Shown: one piece after another, positions 1 through 60,863 of the stretch
Layout: every line of letters begins with the position of its first letter
Numbering within the stretch: the first letter of the stretch is position 1
Source of the DNA: Clostridia bacterium
GTDB lineage: Bacteria; Bacillota; Clostridia; TANB77; CAG-508
Assembly (NCBI GenBank): GCA_022790575.1
Contig: JAAVXM010000049.1
Span: 1 to 60,863, forward strand
Reading direction: 5' to 3'
DNA length: 60,863 nucleotides
Program-made: the position numbers and the translations under genes
The notes under the pieces: model-generated
Told to the model about the DNA's origin: nothing
What the model saw: only the letters and a program-made list of their open reading frames with translations
Database searches by the model: none

Positions 1-53
1 AGTGTGACAACAAGCGCTATTAGCGTTATTCCTTTGTTTTTTCTTGTTTTCAT
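1..53 (-). CDS. pilin-like protein (prepilin-type leader plus hydrophobic N-terminal helix), 5' end only; the body runs off the left edge
   Basis: The reverse complement of 1-53 reads ATG AAA ACA AGA AAA AAC AAA GGA ATA ACG CTA ATA GCG CTT GTT GTC ACA CT, i.e. [17 protein letters not shown]. The ORFs at 21407-21781 and 36114-37613 have the same leader and helix. A GAAAGGAATGG RBS lies just upstream. Confidence 0.7.
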   Translation of the reverse strand, partial: MKTRKNKGITLIALVVT

Positions 54-151
54 CTTTATCCATTCCTTTCTCTTTATTTTTTGGCTTGTTTCTGCCAGTT
101 TATAAGGCTCAAAAAAGATGGTCCTTTTATTTTCATAATAAAATGCCTACC

Positions 152-256
152 TTATTCATCACTAATAAAGGTATTTTTACCTCTTATTATCTTTATTAAA
201 TTGTGTTTGCTAATTTTTGTATGTAAATCTAATACTTTCACAATTTTATTTGTCAT
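152..256 (-). CDS. 34-aa mini-ORF upstream of the pilin-like gene (MTNKIVKVLDLHTKISKHNLIKIIRGKNTFISDE)
   Basis: GGAGA RBS 7 nt before the ATG at 256 and TAA at 154-152. The C-terminal 11 residues are identical to the mini-ORF at 37683-37783, and the only nucleotide differences there are synonymous. Confidence 0.5.
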   Translation of the reverse strand: MTNKIVKVLDLHTKISKHNLIKIIRGKNTFISDE

Positions 257-284
257 TTGTTTGTCTCCAATCCACTTTTTTTAT

Positions 285-313
285 ATTCTATATGAACAGT
301 ATAACTGTGTCAA
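285..313 (-). promoter_or_regulatory. sigma-A type promoter for the mini-ORF and pilin-like gene
   Basis: Minus strand has TTGACA (313-308), a 17-nt spacer and TAGAAT (290-285). Confidence 0.5.
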
Positions 314-408
314 AGCATTAACTGCATACTTTTTTCTGACGCTTTTACTGTATATCCTACTTTTTTAGACATTTTATATTCTTGTTATTCTCTCACTACA
401 AAAACCCT

Positions 409-441
409 AGAAGGGGCAAGCTAAATTGGCTTGCCCCTTCT
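409..441 (-). terminator. GC-rich hairpin, intrinsic terminator in minus orientation
   Basis: AGAAGGGGCAAGC / GCTTGCCCCTTCT stem with a 6-nt loop. On the minus strand it is followed by AGGGTTTTTG. No minus-strand gene lies immediately upstream of it. Confidence 0.45.
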
Positions 442-469
442 GGAAATTCATTATTATACGAATATCTTG

Positions 470-498
470 TTGACAAATTAACAAATATTCAATAAAAT
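470..498 (+). promoter_or_regulatory. sigma-A type promoter for the gene starting at 520
   Basis: TTGACA (470-475), a 17-nt spacer and TAAAAT (493-498). A GAAGGGG RBS precedes the ATG at 520. Confidence 0.55.
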
Positions 499-519
499 AA
501 AAATAGAGAAGGGGTAAAC

Positions 520-921
520 ATGGATTTTGAAAAAGAATTAAGAGATAGTATATCTAAACAAAGATTAGAATTATTAGATAGAGGCTTTCAATATATATGG
601 TGTGAGAAAAATTTAAGTCCAGAAGACTTAAGATGTCACATAATTAATGACATAATGGATGCATATTCTATATATATTGAAGAGAAAATGGGAAATATTC
701 CAAAAGAGCAATTATATAAGTCACTAGATGAATTTGAACAACAGCTGTCTTTAGAGGCATTATGTGAAATGAAGGAAAAACTAGAGTTAGAAAAACAAGA
801 AGAAGCCTATATTAAATATCAGCAGCAATATAATCGTTTTAATAATGGGCGGAACAACCTCAGTATTAGAAGTATTAATACGAAGGGCTTTTCTACAAAA
901 ACTAAATACATCTTCTGTTGA
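520..921 (+). CDS. hypothetical protein; possibly the N-terminal part of a frameshifted gene that continues in 845-1723
   Basis: The ORF has a good RBS and promoter. The last ~25 residues look non-native (NNGRNNLSIRSINTKGFSTKTKYIFC), and the frame overlaps the next ORF by 77 nt. Confidence 0.5.
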   Translation: MDFEKELRDSISKQRLELLDRGFQYIWCEKNLSPEDLRCHIINDIMDAYSIYIEEKMGNIPKEQLYKSLDEFEQQLSLEALCEMKEKLELEKQEEAYIKYQQQYNRFNNGRNNLSIRSINTKGFSTKTKYIFC

Positions 922-1723
922 TGATATTTTAGTAATCCTAGAAGAAAGAACACACACAAATGAACAATTTGCAACTCGTTATCCATATATAAAAGAGCTG
1001 ATTAGTGGAGAAATATTTAACATACAGGAATTGTTAAGAAAAGCTTTAGAGCATGATGTTGATTATCTTTTTAATTCTCGTATTAATTGTGGTGGTTATG
1101 CTTTAAAAATTGATATATGTATATTCCCAAGAAAAGGAGATTTTGAGAAAAGTGTTTCAACACTCTTAGATACATTCCCTTTTGTGAGACTACTTGGAGA
1201 TACACAATTAAGTGAGGATGAATATCTAGTATTGTATAGAGCTCATGGAAATGGCGGACATCATTTTATTCGTGTGGATGATGATGGTACAGTTGTTGAG
1301 AAAAATGATTGCCAATCCCCAAAGAATTTTAATGGTTGGGGAACTCTAGAGAATAGTCCAGAGGCTGTCTTTGCTGTGAAAAAAGAACATGAAATGTGGT
1401 ATTTTAAACAAGAACCTAATATAGTGATTCCAAGTAAAACATCAATGAATTTTGAAGAAACTGTCTTTTCTGCTATAAAACAACAACAAAATTCATTTGA
1501 TTATCATAATCATTGTTATGTATTTAAAAAGTCTAAAAATGGCACAGTATATATATGTAGTAATTCTGAAATTGTTGCAGAGATGATAATAGATGGAGAT
1601 GAGTATGATATTGAAATTAAAGATGGTAAACAGTCTTATATAAGTAATACTCAACCCAAAGTTCCTATTGTAATAAAAAATGGCAAGTACCAAGGCTTTA
1701 ACCATGAGGAATATTCTCATTAA
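845..1723 (+). CDS. hypothetical protein with a Cys...His-His motif (NCGGYAL ... NGGHHFIRVDDDG)
   Basis: A 292-aa ORF with native-looking composition. There is no RBS before the ATG at 845, so the true start is uncertain. Confidence 0.6.
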   Translation: MGGTTSVLEVLIRRAFLQKLNTSSVDDILVILEERTHTNEQFATRYPYIKELISGEIFNIQELLRKALEHDVDYLFNSRINCGGYALKIDICIFPRKGDFEKSVSTLLDTFPFVRLLGDTQLSEDEYLVLYRAHGNGGHHFIRVDDDGTVVEKNDCQSPKNFNGWGTLENSPEAVFAVKKEHEMWYFKQEPNIVIPSKTSMNFEETVFSAIKQQQNSFDYHNHCYVFKKSKNGTVYICSNSEIVAEMIIDGDEYDIEIKDGKQSYISNTQPKVPIVIKNGKYQGFNHEEYSH

Positions 1724-1758
1724 TAAGAGTTAAATATTGTTACATATAAAAATAAAGG

Positions 1759-1800
1759 GCCCCAGAAGAATTAAACTGTTTAGTTTCTTTCCTCTGGGGC
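1759..1800. terminator. bidirectional hairpin terminator
   Basis: GCCCCAGAAG ... CCTCTGGGGC stem, with an A/T run on each side. It lies between the convergent gene 845-1723 and the small minus-strand ORF. Confidence 0.5.
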
Positions 1801-1907
1801 ATACATTTTGGTATTTCATCTATGATATTCATCAAAATGAGTCTACCATTTTTAATTGATGATACAAGTCTACATCATCTTCTTGTGATGGGGCTACATT
1901 ACGAATG

Positions 1908-2054
1908 TTACATATCTTCGACCATATGGATTTCTCCCACCAGACACTGAACATCAGTCTCAGGTGTGCCTGCTTCTTGCCCTCTCTGCATTCCTACAAA
2001 TACAATGAGACAGACCAGAATTGCAATGATGATGAAAGGTATAAAAGCTTTCAT
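1908..2054 (-). CDS. 48-aa small membrane peptide (MKAFIPFIIIAILVCLIVFVGMQRGQEAGTPETDVQCLVGEIHMVEDM)
   Basis: AGGAGGG RBS 6 nt before the ATG at 2054. An extended -10 (TGTTATAAT) lies about 50 nt upstream. The peptide has one N-terminal TM helix and an acidic tail. It is too short for the ORF track, and the local GC is higher than the surroundings. Confidence 0.45.
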   Translation of the reverse strand: MKAFIPFIIIAILVCLIVFVGMQRGQEAGTPETDVQCLVGEIHMVEDM

Positions 2055-2174
2055 TATAGTCCCTCCTGCTTAACGTCCAATGGACTTAGTATGTTCCATA
2101 TTATAACATACTTTGTAATTGAAGTAAAGTATTTATGTTCATTTACCTTTCTAAAATAAAATTTTCTTTATTAC

Positions 2175-2203
2175 TTGTAAAAAAATATATATTGATGTAT
2201 AAT
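2175..2203 (+). promoter_or_regulatory. sigma-A type promoter of the antiporter gene
   Basis: TTGTAA (2175-2180), a 17-nt spacer and TATAAT (2198-2203). Confidence 0.5.
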
Positions 2204-2293
2204 ATTTAAGAAATGAGGGAGTAATTAGCATATTATATGTAATAAAGTCAACATCCTGATATTTTTAAATATCTGGCTTTATTTTAAATAATG

Positions 2294-2336
2294 AGACTTG
2301 TTTGCAAAATATAGATTGCAAATTCAGTCTTTTTTT
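2294..2336 (+). terminator. intrinsic terminator inside the 5' leader of the antiporter gene (attenuator-like)
   Basis: AGACTTGTTTGCAA ... TTGCAAATTCAGTCT stem followed by T7. It ends about 15 nt before the AAAGGAGG RBS. Confidence 0.5.
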
Positions 2337-2361
2337 GTACATGCATTAAAGGAGGAATAAA

Positions 2362-3306
2362 ATGGTTGTATCAATACTTTTAATTATTATGGGATTTGCA
2401 CTGCTTATTGTTAGTGCAGATATATTGGTTAATGGAGCAAGTGGGATTGCAAAAAGATTTCATATTCCTGAAATTATAATAGGACTTACTATTGTATCAA
2501 TTGGAACTTCAATGCCTGAATTATTTGTTAGTATTACATCAGCATTGGAAGGTCATTCTGATATGGCAATAGGAAATATAGTAGGAAGCAATTTATGTAA
2601 TTTGCTACTTATTTTAGGTTTATCGGCAATTATTAAGCCTGTTGTGTTTCAAAAGGAAACAAGACTTTTTGAAATACCTATGTGTCTATTTTTTACAATA
2701 ATACTTATGGTATTTTGCAATTTGGGAAATAATATCTCAAGGATTGAAGCTATAATATTATTACTATTATTTATCTTTTTTATTGGATATACAATTTTTA
2801 TGGGGAAAAAAGAAAGTAAAAATAAAATAGACGAGGTTGATGTAAACGAAAATCAGAAAAATAGCATTTTAAAGAATTCAATTCTAATTATACTTGGTAT
2901 TATTGGATTGAAAATTGGTGGGGATTTAACTGTTAATAATGCTGTTAATGTTGCAAATTTCTTTAATATAAGTGAAAAGATTATTAGTTTAACAATTCTT
3001 GCTGTTGGTACAAGTCTACCAGAACTCGTAACTAGCGTAACAGCTGCAATTAAAGGTAATAGCGACATAGCAATAGGAAATATTATTGGCTCTAATATAT
3101 TTAATATTTTACTTATAATTGGTGTTTCTGCTGTGATAAACCCTATTACATATAATCTTACATATAACTTCGACTTGAGTGTATTATTATTGTCAACCGT
3201 TATCTTAGCTCTATTCCCTTTTATTCCTCCAAAGAATAAAATGAGTAGAGCAAATGGATTTATATATGTTTTAATATATGTTGCTTATTTAGTAGTATTA
3301 TTTTAA
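2362..3306 (+). CDS. Ca2+/Na+ antiporter, CaCA (YrbG-like) family
   Basis: Two internal alpha-repeats (GTSMPELFVS...GNIVGSN and GTSLPELVTS...GNIIGSN) and about 10 TM segments. Confidence 0.85.
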   Translation: MVVSILLIIMGFALLIVSADILVNGASGIAKRFHIPEIIIGLTIVSIGTSMPELFVSITSALEGHSDMAIGNIVGSNLCNLLLILGLSAIIKPVVFQKETRLFEIPMCLFFTIILMVFCNLGNNISRIEAIILLLLFIFFIGYTIFMGKKESKNKIDEVDVNENQKNSILKNSILIILGIIGLKIGGDLTVNNAVNVANFFNISEKIISLTILAVGTSLPELVTSVTAAIKGNSDIAIGNIIGSNIFNILLIIGVSAVINPITYNLTYNFDLSVLLLSTVILALFPFIPPKNKMSRANGFIYVLIYVAYLVVLF

Positions 3307-3331
3307 GTCTTTTTCTATTAAAAGCTGGTTA

Positions 3332-3404
3332 CAGTAAAATACAAAATAAAAGTCTACAATGTAGTATTTAAACTACTTGCAGACTTTTTATTATATGGTG
3401 AGCC
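3332..3404. repeat. direct repeat, left copy: orphan duplicate of the tRNA-Arg 3' end plus its terminator
   Basis: Aligns with 4282-4356 at roughly 85% by eye. It ends in TTATATGGTGAGCC, and the hairpin differences between the copies are compensatory. Confidence 0.75.
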
Positions 3405-3471
3405 ACAACTTAACAAATCCGAAATTTTATTTTTGTGAAATGGGAATTGTAGTAATTTACATAAGAAAATA

Positions 3472-3951
3472 TTAAAGATTATTTAGTAATTCTTCCCTAA
3501 AGTTCATTAGATTAGAAAAGGCAATATGTATTCCTTTATTTTCAAGCCTTAATATACTTTCAGCCTTTTCTATAATTTCTTTTTGCAAAGGCATTGAAAT
3601 TGTCACATCATTATTCCTAACCTGATATTTTTCTTCAATATATTTTTGAGTTGTTGGAAACATATTTTGTATTAGAAATACAGCGTTTTCATCTTTAACA
3701 ATTCCAAAAACAAAATTTAATGGCTCACGGTGTATTTTTTGCTTTTTCTTTTCATAAATAGATTTGTATTTTTCGTATTGCTTAGAAATAGGAACAAACC
3801 ATATTATATTCTTGTTCGTTTTATCTTCAAAGCAAAAATAACAAGGTCTTTTATTTCCAGTTTCTTTGTTTTCCATTAAATTATATTTATTACCATATTT
3901 TTTAATAAATTCATTACTTATAAAATAAAATCTTCTATTTTCTATTTGCAT
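3472..3951 (-). CDS. type III toxin-antitoxin system toxin, ToxN/AbiQ/CptN-like endoribonuclease
   Basis: 159 aa. The N-terminus RRFYFISNEFIKKYGNKY resembles the ToxN/AbiQ N-terminus (MKFYTISSKYIEYL). It sits immediately downstream of tandem repeats and a hairpin, the canonical type III layout. Confidence 0.7.
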   Translation of the reverse strand: MQIENRRFYFISNEFIKKYGNKYNLMENKETGNKRPCYFCFEDKTNKNIIWFVPISKQYEKYKSIYEKKKQKIHREPLNFVFGIVKDENAVFLIQNMFPTTQKYIEEKYQVRNNDVTISMPLQKEIIEKAESILRLENKGIHIAFSNLMNFREELLNNL

Positions 3952-3977
3952 TTAATTCCTCCTAAAATAATTAAAAT

Positions 3978-4003
3978 GAGGGCATCTTCAAAAAGATTCC
4001 CCC
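3978..4003 (-). terminator. leaky terminator-like hairpin between the repeat RNA and the toxin gene
   Basis: Minus strand has GGGGGAATCTT-TTTG-AAGATGCCCTC followed by ATTTTAATTATTTT. Confidence 0.4.
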
Positions 4004-4023
4004 ATATACATTTTTTAGCTTGC

Positions 4024-4117
4024 CCTATTTACCGACACTGCAAGCCGTGTCATCCATTTGTTAAACCTATCCTATTTACCGACACTATAGGTCGTGTCCT
4101 CCATTTTTATAATATTA
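4024..4117 (-). ncRNA. candidate type III antitoxin RNA: two tandem 47-nt repeats
   Basis: Unit 4024-4070 and unit 4071-4117 share CCTATTTACCGACACT..G..GTGTC.TCCATTT. Each unit contains a GACAC/GTGTC hairpin. A weak third partial unit lies toward the toxin. Confidence 0.65.
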
Positions 4118-4144
4118 GTATAACACAAAAATATAATCTTTGCA
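4117..4144 (-). promoter_or_regulatory. sigma-A type promoter of the antitoxin-toxin transcript
   Basis: Minus strand has TTGCAA (4144-4139), a 16-nt spacer and TATACT (4122-4117), directly upstream of the first repeat. Confidence 0.55.
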
Positions 4145-4281
4145 ATGTTTTTTGTGTAAGATTTACTAATATATATTATTAGTATTATTAAAAAAAGTGA
4201 TATTATACTTGAAAGTATAGAAAAAGTCACACAGTATTTTGAAGCACAAGGACTATAAAAAAGTCCGTTGCAGTAAAATTG

Positions 4282-4347
4282 CAGTAAAAAACACAAAATA
4301 AAAACCTACAATGTAGTATTTAAGCTACTTGTAGGTTTTTTGTTATA

Positions 4348-4356
<9 letters not shown>
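4282..4356. repeat. direct repeat, right copy: tRNA-Arg 3' end plus terminator
   Basis: Pairs with 3332-3404 and overlaps the last 9 nt of the tRNA (GGCTCACCA on the minus strand). Confidence 0.75.
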
Positions 4357-4424
<68 letters not shown>

Positions 4425-4584
4425 ATTTGTTAACACCTAAATATATTATCATATATTTAAATATTAGTCAATATAATTTGCAAATTTTTCTAACTTTTTA
4501 GGTCAACTAGTAATGTTATATGCACATTTATTTTTTTAATTCATATAATAGTTAATAACGCATAAATTGTTTAGAGGTGATATT

Positions 4585-5094
4585 ATGTCTGATAAAATGA
4601 ATGACCTATTTGACAATGTCAAAAAAATGGTTGATAGTGGCAATATTCCTAGTGATATTCAACAAATGATGAACAACTTGCAGAATTCATCTAATAATGC
4701 AAATACAAGTAACAATCAGAATTCATATAATGGTCAAAACGCAAATAATTCAGCACCAGATTTAAGTAATATATTAAGTCAGGTGTCTCCTGAAATGCTT
4801 AGTAACCTAAGTAATATGATGAATTCAAATTCACAGTCAAATTCTAATATGAATGGTAATAACAACAATTCTGGTTTTAATATTGATGCAAATACTATTA
4901 TGAAAATGCAGTCTATCATGTCTCAAATGAATAATAAAAATGACCCTAGGGCCAATTTATTACATTCTTTGAAGCCATATTTAAGAGATACAAAAAAAGG
5001 GAAATTAGACCAATATGTGAACTTGCTCAATATTTCTAAGATAGCAGATGTTATGAATAAAAATAACAATAAGGAGAATAATGAAAATGCCTAG
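4585..5094 (+). CDS. hypothetical Asn/Ser-rich low-complexity protein
   Basis: AGAGGTGA RBS before the ATG at 4585. The N- and C-terminal parts look native (MSDKMNDLFDNVKKMVDSG..., ...LKPYLRDTKKGKLDQYVNLL). Confidence 0.6.
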   Translation: MSDKMNDLFDNVKKMVDSGNIPSDIQQMMNNLQNSSNNANTSNNQNSYNGQNANNSAPDLSNILSQVSPEMLSNLSNMMNSNSQSNSNMNGNNNNSGFNIDANTIMKMQSIMSQMNNKNDPRANLLHSLKPYLRDTKKGKLDQYVNLLNISKIADVMNKNNNKENNENA

Positions 5095-5518
5095 ACTCCC
5101 TAATTACTTTCCATTTCCCCCTTATCCTTATAGAAGAAACAGTTTCTTCTATAAGCCTGCTTCTCCTAGAGTAAACTACTCACCCTATCGTCCTTCTCCA
5201 GTATCTCATCCAACAATGTCCCCATCATATTTTAATAACTCTAACCTAGGGCATTGTTCTGAGCCTATGGGTAATATCTCTGGTCGTAATCCTAACTATT
5301 CTTCAAATAATTGTTCTTCTAGCTGTGTATCTGAGCAATGCTCCCATTTGCAGAATTGCGACTTAGAAGATGACGAGGATAAAGTTTGGCTTGATTTATT
5401 TGGTATAAAATTGCATTTTGATGATGTACTAATTCTTGGACTTTTATTTTTCCTTTATAAAGAAGAAGTTAAAGATGAAGGCTTATTCCTATCTTTAGTT
5501 ATGTTACTTATTAGTTAA
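5087..5518 (+). CDS. hypothetical Pro/Ser/Tyr-rich protein with a hydrophobic C-terminus
   Basis: AAGGAGA RBS 9 nt before the ATG at 5087. It overlaps the previous stop and is followed by a terminator hairpin. Confidence 0.5.
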   Translation: MPRLPNYFPFPPYPYRRNSFFYKPASPRVNYSPYRPSPVSHPTMSPSYFNNSNLGHCSEPMGNISGRNPNYSSNNCSSSCVSEQCSHLQNCDLEDDEDKVWLDLFGIKLHFDDVLILGLLFFLYKEEVKDEGLFLSLVMLLIS

Positions 5519-5547
5519 GCCATAAATATTGCTATTTATGGCTTAAC
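5514..5547. terminator. bidirectional terminator hairpin
   Basis: GTTAAGCCATAAATA-TTGC-TATTTATGGCTTAAC, between convergent genes. Confidence 0.6.
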
Positions 5548-5556
5548 TATTATTTA

Positions 5557-6171
5557 CTATTGTTTTTCTATTATTATTTTGTCTTCTTCAACATATATAT
5601 AAACATATTTTCCTATTTCATTATCTTCTTTGCTTATCTCTTTTACAATGTTTGATATTCTAAGCTGAACTGTATCTAATTCACTTGCTGTGATTATTGC
5701 TTCTTTATTTCCTTTTGCTCCTGCATGTGCTAGACCTCTTAAAGTCCCTATTATTGCAATATTGTCTGCTGCAATTACTTCTGCTCCTGAATTTACATCT
5801 CCTATAATTACTATACTTCCTTCTGATTCTATCTTTTGACCTGAACGTAATGAACCTTTATGAAATATTGTTTTTGAAACTTCAATGTCTTTTTTATAAC
5901 TTCTCATAATGCTATGTAACCCCAATTCTGTTGGACTGTTAAAATTCACTTCAACATCAATTTCTCTTTTTATTATTTCTTCTATTTCTTTCATTTCTTC
6001 TTCTTCTAATATTTTCCCTGCAACTCTTATTGGTGTTCTCTCATCTTGGTATAACTTTTTTAATTCCACAATTTTGGTTCTTAATTCTTGTTTTATATTT
6101 TCTTGTGTTGAATTGTCATCAATTTTAATTAATATTTCCTCTTTTTTGAGATTTATGCTAATACAATTCAT
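5557..6171 (-). CDS. minC: septum site-determining protein MinC
   Basis: C-terminal beta-helix repeats (IIGDVNSGAEVIAADNIAIIGTLRGLAHAGAKGN). Position downstream of mreBCD-PBP2. Confidence 0.85.
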   Translation of the reverse strand: MNCISINLKKEEILIKIDDNSTQENIKQELRTKIVELKKLYQDERTPIRVAGKILEEEEMKEIEEIIKREIDVEVNFNSPTELGLHSIMRSYKKDIEVSKTIFHKGSLRSGQKIESEGSIVIIGDVNSGAEVIAADNIAIIGTLRGLAHAGAKGNKEAIITASELDTVQLRISNIVKEISKEDNEIGKYVYIYVEEDKIIIEKQ

Positions 6172-6215
6172 TTCTATACTCTCCTATCCCTATAAGTATT
6201 TATCTTTGATTTTTA

Positions 6216-8372
6216 TTATCTTGCTTCTTCTGTATATGGAATTGCTGTTGTTGTCTCATTTACTGTTGTTGTTTCATTCATTCCAAAGTATTGTGTAAGA
6301 ACATCTCTTGCAACTTCTGCTGCATAGTTTCCATGTCCACCATTTTCTATTAAGACTACTGCTGCTACTTCTGGACTTTCATATGGTGCAAAACATACGA
6401 ACCATGCATCTACTATGTCATTATTATTTGAGTCTTTTCCCGCTTCTGCTGAACCTGTTTTTCCAGCAACCTCTACATGAAAGTTCTTGAATATATTATA
6501 TGCTGTTCCTCCTGCTTCACTTGTTGCCATTCTCATTCCTTCTTTTGCTATTGCAATATTAGCTGGATTTATGGTTATTCCATCATCTACATTTTCTGTT
6601 CCTAATTTTTCACTTGTATATGCCTCTATCTCTTCTCTTGGTACTTCTGTATTATCTGAGTTTAATATTGATTTTATTATTGTTGGCTTTATAACATTTC
6701 CACCATTTGCTATTGATGATATATATCTTGCTATTTGTATTGGTGTAAAGTTGTTATCTCCTTGCCCTATTGCTGATATTACTGTATCTCCTGGATACCA
6801 TCCTTCTCCATTCCTTAGTTTTGCTTTTGTCTCTTTTGAAGCAACAGAACCTGCTGATTCACTTGGTAATTCTATTCCAGTTTTCCTACCTAGTCCAAAG
6901 TGTAATGCATATTTTGATAGATTATCTATTCCCATTCTTAAGCCTGACTCATAAAAGAAATAGTTACATGAATGTTGTAATGCTTGTGTTACATTTACAT
7001 ATCCATGTCCTCTGTGATAACTTGTATAATACCAACATTTATATTGTTGATTCCCTATTTTATATACTCCTGTATCATTGATTTTTTCTTTTGCTGATAC
7101 TGCTCCTGTTTCTAATCCTGCAATTGCTGTTATCATTTTAAATGTTGAACCTGGCTCATATGCTGCTTGTATTGATTTATTTAACTGTGGATGTGATGGG
7201 TTTGTATTCAAGTAATTCCAATGCTCTGGTGATATTCCTCCTACAAACCACTCTGGTTCATATGAGGGATAACTGGCTGTTGCTAATACTTCTCCTGTAT
7301 TTACATTCATTAATACAACTGAACCACCTTTTGCATCATATGTTTGTGAGAATCCTCCACTTTTAATTTTGTTTATACATGCTTCTAATGCTTGCTCCGC
7401 AACTTTTTGAAGGTTTGAATCTATTGTTAATACAACATCACTTCCTGCTGTAGCATTTTTTGTAACATATTCTCCTGTAATTGTTCCATCTACAGCCATG
7501 TCCATTTGCTTTTCTCCATCTTCTCCTTTTAAGTATTTTTCAAATACATATTCTATCCCTGTTCTTCCAATTATATCATTACTGTCATATGTATCTTTTT
7601 TTGCTTTATATTCTTCTTCGTTTATTTTTCCTGTATATCCTATTACATGAGCTGCCATACTTCCTGCTAAATAAGTTCTTGCTGCATCTTCTGATATATT
7701 TACACCAGGAAATTCATTATTCCTCTCACTTATTTGTGCAACTATTTCTTCACTTACATCTTTAGCTATTATTATTGATTTTGTTGTACTATATCCTGTT
7801 GTTGTGATTTTATATCTTATTGATATTATTTTTTTGATTTCTTCAACATCTTCATTTACTATTTTGTATTTATCTTTGAATTTATAAAATGCTTCTTCTG
7901 CTCCTGCTTCTTCTTCTATTTTATACTTTTTCTTCCATTTCGCAAGTTCCTCTCCTTGTATTGTAAATTCAAATGGGTTCACTTTTATTGGAAATGCATC
8001 TGCAATTGTAACTTGATACTCATTTAGTAAATTTACTAATCTTAGAATTGTTTCATTTAATTCTTCATTTGCTATGTTCGTTTTGAATATTTCTACACTG
8101 TATTCTGTTCTTACTCCTGCTAATTCATTACCTGTTCTATCTACTATTGACCCTCTTGCAGATTGCATGGATGTTACTCTCGATAGTCTAGTGTTTGATT
8201 GCTCTCTATATGTATCTCCTTTTAATATCTGCAGATTAAACAATTGACCAATTAGCATTATTCCTATTATGTATATTAATATAATTATTATATTATATCT
8301 AAAATTTATCTGCTCATTTCCCATTTCTCTTTCCCATGACGTTTCTCTGTCAAATTTTATCCTATTGTTCAA
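6216..8372 (-). CDS. mrdA: penicillin-binding protein 2 (peptidoglycan D,D-transpeptidase)
   Basis: N-terminal TM segment, a PBP dimerisation region, and the STFK active-site motif (EPGSTFKMITA). Synteny with mreBCD. TTG start. Confidence 0.9.
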   Translation of the reverse strand: MNNRIKFDRETSWEREMGNEQINFRYNIIIILIYIIGIMLIGQLFNLQILKGDTYREQSNTRLSRVTSMQSARGSIVDRTGNELAGVRTEYSVEIFKTNIANEELNETILRLVNLLNEYQVTIADAFPIKVNPFEFTIQGEELAKWKKKYKIEEEAGAEEAFYKFKDKYKIVNEDVEEIKKIISIRYKITTTGYSTTKSIIIAKDVSEEIVAQISERNNEFPGVNISEDAARTYLAGSMAAHVIGYTGKINEEEYKAKKDTYDSNDIIGRTGIEYVFEKYLKGEDGEKQMDMAVDGTITGEYVTKNATAGSDVVLTIDSNLQKVAEQALEACINKIKSGGFSQTYDAKGGSVVLMNVNTGEVLATASYPSYEPEWFVGGISPEHWNYLNTNPSHPQLNKSIQAAYEPGSTFKMITAIAGLETGAVSAKEKINDTGVYKIGNQQYKCWYYTSYHRGHGYVNVTQALQHSCNYFFYESGLRMGIDNLSKYALHFGLGRKTGIELPSESAGSVASKETKAKLRNGEGWYPGDTVISAIGQGDNNFTPIQIARYISSIANGGNVIKPTIIKSILNSDNTEVPREEIEAYTSEKLGTENVDDGITINPANIAIAKEGMRMATSEAGGTAYNIFKNFHVEVAGKTGSAEAGKDSNNNDIVDAWFVCFAPYESPEVAAVVLIENGGHGNYAAEVARDVLTQYFGMNETTTVNETTTAIPYTEEAR

Positions 8373-8386
8373 TTGCTCACCTTCTT

Positions 8387-8920
8387 TCAGAAATATCTTG
8401 TTAATATTTTGTCACCTTTTACTTCGTTTTCTATTTCATATCCTGTAAATTTTAATAATGGATATAATATTGTTAATAATAGTAAATTGTATATAACTTC
8501 TACTCCTAAAGTCCTTGTAAATATTATTACCTCTAAGTTTGTACCAAATACCACATAGTTTATTATATATAGTATTACTTCATATATTATTGTACACATT
8601 GCTCCCATAAATAGTAATGTTATTCTACTGTCTTTGGAAAAGTTTTTGTCAAATATCCCTCCTAATAGTCCTATTAGTGCTAAACATATTGAGGTTATTC
8701 CCATACTTCTCCCTATCCATATATCTATAAATATTCCACATATTATTCCATGTATTATCCCCATGCTTCTTCCTAAATATAGTCCTATATATAACATGAA
8801 TATTATAAACATGTTTGGCATTACCCCTGCTATCGTAAAGTTGGTAAAAATGTTCGTTTGTAAAAAGTATATTATTAGCATTGTAATTATTAATAAAACT
8901 TGTATTATGATTTTTTTCAT
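8387..8920 (-). CDS. mreD: rod shape-determining protein MreD
   Basis: Polytopic small membrane protein directly after mreC. The ATG at 8920 has a GAAAGGAA RBS. Confidence 0.8.
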   Translation of the reverse strand: MKKIIIQVLLIITMLIIYFLQTNIFTNFTIAGVMPNMFIIFMLYIGLYLGRSMGIIHGIICGIFIDIWIGRSMGITSICLALIGLLGGIFDKNFSKDSRITLLFMGAMCTIIYEVILYIINYVVFGTNLEVIIFTRTLGVEVIYNLLLLTILYPLLKFTGYEIENEVKGDKILTRYF

Positions 8921-8988
8921 ATTTAATAACATTCCTTTCTCAAGGCACAAGTTGGTTGGAAAAGATTTAATTTTTCAACCTTACTCCC

Positions 8989-9807
8989 CTATTGGTTTGT
9001 TATGACAAGAACTGTCTCTAATTTTTCAAAGTCTACTGCTGCTTCTACTAAAGCATATGAGTCTGTTTTATTTGTTCCTTCAACTATCTTTTTGATTTTT
9101 CCTATATGTATCCCTTTTATATATATTCCTCCTAATCCTGATGTTTCAACACTGTCTCCTTGTATGATGTTTGCATTTGTTGCTATATTGTTTGCTCTTA
9201 ATACAGAATTATTTTCTATTGTTCCTTTACATATCATACTGTCTCTTGTTGTACTTGCTAAACAACTTGTTGCACTTGCACTGTCTACTATTGTCTGTAT
9301 TTTTGCCGTTTTTGCTGTTACTGATACAACATATCCAACAAGTCCTTCATCTGCAATTACTGTCATATGTTCTTGTATTCCATTATCACTTCCAACATTT
9401 ATTACTATAGTTTTTGAATAGTTACTGATGTCTCTTGATATTATAGTTCCTGGTACTGTTTTGTATTCTCCATATTTTTCTGCAAGATTTAGTTGCTGTT
9501 TTAATTGGTCATTTTCATTTTTCATTATTTCAAATTCTCTTAATGTCTGCTCTAATTCACTTTTCTTTTTCTTTAATTCCTCATTTTCTGATTTTAATTG
9601 ATTTACATTTTCAAAAAACTTGTCATTATTATTTAATGTGTTTTTTAAATATGTTAATCCATTCTGTACAGGTACTATTAGAGTGTTTGCTATGTTTTCA
9701 ATTATTGATATCTCTTTTGAGCCTGTGTTTGTAAACACAATTAATAATATTAGAATGATTGTTGTTACAATAATTCCAATCATTCCTCCTTTTTTATCTC
9801 TCTCCAT
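8989..9807 (-). CDS. mreC: rod shape-determining protein MreC
   Basis: N-terminal TM segment, coiled coil, and beta-barrel C-terminal domains. Synteny. Confidence 0.85.
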   Translation of the reverse strand: MERDKKGGMIGIIVTTIILILLIVFTNTGSKEISIIENIANTLIVPVQNGLTYLKNTLNNNDKFFENVNQLKSENEELKKKKSELEQTLREFEIMKNENDQLKQQLNLAEKYGEYKTVPGTIISRDISNYSKTIVINVGSDNGIQEHMTVIADEGLVGYVVSVTAKTAKIQTIVDSASATSCLASTTRDSMICKGTIENNSVLRANNIATNANIIQGDSVETSGLGGIYIKGIHIGKIKKIVEGTNKTDSYALVEAAVDFEKLETVLVITNQ

Positions 9808-9816
9808 ATTATTCCT

Positions 9817-10848
9817 CTATCTTCTTTTTCTAGAATTTGCTAGAATTCTTTTTAATTTTTCTAAGTCTTGTAATGTTTTTTCTGTTCCTCTTACTACACA
9901 GTCTAATGGTTCATCAGCTACATATACTGGCATTCCTGTTTCAAAACTTATTAGTTTGTCTAAGTTTTGTATTAAGGCTCCTCCTCCTGCTAATACTATG
10001 CCTTTTTCCATTATGTCTGATGCTAATTCTGGTGGTGTCTTTTCTAGTGTCGTTTTTACTATTTCTACTATCTTTCCTATTGATTCTTTCATCGCTTCTT
10101 CTATTTGTATTGATGTTATTTGTACTGTTCTTGGTAGCCCTGTTCCTAAGTCTCTTCCTTTTACTTTCATTGGTGTCTCTGTCATCAATGGCATTGCACA
10201 TCCTATTTCTTTTTTTATCTGTTCTGCTGTTGTTTCTCCTATTGCTAAATTTAATTCCCTTTTTATATAGTTTATTATGTCTTCATTTAATTCGTCTCCT
10301 GCTACTCTTAATGAGTTACTTATTACTATTCCTCCTAATGATATTACTGCAACTTCTGTTGTTCCCCCTCCAATATCTACTATTATGTTTCCACTTGGTT
10401 CTTCTATTTCTATTCCTGCTCCTATTGCTGCTGCCATTGGCTCTTCTATTAAATAAACTTCTCTTGCTCCTGCATGTATAATTGTTTCTTCTACTGCTCT
10501 TTCTTCTACTTCTGTTATCCCTGATGGTACTCCTACTATTACTCTCGGTCTCATCGCATTGTATCTTTTACTTACTCTTTCTACTATGTTTTTTAATAAT
10601 ATTTTTGTCGCAGTAAAGTCTGCAATTACTCCATCTTTTAATGGTCTAATTGCTTTTATTTCTTTTGGCGTTCTTCCTAACATTTCCTTGGCTTCAAAGC
10701 CTGTCGCTATTGTTTCTCCTGTTTGAGTATCTATTGCCACTACTGATGGTTCTCTTAGTATTACTCCTTTTCCTTTTATTGTTACTAATATGTTTGCTGT
10801 TCCTAAATCTATTCCTATGTCTTTAGATTTGAATGACAAAAAATTCAT
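9817..10848 (-). CDS. mreB: rod shape-determining protein MreB (actin-like ATPase)
   Basis: DIGIDLGTANILV phosphate-1 motif and DIGGGTTEVAV. Confidence 0.95.
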   Translation of the reverse strand: MNFLSFKSKDIGIDLGTANILVTIKGKGVILREPSVVAIDTQTGETIATGFEAKEMLGRTPKEIKAIRPLKDGVIADFTATKILLKNIVERVSKRYNAMRPRVIVGVPSGITEVEERAVEETIIHAGAREVYLIEEPMAAAIGAGIEIEEPSGNIIVDIGGGTTEVAVISLGGIVISNSLRVAGDELNEDIINYIKRELNLAIGETTAEQIKKEIGCAMPLMTETPMKVKGRDLGTGLPRTVQITSIQIEEAMKESIGKIVEIVKTTLEKTPPELASDIMEKGIVLAGGGALIQNLDKLISFETGMPVYVADEPLDCVVRGTEKTLQDLEKLKRILANSRKRR

Positions 10849-11561
10849 TTTCTCTCTTCCCTTTCGTTTTGTAATCTTTTTGAAAAAATACTTGTATAAT
10901 TATTATTCCCTATTACTATGTGGTCTAACATTTTTATTCCTAATATTTCTGATGCTTGTTCGACTTTTTCTGTGAGCTCTATGTCTTTTTTACTTGGCGT
11001 TGAGTCTCCACTTGGGTGATTATGTACTAGTATTATTTTTGATGCTTCTATTTTTACTGCTTCATTAAGTATTGACCTAATTGTTGCTATTACAAAATTG
11101 CTACTGCCTATTGCTATATCTTTAATCTTTAACAGGCTGTTTCTATTATCTAACATTGCAACTTTTAATATCTCTTGTTTTTCAAATCTCATTTTTTCTG
11201 TTAGTATTTTGGCTATGTCTCCTGGTGTTTTTATTATCTTTTCTTTGTAATTTGTTATTGAGTTCATTCGTATCGCTATTTCACATAAGGCTTTTATCTG
11301 TATTGCTTTTATTTTTCCTATTCCTTTTATTTTCATAAATTCTTCTACTGCTATTTCTCTTAAAAAACTTAGACCGTCTTCTTCTTCATTACTATTTAAT
11401 TTTAGTATTCTTTGAGCTAGTCCAATTGCAGTGTCTTCTTTTGTTCCCGTTTTTATTATTATTGCTAGTAATTCTGCATTTGTTAATGCTTTCTCTCCAT
11501 ATTGCTCTAATTTCTCGTATGGTCTTTCTGCTTTTGGCAATTCTTTCATTTTTATTGGCAT
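10845..11561 (-). CDS. radC: RadC-family JAMM protein
   Basis: HNHPSGDSTPSKKD JAMM motif and an HhH N-terminal region. Upstream of mreB, as in many Firmicutes. Confidence 0.9.
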   Translation of the reverse strand: MPIKMKELPKAERPYEKLEQYGEKALTNAELLAIIIKTGTKEDTAIGLAQRILKLNSNEEEDGLSFLREIAVEEFMKIKGIGKIKAIQIKALCEIAIRMNSITNYKEKIIKTPGDIAKILTEKMRFEKQEILKVAMLDNRNSLLKIKDIAIGSSNFVIATIRSILNEAVKIEASKIILVHNHPSGDSTPSKKDIELTEKVEQASEILGIKMLDHIVIGNNNYTSIFSKRLQNEREERK

Positions 11562-11790
11562 TTCTTCTCCATTCCTGCCCCTACGGAAATTACTATTCTA
11601 CCGTGGTACTATTATATATTGATTTTGTGTTTTTTTCAAGTATTATGTGAATTTTTTTGAATATTTATGCTATTTTATATAGACAAATTTTTTATTTTTT
11701 CTATCTTTGTTTTTTAATTACCAAAATTTGTTCCTTTAAATATAATATTATTAGTAGTATAATATATTTATAGATAATGGAGGTTTTGCA

Positions 11791-12357
11791 ATGAAGTTTG
11801 AAAAATTGAATGATAGTAAAATAAAAATAATCTTTACTTTGACAGATATTATGTCAAATGATTTTTCAGTTGATGAGTTTTTTGAAAATAATTCTGTTTC
11901 AAGTGAGTTTTTAGAGAGTGTACTTGGAAAGGCTGAAAAAGAAGTCGGATTTAAGACTGATGATTGCAAATTGCTTGTAGAGGCTATTAAAAGTTCAAAA
12001 AATGAAATGGTTTTTACTATTACAAAAATTTGTGAGTCTGATAACTTAGATGTTTATTTGAATTTAGCTTTTAAGTTTGATTGTTTGGATGATTTCTTGA
12101 ATTTGTGTACATATATGAAGAATATGGACTTTTCTAATTTGGATAATTGCCATGCCCTTTTTTCTTTATATTTATATAATAATTCATATTATCTCTGCAT
12201 TTCAAATTATGGCTGTTTAAATGGTCTGGTTTTGAATGTATTTAATGAGTTTGCTAAAAAGATTCCTTATACAGCTAGACTGGATGGTATGTTATGTGAG
12301 TATGGAAAAGCTCTTTTTAAAGAAAAAGATTTTTGCTCTTGTTTAAATATGGCATAA
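11791..12357 (+). CDS. mecA: adaptor protein MecA-like
   Basis: The N-terminus MKFEKLNDSKIKIIFTLTDIMSNDFSVDEFF parallels the MecA N-terminal domain pattern. The call is from memory only. Confidence 0.55.
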   Translation: MKFEKLNDSKIKIIFTLTDIMSNDFSVDEFFENNSVSSEFLESVLGKAEKEVGFKTDDCKLLVEAIKSSKNEMVFTITKICESDNLDVYLNLAFKFDCLDDFLNLCTYMKNMDFSNLDNCHALFSLYLYNNSYYLCISNYGCLNGLVLNVFNEFAKKIPYTARLDGMLCEYGKALFKEKDFCSCLNMA

Positions 12358-12385
12358 TATATTTTGAAACTTTACATCTATTTGA

Positions 12386-12419
12386 AAAAGAAGGAGAACT
12401 TGTATTCTCCTTCTTTTTT
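12386..12419. terminator. bidirectional terminator hairpin
   Basis: AAAAGAAGGAGAA ... TTCTCCTTCTTTT with a T run. Confidence 0.6.
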
Positions 12420-12453
12420 GATAATTCTTATGTAAATTTTGTATTTTTAACTT

Positions 12454-13470
12454 TTAATAAACATAGTTTTGTGGATTATGTGCTACTCCATTTACTCTAA
12501 CTTCTAAATGTAAATGTGGTCCTGTACTATTACCTGTATTTCCTACTGCTGCAATTACCTCACCTTGATTTACACGTTCTCCAGCTTTTGCATATAGTTT
12601 ACTACAGTGTGCATAATATGTTTCTATTCCATTTCCATGTGATATTACTATCATGTATCCAAATGAACCTTTTGAACCTGAAAATTTGACTGTTCCTGAT
12701 GCTGCCGCTTTTATTGGTGTTCCAGTTTTTGCACCTATGTCTAATCCAGTATGATTACTTACTCTTCTACTACTTCTTGCTCCAAATCTTGATGTTATTG
12801 TTCCACTTATAGGTCTTATTAAGTTTACTCCTAATGGTACTTTTTGATATGATATATTTGTTGATGTACTTACCTTTTTGTTAGCTACTTTTTTATTAGT
12901 ATTTACTGGTTGCTCTACTACTTTCTTTTCTACATACAATGCAGCTACTGTTGCTTCTACATCTGATAACTCTGCCATCTCTGGTCTATATAATTCTAAT
13001 ATTGAAATTTTGTCTATATTGTCACTGTTCTTTTCTTTCAATTTTGCAACGATTTCTTCTGCTGCTGAGAAATCTGAAACATATGCTTTTTCTTCTTCCT
13101 CTAATAATATTGCATAATATTTATAATATGATACTCCTGATTGTTTTATTTTTTCAAATATTTCTTCATCATTTGTTACTACATTTCTCTTTAGCAAACA
13201 TAATTTATATTCTGGTAAATTTTCTGTTGGTATTTGAACAAAGGCTATGTTTTTGTTTTCTTCGTCTTCTTCACCTTCTGTATATGTATTTATTCTGTTT
13301 TGTAGTTTTATTTTGTCTCCAGTGTATCCTACTTGCTCTCCATTTATACTTACACTATATATGGGTTTGAAAAATAGTACTACTGCACATATTATTAAAA
13401 ATATTGATATAGCAAAGAGTATTGTTAATTTCATTGACTTTCTTGCAATTACTAATATTTTCTTTATCAT
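12454..13470 (-). CDS. M23 family metallopeptidase (peptidoglycan endopeptidase), membrane anchored
   Basis: HTGLDIGAKTGTPI ... GNTGNSTGPHLHLEV motifs and an N-terminal TM segment. Confidence 0.85.
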   Translation of the reverse strand: MIKKILVIARKSMKLTILFAISIFLIICAVVLFFKPIYSVSINGEQVGYTGDKIKLQNRINTYTEGEEDEENKNIAFVQIPTENLPEYKLCLLKRNVVTNDEEIFEKIKQSGVSYYKYYAILLEEEEKAYVSDFSAAEEIVAKLKEKNSDNIDKISILELYRPEMAELSDVEATVAALYVEKKVVEQPVNTNKKVANKKVSTSTNISYQKVPLGVNLIRPISGTITSRFGARSSRRVSNHTGLDIGAKTGTPIKAAASGTVKFSGSKGSFGYMIVISHGNGIETYYAHCSKLYAKAGERVNQGEVIAAVGNTGNSTGPHLHLEVRVNGVAHNPQNYVY

Positions 13471-13687
13471 TTATACATCTCCCTTGTACATTCTTTTTTT
13501 GTATTTTATATTATTTTTATGTATTTTCGCAATTTTTCTTAAAGCCTATTTGTTATTATTTTCCTCTTTTTTTCTCTTATATACTCTTCCGTTTTCTTTA
13601 TTTCTCTTTTTCGTTAATTATTGTTTTTTTATTTCTTATACTTTTGGTAATTGTGTTAGAAACTAATATTTTATAAAAAATAAAAAT

Positions 13688-13736
13688 AAAAACCATCATT
13701 AAGTAACAGGGCTGTATTACTTAATGATGGTTTTAA
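13688..13736. terminator. bidirectional terminator hairpin
   Basis: AACCATCATTAAGTAA ... TTACTTAATGATGGTT flanked by A and T runs. Confidence 0.6.
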
Positions 13737-13758
13737 AGGAATTTAAAAAGTGAAAGTC

Positions 13759-14007
13759 TTATCCTTGTTGTAATTCTGTTTGTACAGTTTGTACTTCTGT
13801 TGTAGTAGCTTTTTGTGCTGGTTTATAATAACCTTTTGCATAAGCTACTTTGAATAATTCATATTGAAAACTTTCATCATTATTTCTTATTTGTTGAAAA
13901 GTTTGTCTTAATTGCATATTTTCAGACTCTGATATAGCTGTTTGATATGCAGTTAAATCTGCTTTTACACTTCCTAAAATGTCATTAACCATTGTTTTTT
14001 CATTCAT
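13759..14007 (-). CDS. spore coat protein, CotF-like
   Basis: The pattern NDILGSVKADLTAYQTAISESENMQLRQTFQQIRNNDE is typical of the Coat F domain. Confidence 0.65.
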   Translation of the reverse strand: MNEKTMVNDILGSVKADLTAYQTAISESENMQLRQTFQQIRNNDESFQYELFKVAYAKGYYKPAQKATTTEVQTVQTELQQG

Positions 14008-14063
14008 TATAATCTCATCCTCTCTTTCCCAAGGTATTAAAGTTTTTTCTAACCTAACCTTTA

Positions 14064-14252
14064 CTAATTATTTAGAAAACTCATCAATCTTTGTTTTGTG
14101 TTTAGTGCATCTTGTGCTGACTTTGTGAACATTTGCTTTATTTGAGCATCTTGCACTTGAGTTGCATATGCTGATAACTTTTCATATGCTGTTTCATGTG
14201 CTCCTATTAAATGTCTTAGATGTTGTAATTCTATTTGTGTTAAATCTGCCAT
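14064..14252 (-). CDS. spore coat protein F-like small partner protein
   Basis: MADLTQIELQHLRHLIGAHETAYEKL... with a GAAAGGA RBS before the ATG at 14252. Paired with the previous gene. Confidence 0.6.
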   Translation of the reverse strand: MADLTQIELQHLRHLIGAHETAYEKLSAYATQVQDAQIKQMFTKSAQDALNTKQRLMSFLNN

Positions 14253-14395
14253 AATAATCATCCTTTCTAAAGTTTTATTATTGCTATTATGTGCAAATTT
14301 TCCATATTTATACACTTAATTATATAATAAAATAAACCAGTTACAATATATTGAATTTTCAAAATATCATAACTGATTATTTTTTTATTACATTT

Positions 14396-16732
14396 TTATA
14401 TTATTTCTAATTTAGCAAATTTAGCCATAAGCCTTTTATGACCTGCTTTGTCAAAATTAATGTCAACTTTTAAATCATTACCTTCTTCTTCAACATAATT
14501 AATCGTTCCTTCACCAAACTTCTTGTGATATACTCTAACACCTGCTTGGTATGAAGATAAATCAATATCTTGACTTCCAGTAACTGCCTTATTTAAGTTA
14601 TTTAAGAAACTTTCTGCACTTCTAAAGTTAAATCCTTTCTTTGTATTAGCACTATTAGAGGTTGAAGCTGTTGATGCCGAAGCTGCATATTCTGGTTCTT
14701 GAATTTTATATGTCTTAATATTTCCATTATTTTTGCTACCATAGCTCCAAGAATAATTACTATTGCCAAATGTATTTGCTATATTTGAATGTTTTTCTTC
14801 TTTTATGTCTTCATATCCATCTAATAATTCTTTTGGTATTTCCTGCAAAAATCTTGATGGTGGATTATATGTTGTTGTTCCAAATGTTGTCCTCTGTTTA
14901 CTATTTGTTAAATATAAGTTTTCCTTTGCTCTTGTAACTCCTACATAACATAAACGTCTTTCTTCTTCTAATTCCTTTTGTTCTCCAATAGACTTATACC
15001 CTGGAAATATTCCTTCTTCCATTCCAACTAAGAATACTACTGAAAATTCTAGTCCTTTAGCACTGTGTAATGTCATTAATGTTACTGATTCTTCAGTGTC
15101 TTCTACATTATCTAAATCACTAGATAATGTTATTCCCTCTAAGAATTCTCTTAAGCCATTTTCTGCTGATTCTTCTTCAAATTCTACTGCTACTGTTAAG
15201 AATTCTTCTAGGTTTGCTATTCTATTTTCTGCTTCTACTGTTTTTTCATTTTCTAATGCTTTTGTATACCCTGTGTCTTTTAATATTTTTTTAACCAATT
15301 TTGATATACTTAAATTGTCTTTTTCTGCAATTATTGTTTCCATACAGTTTATAAATTCTCTTGAGTTTAGATATACTCTGTTTAGTCCATATTGGTCTGC
15401 ATTTTTAATCACTTCATACATTGAAACTCTATTTTCTGTTGCAATTTTTTCTACATTATCTAGACTTGTTTTTCCAATTCCTCTTTTGGGCTCATTTATT
15501 ACTCTATTTAGGCTTAAATTATCTGATGTATTTTGAACTAATCTTAAATATGAAATGATATCTTTTATTTCTTTTCTTTCATAGAATTTTAGTCCTCCTA
15601 CAATTTTGTATGGTATTCCTTCTCTTCTGAATATTTCTTCTATTGCTCTTGATTGAGTATTCATTCTATATAAAATTGTAAAGTCTGAATATTTGTAATA
15701 TTCTTCTCTTCTCAAATGTTCAATTTCTTCTGCTATATATTTACCTTCATCATATTCATTGTCTGCTGAATGAACTTTTGGTAGATTCCCTTCATCATTT
15801 TCTGTCCATAATTTTTTGTCATATTTTACTTCATTATTTTTTATTACTGCATTTGCAACTCTTAATATGTTTCCTGTACATCTGTAGTTTTGCTCTAATT
15901 TTATTATTTTTGTTCCAGGAAAGTCTTTTTCAAAATTTAGTATATTTGATATATCAGCTCCTCTGAAACTGTATATCCCTTGGTCATTGTCTCCAACTGC
16001 TGTTATATTGCCATGTTTTGAAGCAAGCATTGTTATTAATGTAAATTGTGATTTATTTGTATCTTGATATTCATCTACTAGTATGTATTGAAATTTGTTT
16101 GTATAATATTCTAATACATCTGGATTTTCCATTAGTATTTTTATTGTGTAATTTATGATGTCATCAAAATCTATTGCATTATTTTCTCTTAATCTATTTT
16201 GGTACATTGTATATACTTGTGCTATTTTTTCTTTCCTATAATCTCCATGTACTTTTAATGTATATGTATCTGGTTCTAACATGTCGTTTTTAGCATTACT
16301 TATCTCTGATGCAACTGCTCTATCATTAAATAATTTGTCATCTATTTGTAATTCTTTTAAACATTGCTTTATTAATGTTTTTTGGTCTGCTGTGTCAAAT
16401 ATTATAAATGATGAGTCAAACCCTATTCTGTCTATAAATCTCCTCAAAATTCTTACACATATTGAGTGAAATGTTCCTACCCACATGTCTTTGCTTACAT
16501 CTCCAACTAGGTTTGCTATTCTTTCTTTCATCTCATTTGCTGCTTTATTAGTAAATGTTATTGCTAATATGTTCCATGGTAAAACTTTTTTCTCATCTAC
16601 TAAATAAGCAATTTTATGTGTTAATACTTTTGTTTTTCCACTTCCTGCTCCCGCTATTACTAAACATGGTCCTTCTGCATTTATTACTGCTTCATATTGC
16701 TTGTCATTTAATCCTTCTAGTATATTTTTCAT
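14396..16732 (-). CDS. pcrA: ATP-dependent DNA helicase PcrA (UvrD family)
   Basis: Walker A AGAGSGKTKVLTHK, DEYQDTN, and the remaining superfamily 1 helicase motifs. Confidence 0.93.
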   Translation of the reverse strand: MKNILEGLNDKQYEAVINAEGPCLVIAGAGSGKTKVLTHKIAYLVDEKKVLPWNILAITFTNKAANEMKERIANLVGDVSKDMWVGTFHSICVRILRRFIDRIGFDSSFIIFDTADQKTLIKQCLKELQIDDKLFNDRAVASEISNAKNDMLEPDTYTLKVHGDYRKEKIAQVYTMYQNRLRENNAIDFDDIINYTIKILMENPDVLEYYTNKFQYILVDEYQDTNKSQFTLITMLASKHGNITAVGDNDQGIYSFRGADISNILNFEKDFPGTKIIKLEQNYRCTGNILRVANAVIKNNEVKYDKKLWTENDEGNLPKVHSADNEYDEGKYIAEEIEHLRREEYYKYSDFTILYRMNTQSRAIEEIFRREGIPYKIVGGLKFYERKEIKDIISYLRLVQNTSDNLSLNRVINEPKRGIGKTSLDNVEKIATENRVSMYEVIKNADQYGLNRVYLNSREFINCMETIIAEKDNLSISKLVKKILKDTGYTKALENEKTVEAENRIANLEEFLTVAVEFEEESAENGLREFLEGITLSSDLDNVEDTEESVTLMTLHSAKGLEFSVVFLVGMEEGIFPGYKSIGEQKELEEERRLCYVGVTRAKENLYLTNSKQRTTFGTTTYNPPSRFLQEIPKELLDGYEDIKEEKHSNIANTFGNSNYSWSYGSKNNGNIKTYKIQEPEYAASASTASTSNSANTKKGFNFRSAESFLNNLNKAVTGSQDIDLSSYQAGVRVYHKKFGEGTINYVEEEGNDLKVDINFDKAGHKRLMAKFAKLEII

Positions 16733-16734
16733 TA

Positions 16735-17076
16735 TTATTTTATTTCTCCTTTTATTGTTACTTCATATCGTTTATCACTTTTTTTAAATATTATAGTATA
16801 TGGTCCTTCTCCAGTTAGTGTATAATTGTCTTGTCCAATATTCTTGTCTAATTCATTTTGTAAATTTTCTTTTGTTACTTCTCCCCACTTGTTTAGTGTC
16901 ATTGCTTCTGTTACAGCTATATTTAGCTGTTCTTTTTCGTCTCTATTCTCTGTTAACTCTTTTGCTTGCTCAGTATTATTTAATAAGTCATCTTTCCCTG
17001 ATAATGTTCTTAAACTTACTCCTGCTAATATTAATATTACTACTATTGTTACCACTAAGGCTATTAGTGTTATTCC
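16735..17076 (-). other. leaderless pilin-like module fused to the prfA 3' end
   Basis: [32 protein letters not shown]... for 114 codons. It has the same architecture as the N-terminal ~115 aa of the gene at 36114-37613. The stop abuts the pcrA ATG. Confidence 0.7.
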
Positions 17077-18132
17077 TGATGTATCATTTAGTCTTTCTGC
17101 TCTATCTGCTGCTGCTAAATTGTCAAGCATTTCATCTATGTCTCCATTTAAAAAGTTCTCCATCTGGAATATGCTCATTCCTATCCTGTGGTCTGTTATA
17201 CGTCCTTGTGGATAATTATATGTTCTTATTTTTTCACTTCTGTCTCCACTTCCTACTTGCGTTTTTCTTGCACTTGCTATTTCTGAGTCTTGCTTTTCCT
17301 TTTCTATATTATATAATCTTGAACGTAGCATTTTCATCGCATATTCTCTGTTTTGCAGTTGAGAGCGCTCTGTTTGACATTCTACTGTTATTCCTGTTGG
17401 CTCATGTATAAGTCTTACTGCTGATGATGTCTTGTTTACATGTTGCCCTCCTGCTCCTGATGCTCTGAATACTTCCATTTTTATGTCTGCTGGATTTATG
17501 TCTATTTCTACATCTTCAACTACTGGTAATACTGCTACTGTTGCTGTTGATGTATGTATTCTTCCACTACTTTCTGTGTCTGGTACTCTTTGTACTCTAT
17601 GTACTCCACTTTCAAATTTTAATCTGCTATATGCTCCTTTTCCTGTAACCATAAAAGATATTTCTTTGTATCCTCCTAATTCTGTCTCATTTTCATTTAA
17701 TATCTCTATTTTCCAGTGCTTCCTTTCTGCATACATTGAATACATTCTAAATAATGTCCCTGCAAATAATGCAGCTTCTTCTCCTCCTGCTCCTCCACGG
17801 ATTTCACATATTACGTTTTTATCGTCATTTGGGTCTTTTGGTATTAATAGTATTTTTAGTTCTTCTTCTATGTGTGGAATTTTTTCTTTTGCTTCATAAT
17901 AGTCTATTTCTGCTAATTCCTTCATCTCTGGGTCTTGCATCAACTCTTTTGCGTCTTCCATTCTTTGCTTCTCTTTTTTGTATTCTCTATATTTTTGTAC
18001 TACTTCTTCTATTGAATTATGCTCTTTTATTAATTTTTGCCATTCTGCTTGATTTGCAATTACTTCTGGGTCACTTATCATTTTTGTTAGTTCCTCATAT
18101 CTAGCTTCTACAGTTTCTAATTTATCAAACAT
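16735..18132 (-). CDS. prfA: peptide chain release factor 1 with an in-frame C-terminal pilin-like extension
   Basis: AAAGGAGA RBS before the ATG at 18132 ([15 protein letters not shown]). GGQ motif ([13 protein letters not shown]). The RF1 part is ~352 aa, and the ORF then continues without a stop into [10 protein letters not shown]... Confidence 0.85.
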
Positions 18133-18218
18133 AAATATTCTCCTTTTTTCCAATCTTTAACATTTAGTATTATACTATATTTTTTCCTCTTTTTCAATAA
18201 AAATAATATATAAATGTC

Positions 18219-20180
18219 TTATAATTCTATATAGTTGAATTCTATTCCTTCTTTTTCTATTATTTCACATTCTCTTTTTGTACATGTAAATATTATTATT
18301 TGTCTTTCTGCAAATTCTGTTACTAAATATTTAAGAATGTTTCTTAATCTTTCATCATCATAATATGCAAATGTTTCATCTAATATAATTGGAACTTTTT
18401 CATTTGATATTGTGTCTATCATTGCTAGCCTTAATGATAAATATAATTGCTCTATTGTTCCTATACTTAACCTTTCTGCTGATATGTAATTGCCATTGTC
18501 TAATTCTACTGTTAATCCCTGCTCATCACTAAAATATATATTATTGTATTTTCCATTTGTTATTTTTGAAATATGTTCACATAGTTTTTTTGTAAATATT
18601 GGACTTATCTGATTTTTCATCTTTTTATATGCTTTTTCTAATAGTTTTTTTGTGAGTTCTATACTTAAGTTGTCTCTTTGCAACTTTTTGTATTGTTGTT
18701 CTAATAAAATTCTTTTTTCTTCTAATTCTGGTTGTCTCTCTATTTGAGCTTCTACTGTTTCCCTTTTTACTTCTAGTCTGCTTAATTCAATTTGCTCATT
18801 ACTAATTTTTTCTTCTATAAATTTTTTCTCACTATCTGTTCTTCCTTCAATAAATAGTTCTTTTATTTGCTGTGATTCAATCTCAGTTGAATAATTATTT
18901 ATTATTTGTTGCTTTTCCATATTATAAGTGTAGTTATTGTCTGCTTTCATTTTATCTATTTCTTTTTTTATTTCTTGTGAGTTTCTTTCTATTACTTTTT
19001 TCTCACTATCTAATTCATGTTTTTCTGAATTTATTCTTTCTAATAACTTTTTCTCACTTTTTTCTATGTCCTTTATTTTCCTTTTTATTCTTCTCTTTGA
19101 TATTATTGCAATTATCAAATATATTGGTAATGTTACTAGAATTATATATCTTAATATCTCATCTTGCATAACATATGGGAATATTGACACCCATAAAGCA
19201 TTTATTATTATTAAAATTATTAGCCATATTTTTATTCTATTGTTTAGTTTTATATTTTCATATTTTGTTTCTGTTATTTTGGCTCCTTTTCTAGTTTCCT
19301 TATATTTTACATCTACTGTCTCTATCTCATTATTTATCTTGTCTACTTTTACATCATTTTCTAATATGATGTTTTCTTTTATTTTTATTTTCTCTTTTTC
19401 TAATTCGTCTTTTTCTTTTATTTTTTTTATCTCTCTTAGTAATTCTTTTTTTATTATATCTTTTTTTAACTCATTTTTTATTGTTTCTATTTCTTTCTCT
19501 ATTTCATATTTGTATTTTTCCGCTTCTTTTAATTGGGCTGTTTCTTCTTGATTTTCTCTCATTTTTTCTTGTATTATATTTATTGGCTTTTCTCTACTTC
19601 TTTCTGTTCCTATTTCTTCTAATTGCTTTTTGTTTATTTTTTCTATTGCTTTTTTATATGATATATTGTCCTGCCCTGTTCCTAATATATTTGATATTTT
19701 TTGTATTAATATATTTTGTGTTTCTTTTTCTATCTTCGTTTCTTGTTGCATTGCAATTGATGTTGCCAAAAATATCTCTTCTTTTATTTTTGTTTGTTCA
19801 TAAAAGAATTCACTTCCTTTGTTTTTGTCTATATTGAATTCTTTTGTTATATTATCTCCTTTTTCATTAAATATTGTTGGATTCTTTTTATTGAATTCTC
19901 TATATATTTCATATTTTTCACTATTATCTAATTCATAATATAATTTCCCTGAAAATTGTTCTGCATCCCACGGCTTATATCTGTCAAAGTCTGATATTTC
20001 TTTTCCTCTTTTGTTTTTTGATGCTCCATAAAGTGTATTAATTATGAATTTTAATATTGTTGATTTTCCACTTTCATTTTTCCCATATATTATATTTAAA
20101 TTGTTTTTTAATTCTATTTCTTTTTCTTTTAGTTTTCCATATGAATTTATTTTTATTTTGTTTATCTTCAAATGGTTCAC
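18219..20180 (-). CDS. AAA/SMC-like ATPase, YhaN (SbcE)-like, with central TM segments
   Basis: Walker A GKNESGKST, long coiled coils, two central hydrophobic helices, and a C-terminal signature/Walker B region (PIILDETFAYYDD). Confidence 0.75.
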   Translation of the reverse strand: MNHLKINKIKINSYGKLKEKEIELKNNLNIIYGKNESGKSTILKFIINTLYGASKNKRGKEISDFDRYKPWDAEQFSGKLYYELDNSEKYEIYREFNKKNPTIFNEKGDNITKEFNIDKNKGSEFFYEQTKIKEEIFLATSIAMQQETKIEKETQNILIQKISNILGTGQDNISYKKAIEKINKKQLEEIGTERSREKPINIIQEKMRENQEETAQLKEAEKYKYEIEKEIETIKNELKKDIIKKELLREIKKIKEKDELEKEKIKIKENIILENDVKVDKINNEIETVDVKYKETRKGAKITETKYENIKLNNRIKIWLIILIIINALWVSIFPYVMQDEILRYIILVTLPIYLIIAIISKRRIKRKIKDIEKSEKKLLERINSEKHELDSEKKVIERNSQEIKKEIDKMKADNNYTYNMEKQQIINNYSTEIESQQIKELFIEGRTDSEKKFIEEKISNEQIELSRLEVKRETVEAQIERQPELEEKRILLEQQYKKLQRDNLSIELTKKLLEKAYKKMKNQISPIFTKKLCEHISKITNGKYNNIYFSDEQGLTVELDNGNYISAERLSIGTIEQLYLSLRLAMIDTISNEKVPIILDETFAYYDDERLRNILKYLVTEFAERQIIIFTCTKRECEIIEKEGIEFNYIEL

Positions 20181-20184
20181 TCCC

Positions 20185-21255
20185 TTATTCTAATATTTCT
20201 ATTCCTATTTCTAAGGCTTTTTCTATTATTTCTAATTCATATTTTTCTTCTTGTATTTCTTCTATTATTTCTTTTGCAAATAGTCCTTTTAATGTTTTTT
20301 CTCTTGAGATTTTCTCTATATCAATTTTTGGCTTCGTATTGTCTTTTATTTTTATTATGTTTTTATATAATTCATATTTGTATAGCTTGTATATGTTTAT
20401 TTCAAAGTTTCTGCTTCCTGTTAATATTATTTTATATAATTTGTTTTCCTGCATATTTATTTCGTTTATTTTTTCTACTAGTTCTTCTTCTGATTTTATT
20501 TCTGTACATTCTAGTTCTTTTTCTACAAATTCTGTTTTGTCTAATTTTATAAATTCTATTTTCTGCCCGTTTCTACTTATTTCTCCTACTACCATCCCAT
20601 GTTCTCCTAGTTCATCAAATCCTAGTGATATTGTTGAACCTGGATATATTATTTTAGAATTTGGAGCAAAGTTATTTTTGTGAATATGCCCTAGTGCTAT
20701 ATAGTCAAATCCCTTCGCTTCTAATTCTTTTTTATTCATGGAATTGTATTGCCTTTCTTCTATACTTGCTCCATCTAATGTTCCATGTATTACTAATATA
20801 TTTATTTTTTCTCTATTTTCTATCTGAATTTCATTTATATCTAATTCTGAACAGTAAAAATCGTCAAATCCATACCCATATATATCAATTTCTGGATATT
20901 CTATCTTTTCTATTTCTGCTCCATATATATGAACATTACTATTCCAATTGTATGTATTATAATATGATTTTTTTAAGTATGGGTCATGATTTCCTGGTGA
21001 TATAATTATTTGTGTTTCTGGTATTTCTTTGAATAAATTATTAATGAATTCTATTGTTGATTTTCTTATATATTGATGTTCATATAAGTCTCCTGATATG
21101 AAAAAATATTCTATTTTGTTTTCTTTTATATATTCTATTATTTGCCTGAATACTTGCCTTTGCTCTAACCTTCTCTGCTCTCCTAAGTACCCTTTGTCTG
21201 CTATCGCTGTAAATGGCGCGTCAAAGTGCATGTCTGCTATGTGTACAAATTTCAT
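20185..21255 (-). CDS. metallophosphoesterase, SbcD/YhaO-like DNA exonuclease
   Basis: MKFVHIADMHFD, GDLYE and GNHD motifs. Paired with the ATPase gene. Confidence 0.85.
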   Translation of the reverse strand: MKFVHIADMHFDAPFTAIADKGYLGEQRRLEQRQVFRQIIEYIKENKIEYFFISGDLYEHQYIRKSTIEFINNLFKEIPETQIIISPGNHDPYLKKSYYNTYNWNSNVHIYGAEIEKIEYPEIDIYGYGFDDFYCSELDINEIQIENREKINILVIHGTLDGASIEERQYNSMNKKELEAKGFDYIALGHIHKNNFAPNSKIIYPGSTISLGFDELGEHGMVVGEISRNGQKIEFIKLDKTEFVEKELECTEIKSEEELVEKINEINMQENKLYKIILTGSRNFEINIYKLYKYELYKNIIKIKDNTKPKIDIEKISREKTLKGLFAKEIIEEIQEEKYELEIIEKALEIGIEILE

Positions 21256-21406
21256 TGTTTCGCCTTCTGGGCTCCCCCCCTTTTTCTTTTTCGTGCCCTT
21301 ACATTTTATCTCATTTTTTTCTTTTTTTCAAGTGTTTTGCGAAAAGTTTTTCGCTTTTTATTGTTTTGAAACTTAAAAAAATACTGGTATTTTATATTAT
21401 ATTGCG

Positions 21407-21781
21407 CTATACTATTATCAAACTTTTTAGGAAAGGAACTGAATACATGGCAGATGTGAAACAACGAACGATAGATAGTGAAGGTGATATTAAAATAGGA
21501 ACCTGTGGTAATTCTTCAATAGTCTTAAGTGAATCTGTTTTCCTAATTATCTGTGCATCGCTTAGTATTAGTTCAAGCTTTTCTCTTGCTGCTGCTTCTC
21601 TACTATTTCTTTTTGCTTGCATTGCCTGTTTTATTATTCCATTTTCCCCTGTTAATAATGCAATACATACTCCTGCTAATATTAAAAGAACTATAAGTGT
21701 GACAACTAACGCTATCAGCGTTATTCCTCTTTTCTCTGCTACTTGTTCCTTCTTTTCTTTTACATACTTAACTTCATACAT
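21407..21781 (-). pseudogene. pilin-like gene fragment: long leader, N-terminal helix and ~70 aa, then an unrelated tail
   Basis: ...[24 protein letters not shown]...EAAAREKLELILSDAQI is homologous to 57051-58733. After ...EELPQ the reading frame becomes an odd hydrophobic tail. Confidence 0.55.
21668..21706. repeat. 39-nt block identical to 58675-58713 (encodes VVTLIVLLILAGV)
   Basis: TACTCCTGCTAATATTAAAAGAACTATAAGTGTGACAAC occurs at both sites. The window's first 11 nt match its 3' part. Confidence 0.8.
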
Positions 21782-22119
21782 TTGTATGTCTCATCCCTTT
21801 CTTTTTTCTTATGTTTCTCTTTTTTTTACTTTTTATTCATTTTTGCTCTTTATTTTCTTTCTCTTTATGTATAATCAATTTGTATGCTTCTTGCATTATA
21901 TTCTATTTAGCATTTCTTGTTAATAATTCTTTTCTATTATACAGGATAAAGACATGAAAAGAATTCTGCAAGCCTGAATACAATATAAAAATCAACTAAA
22001 AGTACTGTTCAATATATAAAAATTACGATATAATATCTTTGACATGGAGCAAAAAAACAAATGATAATTAAAGAAATAGAAATATATGTTTTTGTTAGTA
22101 TTGTTGCTAGTTGCCTGCC

Positions 22120-22156
22120 GAAAAAAAAAAGAATATTAGAAAATCTCTAATATTCT
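22120..22156 (-). terminator. intrinsic terminator of the coupling-protein operon
   Basis: AGAATATTAGA-loop-TCTAATATTCT followed on the minus strand by T10. Confidence 0.7.
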
Positions 22157-22174
22157 AAGTTTTATGTATATTTA

Positions 22175-24229
22175 TTAATCATCCATTGAGCCAAATAATT
22201 CATCAAATTTAGCCTCTAATTCTTTTTGTAAATCATATGAATCTTCTTCCTCTTCTTGTACCTGTGCTGGTTCTGGCTGTTTTGGTTTTTCACTGTTTAT
22301 TTGTATATCATCAAATAAGTCATCTATTCCTTTGTCCTCTTTTGGGACTTCTTTTTTAATCTCTTTAGGTTCTTCTTTTATTTTTGGTTCTACTTTTTTG
22401 TCTTCTTTCTTTTCTTCCTTTTTAGGTTCATCAAATAAGTCATCTAATGATTCAACTTTTAAATCTTGCATTTCTTTTTCTGTCTTATCTTCTGTCCATG
22501 GATTATATGGATTGAACTTTCTCCAATTACCTCTTTCTATTTCTCCTACATTATTATGACTAATCTCTGACCTTTTTAATTCATTAACCATCTTTTTATT
22601 TTTAAAGTAGTAGAATTTATTTGCTTTTACTGGCTTTATACCTTTTTCAAATATAATACATAAGTCATTATCCATTCTTCTCAACTCATCTGGTGTCATT
22701 AATGCTCTTGCCATAACTTGGTCTGATATGCTTTGTCCTGTTCTAAAATATTGTCTATCTTTATTTACTGAAATACTATTCCTGTCTATTGTCTTTTCTC
22801 CCAATGCTTTTGAGAAATATTCCACTGTTTTATATGAGTTACTTCCTAAAAATACATGTGTATCACAGTTTCCTATAATTGTTTCATATGATTTTTCATA
22901 TACTGCTTCTAATTGGTCTAGGTTTTGTAATATTACACTAAATGAAATTTTTCTACTTCTTGATGTTGATATTTTCTTATCAAAGTCTGGTACTTTTCCT
23001 ATGTTTGCAAACTCATCAAGTATAAAATATGTTGGCACTTTTAGTGCTCCTCCATTTTCATCTGCATAATTATATAATTGTTGTATCATTTGCGCAAAAA
23101 ATATTGTTAGTAAAAAGTCATATGCTGTATGTGTATCTGATGATATTACATATACTGCTGTTTTCTTGTTTCCTATTGATTCAAAATCTATTGTGTCTGT
23201 TGATGTTAATTCTGCTATTTCTTTTGAATCAAATTTTCCTAGCTTTGATTGTAGTGTACTTAATATTGAACTATATGTTTTTTCTGGCGCTATTTCTATT
23301 GATTTATAGTTCATTCTTGCTGGATGGTCATATGGAAGTTTACTGATTAATTCTGTTAACAAGTTATTTCCTCCACTAGAATTTGCTGCTCTAACTAATT
23401 CTGCACAACTTGCTAAGTTTTGTTCCTCTTCTGGTCTTGTTGCCATTAAATAATATATTAATGATTTTAATAGCATTTCTGCTGAGTCATCCCAGAATGG
23501 GTCTGACCCTCCTCCATCTGTTTTTTGACCTTTTACTATTGTGTTTGCAATTACATCTACATCTATTTCTGATGATATATGCATTAATGGATTATATCCA
23601 TCACTATTTTGTGGCTTTACTAAATTTAAGATTTTTATTTCATATCCATTTTCTTTTAAATATCCTGCTGTCTTGTCATATAATTCTCCTTTTGGGTCTG
23701 TGAATACATATGACCCTAATTGCTGAAATGCATTTGGTATTGAGTATGATGCTGATTTACCAGACCCTGACCCTCCGACTACTAATACATTTACATTTCC
23801 TCTCTTATCTGTTGGTAAATAATTATCTTCTGCTAGTATTATTCCTTTTTTATTGCTTAAAACGTGATATTGCTCTCCATTTTTACTCCAGTCACTTGAA
23901 CCATGTTCAAAGTCTGTATATTCATGCTTTGGCGCTGACCTGAATATCCCTATCATGAAAAATATAGAATATACTATTGTAAATCCTCCTAATGATTTAA
24001 AGTATGAACCAATTAATCCTTGTTTTATTATACTTAATATCCCGTTAAATGGATTTGTTAGTGCTTGCATGAATACTTGCATTCCATTTTGTGCACTTCC
24101 TTTTACCATTTCATTATATCCAAGTGTTATAGGCGCCATTAATACTATGGCTGCAAATAGCCATAGTATTACAAATATTATGAAATATTTCTTGTTCCTT
24201 CTTATAACTCCCTCTAGCTTGTAATTCAT
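22175..24229 (-). CDS. type IV secretion coupling protein, VirD4/TraG family
   Basis: Two N-terminal TM helices, Walker A VVGGSGSGKSASYSIPN, Walker B region YFILDEFANIG, and a Lys/Glu-rich tail. GAAGGTGA RBS before the ATG at 24229. Confidence 0.85.
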   Translation of the reverse strand: MNYKLEGVIRRNKKYFIIFVILWLFAAIVLMAPITLGYNEMVKGSAQNGMQVFMQALTNPFNGILSIIKQGLIGSYFKSLGGFTIVYSIFFMIGIFRSAPKHEYTDFEHGSSDWSKNGEQYHVLSNKKGIILAEDNYLPTDKRGNVNVLVVGGSGSGKSASYSIPNAFQQLGSYVFTDPKGELYDKTAGYLKENGYEIKILNLVKPQNSDGYNPLMHISSEIDVDVIANTIVKGQKTDGGGSDPFWDDSAEMLLKSLIYYLMATRPEEEQNLASCAELVRAANSSGGNNLLTELISKLPYDHPARMNYKSIEIAPEKTYSSILSTLQSKLGKFDSKEIAELTSTDTIDFESIGNKKTAVYVISSDTHTAYDFLLTIFFAQMIQQLYNYADENGGALKVPTYFILDEFANIGKVPDFDKKISTSRSRKISFSVILQNLDQLEAVYEKSYETIIGNCDTHVFLGSNSYKTVEYFSKALGEKTIDRNSISVNKDRQYFRTGQSISDQVMARALMTPDELRRMDNDLCIIFEKGIKPVKANKFYYFKNKKMVNELKRSEISHNNVGEIERGNWRKFNPYNPWTEDKTEKEMQDLKVESLDDLFDEPKKEEKKEDKKVEPKIKEEPKEIKKEVPKEDKGIDDLFDDIQINSEKPKQPEPAQVQEEEEDSYDLQKELEAKFDELFGSMDD

Positions 24230-24252
24230 TTGTATAATCACCTTCTCTTCTG

Positions 24253-24528
24253 TTAGTGTGTTATATCTTCTTCTCTTTCTTTTTCTTTTGCTTTTACATT
24301 ATTAACCTTTTCCTCTTGTTTTGCTTTATTTGGGTTTCCTCCTACATATGCTTTTATTGATAGATATCCTTCTGGTTGATTTAATAATTCCATTACATCC
24401 CTAGTATGTGTACCTTTTTCTGTTAGTTCCTTTCCTTCTTGCTGCACTGCCATCATATTAAGAAATGTTCTATTATTTTTTCCTGCAGATTTCCCTATTT
24501 TCTTTCCTTTTACTGTGTCATTTACCAT
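24253..24528 (-). CDS. hypothetical 91-aa basic protein
   Basis: AAGGAGG RBS. Tightly packed between the two neighbouring genes. Confidence 0.65.
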   Translation of the reverse strand: MVNDTVKGKKIGKSAGKNNRTFLNMMAVQQEGKELTEKGTHTRDVMELLNQPEGYLSIKAYVGGNPNKAKQEEKVNNVKAKEKEREEDITH

Positions 24529-24548
24529 AGTAAAATGCCTCCTTATTT

Positions 24549-25064
24549 TTAATCTCCTCTTACTTCAAATGCAAAATAAGATTTGTATGGTTTTAATTTA
24601 CACTTTCCTTTAACTTTATTGTCTTTTTCATCAAAATAAAGTCTAGGCTTTAATTCTTCTGTAGTTTCAGGATCTATAACACATATGTCTCTTCTCATAT
24701 TTGGTGTATAATTGATTTCTTTGAATTCCTTTTCTTCTTCTGAATATAATGTATTAAACTTAAATGGTGTTGGCTTTTTTGATATTCTTACCTCGTCATC
24801 AATTAACATCCCTACATTTATTATTACATTGTCTTTCCCAAATGATAAGATGGCTAATTGATTCCCTTCTTGTTGAGGTTCGTCAATGTAAAAGGTCTTC
24901 CTTGTAGTTTCTCCTCTTATCTCTTCTATAAAGTCTAGCCTTTCTACTGTATATTTTGGATACTCCTTTAGAAATTCCTTTTCTGTTTTGTTTATTTGAT
25001 AAATTACTGTGTTAACTCCTTTTGGATCTGTTATACTAAAATGTTTTCCTTGTAACATATCCAT
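24549..25064 (-). CDS. hypothetical protein, first gene of the coupling-protein operon
   Basis: ORF downstream of a consensus promoter. Start taken at the ATG at 25064 (MDMLQGKH). Confidence 0.65.
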   Translation of the reverse strand: MDMLQGKHFSITDPKGVNTVIYQINKTEKEFLKEYPKYTVERLDFIEEIRGETTRKTFYIDEPQQEGNQLAILSFGKDNVIINVGMLIDDEVRISKKPTPFKFNTLYSEEEKEFKEINYTPNMRRDICVIDPETTEELKPRLYFDEKDNKVKGKCKLKPYKSYFAFEVRGD

Positions 25065-25132
25065 TTTTTTACACCCCATTCCTATGATTTTTAATCCATA
25101 GTTTGTCTTATGTTTACGAACTCACATTCTTA

Positions 25133-25161
25133 ATTATACTATATTTTTGCAGAATTGTCAA
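25133..25161 (-). promoter_or_regulatory. consensus sigma-A promoter
   Basis: Minus strand has TTGACA (25161-25156), a 17-nt spacer and TATAAT (25138-25133). Confidence 0.6.
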
Positions 25162-25184
25162 TTATTAATATAATTGTGGTGGTT

Positions 25185-26072
25185 TTAAACTCGCCTTGGA
25201 TTAAACTTTGATACTTCTTTTAATTTTTTGAATATTTCTGTTTCTTCTTTTGATAACTTCTCTGGTACAACAATTTTTACTTGTGCAATAAGTTTTCCTC
25301 TCTCTCCTTTTGGTGTTTTATACCCTTTTTCAGGTATTTCAATTGTTTCCCCTGATTGTATTCCCCTTGGTATATATACTGATGTTTTACTGTCATCTAT
25401 TGAGTTGACTTTTGCTTTTGCCCCTAATGCTGCTTCCCATGGTGTTATTAATAATGTTGTATATAAATCTTTTCCTTTTAGTTTATATTTTCTGTCTTCA
25501 TCTATATTTATCTTTAAACATAGGTCTCCATTTTTGCCTCCGTTTTTGCCTTCTTTTCCTAGTCCTATAAGTCTTATTTTTTCCCTATCCTGTATTCCTT
25601 CTGGTATCTTTACTGTTATGATTTTGTCTTTTCCTTCTATGTCTTTTAATGCAATTTTCTTTTCTGCTCCATAAAAACCTTCTTCTATTGATATATTTAT
25701 TTCTGTTTCTATGTTTTCTCCTTTTATTTGTGGTAGTCTACTTTGCTCTATTTCTTCTTTTATTTCACTACTACCAAAAAACATATTGAAAAAGTCTCCT
25801 GCTACTTCTCCTGATGTTTTTTGTTTCGCTTTTCTTTGTTTCATACCTATATTGTAATTCCATGTTCTGTCATATTTTCTCTTTGTTGATGGTACTGATA
25901 AAATTCTGTAGGCTTCATTAATGTCTTTTATTCTCTCTTCTGCTAGTCTATTTCCAACATTTACATCAGGATGATATTTTTTTGCCTGTTTTCTATATGC
26001 TACTTTTATTTGGTCTATTGTTACTTTGCTACCTTCTATATCTAATATTTTGTAATAATCCTTAAATTTCAT
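25185..26072 (-). CDS. J-domain protein, CbpA-like (DnaJ without the zinc finger)
   Basis: DYYKILDIEGS...AKKYHPDVN J-domain with HPD, and DnaJ C-terminal beta domains. No CxxCxGxG repeats. Confidence 0.85.
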   Translation of the reverse strand: MKFKDYYKILDIEGSKVTIDQIKVAYRKQAKKYHPDVNVGNRLAEERIKDINEAYRILSVPSTKRKYDRTWNYNIGMKQRKAKQKTSGEVAGDFFNMFFGSSEIKEEIEQSRLPQIKGENIETEINISIEEGFYGAEKKIALKDIEGKDKIITVKIPEGIQDREKIRLIGLGKEGKNGGKNGDLCLKINIDEDRKYKLKGKDLYTTLLITPWEAALGAKAKVNSIDDSKTSVYIPRGIQSGETIEIPEKGYKTPKGERGKLIAQVKIVVPEKLSKEETEIFKKLKEVSKFNPRRV

Positions 26073-26128
26073 TTGACATCCTCCCCAAAAACTGGTACAT
26101 GCATTATATCAATTTGTGCGAAAAAAAT

Positions 26129-27508
26129 CTATAGTTTTTGGCAAATTTCGAAAAATTTCATTCCATTTGATGCTTTTACTAAAATTACATCATCTTTTTT
26201 GATTTCTTCTTTTAATTTTTCATAAATTTCTTCTTTGTCTTTGAACATTGTTGCATTTACTTTATTATTTAACTTTTTTGCTCCTTCTATTATATATTTT
26301 GATAGTTCTCCTGTACACATTAATATATCAATGTTGTTTTGGGCGATGTCCTCTCCAACTTTTGTATGTAAATCTATGGAATATTCTCCAAGTTCAAACA
26401 TGTCTCCTAAAACTGCAATTCTTCGATTTGCTTCATATTTTGCAAGATATTCTATACTTGCTTTCATTGCTTCATAACTTGCATTATAACTGTCATTTAT
26501 TAATGTTGCTCCATTTTCTAGTTTTCTTATTTCCATTCTTTTTTTTGTTAATTCAAAACTACTTATTCCTTGTTGAATTAATTCACTGTCTATGTTTAAT
26601 ATTTCTCCTACTTTTACAGCTGATAATGCATTATATACAAAATGCTCTCCTCCTACTGGAACTGTAATTTCTGTTTTCTCATCTTTTTCTTCTGCTATAA
26701 ATGTACTACTTTCTTGCTTTAAGTTTATTTCTTTTGCCATTACTTCACTTCTATTTTGAATTCCATATGTATGTATTTCTATATTGCTTTTATTTGTTTC
26801 ATACCAATTGTGTAATAAATCATTATCATTATTTATTACTATCTTTGGCTCTTCCATTCCATTTAATATTTCTAATTTTGCTTTTAATATGTTTTCTCTT
26901 GAGCCTAAATTTCCTATGTGTGATGTTCCAATATTTGTTATTACTGCCAGTGTAGGCTTAGCTATTCGCGTTAACAAGTCTATTTCTCCAAGATGATTCA
27001 TTCCCATTTCTATTACCATTGCTTCATGGTCCTTTAAACCTAATATTGTAAATGGTAATCCTATGTTATTATTTCTATTTCCTTCTGTTTTTAATGTTTT
27101 ATATTTCATTTTTACAACATTTGCAATAATGTCTTTTGTACTCGTTTTTCCTACACTTCCTGTTATTGCTACTACTGGAATGTTATACAGACTTCTTTTG
27201 TATTCTGCAATCTTATGTAATGCTTGTAGTGTATTTTCAACCATTACTATTGTTTTATCTGCATAAGCCTCTTTTTCTTCTGGGGTTATCTCTTTGCCTT
27301 GTATTATTACAGCTCCTGCTCCATTGTCTAATGCTTCTTTCCAAAAATCACTTCCATCAAATCTTTCTCCTTTTATTCCTATGTATATATCTCCCTTTTG
27401 TATTTCTCTTGTGTCCCTTGAAAAGTCACTACATATTAAGTCTTCATTTCCTACTACTAATTCTCCATTTGTCATTTGTACTATATCTTTTACTTTTATC
27501 TCTTTCAT
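26129..27508 (-). CDS. murF: UDP-N-acetylmuramoyl-tripeptide--D-alanyl-D-alanine ligase
   Basis: Mur ligase P-loop ITGSVGKTSTKD and the overall MurF layout. Confidence 0.9.
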   Translation of the reverse strand: MKEIKVKDIVQMTNGELVVGNEDLICSDFSRDTREIQKGDIYIGIKGERFDGSDFWKEALDNGAGAVIIQGKEITPEEKEAYADKTIVMVENTLQALHKIAEYKRSLYNIPVVAITGSVGKTSTKDIIANVVKMKYKTLKTEGNRNNNIGLPFTILGLKDHEAMVIEMGMNHLGEIDLLTRIAKPTLAVITNIGTSHIGNLGSRENILKAKLEILNGMEEPKIVINNDNDLLHNWYETNKSNIEIHTYGIQNRSEVMAKEINLKQESSTFIAEEKDEKTEITVPVGGEHFVYNALSAVKVGEILNIDSELIQQGISSFELTKKRMEIRKLENGATLINDSYNASYEAMKASIEYLAKYEANRRIAVLGDMFELGEYSIDLHTKVGEDIAQNNIDILMCTGELSKYIIEGAKKLNNKVNATMFKDKEEIYEKLKEEIKKDDVILVKASNGMKFFEICQKL

Positions 27509-27720
27509 TTTTTATTCCTTTCTAAGAGCATTAGTTTAATTGTTTAATCTGCTCTTCCATAATTTTATTTTATTATATTCAATTTTTTTAACAAATGCAA
27601 TTCATATATCTTAAAATTTTAATATATATGTCGATGACTTTCATATATTAAAATTCTTATATAGACCTATCTTGTAAAAAATGTTATAATATAATTATTA
27701 AACCCAAGGAGGTATTTCGA

Positions 27721-27936
27721 ATGAAAGCACCATACACTTACCAAGGCAAACATTTGCAACATGAAGAGATTTTTCGGTCTCCATTTGCAAAACCCACAAG
27801 GGAAGCTGCAGAAGAGGTTCTTAAAATGATTAGAACCCAATATTCTCACTATTATGGGTGGGTTGAGCTTGATGCATGGATTGAGGAAACACCCAATGGC
27901 TTTGTCGCAATGCGACATCATGCAATGTACAAATAA
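27721..27936 (+). CDS. hypothetical 71-aa protein, compositional outlier
   Basis: AAGGAGG RBS, an extended -10 (TGTTATAAT) upstream, a strong terminator downstream, and visibly higher GC than its neighbours. Confidence 0.6.
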   Translation: MKAPYTYQGKHLQHEEIFRSPFAKPTREAAEEVLKMIRTQYSHYYGWVELDAWIEETPNGFVAMRHHAMYK

Positions 27937-27952
27937 CATAGCATGATAAAAC

Positions 27953-27999
27953 AAACGGTTTCAAGAGTTTAGTCAAATGACACTCTTGAAACCGTTTTA
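27953..27999. terminator. bidirectional terminator hairpin
   Basis: AACGGTTTCAAGAGT ... ACTCTTGAAACCGTT plus a T run. Confidence 0.65.
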
Positions 28000-28017
28000 A
28001 TTAATTCTACCTAAAAA

Positions 28018-28197
28018 CTATTGATTTTCCACTGCTCTATTTGCAATTTCAATTGCTTTAGAAACTATACTACCACATGTTTTTGAAGATACATTTTCCC
28101 AACTTCCACCATCTCTTTTTACTTGGTCATATACGCCTAATTCTTTGGCTATTTCTGTTCGTAAGTTTTCAGATATTAATTTGTTATTCTTAGACAT
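28018..28197 (-). CDS. alpha/beta-type small acid-soluble spore protein
   Basis: MSKNNKLISENLRTEIAKELGV...SKTCGSIVSKAIEIA is the SASP pattern. GGAAAGGAGAG RBS. Confidence 0.85.
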   Translation of the reverse strand: MSKNNKLISENLRTEIAKELGVYDQVKRDGGSWENVSSKTCGSIVSKAIEIANRAVENQ

Positions 28198-28326
28198 AAT
28201 GTAGTCTCTCCTTTCCAAATTCAATCTGTTTTACGGACCGCTTCGAAAAAATTATTTAATTTTTTCACTTATATTATATGCACTTTTTCGTTTTTTATTT
28301 TTTCAATTTCTGTCAAAAATTTTAAA

Positions 28327-29658
28327 TTATTCTGTCAAAGTTCCATTTGGTGTATTTGTAATTATTAATATATCTTCTTCTTTACCTGTTTCTGCATTAA
28401 TATATGAGATAAAATCAATATCCTCTATCGTTCCTTTAAATTCATAACAATAGATTTCAGTCATCCATTCAGTTGGAATTATTGCTAACCCTTCACTTGT
28501 AACATTAGCTTTATTACTCAAACTTTTTCTTGCCTCTTCAATAGAAACTTTTGCAGTTGGGATGTTTCTCTTATTATGGCAATTTAGATATCCAGTTGTT
28601 TCTAATCCAATAACTTCTCCATTATCTAATGCAATCTTTACTTTTATTAAATCTGGATAAATTGTTACATTATCTTGACTATATGCGTAATTTACTGTTA
28701 AAAATCCATATTCTTTTAAATAATATGTTTCCTTCATATTATTAAATCCTTTGCTTGCTAAATATTTTTTTCCTATTTGTACTGCTTCATCTTCTTTTAT
28801 CTTTTCTTCTGAAATCTCCCTATTATAATTTAGGAAAACTACATGTCCACCTTTTTTTGATATTGATATACCTATTTTTTGATTTTCATTTGTTGTCATT
28901 TCAAATCTATAAACTGGTATATCTCCATTTTCTACTAATCCATTATTTTGAGTTTCTTTTATTTTATCTCTTCCAATAAATTCTTCTGCTTTTTGTTTAG
29001 CTGTTTCTTCATCAATATCTTCTCCTACTAAACCTTTTTTATCTTGACTTGTCATGTGTTCTGAAAATGCACCATCATATATTAAGCCTGTAAATTCATG
29101 AAAGTTCTCTTCTACTACATTAAATGTGCTTACCTCTGGAATTTCTGAACCTTCTGTATTTTCCATTAGATTTTCCCAGTTCAATGTTCCATTATTCAAT
29201 TCTTCTGACATTTCATTTAATGTATTTGATAAATCATTACAATAATTATATAGTTCCTTTATTTTGTTCATATCTTCATCTGTTAACTCTTTTCCATCTA
29301 TGTTTTGTCTTGAAAGTGTATAACTATACTCACTCACTTGATTTAAAAATTTCTCTGTATTTTCCAATTCTTGACTTTCTATTGGTAACATTCCCAAATA
29401 TACTTGTGCCAAATTAGATTCCCTCCACACATGTGTTAACATTAATGCTCCATGTTCAGAAGATTTTGAAATCATACTTTTAGCAAGATATGTTTTTACA
29501 TTTTGTACATAGTCTACAACTTCATAAAATGCTTTATTATAATCATTCTCTTTTGTTATAGAATATGCCTCACTTTTATTTCTGAAAAAATATGCTAAAA
29601 TTGCCATTGCCACAATTAAAATTATTGTTAATGCTATCCATACTTTATTTGACTTCAT
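28327..29658 (-). CDS. ypeB: germination protein YpeB-like (PepSY domains)
   Basis: N-terminal TM segment, ~440 aa, and PepSY-like C-terminal repeats (YINAETGKEEDILII). Confidence 0.65.
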   Translation of the reverse strand: MKSNKVWIALTIILIVAMAILAYFFRNKSEAYSITKENDYNKAFYEVVDYVQNVKTYLAKSMISKSSEHGALMLTHVWRESNLAQVYLGMLPIESQELENTEKFLNQVSEYSYTLSRQNIDGKELTDEDMNKIKELYNYCNDLSNTLNEMSEELNNGTLNWENLMENTEGSEIPEVSTFNVVEENFHEFTGLIYDGAFSEHMTSQDKKGLVGEDIDEETAKQKAEEFIGRDKIKETQNNGLVENGDIPVYRFEMTTNENQKIGISISKKGGHVVFLNYNREISEEKIKEDEAVQIGKKYLASKGFNNMKETYYLKEYGFLTVNYAYSQDNVTIYPDLIKVKIALDNGEVIGLETTGYLNCHNKRNIPTAKVSIEEARKSLSNKANVTSEGLAIIPTEWMTEIYCYEFKGTIEDIDFISYINAETGKEEDILIITNTPNGTLTE

Positions 29659-29774
29659 TTTTATTCCTCCTATTTTATATTTGTTTATATTATTTTGTTT
29701 TTTTTTTCAAAAATTATACAATTTTTTATTTTTATGATAAAATAATTAAAAAGATTTTTAAATAAGAGGTTAAT

Positions 29775-30899
29775 ATGAAAAAAGTAATTATATTTTATGC
29801 ATCTTATGGTGGAGGGCATTTATCAGCTGGTCGTTCAATAAAAGAAACTATAGAGTCTAACTATAAAGATGTTGATGTTAAATTGGTTGATTGTATGGAA
29901 TATGTTAATAAAGTTGTAAATAAAGTTACTACAACAGCTTATTCAGAAATGGCAAAAAAGGCTCCTCGCACATGGGGGAGAGTATATTGGAAATCTCAAA
30001 CAGGTCCTCTTGCTCATATAAGTACAACTTCTAATAAAGTTTTATCTATTAAATTAAATAAATTGCTAAAAGATTTTAAACCAGATTTGATAATTTCTAC
30101 ACATCCTTTTGGGAGCCAAATGTGTGCATACTTGAAAAAATTGGGAAAATTGGATAGCAAAATTGCTACTGTTATGACAGACTATGCACCACATGACCAA
30201 TGGCTTGTTTTAAGTGATTATGTTGATTATTTTTTCGTATCACATGAAGGGATGAAAAAACAATTGAATTCTAAAGGTATTGCTAACAGCAAGATTTTTG
30301 CGACTGGAATTCCACTTTCTAATAGATTTTTACAAAATTATGATAAACTGAAAACTTTAGAAAGTTTTGGACTTCAGCCAGATAGAAAAACTATACTCTT
30401 TTTCGGTGGTGGTGAATTTGGTTTAGGAAAATCTCAGACTTTCAAAGTTTTTAAATCTTTAGTTCAATGTCACCAAAATATACAAGTTGTTGCAATCTCT
30501 GGAAAAAATGCTAAAATGAAAGAAAATTTTGAAAATTTAGTTGAAGATTTAGATAAACACGATTTTGTAAAAGTTCTTTCCTATACTGATAAAGTACCTG
30601 AACTTATGAGTATCTCTGATTTAGTAGTTACTAAGCCTGGTGGACTTACTACTACTGAAAGTTTGGCATCTGGCTTGCCTATTGTAGTTATAAACCCTAT
30701 ACCAGGTCAAGAGGAGGAGAATGCTACCTATCTTGAACAAAATAAGGTTGCTATTTGGATTAGAAAAAATGATGATGTTGAAAAAATATTGGGAGATTTG
30801 TTCTCTAATCCTGTTAAAATGAAAAGAATGAAAATAAGAGCTAGATTACTTTCTAAAAAGAATTCTACTAAGGATATTTGCGAGATTTTGCTAGGATAA
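29775..30899 (+). CDS. ugtP: MGDG synthase family glycosyltransferase (diacylglycerol glucosyltransferase, UgtP-like)
   Basis: MKKVIIFYASYGGGHLSAGRSI N-terminus and a GT28-type C-terminal region (KPGGLTTTESLASGLP). Confidence 0.75.
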   Translation: MKKVIIFYASYGGGHLSAGRSIKETIESNYKDVDVKLVDCMEYVNKVVNKVTTTAYSEMAKKAPRTWGRVYWKSQTGPLAHISTTSNKVLSIKLNKLLKDFKPDLIISTHPFGSQMCAYLKKLGKLDSKIATVMTDYAPHDQWLVLSDYVDYFFVSHEGMKKQLNSKGIANSKIFATGIPLSNRFLQNYDKLKTLESFGLQPDRKTILFFGGGEFGLGKSQTFKVFKSLVQCHQNIQVVAISGKNAKMKENFENLVEDLDKHDFVKVLSYTDKVPELMSISDLVVTKPGGLTTTESLASGLPIVVINPIPGQEEENATYLEQNKVAIWIRKNDDVEKILGDLFSNPVKMKRMKIRARLLSKKNSTKDICEILLG

Positions 30900-30911
30900 A
30901 TATTGTTTTAA

Positions 30912-30951
30912 AAAGCTCTTTGAAAAAGTTTTACCTTTTTCAAAGAGCTTT
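30912..30951. terminator. bidirectional terminator hairpin
   Basis: AAAGCTCTTTGAAAAAG ... CTTTTTCAAAGAGCTTT. Confidence 0.65.
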
Positions 30952-31005
30952 AACAATATAATTTTATCTACTTCTTCTTATTTCTAGAACATGTCTTATA
31001 AGTCT

Positions 31006-31605
31006 TTATATTTCTCTTCTTCCTTCCAATGCCTTTGTCAATGTAATTTCATCTGTATATTCTAAGTCTCCTCCTACTGGAATTCCATGAGCAATTCTAG
31101 TAACTTTAACTCCCAGTGGTTTTATTAATTTAGATAAATACATAGCTGTTGCCTCGCCCTCTACTCTTGGGTTTGTTGCAAGTATTACTTCTTTTACTTG
31201 ACCATCCATAAGTCTAGCAAGTAATTCTTTTATTTTTATATCTTCTGGTCCAATTCCATTCATTGGAGATATTGAGCCATGTAATACATGGTATACACCT
31301 TTAAACTCATGTGTTCTTTCCATTGCTATTATGTCTCTTACATCTTCTACAACACATATATTTGACTGGTCTCTTTTAGGATTTCCACAAATTACACAAG
31401 GGTCTGTATCTGATATATTGAAACATTTACTACAATATTTTAAGTTCTTTTTTGCATTTATAATTGATGATACAAATTCATTTGTTTCTTCTTCTGATGC
31501 ATTTAATATATAAAATGCAAGCCTCGCTGCTGTTTTATTCCCTATACTTGGTAATTTTTCGAAACTTTGTATTAGTTTTTCAATTGATGGTGAATAATAT
31601 GACAT
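31006..31605 (-). CDS. recR: recombination protein RecR
   Basis: HhH N-terminus, C4 zinc finger ([16 protein letters not shown]) and a Toprim domain. Confidence 0.95.
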
Positions 31606-31627
31606 TTTGTACTCCTTTTTAAGTTGA

Positions 31628-31972
31628 TTACATTAAACCTGGAATATTATATTTACCCATTGATGCTGATTGAGCATCATCAACTTGTTTGAATGCTTGA
31701 TTTATACATGTTATAATTAAATCTTGTAACATTTCTACATCATCTGGGTCTACAACATCTTTTTGTAATTCTAAGCTTAGTATCTGTTTTTGACCATTAA
31801 CTTTTACATTTACAGCCCCTCCACCAGCTGATGCCTCAAATTCTTTTACTGCAAGTTCAGTTTGTGACTTTTCAATATCTGCTTGCATTTTCTTTGCTTC
31901 TTTCATTAAATTATTGATGTTCATTCCACCAAATCCTCCCATACCTCCTGGGAATCCACCTCTTTTTGCCAT
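31628..31972 (-). CDS. ybaB: nucleoid-associated protein YbaB/EbfC
   Basis: Size, a Gly-rich N-terminus, and the dnaX-ybaB-recR synteny. Confidence 0.9.
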
Positions 31973-32007
31973 TGTTTATCCTCCTTAATTATTTTTTTCT
32001 TTTAATT

Positions 32008-33636
32008 TTAATTTAATACATCAAATGGAATATCAAATCCATTTGCAAAGTCTAAGAGTTCTTGCTCTTCTGACATTTCATTTTGTTGTGGTTTTGTGTC
32101 TATATATTTTATACGCATTTCTTTTCCACATGCTATTGAAATTTGATTAGAGATTTCTGAAATATTTTCTGGTCTATCTAACACAGTTTTACTAAATGAA
32201 GTTATTCCCTCTGGGAATTCAATTCCTACTGTCATATCATTTATTTCTACAGCATTTGTGTTTAATAAATTAGTATATAACATTATTTTTCCATTACTTT
32301 TAAAATTGTTTACTACATCATTCCAATATTGTGCTGGTTTCTTGTCTTTTCCAATTCCTTGAATTGCTTCAACATTCATTTTAGGTTTCTCACTTTTAGT
32401 TGCTACATTTTTTTTTTGAGTTGTGTTTTGACCTTTTGATACTACATTTGCTGAACGCAAATAGTTTTCTATTTTTTCTATTCTACTATATAAATCACTA
32501 TTATTTCCTATATTGACACTCTCTATATTATTGTTAGATGTAACTACTTGTGTTTCAATTTCTTTGTTGCATAATTTTATTATTCCTGCTTGAAATATTA
32601 TTTGCCTCTGTGTTGATAATCTCATATCATTTTCTAATTTTGATAATTCATATATTAGTTTTATTGCTCTTTCTTTTTCAATATTTCCTGATAACTGTTG
32701 TAATTTACTATAGTCTTCTTCATTGTATATTGATAGCTTTTGCCCTGTTTTTACCATTAATATATCTTTTATGTATTTTATTATTTCCCATAGTAAATTA
32801 TTTAGGTCTTTTCCTTCATCTAATACAATATTTATTGTTTCCATTACTTTGTCTATAGTGTATTCTGTTATTGCTTCTACTATTGCATGTATATATTCTG
32901 TTTTGGGTATCCCTACTAGTTCTTTTACTTTGTCTTCGTCTATACTGTTTTCACCATCTTGTACACATCTTTCTAATATTGATAGCGCATCTCTCATTGC
33001 TCCTTCTGATAGTGATGCTATTATTATTAGCGCTTGCTCTGTTGCTTGTATATTACTTTCTTTACATACAATTTCTAGCCTTTTTACTATGTCTTCATTT
33101 GATATCCTTTTGAAGTCGAATCTTTGACATCTTGATAGTATTGTTGCTGGCAGTTTTTGTGGTTCTGTTGTTGCTAATATGAATTTTACATGTTCTGGCG
33201 GCTCTTCTAATGTTTTTAATAGTGCATTAAATGCCCCCTGTGATAACATATGTACTTCGTCTATTATATATACTCTATATTTTGCTTTTGTTGGTAAAAA
33301 GTTTACTTCTTCTCTTATTGACCTTATGTCCTCAACACTGTTATTTGATGCAGCATCCATTTCTACTATGTCTGTTAATGCTCCTGATATGGCTGCTTTG
33401 CATATCTCACATTCATTACATGGTTCTCCTTCTTTTGGGTCTAAACAGTTTATTGCTCTTGCTAATACTTTTGCTGATGTGGTTTTTCCTGTTCCTCTTC
33501 CTCCATTGAATAAGTATGCATGTCCTACTCTGTTTGATTTTATCTGGTTTTTTAGTGTCCTTGTTATGCTTTCTTGCCCTACCATTTCACTGAATGTTTG
33601 TGGTCTGAATTTTCTATAAAGCGCTGTGTACCCCAT
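32008..33636 (-). CDS. dnaX: DNA polymerase III subunit gamma/tau
   Basis: YRKFRPQTFSEMVGQ, Walker A GGRGTGKTT, a zinc module (CNECEIC) and the SRC motif. Confidence 0.93.
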   Translation of the reverse strand: MGYTALYRKFRPQTFSEMVGQESITRTLKNQIKSNRVGHAYLFNGGRGTGKTTSAKVLARAINCLDPKEGEPCNECEICKAAISGALTDIVEMDAASNNSVEDIRSIREEVNFLPTKAKYRVYIIDEVHMLSQGAFNALLKTLEEPPEHVKFILATTEPQKLPATILSRCQRFDFKRISNEDIVKRLEIVCKESNIQATEQALIIIASLSEGAMRDALSILERCVQDGENSIDEDKVKELVGIPKTEYIHAIVEAITEYTIDKVMETINIVLDEGKDLNNLLWEIIKYIKDILMVKTGQKLSIYNEEDYSKLQQLSGNIEKERAIKLIYELSKLENDMRLSTQRQIIFQAGIIKLCNKEIETQVVTSNNNIESVNIGNNSDLYSRIEKIENYLRSANVVSKGQNTTQKKNVATKSEKPKMNVEAIQGIGKDKKPAQYWNDVVNNFKSNGKIMLYTNLLNTNAVEINDMTVGIEFPEGITSFSKTVLDRPENISEISNQISIACGKEMRIKYIDTKPQQNEMSEEQELLDFANGFDIPFDVLN

Positions 33637-33658
33637 ATTTTCACATCCTTTATATTTT

Positions 33659-33801
33659 AAAAAATGGTTTGAGCCCCAATCTCTCTATGGAAAACAATTC
33701 CCACATAAAAGTATCTACTTATTGCTGCTTCCTTCCGGACCTGACAAGGTTCATAGGCTTTTATTGAGCTTGCTTTCCATACAAAGGTTGGTTCTCATAC
33801 C
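33659..33801 (-). ncRNA. ffs: signal recognition particle RNA (short form, no Alu domain)
   Basis: The minus strand contains the domain IV core CUUGUCAGGUCCGGAAGGAAGCAGC. The 5' and 3' ends pair into a long closing helix. It ends in a U run, has its own promoter, and occupies the classic position upstream of dnaX. Confidence 0.8.
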
Positions 33802-33807
33802 ATTGTT

Positions 33808-33836
33808 ATTATATAATGTAATTGCAAAATTTGCAA
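33808..33836 (-). promoter_or_regulatory. sigma-A promoter of the SRP RNA
   Basis: TTGCAA (33836-33831), a 17-nt spacer and TATAAT (33813-33808). The predicted start is near the GGTATGAG at 33801. Confidence 0.6.
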
Positions 33837-33902
33837 TATGTTTTTATTAAAAAATACTATATCAATATTTTAATTTTTTATTATATAAGATTAAATGCAA
33901 TA

Positions 33903-34646
33903 TTAGTTTTCTATTCTTTTGAATATAACATTATTAAAGTCTGTGATTTCTATTCCTTTTACCCCTTCTTCAATAATGCTTTCTGATGGAATGTCTAAGT
34001 CTATTGTTGCTTGGTATTTTCTTCCTCCTTTTAATTCAATTGTCATATCAAAACTTATTTTTGTTTGTATGTCTTCTTGTTTTACATTTGTTAATTTTAG
34101 TAGTTCACTATGGTTTATTTCTTGATTATCTTCTGAATTAAATTTTGATATGTTGTTTATTGCATATCTGAATGCAATTTTTCCACCTTGGTTTGATATT
34201 ATCTGTTCTTTTATATTTGATTGTAGTCCACCTTCATATATAATTTGTTGTGTTTCATTTTCTACTGTATTTATAAACATCTTTTTTTGGTCTTTTACTG
34301 GTTTATATATTTTAGCTTCTCCTGTATTATTTGTTTTATTGATTTTTATATTTTCTATTTTTATATTTTCTATGATTTCTGTTTTACTATAATGCTCATT
34401 TTTTTCTATATATATATATATATCATTGTTTTGATTGACATTAAATCCCCATCTTTTTTGCTCTTCTTCTACTTCTATTCCTTCTACACTTTGTATTAAT
34501 GATATTTTTTTGATATCAAATGGCATGTTCGCTTCACCTTCGACTTGATATTTTAACACAAAAACTCCTGCTATACATAATAAAATAAATATTATAACTA
34601 TTACTGTAATTATATGAAATATTTTCTTACTTACATTTCTATACAT
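33903..34646 (-). CDS. hypothetical membrane-anchored protein
   Basis: N-terminal TM helix and a native-looking 247-aa ORF. It contains an in-frame (TA)8.5 run. Confidence 0.65.
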   Translation of the reverse strand: MYRNVSKKIFHIITVIVIIFILLCIAGVFVLKYQVEGEANMPFDIKKISLIQSVEGIEVEEEQKRWGFNVNQNNDIYIYIEKNEHYSKTEIIENIKIENIKINKTNNTGEAKIYKPVKDQKKMFINTVENETQQIIYEGGLQSNIKEQIISNQGGKIAFRYAINNISKFNSEDNQEINHSELLKLTNVKQEDIQTKISFDMTIELKGGRKYQATIDLDIPSESIIEEGVKGIEITDFNNVIFKRIEN

Positions 34647-34659
34647 CGTTTTTCCTCCG

Positions 34660-35139
34660 TTATTTCTTCATTTTTCTTAATTCTTTAAAGAATTTTTTTA
34701 GTATGCCCTCACATTCTTTTTGCAGTATGTTTTTTTCTATCTCTACTTGGTGGTTAAATGTATAATCTTTAAATAAGTTTAGCTTTGACCCTGCTGCTCC
34801 TGTTTTTTCGTCCATTGTTCCTATATATATCTTTTTTATCCTTGAGTTTATTATTGCCCCTGCACACATTGGGCATGGCTCTAATGTTATATACATCTCA
34901 CAGTCTGTTAATCTCCACGTTTTTAGCTTTTTACTTGCTTTTTGTATTGCCATTATTTCTGCATGTTTTGTGGTGTCTAGTTTCATTTCTTTTTGGTTGT
35001 GCGCTCTTGCTATAATTTCTCCATTTTTTACTATTATTGCTCCTACTGGTACTTCTAATTTCTTATATGCTTTTTCTGCTTCTTTTAATGCTTCTTTCAT
35101 ATATTTTTTGTTGTCTTTTTCTTCGTCTATTTTTAACAC
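34660..35139 (-). CDS. tadA: tRNA adenosine(34) deaminase
   Basis: HAEIMAI ... PCPMCAGAI CDA zinc motifs. Confidence 0.9.
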   Translation of the reverse strand: MLKIDEEKDNKKYMKEALKEAEKAYKKLEVPVGAIIVKNGEIIARAHNQKEMKLDTTKHAEIMAIQKASKKLKTWRLTDCEMYITLEPCPMCAGAIINSRIKKIYIGTMDEKTGAAGSKLNLFKDYTFNHQVEIEKNILQKECEGILKKFFKELRKMKK

Positions 35140-35432
35140 TTTCTTTCTATTTTTTTACTTCTTTTATATTCTAAATTTAACATAATTTCTTCTATTTTGC
35201 AAGCGATTTTTTATATATTTTGACTTTTCTTTTCAGGTTCTTTTTATGTGAATTATATTATTGTTTTTCCTCTGTTCTGCACAAGAAAATAGTGTATAAA
35301 TTTTTTTTTTAATTTACACACTTATAATACAATATCACGCGAGAATAGAGAAGCCAGTAGCAAAATCGCATTTGCTAGTTTTTTATCCAATTAACACAAC
35401 TCCTTCTTTTATAAGATTAATATAAAAAGGTT

Positions 35433-35706
35433 TTATTCTTCAAACTTATTTATATTTCTTACCAATGTAGATATTATAATTCCTTGTTCTATTTCTATAT
35501 CTGCACTTTTTTCCCATATTTTAATACTATACTCATTTATTTCTTTATTTGATAAGTCTGTCAAAACTATTATATATATATCTGAATTTTTATTATAATC
35601 ACCTCGTGCATATGAACCATATAGCACTATTTTTTAATCTGCTTCCTAATATTGTTTTTATTTCTTCTAAAAAGTCATTTAATGTCTTTTTAGTATTATT
35701 GGGCAT
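35433..35706 (-). pseudogene. MNT-type nucleotidyltransferase (HEPN/MNT antitoxin-like), frameshifted
   Basis: GAGGTGG RBS and ATG at 35706 give MPNNTKKTLNDFLEEIKTILGSRLKN. The GSYARGD core continues in another frame (LYGSYARGDYNKNSDIYIIV). The shift falls at an A6 run (35630-35635). Confidence 0.65.
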
Positions 35707-35770
35707 ATCATCCACCTCAATTCCTTTACTATATAATTATGCTCTTGCTTTTATTTTACTTCATATCATA

Positions 35771-35800
35771 AAAAATAGCAAGTTCAACTTGCTATTTTTT
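35771..35800. terminator. bidirectional terminator hairpin
   Basis: AATAGCAAG-TTCAA-CTTGCTATT flanked by A5 and T6. Confidence 0.6.
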
Positions 35801-35963
35801 ATTACGAATTTGTACACCTCACTTCAAAATGTACTCTTCATATATTGGTGCACTCTCTCACATGCTACATAAGTGATAGCTATAAGTTTTGAATAATGCT
35901 TTGGATATAAACAGAGAAGCAATAGTTATTAACATGTACCATAAGCGAAAAAAACTTATACTT

Positions 35964-36113
35964 TTAGCGTTCTATTTGCACTTTGAAATCAGATTTTAGA
36001 GAAATTAGGGGTGATATTCCAAAATTATTACCTGAGCCATAATAGTGCAAGATTGCATTATATCCACTTATCAAACACACTGCTCCACCATTAAAACATG
36101 ATGGTGAAGCCAG
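35964..36113 (-). other. in-frame continuation of the pilin-like Big_2 gene beyond its TGA stop
   Basis: Reads LASPSCFNGGAVCLISGYNAILHYYGSGNNFGISPLISLKSDFKVQIER and ends at TAA 35966-35964. Confidence 0.5.
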
Positions 36114-37613
36114 TCACCAGTTCCATACATCTCCTTTTTGTCCATTTAAACCACAATACATATTTCCATAGCCTTCATAATCTACAGTATCTGGTGATGT
36201 AAGATATACTTCACTTCCATTATTTACTGTATATACATACCCTGGAGCCTTTGTTGCTCTATATTTCGCTCCCAATACATTATTTCCTACACTTGTATGG
36301 GGTACACTATTATATGAGTCTATAAACATCTCTACACTTGGACTTCCTATTACATAATTTGCTTTACTTCCATCATAATTATTTGACCATGGACGACCTA
36401 TATCACTTCCATCTTCTGGGTCACACAGCCATGCTGCTGCCTTTTCATTTGTGTCCCATCCACTTTCATTGTTCCTTCTGTTTTTTGCCCAATCAGGATT
36501 CATTTCTTTTACTTTGGTTTTACTTGTTACATAACTTGTATTTAATGATGTTGTTTTGTTTGAGGTATAATCAGCCTTTAAATATATTGTGTTTATTCCA
36601 TCTCCATATTTATTTTCTTTATCTACAAAAAATATTCTGTATGTTGCATCTCCTGTTGTATAATTTTTTACTATTTTTCCATAATATATTTCTGGATTTT
36701 TTGCTATATCTTCTGCTGATGGATTTTCTTTTATATTTACTTTTACTGTTACTTGACATGTTCCTGCAAATGTTTCCCCTTCACTATTCGTCCCTGTTAT
36801 TGTTACATTTACTGGGCTCGTTGTTGTTTCTACTCCTTTTACATTTCCTTTTGTGTTCACTGTTACCTTACTTGTATCTCCACTACTATAACTATATGTC
36901 ATATCTTCTACATTCTGTGCTGGTGTTGTCTTTACTACTATTTCCTTTGTTTCTCCTACTGATACTTCTATTGGGTCTGCACTTATTCCTGTTACTTCTG
37001 ATACTATTATTACTTCACATTCATCACTATAATTTCCTATTTTTACTGTTATTTTTGCTGTATCTCCTACATTTCCTTTTGCTGTTACATTTCCTTGATT
37101 ATCTACTGTTGCTACTGTTGTATTACTTGAACTCCATTCAATATCACCACTTGTTCCTTGTTTCTTTGTTGCTATTAATCTTTCACTTTTTCCTTTTAAT
37201 AACTTAAGTTGACTTTTATTTAATGTTATTCCTCCTTTTTCATTTTCTTTTTTCTCTATCACTTCTCCTTCTTCCGTTATTTCATATTTAACTCCTCCTT
37301 CTTCCACAATCCATGGTAATCCTCCTTCTGGTCCATTTTTTTCTATATTCGTTATTCCTGCTCCTTTTAATTCTGTATCTAATCTACTTAAATCTATTGT
37401 TCCTTCTTCATTTATTTTCGATGCTATTACTGCTAACTTTATCTTCTCTTCTATTTCTGCTTTTTTTGAATTATTTTTTGCATTTTGTGCTTGGCTTATT
37501 ATTCCATTCTCTCCTGTTAGCATTGCTATACTTGTTGCTGCTAATATCAATAATACTATAATTGTAATAACTAATGCTATTAGTGTAATTCCTCTTTCTT
37601 TTCTTATTTTCAT
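36114..37613 (-). CDS. pilin-like surface protein with Big_2 (bacterial Ig-like) domains
   Basis: AGAGGAGG RBS and ATG at 37613. [25 protein letters not shown] leader and helix. A Big_2-like segment (LNKSQLKLLKGKSERLIATKK..DIEWSSSNTTVATVDNQGNVTAKG). Ends at TGA 36116-36114. Confidence 0.8.
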   Translation of the reverse strand: MKIRKERGITLIALVITIIVLLILAATSIAMLTGENGIISQAQNAKNNSKKAEIEEKIKLAVIASKINEEGTIDLSRLDTELKGAGITNIEKNGPEGGLPWIVEEGGVKYEITEEGEVIEKKENEKGGITLNKSQLKLLKGKSERLIATKKQGTSGDIEWSSSNTTVATVDNQGNVTAKGNVGDTAKITVKIGNYSDECEVIIVSEVTGISADPIEVSVGETKEIVVKTTPAQNVEDMTYSYSSGDTSKVTVNTKGNVKGVETTTSPVNVTITGTNSEGETFAGTCQVTVKVNIKENPSAEDIAKNPEIYYGKIVKNYTTGDATYRIFFVDKENKYGDGINTIYLKADYTSNKTTSLNTSYVTSKTKVKEMNPDWAKNRRNNESGWDTNEKAAAWLCDPEDGSDIGRPWSNNYDGSKANYVIGSPSVEMFIDSYNSVPHTSVGNNVLGAKYRATKAPGYVYTVNNGSEVYLTSPDTVDYEGYGNMYCGLNGQKGDVWNW

Positions 37614-37682
37614 TTTTCCTCCTCTTTGGCATGCCAAAAAGACAGCCTATTTATTTTCAATCCATCATAAATAGCCTATCAT

Positions 37683-37783
37683 TTATTCATCACTTATAAA
37701 TGTATTTTTACCTCTTATCACTTTCACTAACTCACTTGTGTGTGTGTGTGTGTGTGTACAGCCCCAAGGGTTTTAACGTTCAT
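37683..37783 (-). other. upstream mini-ORF homologous to 152-256, currently interrupted by the frame of an (AC)10 tract
   Basis: AGGAGAG RBS and ATG at 37783 give MNVKTLGAVHTHTHTQVS-stop. Another frame gives ...SELVKVIRGKNTFISDE-stop, which matches the left-edge mini-ORF. Confidence 0.55.
37737..37757. repeat. dinucleotide microsatellite: (TG)10.5 on the plus strand, (CA)10 within the minus-strand mini-ORF
   Basis: Read directly: TGTGTGTGTGTGTGTGTGTGT. Confidence 0.95.
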
Positions 37784-37975
37784 ACTTTTCTCTCCTTTTT
37801 CCTTTGTTTCTCTTTTTTCGCCTTTTGCTTTCTCCTCATATATTAAAATACAGCTTTTACTATTTAAAACAAACCATAATAAGTTTCTTTTTTAACAATT
37901 GTTTTGCATTTCACGCAATTTTTTTCATACAAAACTTAAGGTACAATTAAAATAGCTAAATCTATTTTATCTTCA

Positions 37976-38356
37976 TTAATTAATTTCTTTCATCCATAGT
38001 CCATGTTTATTGCAATATGCATAAACCTTTGAACCTTTTATATATTTAAATTCAGTTTCTGCTACTTCTCCTGATTTAAAATATTTTATACATTCTTTTT
38101 TATCTGTAACAACGCAAACCCATTCTATATAATGTTCATCTTCCATAACATGGTTTACTTGTACTTTTATTTTCTCTCCACTAATCTCTATTGTTGGTAT
38201 ATGTTTTTCAAATGATGCATCAACTGAATTTGGAATCAATTTTTCCATTTCTTCATTACAACACATTATACCACAATCTGCACATTTGCAATCATTTATA
38301 ACTTTTATAATTGCACCACATTTTTTACATTTTTTTATAATTAATTCTTTTTCCAT
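37976..38356 (-). CDS. dfx: desulfoferrodoxin (superoxide reductase)
   Basis: N-terminal desulforedoxin Cys motif (CKKCGAII...CADCGIMCC) and the C-terminal SOR centre (H..H..C..H with EHYIEW). Confidence 0.9.
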   Translation of the reverse strand: MEKELIIKKCKKCGAIIKVINDCKCADCGIMCCNEEMEKLIPNSVDASFEKHIPTIEISGEKIKVQVNHVMEDEHYIEWVCVVTDKKECIKYFKSGEVAETEFKYIKGSKVYAYCNKHGLWMKEIN

Positions 38357-38391
38357 AGTCTCCTCCTATATTATTAAAATATTCCTTACAT

Positions 38392-38467
<76 letters not shown>

Positions 38468-38571
38468 ATTTTAGATAATTATATCACAAATCAGCATAAA
38501 TTCAAGTACAATTGTAAAAAGTTTATAAATATGTTATAATAATTTTTATAAATTAATAAAAAGGAGTACAT

Positions 38572-39285
38572 ATGCAACAAATATTAAGTAAAATGAGAAA
38601 AGCAATAGAAGAATATAATATGATTGAAGAAGGAGACAAAATTGCTGTATGTCTATCAGGTGGAAAAGACTCAATAACACTATTAAATGGGCTCAAAGCA
38701 TTGCAGAGATTTTATCCGAAACACTTCGAACTAATTGCAATAACTGTAAATCCAGGTTTTGATTTTTTTGATACAGAAATTCTACAAAAAAACTGTGATG
38801 AACTTGATATTCCTTTATTTATAGAAGAAAGTCATATAAAAGAAATAGTTTTTGATGTTAGACAAGAAAGAAATCCATGCTCTTTATGTGCAAATTTACG
38901 TAGAGGAATTATAAATACTGTTGCAATACGTGAAGGATGTAATAAAATAGCTTTAGGTCATAATATGGATGATGTTTTAGAGACATTCTTATTAAATTTG
39001 TTATATACAGGTAGTATTTCTACTTTTGCCCCTAAAAGTTATATGGATAGAAGTAAAATTACTCTTATTAGACCATTGATTTTGCTTGGAGAAAAGGATG
39101 CAAAAAGGTTTGTAAAAAAGCATAATAAGCAAATTATGCCAAAGGTATGTCCTATGGATGAACATACAAAACGTGAAAATATGAAGGAACAGATTTTTTT
39201 GTGGCAAAAGGATATTCCTATGATTAGAGCTAATCTTTTTGGCGCAATTTCTAGAAATTTAGATGGATGGAAAAAAGATATTTAA
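38572..39285 (+). CDS. ttcA: PP-loop ATPase, tRNA 2-thiocytidine biosynthesis TtcA family
   Basis: SGGKDS PP-loop (AVCLSGGKDSITLL) and the CSLCANLRRG Cys motif. Confidence 0.8.
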   Translation: MQQILSKMRKAIEEYNMIEEGDKIAVCLSGGKDSITLLNGLKALQRFYPKHFELIAITVNPGFDFFDTEILQKNCDELDIPLFIEESHIKEIVFDVRQERNPCSLCANLRRGIINTVAIREGCNKIALGHNMDDVLETFLLNLLYTGSISTFAPKSYMDRSKITLIRPLILLGEKDAKRFVKKHNKQIMPKVCPMDEHTKRENMKEQIFLWQKDIPMIRANLFGAISRNLDGWKKDI

Positions 39286-39326
39286 AAAAATATACCAGAT
39301 TAAACTTATCTGGCATATTTTTTATT

Positions 39327-41057
39327 TTATGCATTTCTAACTAAATCTTCCATGGCTTGTTTTAAATCTTGTAATTTCTTATCAGCATCTTCCATTGAAG
39401 AACCCTTTATTCCTATATAAAGTTTTATTTTTGGTTCTGTTCCAGATGGACGAACACAGCACCATGAATTATTTTCCAATTCATAATACAAAACATTTGA
39501 TTTAGGTAAACCAGTTTCTGTTGTATCTCCTGTTATTCTGTCTTTAATAATATTTGTATCATAATCTTTGAATTTCAGAACTTTATAATCTCCTATTTTA
39601 TCAATATCTTTTGTTCTCATAGAAGACATCATTTCTTTTATTTTATTTGCTCCTTCTGAACCTTCTAAAACAATTGATATTTGAGCTTCTTTATAATACC
39701 CATATTTCTCATAAATATTAATCATTTGCTCCCATAAAGTTAATCCTTTTGATTTATAATATGCTGCCGCTTCGCAAAGTGCCATAACTGCTCCTATACC
39801 ATCTTTGTCTCTAGCATATTCTCCTATTAAACATCCATAGCTTTCTTCAAATCCAAATACATATTTCTTATCTTGTTTTTCTTCTGCTTCTCTCATAACT
39901 TTTCCTATATGTTTAAATCCTGTTAGTACTTTTATTAATTCCAAATTATATGCTTCTGCAACTGCATCTGTTAAATTTGTAGATACAATAGTTTTTATAA
40001 CCATACCATTTTTTGGTAATATTCCTTTTTCTTGTTTTTGAGAAATTTCATATTCTGCAATTAATAGTGCTGACATATTTCCATTATAATTTATATATTC
40101 CCCAGTTATTGGGTCTTTTGTGAATATTCCTAGTCTGTCTGCATCTGGGTCTGTAGCTAAAACTACATCCGCCTCCTTTTGTTTTGCTAATTCTAAAGCT
40201 AATTTAAATGCTTTTGGGTCTTCTGGGTTGGGATAACTAACTGTTGGAAAATCTCCATCTGGCATTTCTTGTTCTGGTACAACAAATACATTTTTGAATC
40301 CCAATTCTTTTAAAATTCTTTGAACCATTTCATTTCCTGCTCCATGTAATGGTGTATAAACTATTTTTAGGTTTTCACCTTGCTCTTTTATTATTTCTGG
40401 ATTTAATACACATTTTTTTAGTTCTTCTATATATCTATCATCAATTTCTTTACTAACAATATTATATAGTCCTTTTTCTTTTGCTTCTTGTTCTGTTATT
40501 TTTTTGATATCTGCATAATCCTTAACATTTTGTACTTCTGTTATTATTTCTTTATCTACTGGTGAAACTATTTGTGCTCCATCATTCCAGTATACTTTAT
40601 ATCCATTATATTTTGGTGGATTGTGACTTGCTGTTATCATTATTCCTGCTGTAGCTTTTAATTCTCTTACAGCAAATGAAAGTTCTGGTACAGGTCTTAA
40701 TTTGTCCATTATATATGTCTTTATACCATTTGCATTTAATACTAATGCTGTTAATTTACTAAATTCTGGTGACATATGTCTTGAGTCAAAACTTATTACT
40801 ACTCCTTTGTCTTGTACTCCTTTTTTTATAATATAGTTTGCAAGTCCTTGAGTTGCTTTTCCTACAGTGTATTTGTTCATTCTGTTTGTTCCTACTCCTA
40901 TTACTCCTCTTAGCCCTGCTGTTCCAAATTCTAATTCTCTATAAAATCTATCTTCTATTTCTTTTTCATTTCCTTTTATTTCTAATAATTCTTTTTTTGT
41001 TTCTTCATCAAAAGCTGGGTCTTCACACCATCTTTTATATTCCTCTAAATAATCCAT
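39327..41057 (-). CDS. phosphoglucomutase / phosphomannomutase family phospho-sugar mutase
   Basis: Active-site TASHNPPKYNGYKVY and a metal loop DPDADR. Confidence 0.9.
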   Translation of the reverse strand: MDYLEEYKRWCEDPAFDEETKKELLEIKGNEKEIEDRFYRELEFGTAGLRGVIGVGTNRMNKYTVGKATQGLANYIIKKGVQDKGVVISFDSRHMSPEFSKLTALVLNANGIKTYIMDKLRPVPELSFAVRELKATAGIMITASHNPPKYNGYKVYWNDGAQIVSPVDKEIITEVQNVKDYADIKKITEQEAKEKGLYNIVSKEIDDRYIEELKKCVLNPEIIKEQGENLKIVYTPLHGAGNEMVQRILKELGFKNVFVVPEQEMPDGDFPTVSYPNPEDPKAFKLALELAKQKEADVVLATDPDADRLGIFTKDPITGEYINYNGNMSALLIAEYEISQKQEKGILPKNGMVIKTIVSTNLTDAVAEAYNLELIKVLTGFKHIGKVMREAEEKQDKKYVFGFEESYGCLIGEYARDKDGIGAVMALCEAAAYYKSKGLTLWEQMINIYEKYGYYKEAQISIVLEGSEGANKIKEMMSSMRTKDIDKIGDYKVLKFKDYDTNIIKDRITGDTTETGLPKSNVLYYELENNSWCCVRPSGTEPKIKLYIGIKGSSMEDADKKLQDLKQAMEDLVRNA

Positions 41058-41129
41058 ATATAACTTCCTTTCTTATTTATTTTTATAAAACTGCTGACAT
41101 ATTTACCAGCAGTTGTTTTCTTTTTTTAT

Positions 41130-42371
41130 TTATAGTTTATAGAAATTTCTATATAATTCTCTTGCTGTTTCTGGACTGTCTACTCCAGTTGCATTTTTTA
41201 CAGGCGCAAATTCTTCTTCTCTTTTTACTCTTAATATTGCCATGTCGTCTAGTTCTCCAAATGCATCAAATAAAAATGCTTCAAATTTATATGCGTTTGG
41301 TCCATCTGGTATTACTTTATTTCCTTCTTTGTCTATATATGTTGCCTTTTTAAATGCTGAATGATATGGCAATGGCTTTGCTCCCATTCTTTCTATTGCA
41401 TCTAGTTTGAATAGATTGCATAATATATGAGATTCTCCATATTTTAATTCTCCATTTTCATCTATTTCTTCTGACAGTTCTTTTGGTATTTCTGTATATT
41501 CTAAAACAGATGGTCTTCCGTTTTTCTTACAAAATACTCCAACTTTTTCTTGTGGATTTGCTTTTACTACTGATTTTCCAGCTGCTGTTACATTTTTTTG
41601 TATTGCTATTCCCATTAATATTGGGTCAACCATTTTTACTAGGCAATTGTCTATTCCTCCAATAAATACCCATTTTGTTCCTAGTTCTCTCATCTTTTTT
41701 GTCATTCCTCTTTTTACAAGTGACTCATATATTCCTCCATGTCCATCTGCTGCTTCTTTTATTAGACCATCTTCTCCTATTAGTATTTTTCCTTCTGTGT
41801 CTACCATTGGTAATTCTCCTTGTTTGAAGAAGAATAGGTCTTTATCTTTTTGATGTCCAAAATATCTATGTTTTGTAAAGAATTCTATTGTTTGCTCATT
41901 ATTTTCTTCACTTGTCATTATAAACCATGGTATCACTACTCCATATTTTTTTCCTTGCTCTTTTAATGTGTCACTTAATAATTCAAATAGTGATTTATGT
42001 GTTTCTAGTCCTATATCATATGTTCCTTTTGGTCCATTATGCCCTAGTCTAGTCCCTTGACCTCCTGCCATTGTTACAGCTGCTAATTCTCCATTTCTTA
42101 TTGCTTTTTCTCCAATTGCTTGGTAATCTTTATATTCTCCATTTAATTTTTCTTTGTCAAGATATTCGATTGGTGTTATTTCACTTTCTGCTGCTTCATA
42201 ATCTCTTTTTGTATTATTATATAAACTATTGATTAATTCAAAATCTATTGCTTTTATTTGCTCTAATAATTTTTTTTGTTTTGCTTGGTCTAATTCACTG
42301 TATCTATTTAATAAGTGCTCTTGTGAATATTTCTTTAGTGTTTTCATTATTTCATCTATATCTTCTCCCAT
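41130..42371 (-). CDS. UDPGP-family UTP--sugar-1-phosphate uridylyltransferase
   Basis: MAGGQGTRLGHNGPKGTYDIGL signature of UDP-sugar pyrophosphorylases. Confidence 0.8.
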   Translation of the reverse strand: MGEDIDEIMKTLKKYSQEHLLNRYSELDQAKQKKLLEQIKAIDFELINSLYNNTKRDYEAAESEITPIEYLDKEKLNGEYKDYQAIGEKAIRNGELAAVTMAGGQGTRLGHNGPKGTYDIGLETHKSLFELLSDTLKEQGKKYGVVIPWFIMTSEENNEQTIEFFTKHRYFGHQKDKDLFFFKQGELPMVDTEGKILIGEDGLIKEAADGHGGIYESLVKRGMTKKMRELGTKWVFIGGIDNCLVKMVDPILMGIAIQKNVTAAGKSVVKANPQEKVGVFCKKNGRPSVLEYTEIPKELSEEIDENGELKYGESHILCNLFKLDAIERMGAKPLPYHSAFKKATYIDKEGNKVIPDGPNAYKFEAFLFDAFGELDDMAILRVKREEEFAPVKNATGVDSPETARELYRNFYKL

Positions 42372-42442
42372 ATAAATCTTCCTTTCTTATTATATATATA
42401 TATACCATTTTTTTATTTTTTTCAATAGTTTATTTTTTTTTT

Positions 42443-42886
42443 TTAGAATTTACGAAATCCTAAAGTATTCAAGCTTCTATTATGTTCATTTATTATATTT
42501 CCTATGTTGTCTTTTACTTCTTCAAATTCATAACAGTTTACAATATTTAATCCTTTTTTGTTTGCTTCTTGAATTTCTTTGTTTTTTTCTTTTATATATT
42601 CTTCTGTTCCTATTACTATTATATTTGTTTTATCTTGTATCTGTTTATTGTTCTTTTCCCATCCTAAATTTAATATTTCTTCTTTTCTTTCGTTTTCTAA
42701 ATTCATCTTTGACATTACAACTTCCATTGTTCCTTTTAAGTCTTTTTCTGTTATTATATTTATATTTTCCTTTTCATCTATCTTTTGATTTATATATGGT
42801 ACTAATATCATTTCTAAATGAAAATCACTTACATAAAAACTACACATCTTATCTATATTCTGACTTTCAACAAGCATAATATTCAT
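42443..42886 (-). CDS. hypothetical protein
   Basis: A 147-aa ORF with native-looking composition. No motif recognised. Confidence 0.6.
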   Translation of the reverse strand: MNIMLVESQNIDKMCSFYVSDFHLEMILVPYINQKIDEKENINIITEKDLKGTMEVVMSKMNLENERKEEILNLGWEKNNKQIQDKTNIIVIGTEEYIKEKNKEIQEANKKGLNIVNCYEFEEVKDNIGNIINEHNRSLNTLGFRKF

Positions 42887-43061
42887 TCCTTTCGATTGAT
42901 TTGTTACTGGTAAATTTTACCAATAAGAATAACTTTTGTCAAGATTTTTGTTAAAGTTTTTTTCTAAATGTATAATTTATTTTTTTTGGTTAATAATTAT
43001 TTTAAAGATATTTTTTGACAAAAAAGTTTTATTTTATTATATAATTCAAAGGAGGATTTAT

Positions 43062-43703
43062 ATGAAAAATTTTATAAAAAGTACACTTATACTGTTATTC
43101 TTACTATTATTATATGTATTTATTTCTGCTCATAATTATGTCTCAGCTGTCTCTTCTGACCTTTCAGATGCAGTTTTTAGATTACATGTTTTAGCAAATA
43201 GTGACTCAGCCGAAGACCAAGAGTTAAAATTGAAAGTTAGAGATGCTTTATTAAATTATATGAATGGTATTTGTTCAAATTGCTCAACAAAAGAAGAAGC
43301 TATCTCATTAGTGGAATCTCACAAAAATGAATTTATAGATGTAGCAGAAAGAACTATACAAGAAAATGGTTATGACTATTCTGTAAAAATTAATATAGGT
43401 AATTTTTATTTCCCTACAAAAAATTATGGTGATATTTCATTACCTGCTAGTTTTTATGATGCTTTACGTGTCGAAATTGGAGATGCAAATGGAAAAAATT
43501 GGTGGTGCGTAATGTTCCCTTCACTTTGTTTTATTGATGTTAGTTCTGGTATTGTTGATGATGAGGCAAAGGAAAACCTTGAAAATAACATGGACCAAGA
43601 ATCTTATAATATAATATCTGATGCTGAAAATTCTGACTTAAAATTGAAATTTAGATTAATAGAATTCTTTGCTGAAAAAGGTCTTTTTACAGCTAAAAAT
43701 TAG
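43062..43703 (+). CDS. spoIIR: stage II sporulation protein R
   Basis: VFRLHVLANSDSAEDQELKLKVRDALL signature. AAAGGAGG RBS before the ATG at 43062. Signal-anchor N-terminus. Confidence 0.85.
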   Translation: MKNFIKSTLILLFLLLLYVFISAHNYVSAVSSDLSDAVFRLHVLANSDSAEDQELKLKVRDALLNYMNGICSNCSTKEEAISLVESHKNEFIDVAERTIQENGYDYSVKINIGNFYFPTKNYGDISLPASFYDALRVEIGDANGKNWWCVMFPSLCFIDVSSGIVDDEAKENLENNMDQESYNIISDAENSDLKLKFRLIEFFAEKGLFTAKN

Positions 43704-43780
43704 AAATATTTAAAAAGTGTTGTAATCTTTTACTTTTTATGGTATATTTCTTAAGAATATATTTTTAAGGAGGAATACTT

Positions 43781-45040
43781 TTGGAAAAATTGGTTATCAA
43801 TGGAAGTACACACTTAAAGGGCGAAGTAACAATTAGTGGTGCAAAAAATGCAGCAGTTGCAATTTTACCTGCAACACTTTTAATAAATGGCGTTTGTACA
43901 ATTGAGAATTTGCCTAATATTAGCGATGTTAAAACCTCTTGTAAAATTCTAGAAAGTCTTGGCGCAAAAATAGAATGGATTGGCCAAAATGAAATTACAA
44001 TTGATACAAGAAATATAAATGAAACAATTGCTTCTGAAGAATTGACAAGAATGTTTAGAGCTTCATATTACATTATTGGAAGTATGCTTGGGAGAAAAAG
44101 AGAAATTACTGTTGGAATGCCTGGTGGATGTAAACTAGGAGCCAGACCAATAGACCAACATATTAAAGGATTTGAAGCACTTGGTGCAACAGTTGATGTA
44201 GGTCAAGGTAAAATAACAGCAAAAGCTTCTAAATTAATGGGAAATTCTATATACATGGATGTTGTTTCAGTTGGTGCAACTATAAACGTTATGTTAGCTG
44301 CAGTTCTAGCTGAAGGAACTACTATTATTGACAATGCTGCTAAAGAGCCTCACATAGTTGATGTTGCAAACTTCTTGAATACAATGGGAGCTGACATTCG
44401 TGGAGCAGGAACTGATGTTATTAAAATAAATGGTGTTAAGGAATTACAAGGAAATAGTACATACTCTATTGTCCCTGACCAAATAGAAGCTGGCACATTT
44501 ATGCTTGCGGCAGTGGCATCTCAAGGAGATGTTTTAATAAAAAATTGTATTACTAAGCATTTAGAATCTATAACTGCAAAGATTATTGAAATTGGTGGAC
44601 AAGTTGAAGATTATGGTGATAGCATTAGAGTAAAATGTGATAAAAGACCATCTAAAGCTACAATTAAAACTCTTCCTTATCCTGGTTTTCCTACAGATTT
44701 ACAGCCTCAGATTGGAGTTGTTCTTTCTGTTGCTGAAGGTACTAGTAAAATAATTGAGAGTATTTGGGAATCAAGATTTCAATATACAGAAGAATTAAAT
44801 AAAATGGGAGCAAATATAACTGCTCAAGGAAAGTCTGCTTTTTTTGAAGGTGTTGAGAAATTGTCTGGCTCACCAGTTTATTCTTCAGATTTACGTGCTG
44901 GCGCTGCTTTAATAATTGCAGGAATTGTTGCAGAGGGTACAACTGAAATCTATAATTTAGAACATATAGATAGAGGATATGAAAATATTGAAGATAAATT
45001 CAGAAATCTTGGTGCAGTAATCAAAAGAATTAATGAATAA
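43781..45040 (+). CDS. murA: UDP-N-acetylglucosamine 1-carboxyvinyltransferase
   Basis: INGSTHLKGEVTISGAKNAAVAILPA N-terminus and the active-site loop (GGCKLGARPIDQHIKG). TTG start. Confidence 0.93.
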   Translation: MEKLVINGSTHLKGEVTISGAKNAAVAILPATLLINGVCTIENLPNISDVKTSCKILESLGAKIEWIGQNEITIDTRNINETIASEELTRMFRASYYIIGSMLGRKREITVGMPGGCKLGARPIDQHIKGFEALGATVDVGQGKITAKASKLMGNSIYMDVVSVGATINVMLAAVLAEGTTIIDNAAKEPHIVDVANFLNTMGADIRGAGTDVIKINGVKELQGNSTYSIVPDQIEAGTFMLAAVASQGDVLIKNCITKHLESITAKIIEIGGQVEDYGDSIRVKCDKRPSKATIKTLPYPGFPTDLQPQIGVVLSVAEGTSKIIESIWESRFQYTEELNKMGANITAQGKSAFFEGVEKLSGSPVYSSDLRAGAALIIAGIVAEGTTEIYNLEHIDRGYENIEDKFRNLGAVIKRINE

Positions 45041-45062
45041 ACATTAGAAAGAAGAAATAATC

Positions 45063-45854
45063 ATGTTAAATTTTTGTAGCTTATATAGTGGTAGTAGTGG
45101 TAATAGTTTGTTTGTCGAAACGGAAAATACAAAGGTCTTGATTGATGCTGGTATGAGTTGTAAAAAAATTGAAGAAGCTCTAGGCTCTATTGATGTAGAG
45201 GCTTCTTCTATTAATGCAATTTTAGTTACTCATGAGCATATAGACCATATAAGAGGAATATCAACAATTTCTAAAAAATTTGATATTCCTGTTTTTGCTA
45301 CTAAAGAAACTTTTGATGCTATGCCTAAACAAACAGAAAAGATTTCTAATTATAATATTAATTTTTTTGTGCCTTCTGAAAAATTTTGTATAAACGATTT
45401 AGAGGTTTTACCTTTTAGTATACCTCATGATGCGGCTAATCCTTGTGGGTTTAATATAAAAAATGATACTCATCAAATTAGTGTCGCAACTGATATCGGT
45501 CATATGAATAGAACTATCTTAAATCATTTAGAAGGTAGTGAATTTGTTTTGCTTGAATCTAATTATGAAACTGAAGTTCTAAAATGTTGTACATATCCTT
45601 TTAAATTAAAGTCTCGTATTGCTAGCAATATTGGTCATTTGTCAAATGAAATGGCTGGTAAAACAATTTCATATTTGCTGAAAAATAGTAACCTTAAAAC
45701 TGCTTTGCTGGGACATTTAAGTAAAGAAAGTAATTTCCCAGAATTGGCTTATCAAACTGTTGTAGATGAGTTAATTTCTGAGAGTTGTAATTTGGATTCT
45801 ATTAATTTATCTGTTGCCAGTAGAGACAATCCAAGTAAATTAATAAAATTATAA
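45063..45854 (+). CDS. MBL-fold metallo-hydrolase (YycJ/WalJ-like)
   Basis: THEHIDHIRG metal-binding motif. Confidence 0.85.
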   Translation: MLNFCSLYSGSSGNSLFVETENTKVLIDAGMSCKKIEEALGSIDVEASSINAILVTHEHIDHIRGISTISKKFDIPVFATKETFDAMPKQTEKISNYNINFFVPSEKFCINDLEVLPFSIPHDAANPCGFNIKNDTHQISVATDIGHMNRTILNHLEGSEFVLLESNYETEVLKCCTYPFKLKSRIASNIGHLSNEMAGKTISYLLKNSNLKTALLGHLSKESNFPELAYQTVVDELISESCNLDSINLSVASRDNPSKLIKL

Positions 45855-46115
45855 TATATGGTATTGTAAAGGGAAAATTCTTATAAGAACAAATCGGTTA
45901 GAAATATAGTAATAATCATTTGTGGGGCCACAAGTTTAGTTTTGATTTAATTTTTATATTTTTGGCTGTTCATTTTATGGGGAATTAGAATTATTCCCTT
46001 TACAAGATTAAAAACTTTTGATTAATAAATTCATCGCCACTATAATACAACACTTTTTTATTGTTGTCAAGAAAAACATTTCGACATTTTTCGACCATCC
46101 GATTACTTTTAGTTC

Positions 46116-46643
46116 TTAGAAAAATACCTTACAAACTAGAATCGCAACTAATATTCCTGTTAAATCTGCCATTAGTGCTGCTAATAATATCAATCTTGTA
46201 TTTTTTATTTTTGTACTCCCTGTATAAACTGCTATTGTATACAATGTAGTCTCTGTTGATCCCATTATTACTGATGCAACTATCCCTATAAATGTGTCAA
46301 CTCCATTGTTTTTTATAATATCTGTAGCAACTGCCATTGAAGCACTGCCTGAAATTGGACGTAGCATTGCTAATGGCATTATTTCATTTGGTATATTCAA
46401 CATATTTGTTATTGGTGAAATAGTATGTACTATAAAATCTATAACTCCTGAACTCCTCAACATTCCTATTGCCATAAAAAGCCCTATTAAAGTTGGAAAA
46501 ATTTTAATTACAATTTGTATTCCATCCTTTGCCCCTTTTAAAAACATATCAAAAATCGGTGCTCTTTCTTTTACTCCATTTGCTACTATTAGTAAAATGA
46601 TAATTGGCATTGAAATTATTGAAATATAATTAATTATTCTCAT
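46116..46643 (-). CDS. spmB: spore maturation protein B
   Basis: Polytopic membrane protein paired with spmA (nucleoside-recognition/Gate family). Confidence 0.8.
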   Translation of the reverse strand: MRIINYISIISMPIIILLIVANGVKERAPIFDMFLKGAKDGIQIVIKIFPTLIGLFMAIGMLRSSGVIDFIVHTISPITNMLNIPNEIMPLAMLRPISGSASMAVATDIIKNNGVDTFIGIVASVIMGSTETTLYTIAVYTGSTKIKNTRLILLAALMADLTGILVAILVCKVFF

Positions 46644-46645
46644 AT

Positions 46646-47221
46646 CTATCTCCTAGTAATTTTTATTAATATTTTTGTACATATTACGCCTACAATTGCA
46701 GCACAAATAGTTGCTATCCATACTGGAACTATTATGCTACTTGGACTCTCTGAGTTTAGTGATGCCCTTATTGATATTACTGTTGTTGGAATAATTTGTA
46801 ATGATGCTGTATTTAATATTATTAGCATCATCATATTATCACTAAGAGTATCTTTTTCTATATTGTCTTTTTGCAATTCATCCATTGCTTTTAAACCTAA
46901 GGGTGTAGCAGCATTTCCTAGGCCTAACATGTTTGCAATAATATTCATTGTTATGTTTTTATCTGCTTTCTCATTTAGATTGGGAAATAACTTATTTATT
47001 ATTGGATGTAGTGCTTTAGATAAGTATTCTATTATTTTGGTTTGAGATGCTATTTCCATTATTCCAGTCCATAGACATGTTATTCCTATTAATGTTAATG
47101 AAAATTCAACTACTGTTGATGTTGCCTCAAATATTGAGTTATTAAGTTGCTCTATATTTCCATTAAGTATTGCATAAACTATAGAAATTATAATAAATAC
47201 TGACCATAAAATATTTAGCAT
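46646..47221 (-). CDS. spmA: spore maturation protein A
   Basis: MLNILWSVFII start at the ATG at 47221. Membrane protein, spmA-spmB pair. Confidence 0.8.
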   Translation of the reverse strand: MLNILWSVFIIISIVYAILNGNIEQLNNSIFEATSTVVEFSLTLIGITCLWTGIMEIASQTKIIEYLSKALHPIINKLFPNLNEKADKNITMNIIANMLGLGNAATPLGLKAMDELQKDNIEKDTLSDNMMMLIILNTASLQIIPTTVISIRASLNSESPSSIIVPVWIATICAAIVGVICTKILIKITRR

Positions 47222-47377
47222 AGCCCTCACCTCTTTCAGTTTTATATCTATATTATTTATATTATTTTATATTCTTTATATAACATTTTTTTGAAATTTT
47301 AATAAATACAATTGACCATACTATTTATTTGTGATATGATTATGTAGAATTGATTATAAATTTAAGGAGGATTAAAC

Positions 47378-47638
47378 ATGAAGTCTACTGGAATTATTAG
47401 AAAAGTTGATGAACTTGGTAGAGTCGTTATTCCTATAGAAATAAGAAATAAATTTGATATTGCGGAAAAAGACCCTATAGAAATTTATGTAGATGGTTCA
47501 TCTATCGTATTAAAAAAATATGAACCAAATTGTATCTTTTGTGGAAATACAAAAAATTTGATGACTTATAAGGATAAATTAATATGTTCTAAATGTGCTC
47601 AAAAAATAGCAAGTATAGAAGAAAATGATGAAGAATAA
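47378..47638 (+). CDS. abrB: AbrB family transition-state regulator
   Basis: MKSTGIIRKVDELGRVVIPIEIR SpoVT/AbrB swapped-hairpin N-terminus. Confidence 0.85.
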   Translation: MKSTGIIRKVDELGRVVIPIEIRNKFDIAEKDPIEIYVDGSSIVLKKYEPNCIFCGNTKNLMTYKDKLICSKCAQKIASIEENDEE

Positions 47639-47660
47639 AATTCACTTATAGTATTTAAAT

Positions 47661-47697
47661 AAAAAAATATCATACTAAAATAGTATGATATTTTTTT
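47661..47697. terminator. bidirectional terminator hairpin
   Basis: A7-ATATCATACTA-AAA-TAGTATGATAT-T7. Confidence 0.65.
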
Positions 47698-47732
47698 ATT
47701 TAAAGTAACCATATGAATAATATAAGTTCTAT

Positions 47733-48554
47733 TTATATAAACATTTGATATATTTCATTTTTATTTACATTTCTATCTTTGGCAATCTTTTTTATTATCT
47801 CCTTTTTTTCTAATCCTTGTTTTTGATAGAACTCATAATGGTCATTTATACTTAAATTATTCAACATATTATTGGTATTTTCTGTATTTTTATTTCCTTC
47901 AATAACTAGAATCATCTCTCCTTTTAAACTGTCAACTTTTTCCAGAATAGTATGTATATCTTCTCTAATAAACTCTTCATGTATTTTTGTCAACTCTCTT
48001 ACCAAAACTACTTTTCTACTATCTAGAATCTTGCTTAACTCTTCAAGTGTATTTTTCATTTTGTGTGGTGCTTCATATAAAATAATTGTTTTATCTATTT
48101 TTTCTATTTGTTCTAGTTTTTCTCTTCTTAGTTTTTTATTTAATGGTAAAAATCCTAAAAAGTAAAATTCGCTTGTGTCAATTCCAGAACAGATTAGTGC
48201 ATTTATCATTGCACATGCTCCTGGTATTGGTATTATTTTTATATTTTCCTCTATTGCCTTTTTAATTATTTCTTCTCCTGGGTCACATATTCCTGGCGTT
48301 CCTGCATCAGAAACTAATGCTATATTTTCTCCTTCTTTTAATTTGTCTATTAGTATATTACTTTTAAATTCTTCGTTATGTCTATGATAACTTATTAATG
48401 GTTTTGAAATTTCTAGATGATTTAAAAGTTTTAATGTTTGCCTAGTATCTTCTGCTGCAATTAAATCTACTTCTTTTAATATCCTTATTGCTCTTAATGT
48501 AATATCTTCTAAATTTCCTATTGGTGTTGCTACTATGTATAAGGTTCCATTCAT
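47733..48554 (-). CDS. rsmI: 16S rRNA (cytidine1402-2'-O)-methyltransferase
   Basis: LYIVATPIGNLEDITLRAIRILKEVDLIAAEDTR signature. Confidence 0.9.
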   Translation of the reverse strand: MNGTLYIVATPIGNLEDITLRAIRILKEVDLIAAEDTRQTLKLLNHLEISKPLISYHRHNEEFKSNILIDKLKEGENIALVSDAGTPGICDPGEEIIKKAIEENIKIIPIPGACAMINALICSGIDTSEFYFLGFLPLNKKLRREKLEQIEKIDKTIILYEAPHKMKNTLEELSKILDSRKVVLVRELTKIHEEFIREDIHTILEKVDSLKGEMILVIEGNKNTENTNNMLNNLSINDHYEFYQKQGLEKKEIIKKIAKDRNVNKNEIYQMFI

Positions 48555-48723
48555 TATTTATTTTACCTCCTTGCGTATATTAATTAACTCTCATTTGTTT
48601 AATATTTTATCATATTTATACTATAATTAATATACTTTTGATATTTTTTTACATATTATATATTATTGGATAATGAAATACATAACTTTTGTCATCTCAT
48701 TATTCTAAAAGGAGTGTGATTAT

Positions 48724-48960
48724 ATGAATAATTTTTATAATTATAGGTTTAATAATACTTCTCCTTACAATCTAGTACGACATTCCCCACCACAGCCTCC
48801 TTCATCTTCCCCAAAATGTTCTCCTCCTAAAAAGAAGAAGTTTGATTTTAAGTCTCTAAAAAAAGATACTTGTACATCTTTATGTGATGTTGAACATTTT
48901 CTTTGCAATTTTAGTAGCTTTGTAAAATATGTTAAATTATATGATTTATTAAAAAAGTAA
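48724..48960 (+). CDS. hypothetical Pro-rich small protein
   Basis: AAAGGAG RBS. 78 aa. No motif recognised. Confidence 0.45.
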   Translation: MNNFYNYRFNNTSPYNLVRHSPPQPPSSSPKCSPPKKKKFDFKSLKKDTCTSLCDVEHFLCNFSSFVKYVKLYDLLKK

Positions 48961-48982
48961 ATAAAATCCAGGCATCTGGATT

Positions 48983-49528
48983 TTATTTACTTTTTGTATA
49001 TATGTCTGGACATTTTTCGTTTTCTTCACCATTAATTAGAATTTTAACTGAGTCAACTTCTTTTAAATTTACTAATGTGTTAACAATACTATTAATTGTT
49101 TTTAATTTTTGGTCATCATTTTCATAATTCAAAAATTCATTAGAAACATTAACAACTGCACAAGAGCCTTCTAATTTAACATCATTTACATTTGTCCCAT
49201 CTGGAATTAGTTTATTTAGATTAGTGCTTTGTGGTCCTTTAATTAATAATGCAATTAATTCTTGATAAGGGTTTTTTAATAATGTATTTGCATCTACAAT
49301 TCTTATCTCTGTTTCTAGTTCCCCTGTTTCAGTATTCGCAAAATATAGTACTACTTTTGTTTGTCTTAATTGTTCCTCTGAAATTTCTTCTTGTGGTGTA
49401 TAGTCTTGATAACTACCCGAATTTTCCTCTTGCTTTTCAATACTCACATTTTGAAAAATGAAAAATGCTATTATAATAATTATTATTAAAGTTATTATAG
49501 CAATTATCTTTTTTCTGTTTTTCTTCAT
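48983..49528 (-). CDS. GerMN domain (GerM-like) sporulation/germination protein
   Basis: Signal-anchor and then VVLYFANTETGELETEIR...NPYQELIALLIKGP..., typical of GerMN. Confidence 0.7.
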   Translation of the reverse strand: MKKNRKKIIAIITLIIIIIIAFFIFQNVSIEKQEENSGSYQDYTPQEEISEEQLRQTKVVLYFANTETGELETEIRIVDANTLLKNPYQELIALLIKGPQSTNLNKLIPDGTNVNDVKLEGSCAVVNVSNEFLNYENDDQKLKTINSIVNTLVNLKEVDSVKILINGEENEKCPDIYTKSK

Positions 49529-49645
49529 ATCTCATCTCATTCCTTTCTCAAGGCACATATTAGTTTAAAACATTTTTAGCCTTGTCTATAATGAATATTA
49601 TTATTGTGTTATCTATTTTAGAACTAAATGAGATATTTTTAAAAA

Positions 49646-51307
49646 TCATTGTACTTTTTTAAATAAATTTTGAATGTTTCTTTTTATATATTGTTTTAAT
49701 ATAATTATAAATATCATAAATATTATATTTATGATTATAATTGCATTTATATATCTAAATCCTTCAAATACTTTTGCTAAATAACCCAAAATTAAAAATG
49801 TAAAAATCGTTATTACATATTGATATAATTTACTTCCACTTTCTTTTACTACTGATTCTTCGTTTACCCAATTAAGATTTGGCCTTTTTAAATCAATAAG
49901 AACAAGTATATAACTATTTATTATATTTACAAGCATACTGGTAAAAAATACCACTATAAAATATCCAATTGGAACTTCCAGAAAATTCAAATATATGACT
50001 AATATTTCCATTAAAATTATTACTGTATTTATTACTATTTGTGGTAGTGCTTTTATCTTAAACTGCTTATATAATGGTATGGGAATGTATTTCATAAAAA
50101 ATGCGTTTTTACCTTCTCTAGAGATTGCAGTTATTGAAAGATTAGATAGTGTATATATTATTTGTATAGTTCCTATTATAATCATTGTTGATTGTATTTT
50201 GAATTCCTCTATACCAATATTGTTTATTATATCTTCATTTTTTATTTCCTCTCTAACTACTGGTAAGAACATATTTGTTACTATTGCAAATACTATTGCT
50301 ACGAAAATATATTGTAAAACATTTTGAATAACAAATGTTGAATTCCTATTTATTTTTTTTAGGTCATTTTTTAGATATGATTTAATTTTATTTTCTTTTT
50401 TATATCTATATGTTTGTTCTCCTGCTTTACTTGGCATATTTTTTGTGTCATTTATTCTTAATATTTCTTTTAGGTATATTTTTGCTCCAATTATACATGT
50501 GGTAATTATTGATAATGCACTAATTGCTAATATCTTTATTATATTTAATATTACCTGCATAAATTGATTGTTTGTTAATATCTGAATAATTGGCTCTATA
50601 ATTATAAATTTTTTGTTTATTTCATTGATTTTGATATCTGATATTTGATTTTGTGTGACATTCTGTATCTCTTCTCTTGGTATTACTTCATTTAATGTTT
50701 TTCCTATAATATATGTCATTATGGATATTAATATAATTGTCACAACTATTTGCAATACTTCTTTGTTTTTTATTACTTTTAAAAGTCTCATTGTTAGTAA
50801 TATCAATATTGATATTATTGATGTAAATAAAATAGGAAATACTGCAAGTGTTATAATTGCCCCTATAAAATACATTATAGTTTTTTGTATTAGTATACCA
50901 TACATTATTAGTGGGATTAATAATAATAGTGCTTCCATTAAATACATTATTGCTATTATTGTATTTATTTTTCCCATTAGTATCTCAATAGGTTTTACTG
51001 GCAAATATATTACATCTTTTATATCTTTGGAGTAATATAATATACTACATACTAATATAATTAATTGATATATCATTATAGTTGCAACTATTGGTAAATA
51101 TATCTTTAAGAAAAGTATTGGCTGTCCTATTTTATCTAAATAATTTATTACTGTTAAAGATATATATGCCAATGCCGCTGCTACTATAATTATTAACCAT
51201 AAATATATAGATTTCTTATTTACTTTATTTGTTTTTTTGTTAAATAAATTTAATTTACTATAATAATCTTTTAAGAATATTTTTGTTAGTACTCTTATTT
51301 TTTGCAT
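49646..51307 (-). CDS. polytopic membrane protein, putative ABC exporter permease
   Basis: 553 aa with >10 hydrophobic segments, immediately downstream of the ABC ATPase. Confidence 0.7.
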   Translation of the reverse strand: MQKIRVLTKIFLKDYYSKLNLFNKKTNKVNKKSIYLWLIIIVAAALAYISLTVINYLDKIGQPILFLKIYLPIVATIMIYQLIILVCSILYYSKDIKDVIYLPVKPIEILMGKINTIIAIMYLMEALLLLIPLIMYGILIQKTIMYFIGAIITLAVFPILFTSIISILILLTMRLLKVIKNKEVLQIVVTIILISIMTYIIGKTLNEVIPREEIQNVTQNQISDIKINEINKKFIIIEPIIQILTNNQFMQVILNIIKILAISALSIITTCIIGAKIYLKEILRINDTKNMPSKAGEQTYRYKKENKIKSYLKNDLKKINRNSTFVIQNVLQYIFVAIVFAIVTNMFLPVVREEIKNEDIINNIGIEEFKIQSTMIIIGTIQIIYTLSNLSITAISREGKNAFFMKYIPIPLYKQFKIKALPQIVINTVIILMEILVIYLNFLEVPIGYFIVVFFTSMLVNIINSYILVLIDLKRPNLNWVNEESVVKESGSKLYQYVITIFTFLILGYLAKVFEGFRYINAIIIINIIFMIFIIILKQYIKRNIQNLFKKVQ

Positions 51308-51354
51308 CTTTTTTCTCTCTTTCCTTTTAAGTTTAGTTTGGAAAATTTTTTATA

Positions 51355-52089
51355 CTAATCTTGATTTTCATTTTCTGTCATTTCTATAAATATTTCTTCT
51401 AAAGATTTATTTTCTTTTAATTCATTTTTTATTTGCTCTATTGTACCTACAAAAATTATTTCTCCCTTATTTATTATTCCTATTCTGTCACATATTTTTT
51501 CTGCAACATCTAAAATATGTGTCGAAAAAAATACTGTTTTATTATTATCTGCTTGTTTTCTCATTATTTTTTTTAACTCAAATGTTGCTTTTGGGTCTAA
51601 GCCTGTCATTGGCTCATCTATTATCCAATTTTGAGGTTCGTGTAATAATGAACCTATTATTATTAGTTTTTGTCTCATTCCATGAGAATAACTTTCTATT
51701 TTATTATTTAGTACATTATTAATTTCAAATATTTTACTTAATTCTTCTATTTTATCTTTTCTTTGCACTTCTCCAACTTCATATATATCTGCCATAAAGT
51801 TTAGATATTCTATTCCTTTTAATTTTAAAAATATATCACTTTTATCTGGTACATAACCAAATTTCTTTTTTGCTTCAATTGGATTTTTTTCTATATTGTT
51901 ATTATCTATTAATATTTCTCCATCATCTATATCTAATATTCCTGTTAGCATTTTTATTGTAGTTGTCTTCCCAGCACCATTTGGTCCTAAAAATCCAAAT
52001 ATCTCTCCATCATTTATTTGTAAATTTATTCCATTTACCGCTTTATTTTTCTTGTTATATGATTTTGATATATTTTTTATTTGTATCAT
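51355..52089 (-). CDS. ABC transporter ATP-binding protein
   Basis: Walker A GPNGAGKTTT, the ABC signature region (YSHGMRQK), and Walker B IIDEPMTGLD. Confidence 0.9.
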   Translation of the reverse strand: MIQIKNISKSYNKKNKAVNGINLQINDGEIFGFLGPNGAGKTTTIKMLTGILDIDDGEILIDNNNIEKNPIEAKKKFGYVPDKSDIFLKLKGIEYLNFMADIYEVGEVQRKDKIEELSKIFEINNVLNNKIESYSHGMRQKLIIIGSLLHEPQNWIIDEPMTGLDPKATFELKKIMRKQADNNKTVFFSTHILDVAEKICDRIGIINKGEIIFVGTIEQIKNELKENKSLEEIFIEMTENENQD

Positions 52090-52104
52090 CTTTTCTCTCC
52101 TTAC

Positions 52105-52788
52105 TTATGTTGGAATAATGCATTTATATCCTATTCCTCTAACTGTGTATATTTCAAATTCGTTTATATCACTTAGTTTTTCTCTTATTCTTTTTATGTG
52201 TACATCAACTGTTCTATAATCTGATTCACTTTCTAATCCCCAAATTTCTTCTATTAATTCTTGTCTTGTAAATATCTTATTGGGATTACTTAATAATTTG
52301 TATAATAAGTAAAATTCTTTTTGTGCTAAATTATATATTTTTTCTTCTTTTGTTATACTTAGGTTTTTATAATTTAATACTAATTTTCCTATATTTAATA
52401 TTTTTTCATTTGTTGCTTTTGCTCTTTTTAATAATACCTGTACTCTTAGTATCATTTCCTCCATATTTACTGGCTTTACCATATAGTCGTCTGCACCTAA
52501 TAAAAAACCTGTCTTTTTATCTTCTATATCCGATTTTGCTGTTATTAGCATTATTGGAATATCAAACTGTGCTGTTCTTAGTTCTTTTACTAATTCATAT
52601 CCATCTGTTCCTGACATCATTATATCACTTATTATTAAATCTATATAATTTCTGTCTAATACATCTAATGCCTCATCTCCATTTTTTGCTTCATATGCTG
52701 TGTAATTATTTTTCTTTAAATATGTTGTCATTAATTTCCTTAGATTTTTGTCATCTTCTACTACTAAAATATTAAACAATTTATCCAC
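52105..52788 (-). CDS. OmpR-family response regulator
   Basis: Receiver domain (ILVVEDD...DLIISDIMM) and a winged-helix C-terminus (VDVHIKRIREKL...TVRGIGYK). The true start may be the TTG at 52779. Confidence 0.9.
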   Translation of the reverse strand: MDKLFNILVVEDDKNLRKLMTTYLKKNNYTAYEAKNGDEALDVLDRNYIDLIISDIMMSGTDGYELVKELRTAQFDIPIMLITAKSDIEDKKTGFLLGADDYMVKPVNMEEMILRVQVLLKRAKATNEKILNIGKLVLNYKNLSITKEEKIYNLAQKEFYLLYKLLSNPNKIFTRQELIEEIWGLESESDYRTVDVHIKRIREKLSDINEFEIYTVRGIGYKCIIPT

Positions 52789-52906
52789 CCTTTCTTGTAT
52801 TTCAGGTCATACTAAAATATCATGAATTACATGTGAATTGCTTATATTATACACAAATAGAACGAACAATTCAAGAATATTTTGTTCTTTTAATATAATC
52901 ATTTTT

Positions 52907-54826
52907 CTAGTTATTTTCTTCTTTTTCTTCAACAATCATTATAAATTCAACATTACCTTTTACTTTTTCATCTTTCATTGTAAAATTGTTATATTGGTTA
53001 GATAATTGTTCAAGCTTTTCTAATCTATTTGTAACATCTTTTATATTATTATTTACAAAGTTACATATTGGCTCTATACCATTTTTATTAAATTCAATTA
53101 TACCATCTTTAAGTGTTTTTGTTCCTTGTTTTAATGTATTTGCACCTTCAACTAATTTGTTATCAGCATTTAATAATTGAACTGTTGCACTATCAATTGT
53201 TTTTAATCCTGTTTTCATTTGATTTGAACCTGTTTTCAATGTTTTTGTTCCTTCTGAAAGTTTTTTTGTTCCATTATATATGCTTTCTGTACCTGTAACG
53301 AATTCTCCCATTTTATTACATATTGTACTTGTTCCTTGTTTTAATTGTGATATTCCTAAACTTAGTTCATGTGTACCATTTTGTAATTCTGTTATTCCTG
53401 TTTTTATAGCTGTTACTCCTTTTTTCAATTCTATCATTTTTGTCATATCTGTATTTTCTAATGTTTTTATTGTTTGTAAAATTGCTTCATTATTTTTATA
53501 TAATATTGCTTCAGCTTCAGCATTTAATCTTATTTGTTCTTTTAATGTTTCTTTAATTGTTTCATCTGTATTTGCATCATTAATTATTAACATTAATTTA
53601 TCTTTGGTTGTATTTATTGATTGAATTTTTTGTTTATTTACTGTAACTAATTGATTCAGTTCTTTTATTTTTTCTGTGTTATTTGTAATTTGAATTCCAT
53701 CAATTCCTGCAATTATTTGGTCGACACCTGCTGATATATCGTGCTCTCCTTGTTGTAAAGCTTTGCTTCCAATTTCTATTTTTCCTAAATTATTATCAAC
53801 TGTTTCTATTCCTATTGTAATTGCTTTTGCACCTTCTTTTAAGTTTTTTGCCCCTATATTTAATGTTCCTATATTTTCATTTATTGTATTAATTCCATTG
53901 TCTATTTGATTATAATTATTTGATGCACTTGTAACTCCATCTTTTACTTGATTCATTGCATTATTAAATTCTTGTGACTTTTCAGTATATAAATCAACTC
54001 CATCTGAAAGAGTTACTGCCCCATTTTCTATTTCTTGACTTGCATTTTTTAGTGTGTCAACTTGTGAATATATTTCATCTAATTCTTCAAATATTTTTAT
54101 ATCTTCATTTTCAAAAACTTTTGGTGTTATATATGAAATCATTGTTCCTAATTTAAATTCTGTTGTATCTAATGTTATTTCCATACTATCTGGAATGTCT
54201 ATTACATCTCTATCTATATTAAGACTTTCTTGTAATCCTGGAGTAACTAATCCAATAACAGTTGTTTTACTTCCATCATTTATTACTTTTCCATTTTTTA
54301 CTTCAACATTTTTATTTTTATCATTATTAAATATTGTCCCAACTCCAACTAAAAATGGTGTGTATAATTTTGTTTCTTTTCCTTCAATCTCTATATAATG
54401 TTCATCTTTATTTGTATATTGAATTATTATTTTTACCTTCCCACTTTTTCCATTTATTTCCTTTGCGCTTATTTCTTTTCCGTCTAATTCATACTTTATA
54501 TTACAATTTACAGGTAACTCTTTATTACTTTCTCCCTGATAATGTATGTCTTCTCCATTTGCCTTCCATATTATCTTATTTCCCTCTTTTGTAAATGTCT
54601 CTTTACCACTTACATTTTTTATATTAGCTAAATCGCTTAAATCTTCTATTATTTCTTCTGTTCCTGATATATGGTCTGTTACTATTGTCTTATATCCCTC
54701 ACCATTTGTATTTATTTTACTATATACAGTTTCGTTTTTAGTATATGCTAATATCGGTGTTGTATATATAAACATTGTAAATAATAATATTCCTGCTGTT
54801 GTTTTTTTGATTATTTTTTTATTCAT
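52907..54826 (-). CDS. YhgE/Pip-like secreted repeat protein
   Basis: Signal peptide and a long region of degenerate helical repeats (..GA.TL..G...L..G..). Next to an MMPL transporter. Confidence 0.65.
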   Translation of the reverse strand: MNKKIIKKTTAGILLFTMFIYTTPILAYTKNETVYSKINTNGEGYKTIVTDHISGTEEIIEDLSDLANIKNVSGKETFTKEGNKIIWKANGEDIHYQGESNKELPVNCNIKYELDGKEISAKEINGKSGKVKIIIQYTNKDEHYIEIEGKETKLYTPFLVGVGTIFNNDKNKNVEVKNGKVINDGSKTTVIGLVTPGLQESLNIDRDVIDIPDSMEITLDTTEFKLGTMISYITPKVFENEDIKIFEELDEIYSQVDTLKNASQEIENGAVTLSDGVDLYTEKSQEFNNAMNQVKDGVTSASNNYNQIDNGINTINENIGTLNIGAKNLKEGAKAITIGIETVDNNLGKIEIGSKALQQGEHDISAGVDQIIAGIDGIQITNNTEKIKELNQLVTVNKQKIQSINTTKDKLMLIINDANTDETIKETLKEQIRLNAEAEAILYKNNEAILQTIKTLENTDMTKMIELKKGVTAIKTGITELQNGTHELSLGISQLKQGTSTICNKMGEFVTGTESIYNGTKKLSEGTKTLKTGSNQMKTGLKTIDSATVQLLNADNKLVEGANTLKQGTKTLKDGIIEFNKNGIEPICNFVNNNIKDVTNRLEKLEQLSNQYNNFTMKDEKVKGNVEFIMIVEEKEENN

Positions 54827-54832
54827 TTTATT

Positions 54833-56896
54833 TTAATTCTCCTTTCTCAAGTCTATAGTTGTTTTACATATTACTTTATCAAAAATCATTAAAAGCGCTG
54901 GTAATATGGCAATTACTGATACCATACTTATTATTGCTCCTCTTGACATTAATGTACATAAAGAACCTATCATTTCTATTTCTGAATATGCCCCTACACC
55001 AAATGTTGCTCCAAAGAAGCATAATCCACTTACTAATATTGAACTTATTGAACTTTCTAATGCTTCATCAGTTGCCTGTTTTTTGTCTTTTCCTGATTTT
55101 CTATTAGCTATATATGCTGTTGTTATTAATATTGCATAATCAATTGTTGCTCCAAGCTGGATTGTTCCAATTACAATTGAAGCTATAAATGGTAGTATTG
55201 TATCTGTGTAATATGGAATTCCTAAATTTATAAATATGGCAAATTCTATTACTAACATTAATACTATTGGTAATGAGATTGATTTTAATACTATAATCAT
55301 AATTATAAATATTATTGCAATTGAAACTGTATTTACACTATTAAAATCATGGTCACTTATTTCTACTAAATCTTTCATAAGTGGTCCCTCTCCTGCTAAT
55401 ATTGCATTTTTATCATATTGCTTTATTATGTTATTTATTTTTTCTACTTGTTCATTTAATTCATCTGTTGCTATTTCATATTTTGAATTTATCATTATCA
55501 TTTGATATTTATCACTCATGAATATGGAAGATATTTCCTTTGGCAATACTTCTACTGGCATTGTTTCTGACATTTTTGAGTATGACATTACCCATTCTAT
55601 TCCATCTAAATCTTCTATCTGTTTTAGCATTTCCTTTATTTTATATTCATCAACATTTTTATCTACTAATAAAACTTCAAGTGATACCATGTCAAATTCT
55701 TCTTGCAATTTTGTATTTGCTCCTATACTATCTAATGTGTCTGGCAATGATTTGTCTAAATTATAATATACATCTGTTTTTTTGTATCCATAAAATGCTA
55801 TTGGCAATATTATTATAAATATTAATATTATTATTTTATACTTTCTTATAATAAAGTTTTTCGTCCTCGAAAATTTAGGTAATATTTCTTTGTGCCTTGT
55901 CTTTTCAATTAGTGTGTCAAATGATAGTATCATTGCAGGTAATATTGTTATTACTGTTATTACTCCTAAAAATACTCCTTTTGCCATTACTATTCCAATG
56001 TCTTTTCCAAGTGTTAAATTCATACTACATAATGCTAAAAACCCTGCAATTGTTGTTAATGAACTTCCTGCTACTGACGTGAATGTTTTACATATTGCCT
56101 CTGACATTGCTTTATTGTTATTGGAATTTTTTTCCTTTTCTGTTTTATAACTATGATATAAAAATATAGCAAAATCTGTAGTGACTCCCAATTGTAATAC
56201 TGCACTTATTGCTTTTGTAATATATGATATTTGCCCTAAAAATATATTTGTTCCCATATTATATAATATTGCTATTCCTATATTTACTAATAGTAAAATT
56301 GGTACAATATATGAGTCTAATGCTATTTCTAGTATTAACAAACATAATGTAACTGCTATTAATACATATATTACTATCTCTGAATTTGAAAGGTCTCTAG
56401 TGTCTAATACTACTGACGACATTCCTCCCACTTTACATCTATCATCAGCTATCTCTCTTATTGTTTGTACTGTTTCCATTGTTGTATCTGATGAAATTCC
56501 ATCTGCAAATGTTGCTAATATTACTGTCGTTCCTTCTCTATATATTTTTTCTGTTATATCTTTTGGCAACATTTCTATTGGTACACCATTTCCTACTAGT
56601 TCTGTTATTCCTAAAACTTTTTCTACATTATTTAATTCTCTTATCTTATTTTCTAGTTCTACTATCTCTTTTTGTTCCATATTTTCTAGTATTATTGTTG
56701 AAAATGCTCCCATGTTAAAGTCTTCTGCTAATATGTTCTCACCTTTAATTGTTTCTATGTCTTCTGGCAAATATACTAAAATGTCATAATTTATTCTGGT
56801 TTGTTTCATCCCTATTAATGATGGAATTAATAATAATAGTCCTATTGCTAATATAATTTTATGATACTTACATATAAAGTTAGATATCTTTTTCAT
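54833..56896 (-). CDS. MMPL/RND-superfamily membrane transporter
   Basis: Two bundles of ~6 TM helices separated by soluble loops. 687 aa. Confidence 0.8.
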   Translation of the reverse strand: MKKISNFICKYHKIILAIGLLLLIPSLIGMKQTRINYDILVYLPEDIETIKGENILAEDFNMGAFSTIILENMEQKEIVELENKIRELNNVEKVLGITELVGNGVPIEMLPKDITEKIYREGTTVILATFADGISSDTTMETVQTIREIADDRCKVGGMSSVVLDTRDLSNSEIVIYVLIAVTLCLLILEIALDSYIVPILLLVNIGIAILYNMGTNIFLGQISYITKAISAVLQLGVTTDFAIFLYHSYKTEKEKNSNNNKAMSEAICKTFTSVAGSSLTTIAGFLALCSMNLTLGKDIGIVMAKGVFLGVITVITILPAMILSFDTLIEKTRHKEILPKFSRTKNFIIRKYKIIILIFIIILPIAFYGYKKTDVYYNLDKSLPDTLDSIGANTKLQEEFDMVSLEVLLVDKNVDEYKIKEMLKQIEDLDGIEWVMSYSKMSETMPVEVLPKEISSIFMSDKYQMIMINSKYEIATDELNEQVEKINNIIKQYDKNAILAGEGPLMKDLVEISDHDFNSVNTVSIAIIFIIMIIVLKSISLPIVLMLVIEFAIFINLGIPYYTDTILPFIASIVIGTIQLGATIDYAILITTAYIANRKSGKDKKQATDEALESSISSILVSGLCFFGATFGVGAYSEIEMIGSLCTLMSRGAIISMVSVIAILPALLMIFDKVICKTTIDLRKEN

Positions 56897-56984
56897 TTGC
56901 CTCCTCCCTTCTAATTTGTTATTATACTATTTTTTCATGAACTTTATATGAACTAATTTCCAATATATTCAATATTTTGTAATC

Positions 56985-57028
56985 AAAAAAACTCTTATAT
57001 GATATATTTATATCATATAAGAGTTTTA
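56985..57028. terminator. bidirectional terminator hairpin
   Basis: A6-ACTCTTATATGATATA-TTTA-TATCATATAAGAGT-T4. Confidence 0.6.
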
Positions 57029-57050
57029 TTATTTTTCGTTTTATTTACTT

Positions 57051-58733
57051 TTATTGTATCCCTTTGAATTCATACCAGTATCCACCTTTTTCTCCTGAGT
57101 TTGGATATGCATTTTGACTTATATCTGCAACAGTTCCTTCTAAACTCGTTCCTTTTTCTGGTACATTATTAACCTCTTCTAATGTTATATTACGTATCCA
57201 ATATGGTCCCCCATATATAGCCGCTAGGTCAATTTTATTATCTTTTATTTTCATATTACTTATAGGTGTAAAATGTAGAGATATATTTGAAATATCATTT
57301 TTCATTAATGATACTCTTGTTCCGCACAATTTCATTTAAACTATATTGACTTACCATTTTTTTGTCTTTTGATATTCTATATCCTGGTTTATCATTATCA
57401 GGATACATTACAGTTGTACTATTTAATTCAAATGTTCCTGTTGCTTGATTTATTGTATAACCATCTGCAAATTGTTCATAAAAATCATATTCTCCATCAT
57501 GAGGTCCTGTTACTTCTCCTAAAACTTCTCTATATTGTTTGCTCATTTTTACATCCCATTTTTCCCATGTATATAACTTTGTCCTTGCTACTTTTGTTAC
57601 TCTACTTTCATTTTTTAAATTATCTGTTACTACAACAAAACATTCTTTTTCACTCATCCCTTCTCCAGTCCAAGTATAACTTGCTGTTTCTTCTGTTGTA
57701 GTTTGTGTATCTACTAATTTATTATCCACGTAAAATTCATATTGGGCTATACCACTATGTTCATCAATTGCAGTTGCTGTTAATGTAAAAGATTTTTCTG
57801 AATTTGGCGTTGATGATACTTCTATTTTCGGTGCTGTATTGTCAAAGTAAAATGCCTCACTTCCACATATATTTTTCTTTCCTGTTTCTGTTTCTATTAA
57901 TATCCACAAATAATATTTTCCTGTTATCCCTTTACCTGTTATAGTACTTTTATTTATACAGCTTTCTATGAATTCCTCTTCTTTTGGCTCTTGTACATTG
58001 GTTGTCCATTTATATTTTATATTTTTTATCTTTTCATTTGTTTCTATTGCAACTATTTTTACTGAATGTTCATTTTGGTATTGTCTATTTCCATTTGGTG
58101 AAAATTCTACTTCTGCTGTTATTCCTTCTACTGTAGTTTTTATACTTTCTGATAGTTCCGCATATACTTTTACTGTGTATATTCCATTTCGTTTTACTGT
58201 ATATGTTTCTTCTATTTCTTCTTTTATATTATTATATTCATATTCTTTGATTTTTTCTCCTGTTCTCCAAATTTCTATTCTATTTATTCCATTTGTTTTT
58301 TCTTGTGCTGTTATTGTGAATGTTGCTGACCTATTATCTGAGGCTATATCAGGTGTACTTACTGATACTTTTGGGAATATTAGTTTTTCTTCTTTTAATA
58401 AATATTTTCCTACTTTTGGTATACTTCTATCTAATTCATATGCATATCCATCTACTATTGCTACATCTCCTCGTACCTTTGCACCATTTATTTGATTTGT
58501 AATTATACTATCTAAAAATTCCATTTCATTATATTCTATATTTGTTTTCTTTTCTATTTGTGCATTTAATAATACAACTTCTAGTTTCTCTCTTGCCTCT
58601 GCCTCTTTATTGTTTTCTTTTGCTTGTTTCGCTTGACTTATTATTCCATTTTCTCCTACTAACATTGCTATACTTACTCCTGCTAATATTAAAAGAACTA
58701 TAAGTGTGACAACACTAATGTTATAAATTCCAT
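57051..58733 (-). pseudogene. pilin-like Ig-fold surface protein gene with N-terminal and C-terminal frame lesions
   Basis: ATG at 58733 gives MEFITLV, followed by a 1-nt insertion and a 9-nt deletion relative to the paralogues. The main frame 58665-57295 starts inside the helix. A second shift at an A5 run (about 57296-57300) joins it to ORF 57335-57051. Confidence 0.65.
58675..58713. repeat. 39-nt block identical to 21668-21706
   Basis: The same 39-mer read at both loci. Confidence 0.8.
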
Positions 58734-58806
58734 TTATTTAAGTTTTTATAAGAGATTTAAACAAGAAAATAAGCAAAAGGCTAATTCCCTTTGCTTATTT
58801 TTAATT

Positions 58807-60171
58807 TTATTGTGAAATTGAAATCACATAATCTCTATTATCCAATAATCTCATAATAATTGTAATCTCTCTTGAAGTAATTGAATCATTATAATCACTA
58901 ATTTGTGCAGTAATTATATATGTATTTCCCTCTTGTCTACTACTTACATTTTTAAGTGTATTGTTTTCATAAAATTTATTTTTCACAAAATTTTCAAATT
59001 TCCCTACATTATTAAAATTACTTTTTTTGAAGTTATCATCTAACTTACTATAAATATAATCATAGTCTTTATTGTTAACAGCCTCTATAATTTTATTAAC
59101 ATTTAATGCAGCCTTATTTCCTTCTTTTACACTATCATACTTCTCTATAAAGTCTAATATATCTACTGTATAAGTATCTAACATAATCTTACAATCAACC
59201 ATTGACCTCTCTTTAAATATGTAATATTTTCCATTTTGGTCTATAGCAACATATTGTAAAAAGTTTGAATTATTTGCATTTGTTTGATACTTTTTTAGTT
59301 CGATATTTTTAATCATTTCTTTATTATTATTCACATATTTCTCAAAATTCTCTTCACTACCAAATCTTTTTTGTCTATACTCATTATCTAATATATTGTT
59401 ATAAACAAATTTTGGAGATATTTGTACTATTCTTTTATACCTATTTATATATTCTTTTAGAACATCTGCATCTGTTATACCTCCATATGAAAATAAGTTA
59501 TTATCATTAGGCTCTATTTTATCTATTTTATTTTTTATTTTTATATCATCAATATTATTGGCTTGCACTGGCTCTATTGAATATGTACTATTCATATCAT
59601 CTACTGAAACCATTAAATATGTCTCTTTTATCATACTATAATCATTTACATCTTGTATTAAAATTCGTAATGCAAAACTTGTTACATTATCAGTATTTTC
59701 CAGTTTTTTCATTTGAAGTATTGTAACCATATTAGCCTTTTCAATTATACCAAGACTTTGAAGTATATTATCTTCTGTTATACTTTTTTCATTAATATAT
59801 TCTTTTGATAATATATCATATACCAATTTGCCTCTTTGATTTTCACTTATTCCACCATCTTCTTCATCTTCTTCGTCTTCTACTCTTGAATATGAAAGTG
59901 AATAACTAGGTGTTATATAATTTATATATTGTTGCATAAGATGTTTTATAGTTAGATATTCTCCTGATGATATTTCTATTTCTGGTGCATTTTTAAACCA
60001 TTCTTCTTCAAATTCATCTTCATGTGCATCTCCCATTTCTTCTTCAAAATGTTCTTCATTATTTTCACCATTAATACTTTTTTTCATAACTAATATTACA
60101 ATTGTAACTACAATTATTATACATAGTATTATAAATAATGCTAAAAGCTTTTTAATTGTTTCTTTTTTCAT
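58807..60171 (-). CDS. hypothetical membrane-anchored protein with an acidic linker
   Basis: N-terminal TM helix, a Glu/Asp-rich stretch, 454 aa, and a terminator hairpin downstream. Confidence 0.7.
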   Translation of the reverse strand: MKKETIKKLLALFIILCIIIVVTIVILVMKKSINGENNEEHFEEEMGDAHEDEFEEEWFKNAPEIEISSGEYLTIKHLMQQYINYITPSYSLSYSRVEDEEDEEDGGISENQRGKLVYDILSKEYINEKSITEDNILQSLGIIEKANMVTILQMKKLENTDNVTSFALRILIQDVNDYSMIKETYLMVSVDDMNSTYSIEPVQANNIDDIKIKNKIDKIEPNDNNLFSYGGITDADVLKEYINRYKRIVQISPKFVYNNILDNEYRQKRFGSEENFEKYVNNNKEMIKNIELKKYQTNANNSNFLQYVAIDQNGKYYIFKERSMVDCKIMLDTYTVDILDFIEKYDSVKEGNKAALNVNKIIEAVNNKDYDYIYSKLDDNFKKSNFNNVGKFENFVKNKFYENNTLKNVSSRQEGNTYIITAQISDYNDSITSREITIIMRLLDNRDYVISISQ

Positions 60172-60191
60172 ACATTACCTCTATTCTTATA

Positions 60192-60863
60192 TTATTGAGG
60201 AAGTTTTGAATAATCAAATGTCTCAGGATTTACTACATCCCATACTTTATTTCCCCAGTTATCATCTCCCTGTCCATGTGGTACCCAAACTTCTAGATGT
60301 AAATGCGCTCCATAGCTTTGTCCTGTATTACCTACAAGCGCTATCTTTTGACCTTTAGTTACTTTCGTTCCTGCTGATACAAGTAATTTTGAACAGTGTT
60401 GATATAATGTTCCATATCCATTTCCATGGTTGATTCTTACATAATATCCTCTAGCACTATTATATGTTGCAACTTCTACTGTTCCACTTCCTAGTGCTAC
60501 AATTGGCGTTCCTTGAGCCGAACCTATATCTAATCCTCTATGTCTATGTCCTAGTTGTTGTACGTGGAATGCATCATTTCCATAATTATGCTTATTACGT
60601 TTATTGCCTGAATTAGTTAATAATGCATCCATAAATCCACCTATTCCGCTTCCATCTCCTTCGCTTCCTGCACCATAATCTGAAGGACTTAATACTCTTC
60701 CATCACTTGTTATATATTCTCCTGTTATAAATAAGTGTACTATTTTATCTTTTCTATCTTTTGTTCCTGGATAAGAATTTTTTAATGCTGTTTCATTTAA
60801 TCCAGATTTCTTATATGCTGCTAAAAATGAATTTATATAACTTCTATTTGGTCCATATTGATA
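60192..60863 (-). CDS. cell-wall hydrolase with a C-terminal M23 peptidase domain (5' partial; open to the window end)
   Basis: HRGLDIGSAQGTPI ... GNTGQSYGAHLHLEV. The frame stays open upstream of the listed Met through position 60863. Confidence 0.8.
   Translation of the reverse strand, partial: YQYGPNRSYINSFLAAYKKSGLNETALKNSYPGTKDRKDKIVHLFITGEYITSDGRVLSPSDYGAGSEGDGSGIGGFMDALLTNSGNKRNKHNYGNDAFHVQQLGHRHRGLDIGSAQGTPIVALGSGTVEVATYNSARGYYVRINHGNGYGTLYQHCSKLLVSAGTKVTKGQKIALVGNTGQSYGAHLHLEVWVPHGQGDDNWGNKVWDVVNPETFDYSKLPQ

Follow-up and report, generated by a model that had tools for sequence, protein, structure and literature searches.

A Release Factor 1 Gene Continuing in Frame into a Pilin-like Module in a Clostridia Bacterium

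The prfA-pcrA Locus and the Fused Open Reading Frame

The DNA analyzed here, referred to as the window, is the whole stretch of 60,863 nucleotides of contig JAAVXM010000049.1 from a Clostridia bacterium, with a GC content of 28%. On its minus strand, the ORF of prfA, the gene for release factor 1 (RF1), extends over 16735..18153 and is open throughout, with no internal stop codon. The true start codon is ATG 18132, with AAGGAG upstream, and the stop is the TAA at 16737-16735, so the fusion protein is 465 aa long. Its chain is composed of RF1 residues 1-348, the residues N-D-T-S, and Gly353 (GGA) followed by ITLIALVV; 113 residues, starting with G-ITLIALVV, come after residue 352. The original prediction had RF1 running without a stop codon into a pilin-like module, and this was confirmed as a single continuous ORF with the Gly codon at 17076-17074. 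It had also placed the terminal TAA at 16735 against the pcrA ATG, and 2 nt were found between the stop and the start. The description of RF1 as complete holds for residues 1-348 with the GGQ motif, but the last five residues have been lost. The features are listed in Table 1.

A recoding or frameshift event at the junction was considered and rejected. Both other frames run into a stop no more than two codons from the junction, as expected at this GC content, and a slippery motif is absent. Rfam gave no match in or near the prfA-pcrA region.

Table 1. Positions of the features of the prfA-pcrA region and of the paralogous genes in the window.
Feature	Position	Strand	Basis or remark
Promoter-like site TTGAAA-17-TATAAT, 5' of prfA	18169..18197	-	11 of 12 consensus positions; best in the region; consensus match only
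RF1-homologous coding part (aa 1-348 and 2 nt of codon 349)	17087..18132	-	prfA models and relatives
GGAGAC-9 nt-ATG, proposed internal start	17128..17145	-	ATG 17130-17128 present in the sequence
Junction codons Asn-Asp-Thr-Ser	17077..17088	-	Left breakpoint comes after AGACTAAA
Lineage-specific segment, 333 bp / 111 codons	16754..17086	-	No homology to relatives
Gly353, the family -1 Gly before ITLIAL; putative processing site	17074..17076	-	Family alignment
Hydrophobic helix, 21 residues (354-374)	17011..17073	-	Family-invariant columns
Soluble part of the module: long helix, then small alpha/beta unit	16738..17010	-	Similarity to P0121 and the paralogue
pcrA ribosome-binding region, coinciding with the last fusion codons (KGEIK and stop)	16730..16753	-	GGAG 16749-16746, TAA 16737-16735, pcrA ATG 16732-16730
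pcrA (UvrD/PcrA helicase)	14396..16732	-	Synteny and domains of the relatives' pcrA
Intact paralogue: MKIRKERG-ITLIAL leader, first module, Big_2 domains	36114..37613	-	
Shortened paralogue fragment, 124 aa	21407..21781	-	In a strain-specific segment of ~760 bp that L007 lacks
Paralogue without start and GITLIAL residues	57295..58713	-	
Paralogue leader cut by the contig end	1..52	-	

The downstream gene pcrA is about 80% identical at the nucleotide level and syntenic to the pcrA genes of relatives, which carry the UvrD-helicase and PcrA_UvrD_tudor domains. The interval between prfA and pcrA in these relatives is 120-230 nt, or is occupied by a ZIP transporter gene. On the minus strand of the window, neither a terminator-like site nor a spacer or promoter region belonging to pcrA was found from prfA to pcrA, and the sole strong promoter-like site lies 5' of prfA. 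pcrA is probably co-transcribed with the fused ORF and translationally coupled to it through the arrangement TAA-TA-ATG.

RF1 Proteins in Related Genomes

RF1 was compared with the best 120 homologues listed and with the 80 species-representative loci carrying the closest RF1 (78-93% identity), and 86 prfA sequences were tabulated. RF1 is 350-354 aa long in all 120 homologues and at all 80 loci, and throughout the 80 loci its C-terminus is RL(K/Q)GE(E/D)(E/D), directly followed by the stop. These loci come from uncultured gut Clostridia, whose relatives bear the names Clostridium sp. CAG:440, 26_21, 27_14, and 28_12; a closed chromosome in this set measures 1.55 Mb. The RF1 part encoded in the window shares 92-93% of its residues with the 353-aa RF1 proteins of relatives. 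A soluble RF1 of about 350-360 aa would end soon after its last helix, whereas the protein from the window is 465 aa long and carries a hydrophobic helix at residues 354-374.

At all of the 80 species-representative loci the 333-bp segment is absent 3' of prfA, and a C-terminal fusion of this kind was found in none of the approximately 200 close relatives inspected. This bears out the original view that a pilin-type helix on RF1 is very unusual. The alignment with the relatives' prfA, proposed as a check, places the stop directly after RL(K/Q)GEEE, and a gene of the module family is located nearby in L003, L004, and L070.

To extend the search, 1.84 billion cluster representatives were queried with a 90-aa stretch that crosses the junction, which revealed 11,424 members of the module family with the motif essentially always at the N-terminus; no other RF1 fusion was seen among the best 150 of these 11,424 matches. 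The top match, P0236 (706 aa, with the leader at residue 388), was considered as a second RF1 fusion, and it consists of two family members head to tail. Matches extending past query residue 348 at L016, L042, L061, L065, L069, and L070 are joins introduced by tblastn, and the RF1 stops there are normal. The literature search yielded no papers on the G-ITLIAL motif and nothing relevant on RF1 fusions. The fusion is apparently unique among the sequences compared.

Breakpoints and Origin of the Joins

Nucleotide homology to the relatives covers the sbcCD-like genes and prfA, and ends exactly at 17087 in five of the six comparisons. It restarts at approximately 16753, in the ribosome-binding region of pcrA, and continues through pcrA. 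The piece in between is therefore specific to this lineage, and, as judged by alignment, this 333-bp segment takes the place of the RF1 tail (KGEEE), the RF1 stop, and the spacer. At the left join, the relatives have AGA CTA AAA GGA GAA GAA GAA TAA and the window has AGA CTA AAT GAT ACA TCA GGA. At the right join, the end of the fusion (AAA GGA GAA ATA AAA TAA) is homologous to AAAAAGGAGAAAAAAATG found 5' of pcrA in the relative L001.

Short purine-rich sequences are shared at both joins, CTAAA at the left and AAAGGAGAAA at the right. The position of the joins at short shared sequences points to microhomology recombination rather than site-specific insertion; the matches are short and AT- or purine-rich, and could be coincidental. 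The residues TSG at the left join also form the end of the native leaders of the homologues P0122 and P0135, which would be consistent with a breakpoint lying within a family leader.

Two other sources of the inserted DNA were rejected. Comparison with the DNA of relatives found no remnant of either the ZIP transporter gene or the L003 element within the module, and the window as a whole retains no ZIP remnant. As a recent copy of a paralogue from the window, the module is too dissimilar, since the nucleotide identity is at most 72-80% and confined to the leader.

The most likely course of events starts in an ancestor of this rare lineage of gut Clostridia, in which a 333-bp piece of a surface-protein gene would have been placed between codon 348 of prfA and the pcrA ribosome-binding site. 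The donor piece would span from about codon 3 of the leader to the end, or near the end, of the first module. The join would have cost RF1 its KGEEE tail and stop codon, and the locus its terminator and spacer.

The Appended Module and Its Family

Over 113 aa, the appended module and the first module of the protein encoded at 36114-37613 are 36% identical (E = 2e-16), a likeness that had been noticed from the window alone and is confirmed here. The closest relative of the module anywhere is P0121, a free-standing protein of 144 aa with 52% amino acid and 71% nucleotide identity. The homologues are free-standing proteins composed of Met, a basic leader (median 11 residues), Gly, a hydrophobic stretch, often the motif (L/M)TGxNGIL, and a small domain, which in many of them is followed by large surface domains (Big_2, Big_7, DUF6273, and Metallophos, for example). 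The appended part thus corresponds to the post-leader portion of the paralogous family, as proposed originally. All homologues of the module carry a Met and a basic leader of their own, which supports the view that the Met-Lys/Arg leader of the paralogues was replaced by the C-terminus of RF1.

Among 242 family members, Gly at position -1 is found in 237, Ile at +1 in 239, and Ala at +5 in 233, while Glu at +5 is found in none. The leader has a charge of at least +1 in 233 of the 242, and the columns of the helix are invariant across the family. An AlphaFold (AF2) model predicts helices at 2-26 (pLDDT 81-91) and 29-62, and then a small alpha/beta unit, with a mean pLDDT of 78. The hydrophobic helix at the N-terminus, about 20 residues long, runs on in this model as a long alpha-1 helix, an arrangement expected of type IV pilins.

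The relationship to type IV pilins was analyzed with sequence profiles and structure. The Pfam model N_methyl (PF07963) gives 12.7-15.9 bits for the fusion and the paralogues alike, below the gathering cut-off of 21.2, and TIGR02532 gave no match. Foldseek against PDB returned no match at E <= 0.001, and its best matches are not pilins. The best match of the family profile against PDB sequences is PilE1 (8pfb_G) with E = 0.0018, followed by MshA with 0.051. Regarding the features of class III signals, the basic leader is absent from the fusion and only the Gly is kept, and the residue at +5 is Ala, not Glu. Genes for an A24 prepilin peptidase or for pilus assembly were found neither among the approximately 47 window ORFs scanned with Pfam nor within 10 kb of four inspected family members, among them P0121, P0126, and P0216. 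These comparisons weakly favor "pilin-like" as a fair term for the N-terminus, and the PilE1 match speaks for it; the sub-threshold N_methyl score, the Ala at +5, and the lack of a pilin among the Foldseek matches speak against it, and membership among the type IV pilins is not established.

Four occurrences of the leader motif are seen in the window, against 0.21 expected by chance. Members of the family are also found next to prfA in relatives. In L003 and L004, from a species whose RF1 is 92% identical, an integrase element encoding a 622-aa GITLIAL protein is located within the ZIP gene just 3' of prfA, and in L070 the start of a giant family gene lies about 200 nt 3' of prfA. Two other copies in the window are truncated, one of them in a strain-specific manner. 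The family is prone to rearrangement around prfA and elsewhere, and the fusion seems to be another outcome of this turnover.

Fate of the Fusion Protein and Possible Processing after Gly353

TAG is the stop codon of 14 of the 61 ORFs in the window, compared with five for TGA, and the TAG-ended ORFs include mreB, mreC, minC, and a Mur ligase gene. As TAG stops are this common, RF1 must remain usable, and we infer that the RF1 part of the fusion still works. E. coli RF1 with three C-terminal chitin-binding domains is reported to support growth (Loscha et al. 2012, via PMC7387428), and on this report, bulky C-terminal additions can be tolerated. As an analogy, the soluble tag is no true precedent for a fusion to a membrane helix. 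A membrane helix with almost no linker would be harsher than a soluble tag, which makes proteolytic release attractive.

Translation from the prfA start would give one 465-aa chain, in which the RF1 part would keep working and the module would be a passenger with no promoter, start, or basic leader of its own. The hydrophobic helix would most likely enter the membrane, leaving RF1 on the cytoplasmic side, where it would work tethered or be released proteolytically. If the enzyme that processes G/ITLIAL in the family, whichever it is, cut after Gly353, RF1 of native length (353 aa) would remain. Such cleavage is plausible, at a low probability.

A fuller version takes the ORF as encoding a polyprotein, in which cleavage behind Gly353 by a peptidase of the prepilin (class III signal) type would yield a cytoplasmic RF1 and a surface pilin-like protein, RF1 serving as a "leader" of 353 residues. 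The near-invariance of G/ITLIAL at -1 and +1 is typical of a processing site, the best PDB matches of the family profile are type IV pilins, the residue count left by the cut equals the length of unfused RF1, and RF1 is needed in usable form at the frequent TAG stops. Prepilin peptidases depend mainly on the Gly at -1 and cut on the cytoplasmic face. Set against these points are the lack of an A24 peptidase or pilus-assembly gene in the window and within 10 kb of the inspected family members, the N_methyl score below the gathering threshold with Ala rather than Glu at +5, and the residues before Gly353, which are acidic or neutral, not basic. We know of no prepilin leader longer than a few tens of residues. 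The polyprotein is therefore regarded as credible but unlikely.

It is less likely again that G/ITLIAL acts as a portable processing cassette, through which a class-III-signal peptidase frees the only RF1 of the cell as a 353-residue "leader". If this were true, one ORF would give an essential cytoplasmic factor and a surface protein, the supply of RF1 would depend on processing at the membrane, and this would be the first natural case of a functional cytoplasmic protein released by a prepilin-type peptidase.

State of the RF1 Part

With the prfA equivalog model TIGR00019 the score is 528.2 bits (cut-off 423.25), and with NF001859 it is 523 bits (cut-off 400). The Pfam domains PCRF (PF03462) and RF-1 (PF00472) are recognized at 7.9e-79 and 9.2e-45, respectively. 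The GGQ motif and RVPDTES, which includes the P-x-T for stop-codon recognition, are readable in the translation. At columns conserved at 95% or more, and junction aside, the RF1 part shows two conservative deviations (I107V and V249T), which is within the range of the relatives. By these measures the RF1 part is free of decay.

The membrane helix right behind RF1 could impair its function, and the fused prfA might then be a crippled or dispensable copy decaying as a pseudogene, with another prfA elsewhere in the genome terminating at UAG. Duplicate prfA genes are rare in small genomes. A decaying copy is very unlikely in view of the absence of excess change beyond the two conservative deviations, the intact GGQ motif with its equivalog score of 528 bits, the conserved syntenic position of prfA, and the presence of the allele in two strains (see below).

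The Proposed Internal Start

Production of two proteins from the one ORF had been suggested, with an internal start at ATG 17130 giving a pilin-like precursor whose 19-aa leader ends in Gly. The ATG and the GGAGAC 9 nt upstream of it are indeed present, at a workable spacing. Their interpretation as a designed internal start was not supported. The Met at 17130 is a conserved residue of RF1, found in all of the 86 prfA sequences, and about half of the unfused sequences have GGAGAY ahead of it; therefore, neither arose with the fusion. The putative leader has a net charge of -2, unlike the basic leaders of the family, and the full-length fusion product would still be made. An internal start of this kind is highly improbable.

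The Junction in Independent Assemblies and Strains

The exact 465-aa protein is on record in NCBI, JGI, and Logan. The further contigs carrying it are L007 (Logan SRR29855655, 4.9 kb) and L008 (JGI 3300051405, 1.5 kb), of which L008 is identical to the window. L007 shows 28 differences from the window in 21345-18620, a region of sbcCD-like genes with about 1% divergence, and none in 18619-16622; it also lacks a window segment of about 760 bp. L007 therefore represents another strain, and the presence of the identical fusion in two diverged strains means that the allele persisted or spread beyond one clone. The fusion allele is located within a difference-free block of about 2 kb adjoining the 1%-divergent DNA. 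A stop codon after ...RLN and a separate downstream start in a sibling genome would have spoken against the original prediction; strain L007 has the same unbroken fusion.

The exact 26-nt junction had zero matches in the JGI metagenome contigs, a collection evidently without the short contig L008, and this search thus adds nothing in favor of the junction. A generic pattern of the RF1 tail, 9-39 nt, and GITLIA also had zero matches in these contigs, showing no other fusions. Further contigs from this species were sought through neighboring genes: no record matched pcrA exactly, and the CotF-like neighbor was found only on short contigs that end before prfA.

The genome contains repeated leader DNA, and the window contig itself ends inside one copy, yet an assembly chimera or sequencing error at this sequence is exceedingly improbable, because three assemblies, drawn from two or more read sets and strains, share the same junction, no homopolymer is present at the junction, and the left join is 9-10 nt upstream of the repeated leader DNA with the last codons and stop of RF1 itself missing, for which repeat collapse or misassembly cannot account.

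Interpretation and Significance

The fusion is genuine and reproducible. It is probably best explained as a heritable and tolerated joining of RF1 with a start-less fragment of a pilin-like protein gene, which most likely arose by illegitimate recombination at short matches and is neither an artefact nor a dedicated system. Several points weigh against this explanation. The hydrophobic helix begins 4-5 residues past the last helix of RF1 and might bar RF1 from the ribosomal A site. The exactness of an in-frame insertion of 111 codons could hint at selection for the product; the prior chance of an in-frame join is 1 in 3. The fusion genes of the two known strains are identical, and the fusion may have taken place very recently.

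If the single prfA of the organism carries a membrane helix, the tolerated fusion would be a natural test of how far an essential translation factor tolerates C-terminal addition, and also of whether a prepilin-type site functions behind a very long "leader". The fusion draws notice to a very large, unnamed family of pilin-like N-terminal modules with Ala at +5 in gut Clostridia with small genomes; copies of the family are found time and again shortened, fused, or inserted close to housekeeping genes. It also gives a warning for annotation: the gene should be annotated as prfA with a C-terminal fusion, not as a pilin and not as a novel factor. The locus is a curiosity with a testable twist in its processing, not a new system.

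Comparison with Known Systems

Residues 1-348 are those of an ordinary RF1 (PrfA), with GGQ and P-x-T (PDT), at the syntenic position. The fusion differs from RF1 in lacking the acidic tail and the stop, and in carrying at its C-terminus a further 117 residues, a transmembrane-type helix among them.

The module family shares with type IV pilins and class III signal peptides a short basic leader ending in Gly and a hydrophobic helix of about 21 residues that is extended, as well as a small alpha/beta unit and, in many members, large extra domains. Pilins of Streptococcus sanguinis are reportedly "modular", carrying large C-terminal domains. The family differs from type IV pilins in having Ile at +1 and Ala at +5, where pilins have Phe/Met and Glu, in its Pfam scores below the cut-off, and in the lack of a structural match. 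No pilus machinery lies near the genes inspected, and the copies are many and dispersed (five in 61 kb of the window and 11,424 cluster representatives). In the fusion, moreover, the basic leader is replaced by RF1.

Head-to-tail fusions within the family, of the type seen in P0236, resemble the prfA fusion in that a family leader is located inside a longer ORF after loss of the upstream stop. In those fusions the upstream partner also belongs to the family, whereas in the prfA fusion it is an essential cytoplasmic protein.

The E. coli RF1 tagged with chitin-binding domains, as far as it is described in the source cited above, has in common with the fusion a large C-terminal addition at the chromosomal prfA locus that is compatible with growth. 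The tag is soluble and man-made, whereas the addition found in the window is natural and begins with a membrane helix, joined to RF1 by almost no linker.

Genomic context

The window is core chromosome of a spore-former. Its genes include mreBCD, minC, dnaX, recR and a PBP2-type transpeptidase gene, together with SRP RNA (33683-33781) and two tRNAs, and spoIIR, ypeB, CotF-like genes and a gene for a Germane-domain (GerM-like) protein are also carried. The GC content is 28%, and among stop codons TAG (14) outnumbers TGA (5). The gene for a VirD4/TraG-type coupling protein adjoins sbcCD-like genes in a chromosomal synteny conserved in several species, and no other conjugation genes were seen in its vicinity.

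GITLIAL-family genes next to prfA

In the locus L070, from another species, a giant family ORF begins about 200 nt past the prfA stop codon. This shows that the order of prfA followed by a family gene exists in another species. In L003 and L004, which are strains of the species whose RF1 is 92% identical, the ZIP transporter gene directly 3' of prfA is hit by an integrase element, and this gene is intact in the sister strains L001 and L002.

The DNA around the prfA fusion was compared with SRR29855655 (L007), a Logan contig from another strain bearing the identical fusion protein. There are 0 differences over the 2 kb at 16622-18619, a stretch that takes in the fused prfA and the first part of pcrA, versus 28 differences in the adjoining 2.7 kb (18620-21345). 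The haplotype boundary is sharp, which suggests that the segment 16622-18619 underwent recent recombination or a sweep.

Family-related and neighbouring features in the window and in related loci
Feature	Location	Strand	Remarks
Family leader	Window 1-52	minus	Cut by contig start
Segment of ~760 bp	Window 21362-22129		Between VirD4/TraG-like and sbcD-like genes
Truncated family copy, 124 aa	Window 21407-21781	minus	Inside the ~760-bp segment
VirD4/TraG-type coupling protein	Window 22175-24241	minus	T4SS-DNA_transf, 4.7e-86
Big_7 surface protein of the family, 456 aa	Window 57295-58740	minus
Tyrosine-integrase element with 622-aa GITLIAL/Metallophos protein	L003 1999-6496; also L004		Inside ZIP transporter gene
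Very large ORF, >1,400 aa	L070 ~5230 to locus end		Runs off locus; leader MKKRNKGVTLIAL

Truncated, fused and apparently split copies

Counting the leader at the contig start, the 61 kb of the window hold five GITLIAL-family copies, each of them on the minus strand. Assemblies are probably broken by the repeated leader DNA of this family.

In the 124-aa copy the leader is unusually long and the C-terminus is degenerate. The surrounding ~760-bp segment is absent from strain L007, where about 70 bp with a hairpin stand in its place. The Big_7 protein is missing the Met, the leader and the GITLIAL residues; an in-frame stop lies immediately upstream, and the first ATG is past the hydrophobic helix. 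It is a pseudogene truncated at the 5' end, or else a silent copy.

Among other family proteins, P0236 (706 aa) is a head-to-tail fusion of two members whose second leader is found at residue 388. In the locus L090 (10001-11159), the 109-aa ORF P0126 overlaps the next ORF, DUF6273, and the overlap looks like a frameshift inside one larger gene. Fusions and splits seem to be common in the GITLIAL family.

Follow-up and report, generated by a model that had tools for sequence, protein, structure and literature searches.

Does a run of AC dinucleotides in a short leader ORF act as an ON/OFF switch for the pilin-like gene that follows it? The question arises from a first-pass annotation of contig JAAVXM010000049.1 from a Clostridia bacterium, which proposed a slipped-strand switch at 37.7 kb on the minus strand. 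The whole stretch of 60,863 nucleotides is referred to here as the window, and its two pilin-like loci as copy A (left edge) and copy B (37.7 kb). In our reading, (AC)10 probably forms the core, prone to slippage, of a phase-variation cassette built on a leader ORF, whose frame sets terminator read-through into the pilin-like gene, and we give this reading a probability of roughly 0.6. The features that bear on it are collected in Table 1.

Table 1. Coordinates of the leader, hairpin and pilin-like features at the two loci of the window
Feature	Position	Strand	Basis or remark
Promoter-like TTGACA-17-TAGAAT, 5′ of mini-ORF A	285..313	-	11/12 matches
Mini-ORF A, 34 codons, uninterrupted: MTNKIVKVLDLHTKISKHNLIKIIRGKNTFISDE	152..256	-	direct reading
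Degenerate repeat remnant in copy A (ACATACAAAAATTAGCAAACACAA), not slippage-prone any more	201..224	-	alignment
Weak degenerate hairpin and T-run past mini-ORF A	111..151	-	dG -5.4 kcal/mol; z -0.86, not significant
Start of pilin-like gene A (ATG 53), continues off the left contig edge	1..53	-	direct reading
Shine-Dalgarno sequence AGGAGAG of mini-ORF B	37790..37796	-	direct reading; 6 nt 5′ of ATG 37783
Leader mini-ORF B as assembled, n = 10: MNVKTLGAVHTHTHTQVS, stop TAG 37729-37727	37727..37783	-	short frame, predicted OFF
Cassette motif AACCCTTGGGGCTGT (consensus AAsCnTTGnGGCTGT), abuts the repeat on its 5′ side	37758..37772	-	exact consensus match
(AC)10A tract, proposed hypermutable core	37737..37757	-	Tandem Repeats Finder; homologous tracts of 7-18 units
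TGA stop for n = 2 mod 3 (e.g. 11 units), second short frame	37732..37734	-	frame reading
Long-frame continuation for n = 0 mod 3 (9/12 units): SELVKVIRGKNTFISDE, then TAA 37685-37683	37683..37736	-	paralogous block 152-187
Terminator-like hairpin, 13 bp, one mismatch, 12-nt loop (37680-37641), then U5 (37640-37636)	37636..37680	-	folding
Shine-Dalgarno sequence GAGGAGG of pilin-like gene B	37618..37624	-	direct reading
Pilin-like gene B with Big_2 domain, 499 codons; in-frame TGA at its end in place of a conserved Trp	36114..37613	-	Pfam, homologs
In-frame continuation past the TGA: LASPSC...ISPLISLKSDFKVQIER	35964..36113	-	homologous to the C-terminus of relatives

The leader ORF and its AC repeat

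Mini-ORF B is a short, RBS-bearing leader ORF with a non-triplet repeat in its interior, located 5′ of pilin-like gene B. Direct reading bore out the Shine-Dalgarno sequence, the start at ATG 37783 and the TAG stop given by the first-pass annotation, and Tandem Repeats Finder confirmed the (CA)10 tract within the ORF, reporting the plus-strand TG run with 10.5 copies and 100% matches. The annotation had also regarded the run as out of place in such AT-rich DNA. In agreement with this, a whole-window scan identified the tract as the sole dinucleotide run of at least five units that is not a TA run, and an AC run of 16 nt arose in none of 100 dinucleotide-preserving shuffles. The conserved motif that abuts the repeat matches its consensus exactly, where 0.03 matches are expected by chance.

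The number of repeat units (n) determines where the leader ORF ends. The ATG lies 26 nt ahead of the repeat, and the stop ends 11 nt past the repeat with n = 10, 6 nt past it with n = 11 and 55 nt past it with n = 9 or 12. The loss of one unit or the gain of two therefore opens the long frame to TAA 37685-37683, as had been claimed, and the 37.7-kb copy is one unit out of frame. This arrangement, with an RBS-led ATG 26-40 nt 5′ of the repeat and with one long and two short frames, is the pattern of the cassette family described below.

No convincing promoter was found 5′ of mini-ORF B. A switch in which the repeat alters the spacing of promoter elements was rejected: the repeat sits 3′ of the RBS and the ATG, not between the -35 and -10 elements, and the role is ruled out by the resulting spacer lengths, as tracts of 7-18 units would make spacers of 18-40 nt. 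In a search of the leader with the Rfam 15 covariance models, none reached the gathering score, and a permissive scan returned a single chance match (E = 0.96).

A terminator-like hairpin at the end of the long frame

The hairpin of copy B opens 2 nt past the long-frame TAA. It has a calculated dG of -13.9 kcal/mol (z -2.8), and none of 200 shuffles folded equally well; it is AU-rich with a 12-nt loop, and a consensus terminator scan gave no call there. The distance from the leader stop to the hairpin is 46 nt with n = 10, 51 nt with n = 11 and 2 nt with n = 9 or 12, and after an early stop, about 110 nt of RNA ahead of the pilin-like start go untranslated. Neither in copy B nor in the related locus L014 (see below) was a promoter-like site found between the hairpin and the pilin-like start, so that the gene would be reachable only via read-through.

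On this basis, we propose the following mechanism. The cassette would be composed of a ribosome-binding site, an ATG, about eight codons, the motif AAsCnTTGnGGCTGT and (AC)n, and replication slippage would add or remove AC units, thereby moving the leader ORF among its three frames. With 10 or 11 units, translation would stop 46-51 nt 5′ of the hairpin, the hairpin would form and transcription would end ahead of the pilin-like gene (OFF). With 9 or 12 units, the ribosome would reach the TAA 2 nt before the hairpin and occlude its 5′ arm, allowing the polymerase to read through (ON). Both the block of termination by the ribosome and the dependence of expression on n are inferred; the locus as assembled is predicted to be OFF.

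Alternatively, the untranslated leader that follows the early stops could be subject to Rho-dependent polarity or to mRNA decay, with no ribosome blocking an intrinsic terminator. The stretch of untranslated RNA after these stops would suit such an account, as would the window hairpin, which is only a moderate terminator, and Rho is reported to mediate the phase switch of flgB in Clostridioides difficile (PMC7446863). However, the leader is a poor rut site because it is A/U-rich and C-poor, and both L014 and L009, described below, have textbook intrinsic terminators exactly at the long-frame stop. We therefore consider this account quite improbable, and prefer antitermination by the translating ribosome.

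A fossil copy at the left edge

The first-pass annotation had pointed to a paralogous 34-aa ORF at 256..152 with its own promoter, TTGACA-17-TAGAAT, and had placed the ends of both mini-ORFs 70-100 nt upstream of a pilin-like gene. Both statements hold: the promoter lies at 313-285, and the gaps are 69 nt from the long-frame stop of mini-ORF B to ATG 37613 and 98 nt from mini-ORF A to ATG 53. In copy A, the repeat is gone, as is most of the hairpin, and the motif is degraded to such an extent that no match within one mismatch is left. Copy A is a fossil fixed in the long frame; its repeat is degenerate and its hairpin weak.

The 36-nt block shared by the two copies (152-187 and 37683-37718) is the sole such pair in the window and contains two synonymous third-position differences, while the peptide differences farther upstream are conservative V/I exchanges. 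Over the 17 codons past the tract, the copies differ by 12 nt, distributed 4/1/7 over codon positions 1/2/3, a split that is suggestive of coding, though by itself short of significance (p of about 0.1). From the shared last 11 codons, the annotation had argued for a translated peptide under selection. The identity and its two synonymous differences were confirmed; the selection was not, given the p-value above and a peptide without relatives.

These same observations (identical residues in the last 11 codons with only synonymous differences, the V/I exchanges and the 4/1/7 split) would be expected if the mini-ORF encoded a small functional protein under purifying selection, whose production the repeat switches. 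However, the peptide has no relatives in protein, genome and IMG/VR collections. A concatenated query retrieved none from a collection of 5.8 billion proteins; back-translated RGKNTFISDE was found 0 times in 185,579 GTDB species genomes and 0 times in IMG/VR, and once in JGI metagenomes, as an out-of-frame chance match in a response-regulator gene. Across GTDB representative genomes, IMG/VR and JGI metagenomes, the C-terminal peptide IRGKNTFISDE is thus without relatives except for its two copies in the window. The annotation had counted a lack of homologues beyond these copies among the outcomes that would speak against the switch, and for the peptide this lack is what we found. The mini-ORF peptide also matches no Pfam family, the sequence past the repeat is unrelated across the cassette family, and the motif is read in three frames. 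We give hardly any weight to a functional peptide, and continue to read the mini-ORF as the leader of a switch.

The nonsense codon in pilin-like gene B

The product of gene B contains a Big_2 domain (Pfam, 8e-14). Its N_methyl match stays below the threshold (15.9 bits vs a cut-off of 21.2): in the N-terminus, RG/ITLIALVITI, the Gly at -1 and the hydrophobic helix are present, with Ala, not Glu, at +5. Its relatives are named ‘type II secretion system protein’ or ‘pseudopilin PulG’ in the source databases. The closest of them are paralogs from the HFJ55 MAG; neither the window protein nor these paralogs are on record, and in the sole contig that also carries the neighbouring desulfoferrodoxin gene, only 9 nt follow the gene.

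The TGA that ends gene B stands at the WW position of ..YYWWLASPSS.. in the relatives, reflecting a TGG-to-TGA change, and the 49 codons 3′ of it are still open in frame. Since the continuation is homologous to the C-terminus of the relatives, gene B is truncated by a nonsense mutation. Decoding of TGA as Trp under an alternative genetic code was rejected, because TGA closes several ordinary genes in the window. Given this nonsense codon, the switch may no longer be of consequence in this genome.

The OFF-frame assembly and the TGG-to-TGA change together imply that the window locus may be decaying. Taken further, the locus would be a relic, once functional and possibly phage-acquired, that now precedes a pseudogene and whose frame has no consequence. 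A genuine stop at a conserved Trp, the out-of-frame assembly and the lack of a clear promoter ahead of mini-ORF B would all fit this account, as would the degeneration of repeat, motif and hairpin alike in copy A, from which such cassettes appear to decay here. However, the tract still consists of 10.5 units free of mismatches, the motif agrees with the family consensus at every position, and the long frame and the hairpin are intact. The 49 open codons speak against long decay and for a nonsense mutation that arose very recently, a variant within the population or an error in sequencing. We regard a relic as unlikely, and retain the phase-variation cassette as the preferred reading.

The hairpin that would link the frame to expression, the nonsense codon of gene B and the losses in copy A are three features absent from the first-pass annotation.

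Related loci in other bacteria

The cassette was found ahead of a second, distant pilin-like gene. In locus L014, from a Clostridia MAG of sheep gut/rectum, the motif is followed by (AC)9 in the long frame, 5′ of a gene whose product is only 26% identical to the window protein. L014 has a promoter (TTGAAT-17-TACAAT) and a mini-ORF beginning MKNAESLAAV(HT)3..., whose long-frame stop lies within the 5′ arm of a strong terminator (dG -24.5, z -4.8) and whose short frames stop 49 nt and 35 nt 5′ of the hairpin. In L009, from a rabbit-gut MAG, a different repeat, (AG)13, is followed by a strong terminator (dG -17.6, z -4.0) and then by a pilin-like gene, and the leader stops lie, depending on the frame, 29 nt or 3 nt 5′ of the hairpin or within the loop. 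The window, L014 and L009 were the only three bacterial examples found.

No repeat was found 5′ of the other pilin-like genes at P0016, P0021, P0127, P0185 and L003-L005. The cassette is missing from most of the pilin-like paralogs and orthologs examined, and is therefore not a general feature of the gene family. The repeat-less pilin-like loci were invariant across 10 contigs. Among the orthologs of the L014 gene, L093 starts 27 nt past the repeat, and L094 and L095 are disrupted by a serine-recombinase element.

The cassette in phages

The same motif followed by (AC)n was found at 70 phage loci of IMG/VR in 36 families, with n = 7-18, and precedes tail-fibre-like genes in many low-GC phages. 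At least seven AC units follow the motif in 50 of its 55 IMG/VR matches. The repeat is hypervariable: n varies within 14 of the 15 multi-member phage families, and contigs with 100% identical flanks of 611 + 600 nt carry 18, 17 and 11 units in one case, 17 and 16 in another, and 14 and 11 in a third. The recurrence of the cassette elsewhere and this variability on identical backgrounds support the slipped-strand switch that the first-pass annotation had suggested.

The frame has a recurrent end point in the phages as well. The stop of the longest frame overlaps or abuts the start of the next gene in 52 of 57 phage loci, 20 of the 57 contigs (about one third) being currently in that frame, and the Shine-Dalgarno sequence of the downstream gene lies in a hairpin in all six phage families tested. 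The output of the phage cassette thus appears to be translational coupling, not transcriptional. The window lacks this layout, as the 69-nt gap with its hairpin separates the long-frame stop from ATG 37613. In three of three contexts, namely copy B of the window, L014 and the phage family of L016 type, the long frame corresponds to n = 0 mod 3; the other phage families differ in the residue of n mod 3 that gives it.

Among 35 phage family representatives, the motif hardly varies. Its conservation throughout the family is one of nucleotides and not of a peptide, the motif being read in all three frames. A role of the motif as an RNA hairpin is unlikely because the candidate pairs do not covary, and its pairing with a downstream anti-Shine-Dalgarno sequence was, by inspection, inconsistent across families. 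Searches for cultured relatives of the cassette phages gave no DNA match and a single weak protein match, to Clostridium phage CS266P3, which lacks the repeat. No pilin-like genes were found in IMG/VR.

The conservation of the motif as nucleotides would also be compatible with an effect of tract length rather than of frame, exerted by Z-DNA, by a CA-rich translational enhancer or by spacing, the frame of the mini-ORF then being incidental. In general, Z-DNA is a known form of tracts in which purines alternate with pyrimidines, and multimers of CA are able to stimulate translation. However, the position of the repeat 3′ of the RBS and the ATG places it outside a promoter spacer, one frame ends at the hairpin in all three bacterial loci, and in the phages one frame runs into the next start at nearly every locus; these end points are hard to explain without translation. 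A frame-independent role is in our view very improbable, and the switching of the leader frame remains the reading that we pursue.

A broader and tentative proposal, to which we give clearly less than even odds, is that the motif and (AC)n form a portable cassette for phase variation that low-GC gut Clostridia and their phages exchange, with two output modules and with a motif that acts as nucleotides. The bacterial module would provide ribosome-dependent antitermination ahead of pilin-like surface proteins, and the phage module would couple translation onto the hairpin-locked starts of tail-fibre or receptor-binding genes; the motif might, for example, program slippage or bind a factor. If so, one device would randomise both sides of the phage-host surface interaction.

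Should the switch be borne out, the principle of a leader-ORF repeat combined with attenuation would extend to uncultured gut Clostridia, and genome-wide searches could be made for the compact cassette of motif and AC repeat. The same cassette would then let many low-GC phages switch tail-fibre-like genes stochastically, with consequences for host range, for the design of phage therapy and for the reading of metagenome assemblies that break there; the nucleotide motif conserved in three reading frames would remain its unexplained element. The window itself is more modest, with a predicted OFF frame and a truncated gene behind it.

Comparison with known systems

Contingency repeats in the 5′ coding region are known from the outer-membrane protein genes of H. 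pylori (CT repeats) and from opa of Neisseria (CTCTT). As at those loci, slipped-strand mispairing would shift a frame and switch a surface protein in the window. Unlike them, the repeat lies in a separate upstream mini-ORF and not in the regulated gene, and the frame would therefore be passed to the gene indirectly, via a terminator or translational coupling.

Hypermutable tracts reported in phages include polyG in the receptor-binding genes of Campylobacter phages and homopolymeric contingency loci of T2/T4 (PMC12633550). The same preprint describes simple sequence repeats as under-represented in coliphage tail-fibre genes. The phage cassettes resemble these tracts in using slippage-prone repeats to vary host-interaction genes. 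However, the known tracts are homopolymers in coding sequence, whereas the phage cassette places (AC)n in a leader mini-ORF, and the stop of its long frame falls on the start of a tail-fibre-like gene with a hairpin-locked Shine-Dalgarno sequence.

Within the Clostridia, cwpV and flgB of C. difficile are reported to be controlled by invertible 5′ UTR elements that act after transcription initiation (PMC4737114, PMC7446863). The likeness to the proposed switch lies in the phase variation of surface structures via premature termination in a leader, and the difference in recombinase-mediated site-specific inversion in place of slippage, with translation of a leader ORF not known to take part.

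The proposed use of the ribosome is that of the pyrBI and trp leaders of E. coli, where attenuation depends on translation and phase variation is not involved (partly from the discussion in PMC3894217). There too, a ribosome translating the leader up to the terminator hairpin blocks its folding and allows read-through; however, what determines its position there is the supply of a metabolite rather than a heritable and reversible change of the DNA reading frame.

We found no description of an AC-type leader cassette in the literature, and the demonstrated cases of a leader-ORF repeat switch with attenuation that we found were pil1 and pil3 of a single streptococcal species. In S. gallolyticus, phase variation of a leader peptide combined with transcription attenuation has been demonstrated for both (Danne et al. 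2014, PMC3894217): a leader that stops at least 28 nt before the terminator gives low pilus expression, and one that stops just upstream of or inside the hairpin gives high expression (PMC3894217). In pil1, an intrinsic terminator stands between the leader and a surface-appendage gene; the window has a terminator-like hairpin in that place, ahead of its pilin-like gene, and the stops at 46-51 nt and at 2 nt would fit the pil1 rule. The differences are nevertheless considerable. The window repeat is AC with about 10 units, whereas that of pil1 is the pentanucleotide GCAGA with about 22, and neither the repeat unit nor the flanks of the window are similar in sequence to the GCAGA-repeat leader; because these differ, the window element would be an analogue of pil1, not a homologue. 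Its host belongs to an uncultured gut Clostridia lineage of 28% GC, its gene encodes a prepilin-like Big_2 protein rather than a sortase-assembled pilus operon, and its switch is a prediction from sequence. Furthermore, the window cassette has a conserved 15-nt flanking motif that is common to phages, where the output is translational. By analogy, the window locus would therefore represent a pil1-like logic in an unrelated AC dinucleotide cassette that it has in common with phages.

Frames of the leader mini-ORF

The small ORF described in the first-pass annotation at about 37.7 kb (copy B), with its ribosome binding site, internal (CA)10 and TAG stop, was borne out by direct reading and by Tandem Repeats Finder. 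Its repeat is as isolated as had been claimed. Apart from TA runs, the window, which has a GC content of 28.1% over 60,863 nt, contains no other dinucleotide run of five or more units, and none of 100 shuffles of the sequence contained a 16-nt AC run. The reading frames also behave as proposed for the loss of one unit or the gain of two: when the number of AC units (n) is 9 or 12, the mini-ORF extends as SELVKVIRGKNTFISDE to a distant TAA (the long frame), and it ends early at a TGA with n = 11 or at the TAG with the assembled n = 10 (the short frames). The repeat is preceded by a 15-nt motif, AAsCnTTGnGGCTGT, which copy B matches exactly; we refer to the SD, the ATG, the first codons, the motif and the (AC)n tract as the cassette.

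Coordinates of the leader mini-ORFs and neighbouring features in the window
Feature	Position	Strand	Details
Mini-ORF A	256..152	minus	open, 34 codons; preceded by promoter-like TTGACA-17-TAGAAT
SD of mini-ORF B	37796-37790	minus	AGGAGAG, upstream of ATG 37783
Mini-ORF B as assembled	ATG 37783 to TAG 37729-37727	minus	MNVKTLGAV + HTHTHT + QVS
(AC)10A repeat	37737-37757	minus	Tandem Repeats Finder: 10.5 copies, 100% matches
Mini-ORF B stop, n = 11	37734-37732	minus	TGA
Mini-ORF B stop, n = 9 or 12	37685-37683	minus	TAA
Hairpin	37680-37641	minus	13 bp, with U5
Pilin-like gene downstream of repeat	36114-37613	minus	two Big_2 domains
TGA of this gene	36114-36116	minus
Open frame past TGA	35964-36113	minus	49 codons
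Release factor 1/pilin-like join	16735-18153	minus	PCRF + RF-1 domains; pilin-like from ~residue 359
Short pilin-like gene	21407-21781	minus	124 codons
Type IV secretion coupling protein	22175-24241	minus	T4SS-DNA_transf, TraG-D_C
Pilin-like gene, left edge	1-53	minus

Leader stops and terminator-like hairpins in bacterial loci

The hairpin of copy B begins 2 nt past the long-frame TAA (region z -2.8; hairpin alone dG -13.9 kcal/mol), and the stops of the two short frames fall 46 and 51 nt short of it. With two further loci, at least three bacterial examples were found. L014, from a sheep-rectum Clostridia MAG, was reached through a pilin-like protein search that was blind to the mini-ORF, and its pilin-like protein is only 26% identical to that of the window. 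Its upstream region reads ATG AAA AAC GCT GAA AGC CTT GCG GCT GTA followed by (AC)9, and CCTTG[C/G]GGCTGT 5′ of the repeat is common to L014 and the window. A strong terminator (dG -24.5, z -4.8) has the final long-frame codons of L014 (GCA AAG TAA) in its 5′ arm, the short frames end 35-49 nt upstream of this terminator, and the sole promoter-like site precedes the mini-ORF. In L009, from a rabbit-gut Clostridia MAG, positions 1-26 at the contig edge form (AG)13; a pilin-like gene begins some 140 nt further on, and a strong terminator (z -4.0) follows the repeat. Of the three frames, one ends 29 nt and another 3 nt short of this terminator, and the last ends inside the loop. This combination suggests that an equivalent switch logic may be built from another dinucleotide.

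In the experimentally studied pil1 and pil3 loci of S. gallolyticus, a leader stop 28 nt or more upstream of the terminator gives low pilus expression, and a stop just before or within the hairpin gives high expression via ribosome-mediated antitermination (Danne et al., PMC3894217). Given this precedent and the geometry of the frame stops, we infer that the leaders of copy B, L014 and L009 work by a mechanism of the pil1/pil3 type. Copy B would then be ON when n = 0 mod 3, and OFF at the assembled n = 10. The frame could instead be transmitted by Rho-dependent polarity or mRNA decay rather than by the hairpin. An effect purely of repeat length leaves the frame-specific stops unexplained.

Other features were seen at related genes. 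In two other samples (L094, 1-1100; L095, 1-300), an element ending in a large serine recombinase (Recombinase + Zn_ribbon_recom domains) splits an L014-type pilin-like gene within the part that encodes the hydrophobic N-terminus; the conserved pilin 5′ sequence may be an attachment site for this element. The 150 nt upstream of more distant pilin-like genes (L003, L005, L030-L032) contain no AC cassette and have a common palindrome, TTATTAAGTTTAT(T/A)ACTTAATAA; L030 and L032 encode one and the same protein yet have upstream A runs of different length (A8 versus A9). These upstream regions may represent a different regulatory or phase-variable device.

A phage cassette family with variable repeat number

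Scanning IMG/VR with the shared flank and repeat returned 13 near-identical loci, and GCTGT(AC)7.5 returned 72 stretches, which became 70 cassette loci in 36 families after two GC-rich chance matches were dropped. Their contigs have a GC content of 26-35%, similar to that of the window, and this similarity is the sole link of the phages to the window lineage. The phage layout consists of an SD, an ATG, 8-12 codons, the motif, (AC)7-18, 20-120 nt, and then a strong SD and the start of the next gene. In one phage locus (L019), the cassette has a minor-tail-like gene on one side and a 143-codon tail-like gene on the other; a Peptidase_S74 tail fibre is encoded upstream of it, and the holin and endolysin downstream. 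Judged by sequence, other phage genes that follow the cassette also resemble tail fibres or receptor-binding proteins.

The repeat number differs in 14 of the 15 phage families with at least two members. Contigs with 100% identical flanks (611 + 600 nt) nevertheless carry n = 18, 17 and 11, or 17 and 16, or 14 and 11, whereas at repeat-less pilin-like loci the upstream sequence is identical over ten contigs from different samples. In several cases (L009, L021, L043, L046, L056, L091 and L093), the assembly also breaks off at the repeat or right next to it. Taken together, this pattern is, at the level of sequence comparison, the signature of a contingency locus.

The flank was long enough to compare frames in 57 phage loci. 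In 52 of them, the longest frame has its stop overlapping, or directly next to, the start codon of an ORF that is 50 codons or longer (ATGA, TAATG and similar forms), and the two remaining frames mostly end only a few codons away from the repeat. In all six families tested, the SD of the downstream gene pairs with the gene's own first codons (z -2.7 to -4.5; for example, GAGGUGUU with GAUACCUC in the start regions of L016-L091), and the arms of this hairpin vary between families with complementarity kept. A long-frame stop on the start codon together with a sequestered SD points to translational coupling as the phage output, in which only long-frame ribosomes would open the SD hairpin and reinitiate. 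About one third of the contigs (20/57) sit in the long frame.

Conservation of the motif

We scored the motif over 35 family representatives at positions not forced by the query, counting back from the repeat. AA at -15/-14 is present in all 35, TTG at -10 to -8 in 34, C at -12 in 32 and G at -6 in 28. Since the ATG-defined frame over the motif varies by family (..SLGAVHT.., ..RCGCTH.. or ..ALRLYTH..), conservation is at the nucleotide level. No consistent hairpin or covariation was found for the motif among the representatives, and a promoter-spacer role for the repeat or motif was excluded by spacing. At least seven AC units follow 50 of the 55 IMG/VR motif occurrences; a few have 4 units or a broken tract. 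Such loci (n = 4 in L108 and L112; interrupted tract ACACACACACGCAC in L109) resemble variants fixed in a single state, as copy A of the window does.

That copy, the uninterrupted 34-codon paralog at the left edge, was found with its promoter-like sequence as annotated. The proposal of a translated peptide under selection stood only in part. The 36-nt block common to both copies does contain just two differences, both synonymous; however, the 12 nucleotide differences over 17 aligned codons (4/1/7 over codon positions 1/2/3) are suggestive but weak evidence of coding, and peptide and back-translated searches, the latter over GTDB representative genomes, IMG/VR and JGI metagenomes, gave no real match to the C-terminal motif of the mini-ORF, relatives existing for the 5′ half of the element only. 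A bioactive peptide is thus an unlikely product, having no relatives and a motif read in three frames. In copy A, the motif and repeat are gone (the remnant reads ACATACAAAAATTAGCAAACACAA), and little is left of the hairpin (dG -5.4). Given that its long frame is still open, copy A looks like a fossil fixed in that frame.

The gene downstream of copy B

Four genes or gene fragments in the window encode the prepilin-like N-terminus GITLIALV. The nearest relatives of the gene behind copy B are at least six paralogs within one Clostridia MAG, at ~60% identity. Where all aligned relatives carry Trp (..YYWWLASPSS..), this gene has a TGA, and the open codons past it match the C-terminus of the relatives. 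Recoding was ruled out because several ordinary window genes terminate at TGA; the codon is therefore a nonsense mutation, and looks like a recent mutation or population variant.

The main rival reading, that copy B is a decaying relic, draws on this nonsense codon, on the OFF frame of the assembled mini-ORF and on the lack of a clear promoter. Against it, the repeat is perfect, the motif exact, the hairpin intact and the frame open past the TGA. Copy B is a complete cassette, in the predicted OFF frame, ahead of a gene with a fresh nonsense codon.

Elsewhere in the window, peptide chain release factor 1 continues in frame into a pilin-like segment; the two may have been united by gene fusion or rearrangement, or joined by the assembly at the repeated 5′ sequence of the pilin genes. 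Another pilin-like gene, the third and a short one, sits immediately behind the gene for a type IV secretion coupling protein and has no repeat upstream; this part of the contig may be a piece of a conjugative element. Many MAGs have pilin-like genes at the ends of contigs, as the window does at its left edge, which fits a multi-copy family with a conserved 5′ sequence that interrupts short-read assembly.

Comparison with known systems

The mechanism is already known from one experimentally tested precedent, pil1/pil3; literature searches returned no description of an AC-repeat leader cassette, its motif or its use by phages. The likeness to pil1/pil3 lies in a leader stop that the frame places either far from a hairpin or at or inside it. 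The phage contingency loci described in a 2025 preprint are homopolymers in coliphages (PMC12633550), whereas the phage cassette described here is an AC-repeat leader.
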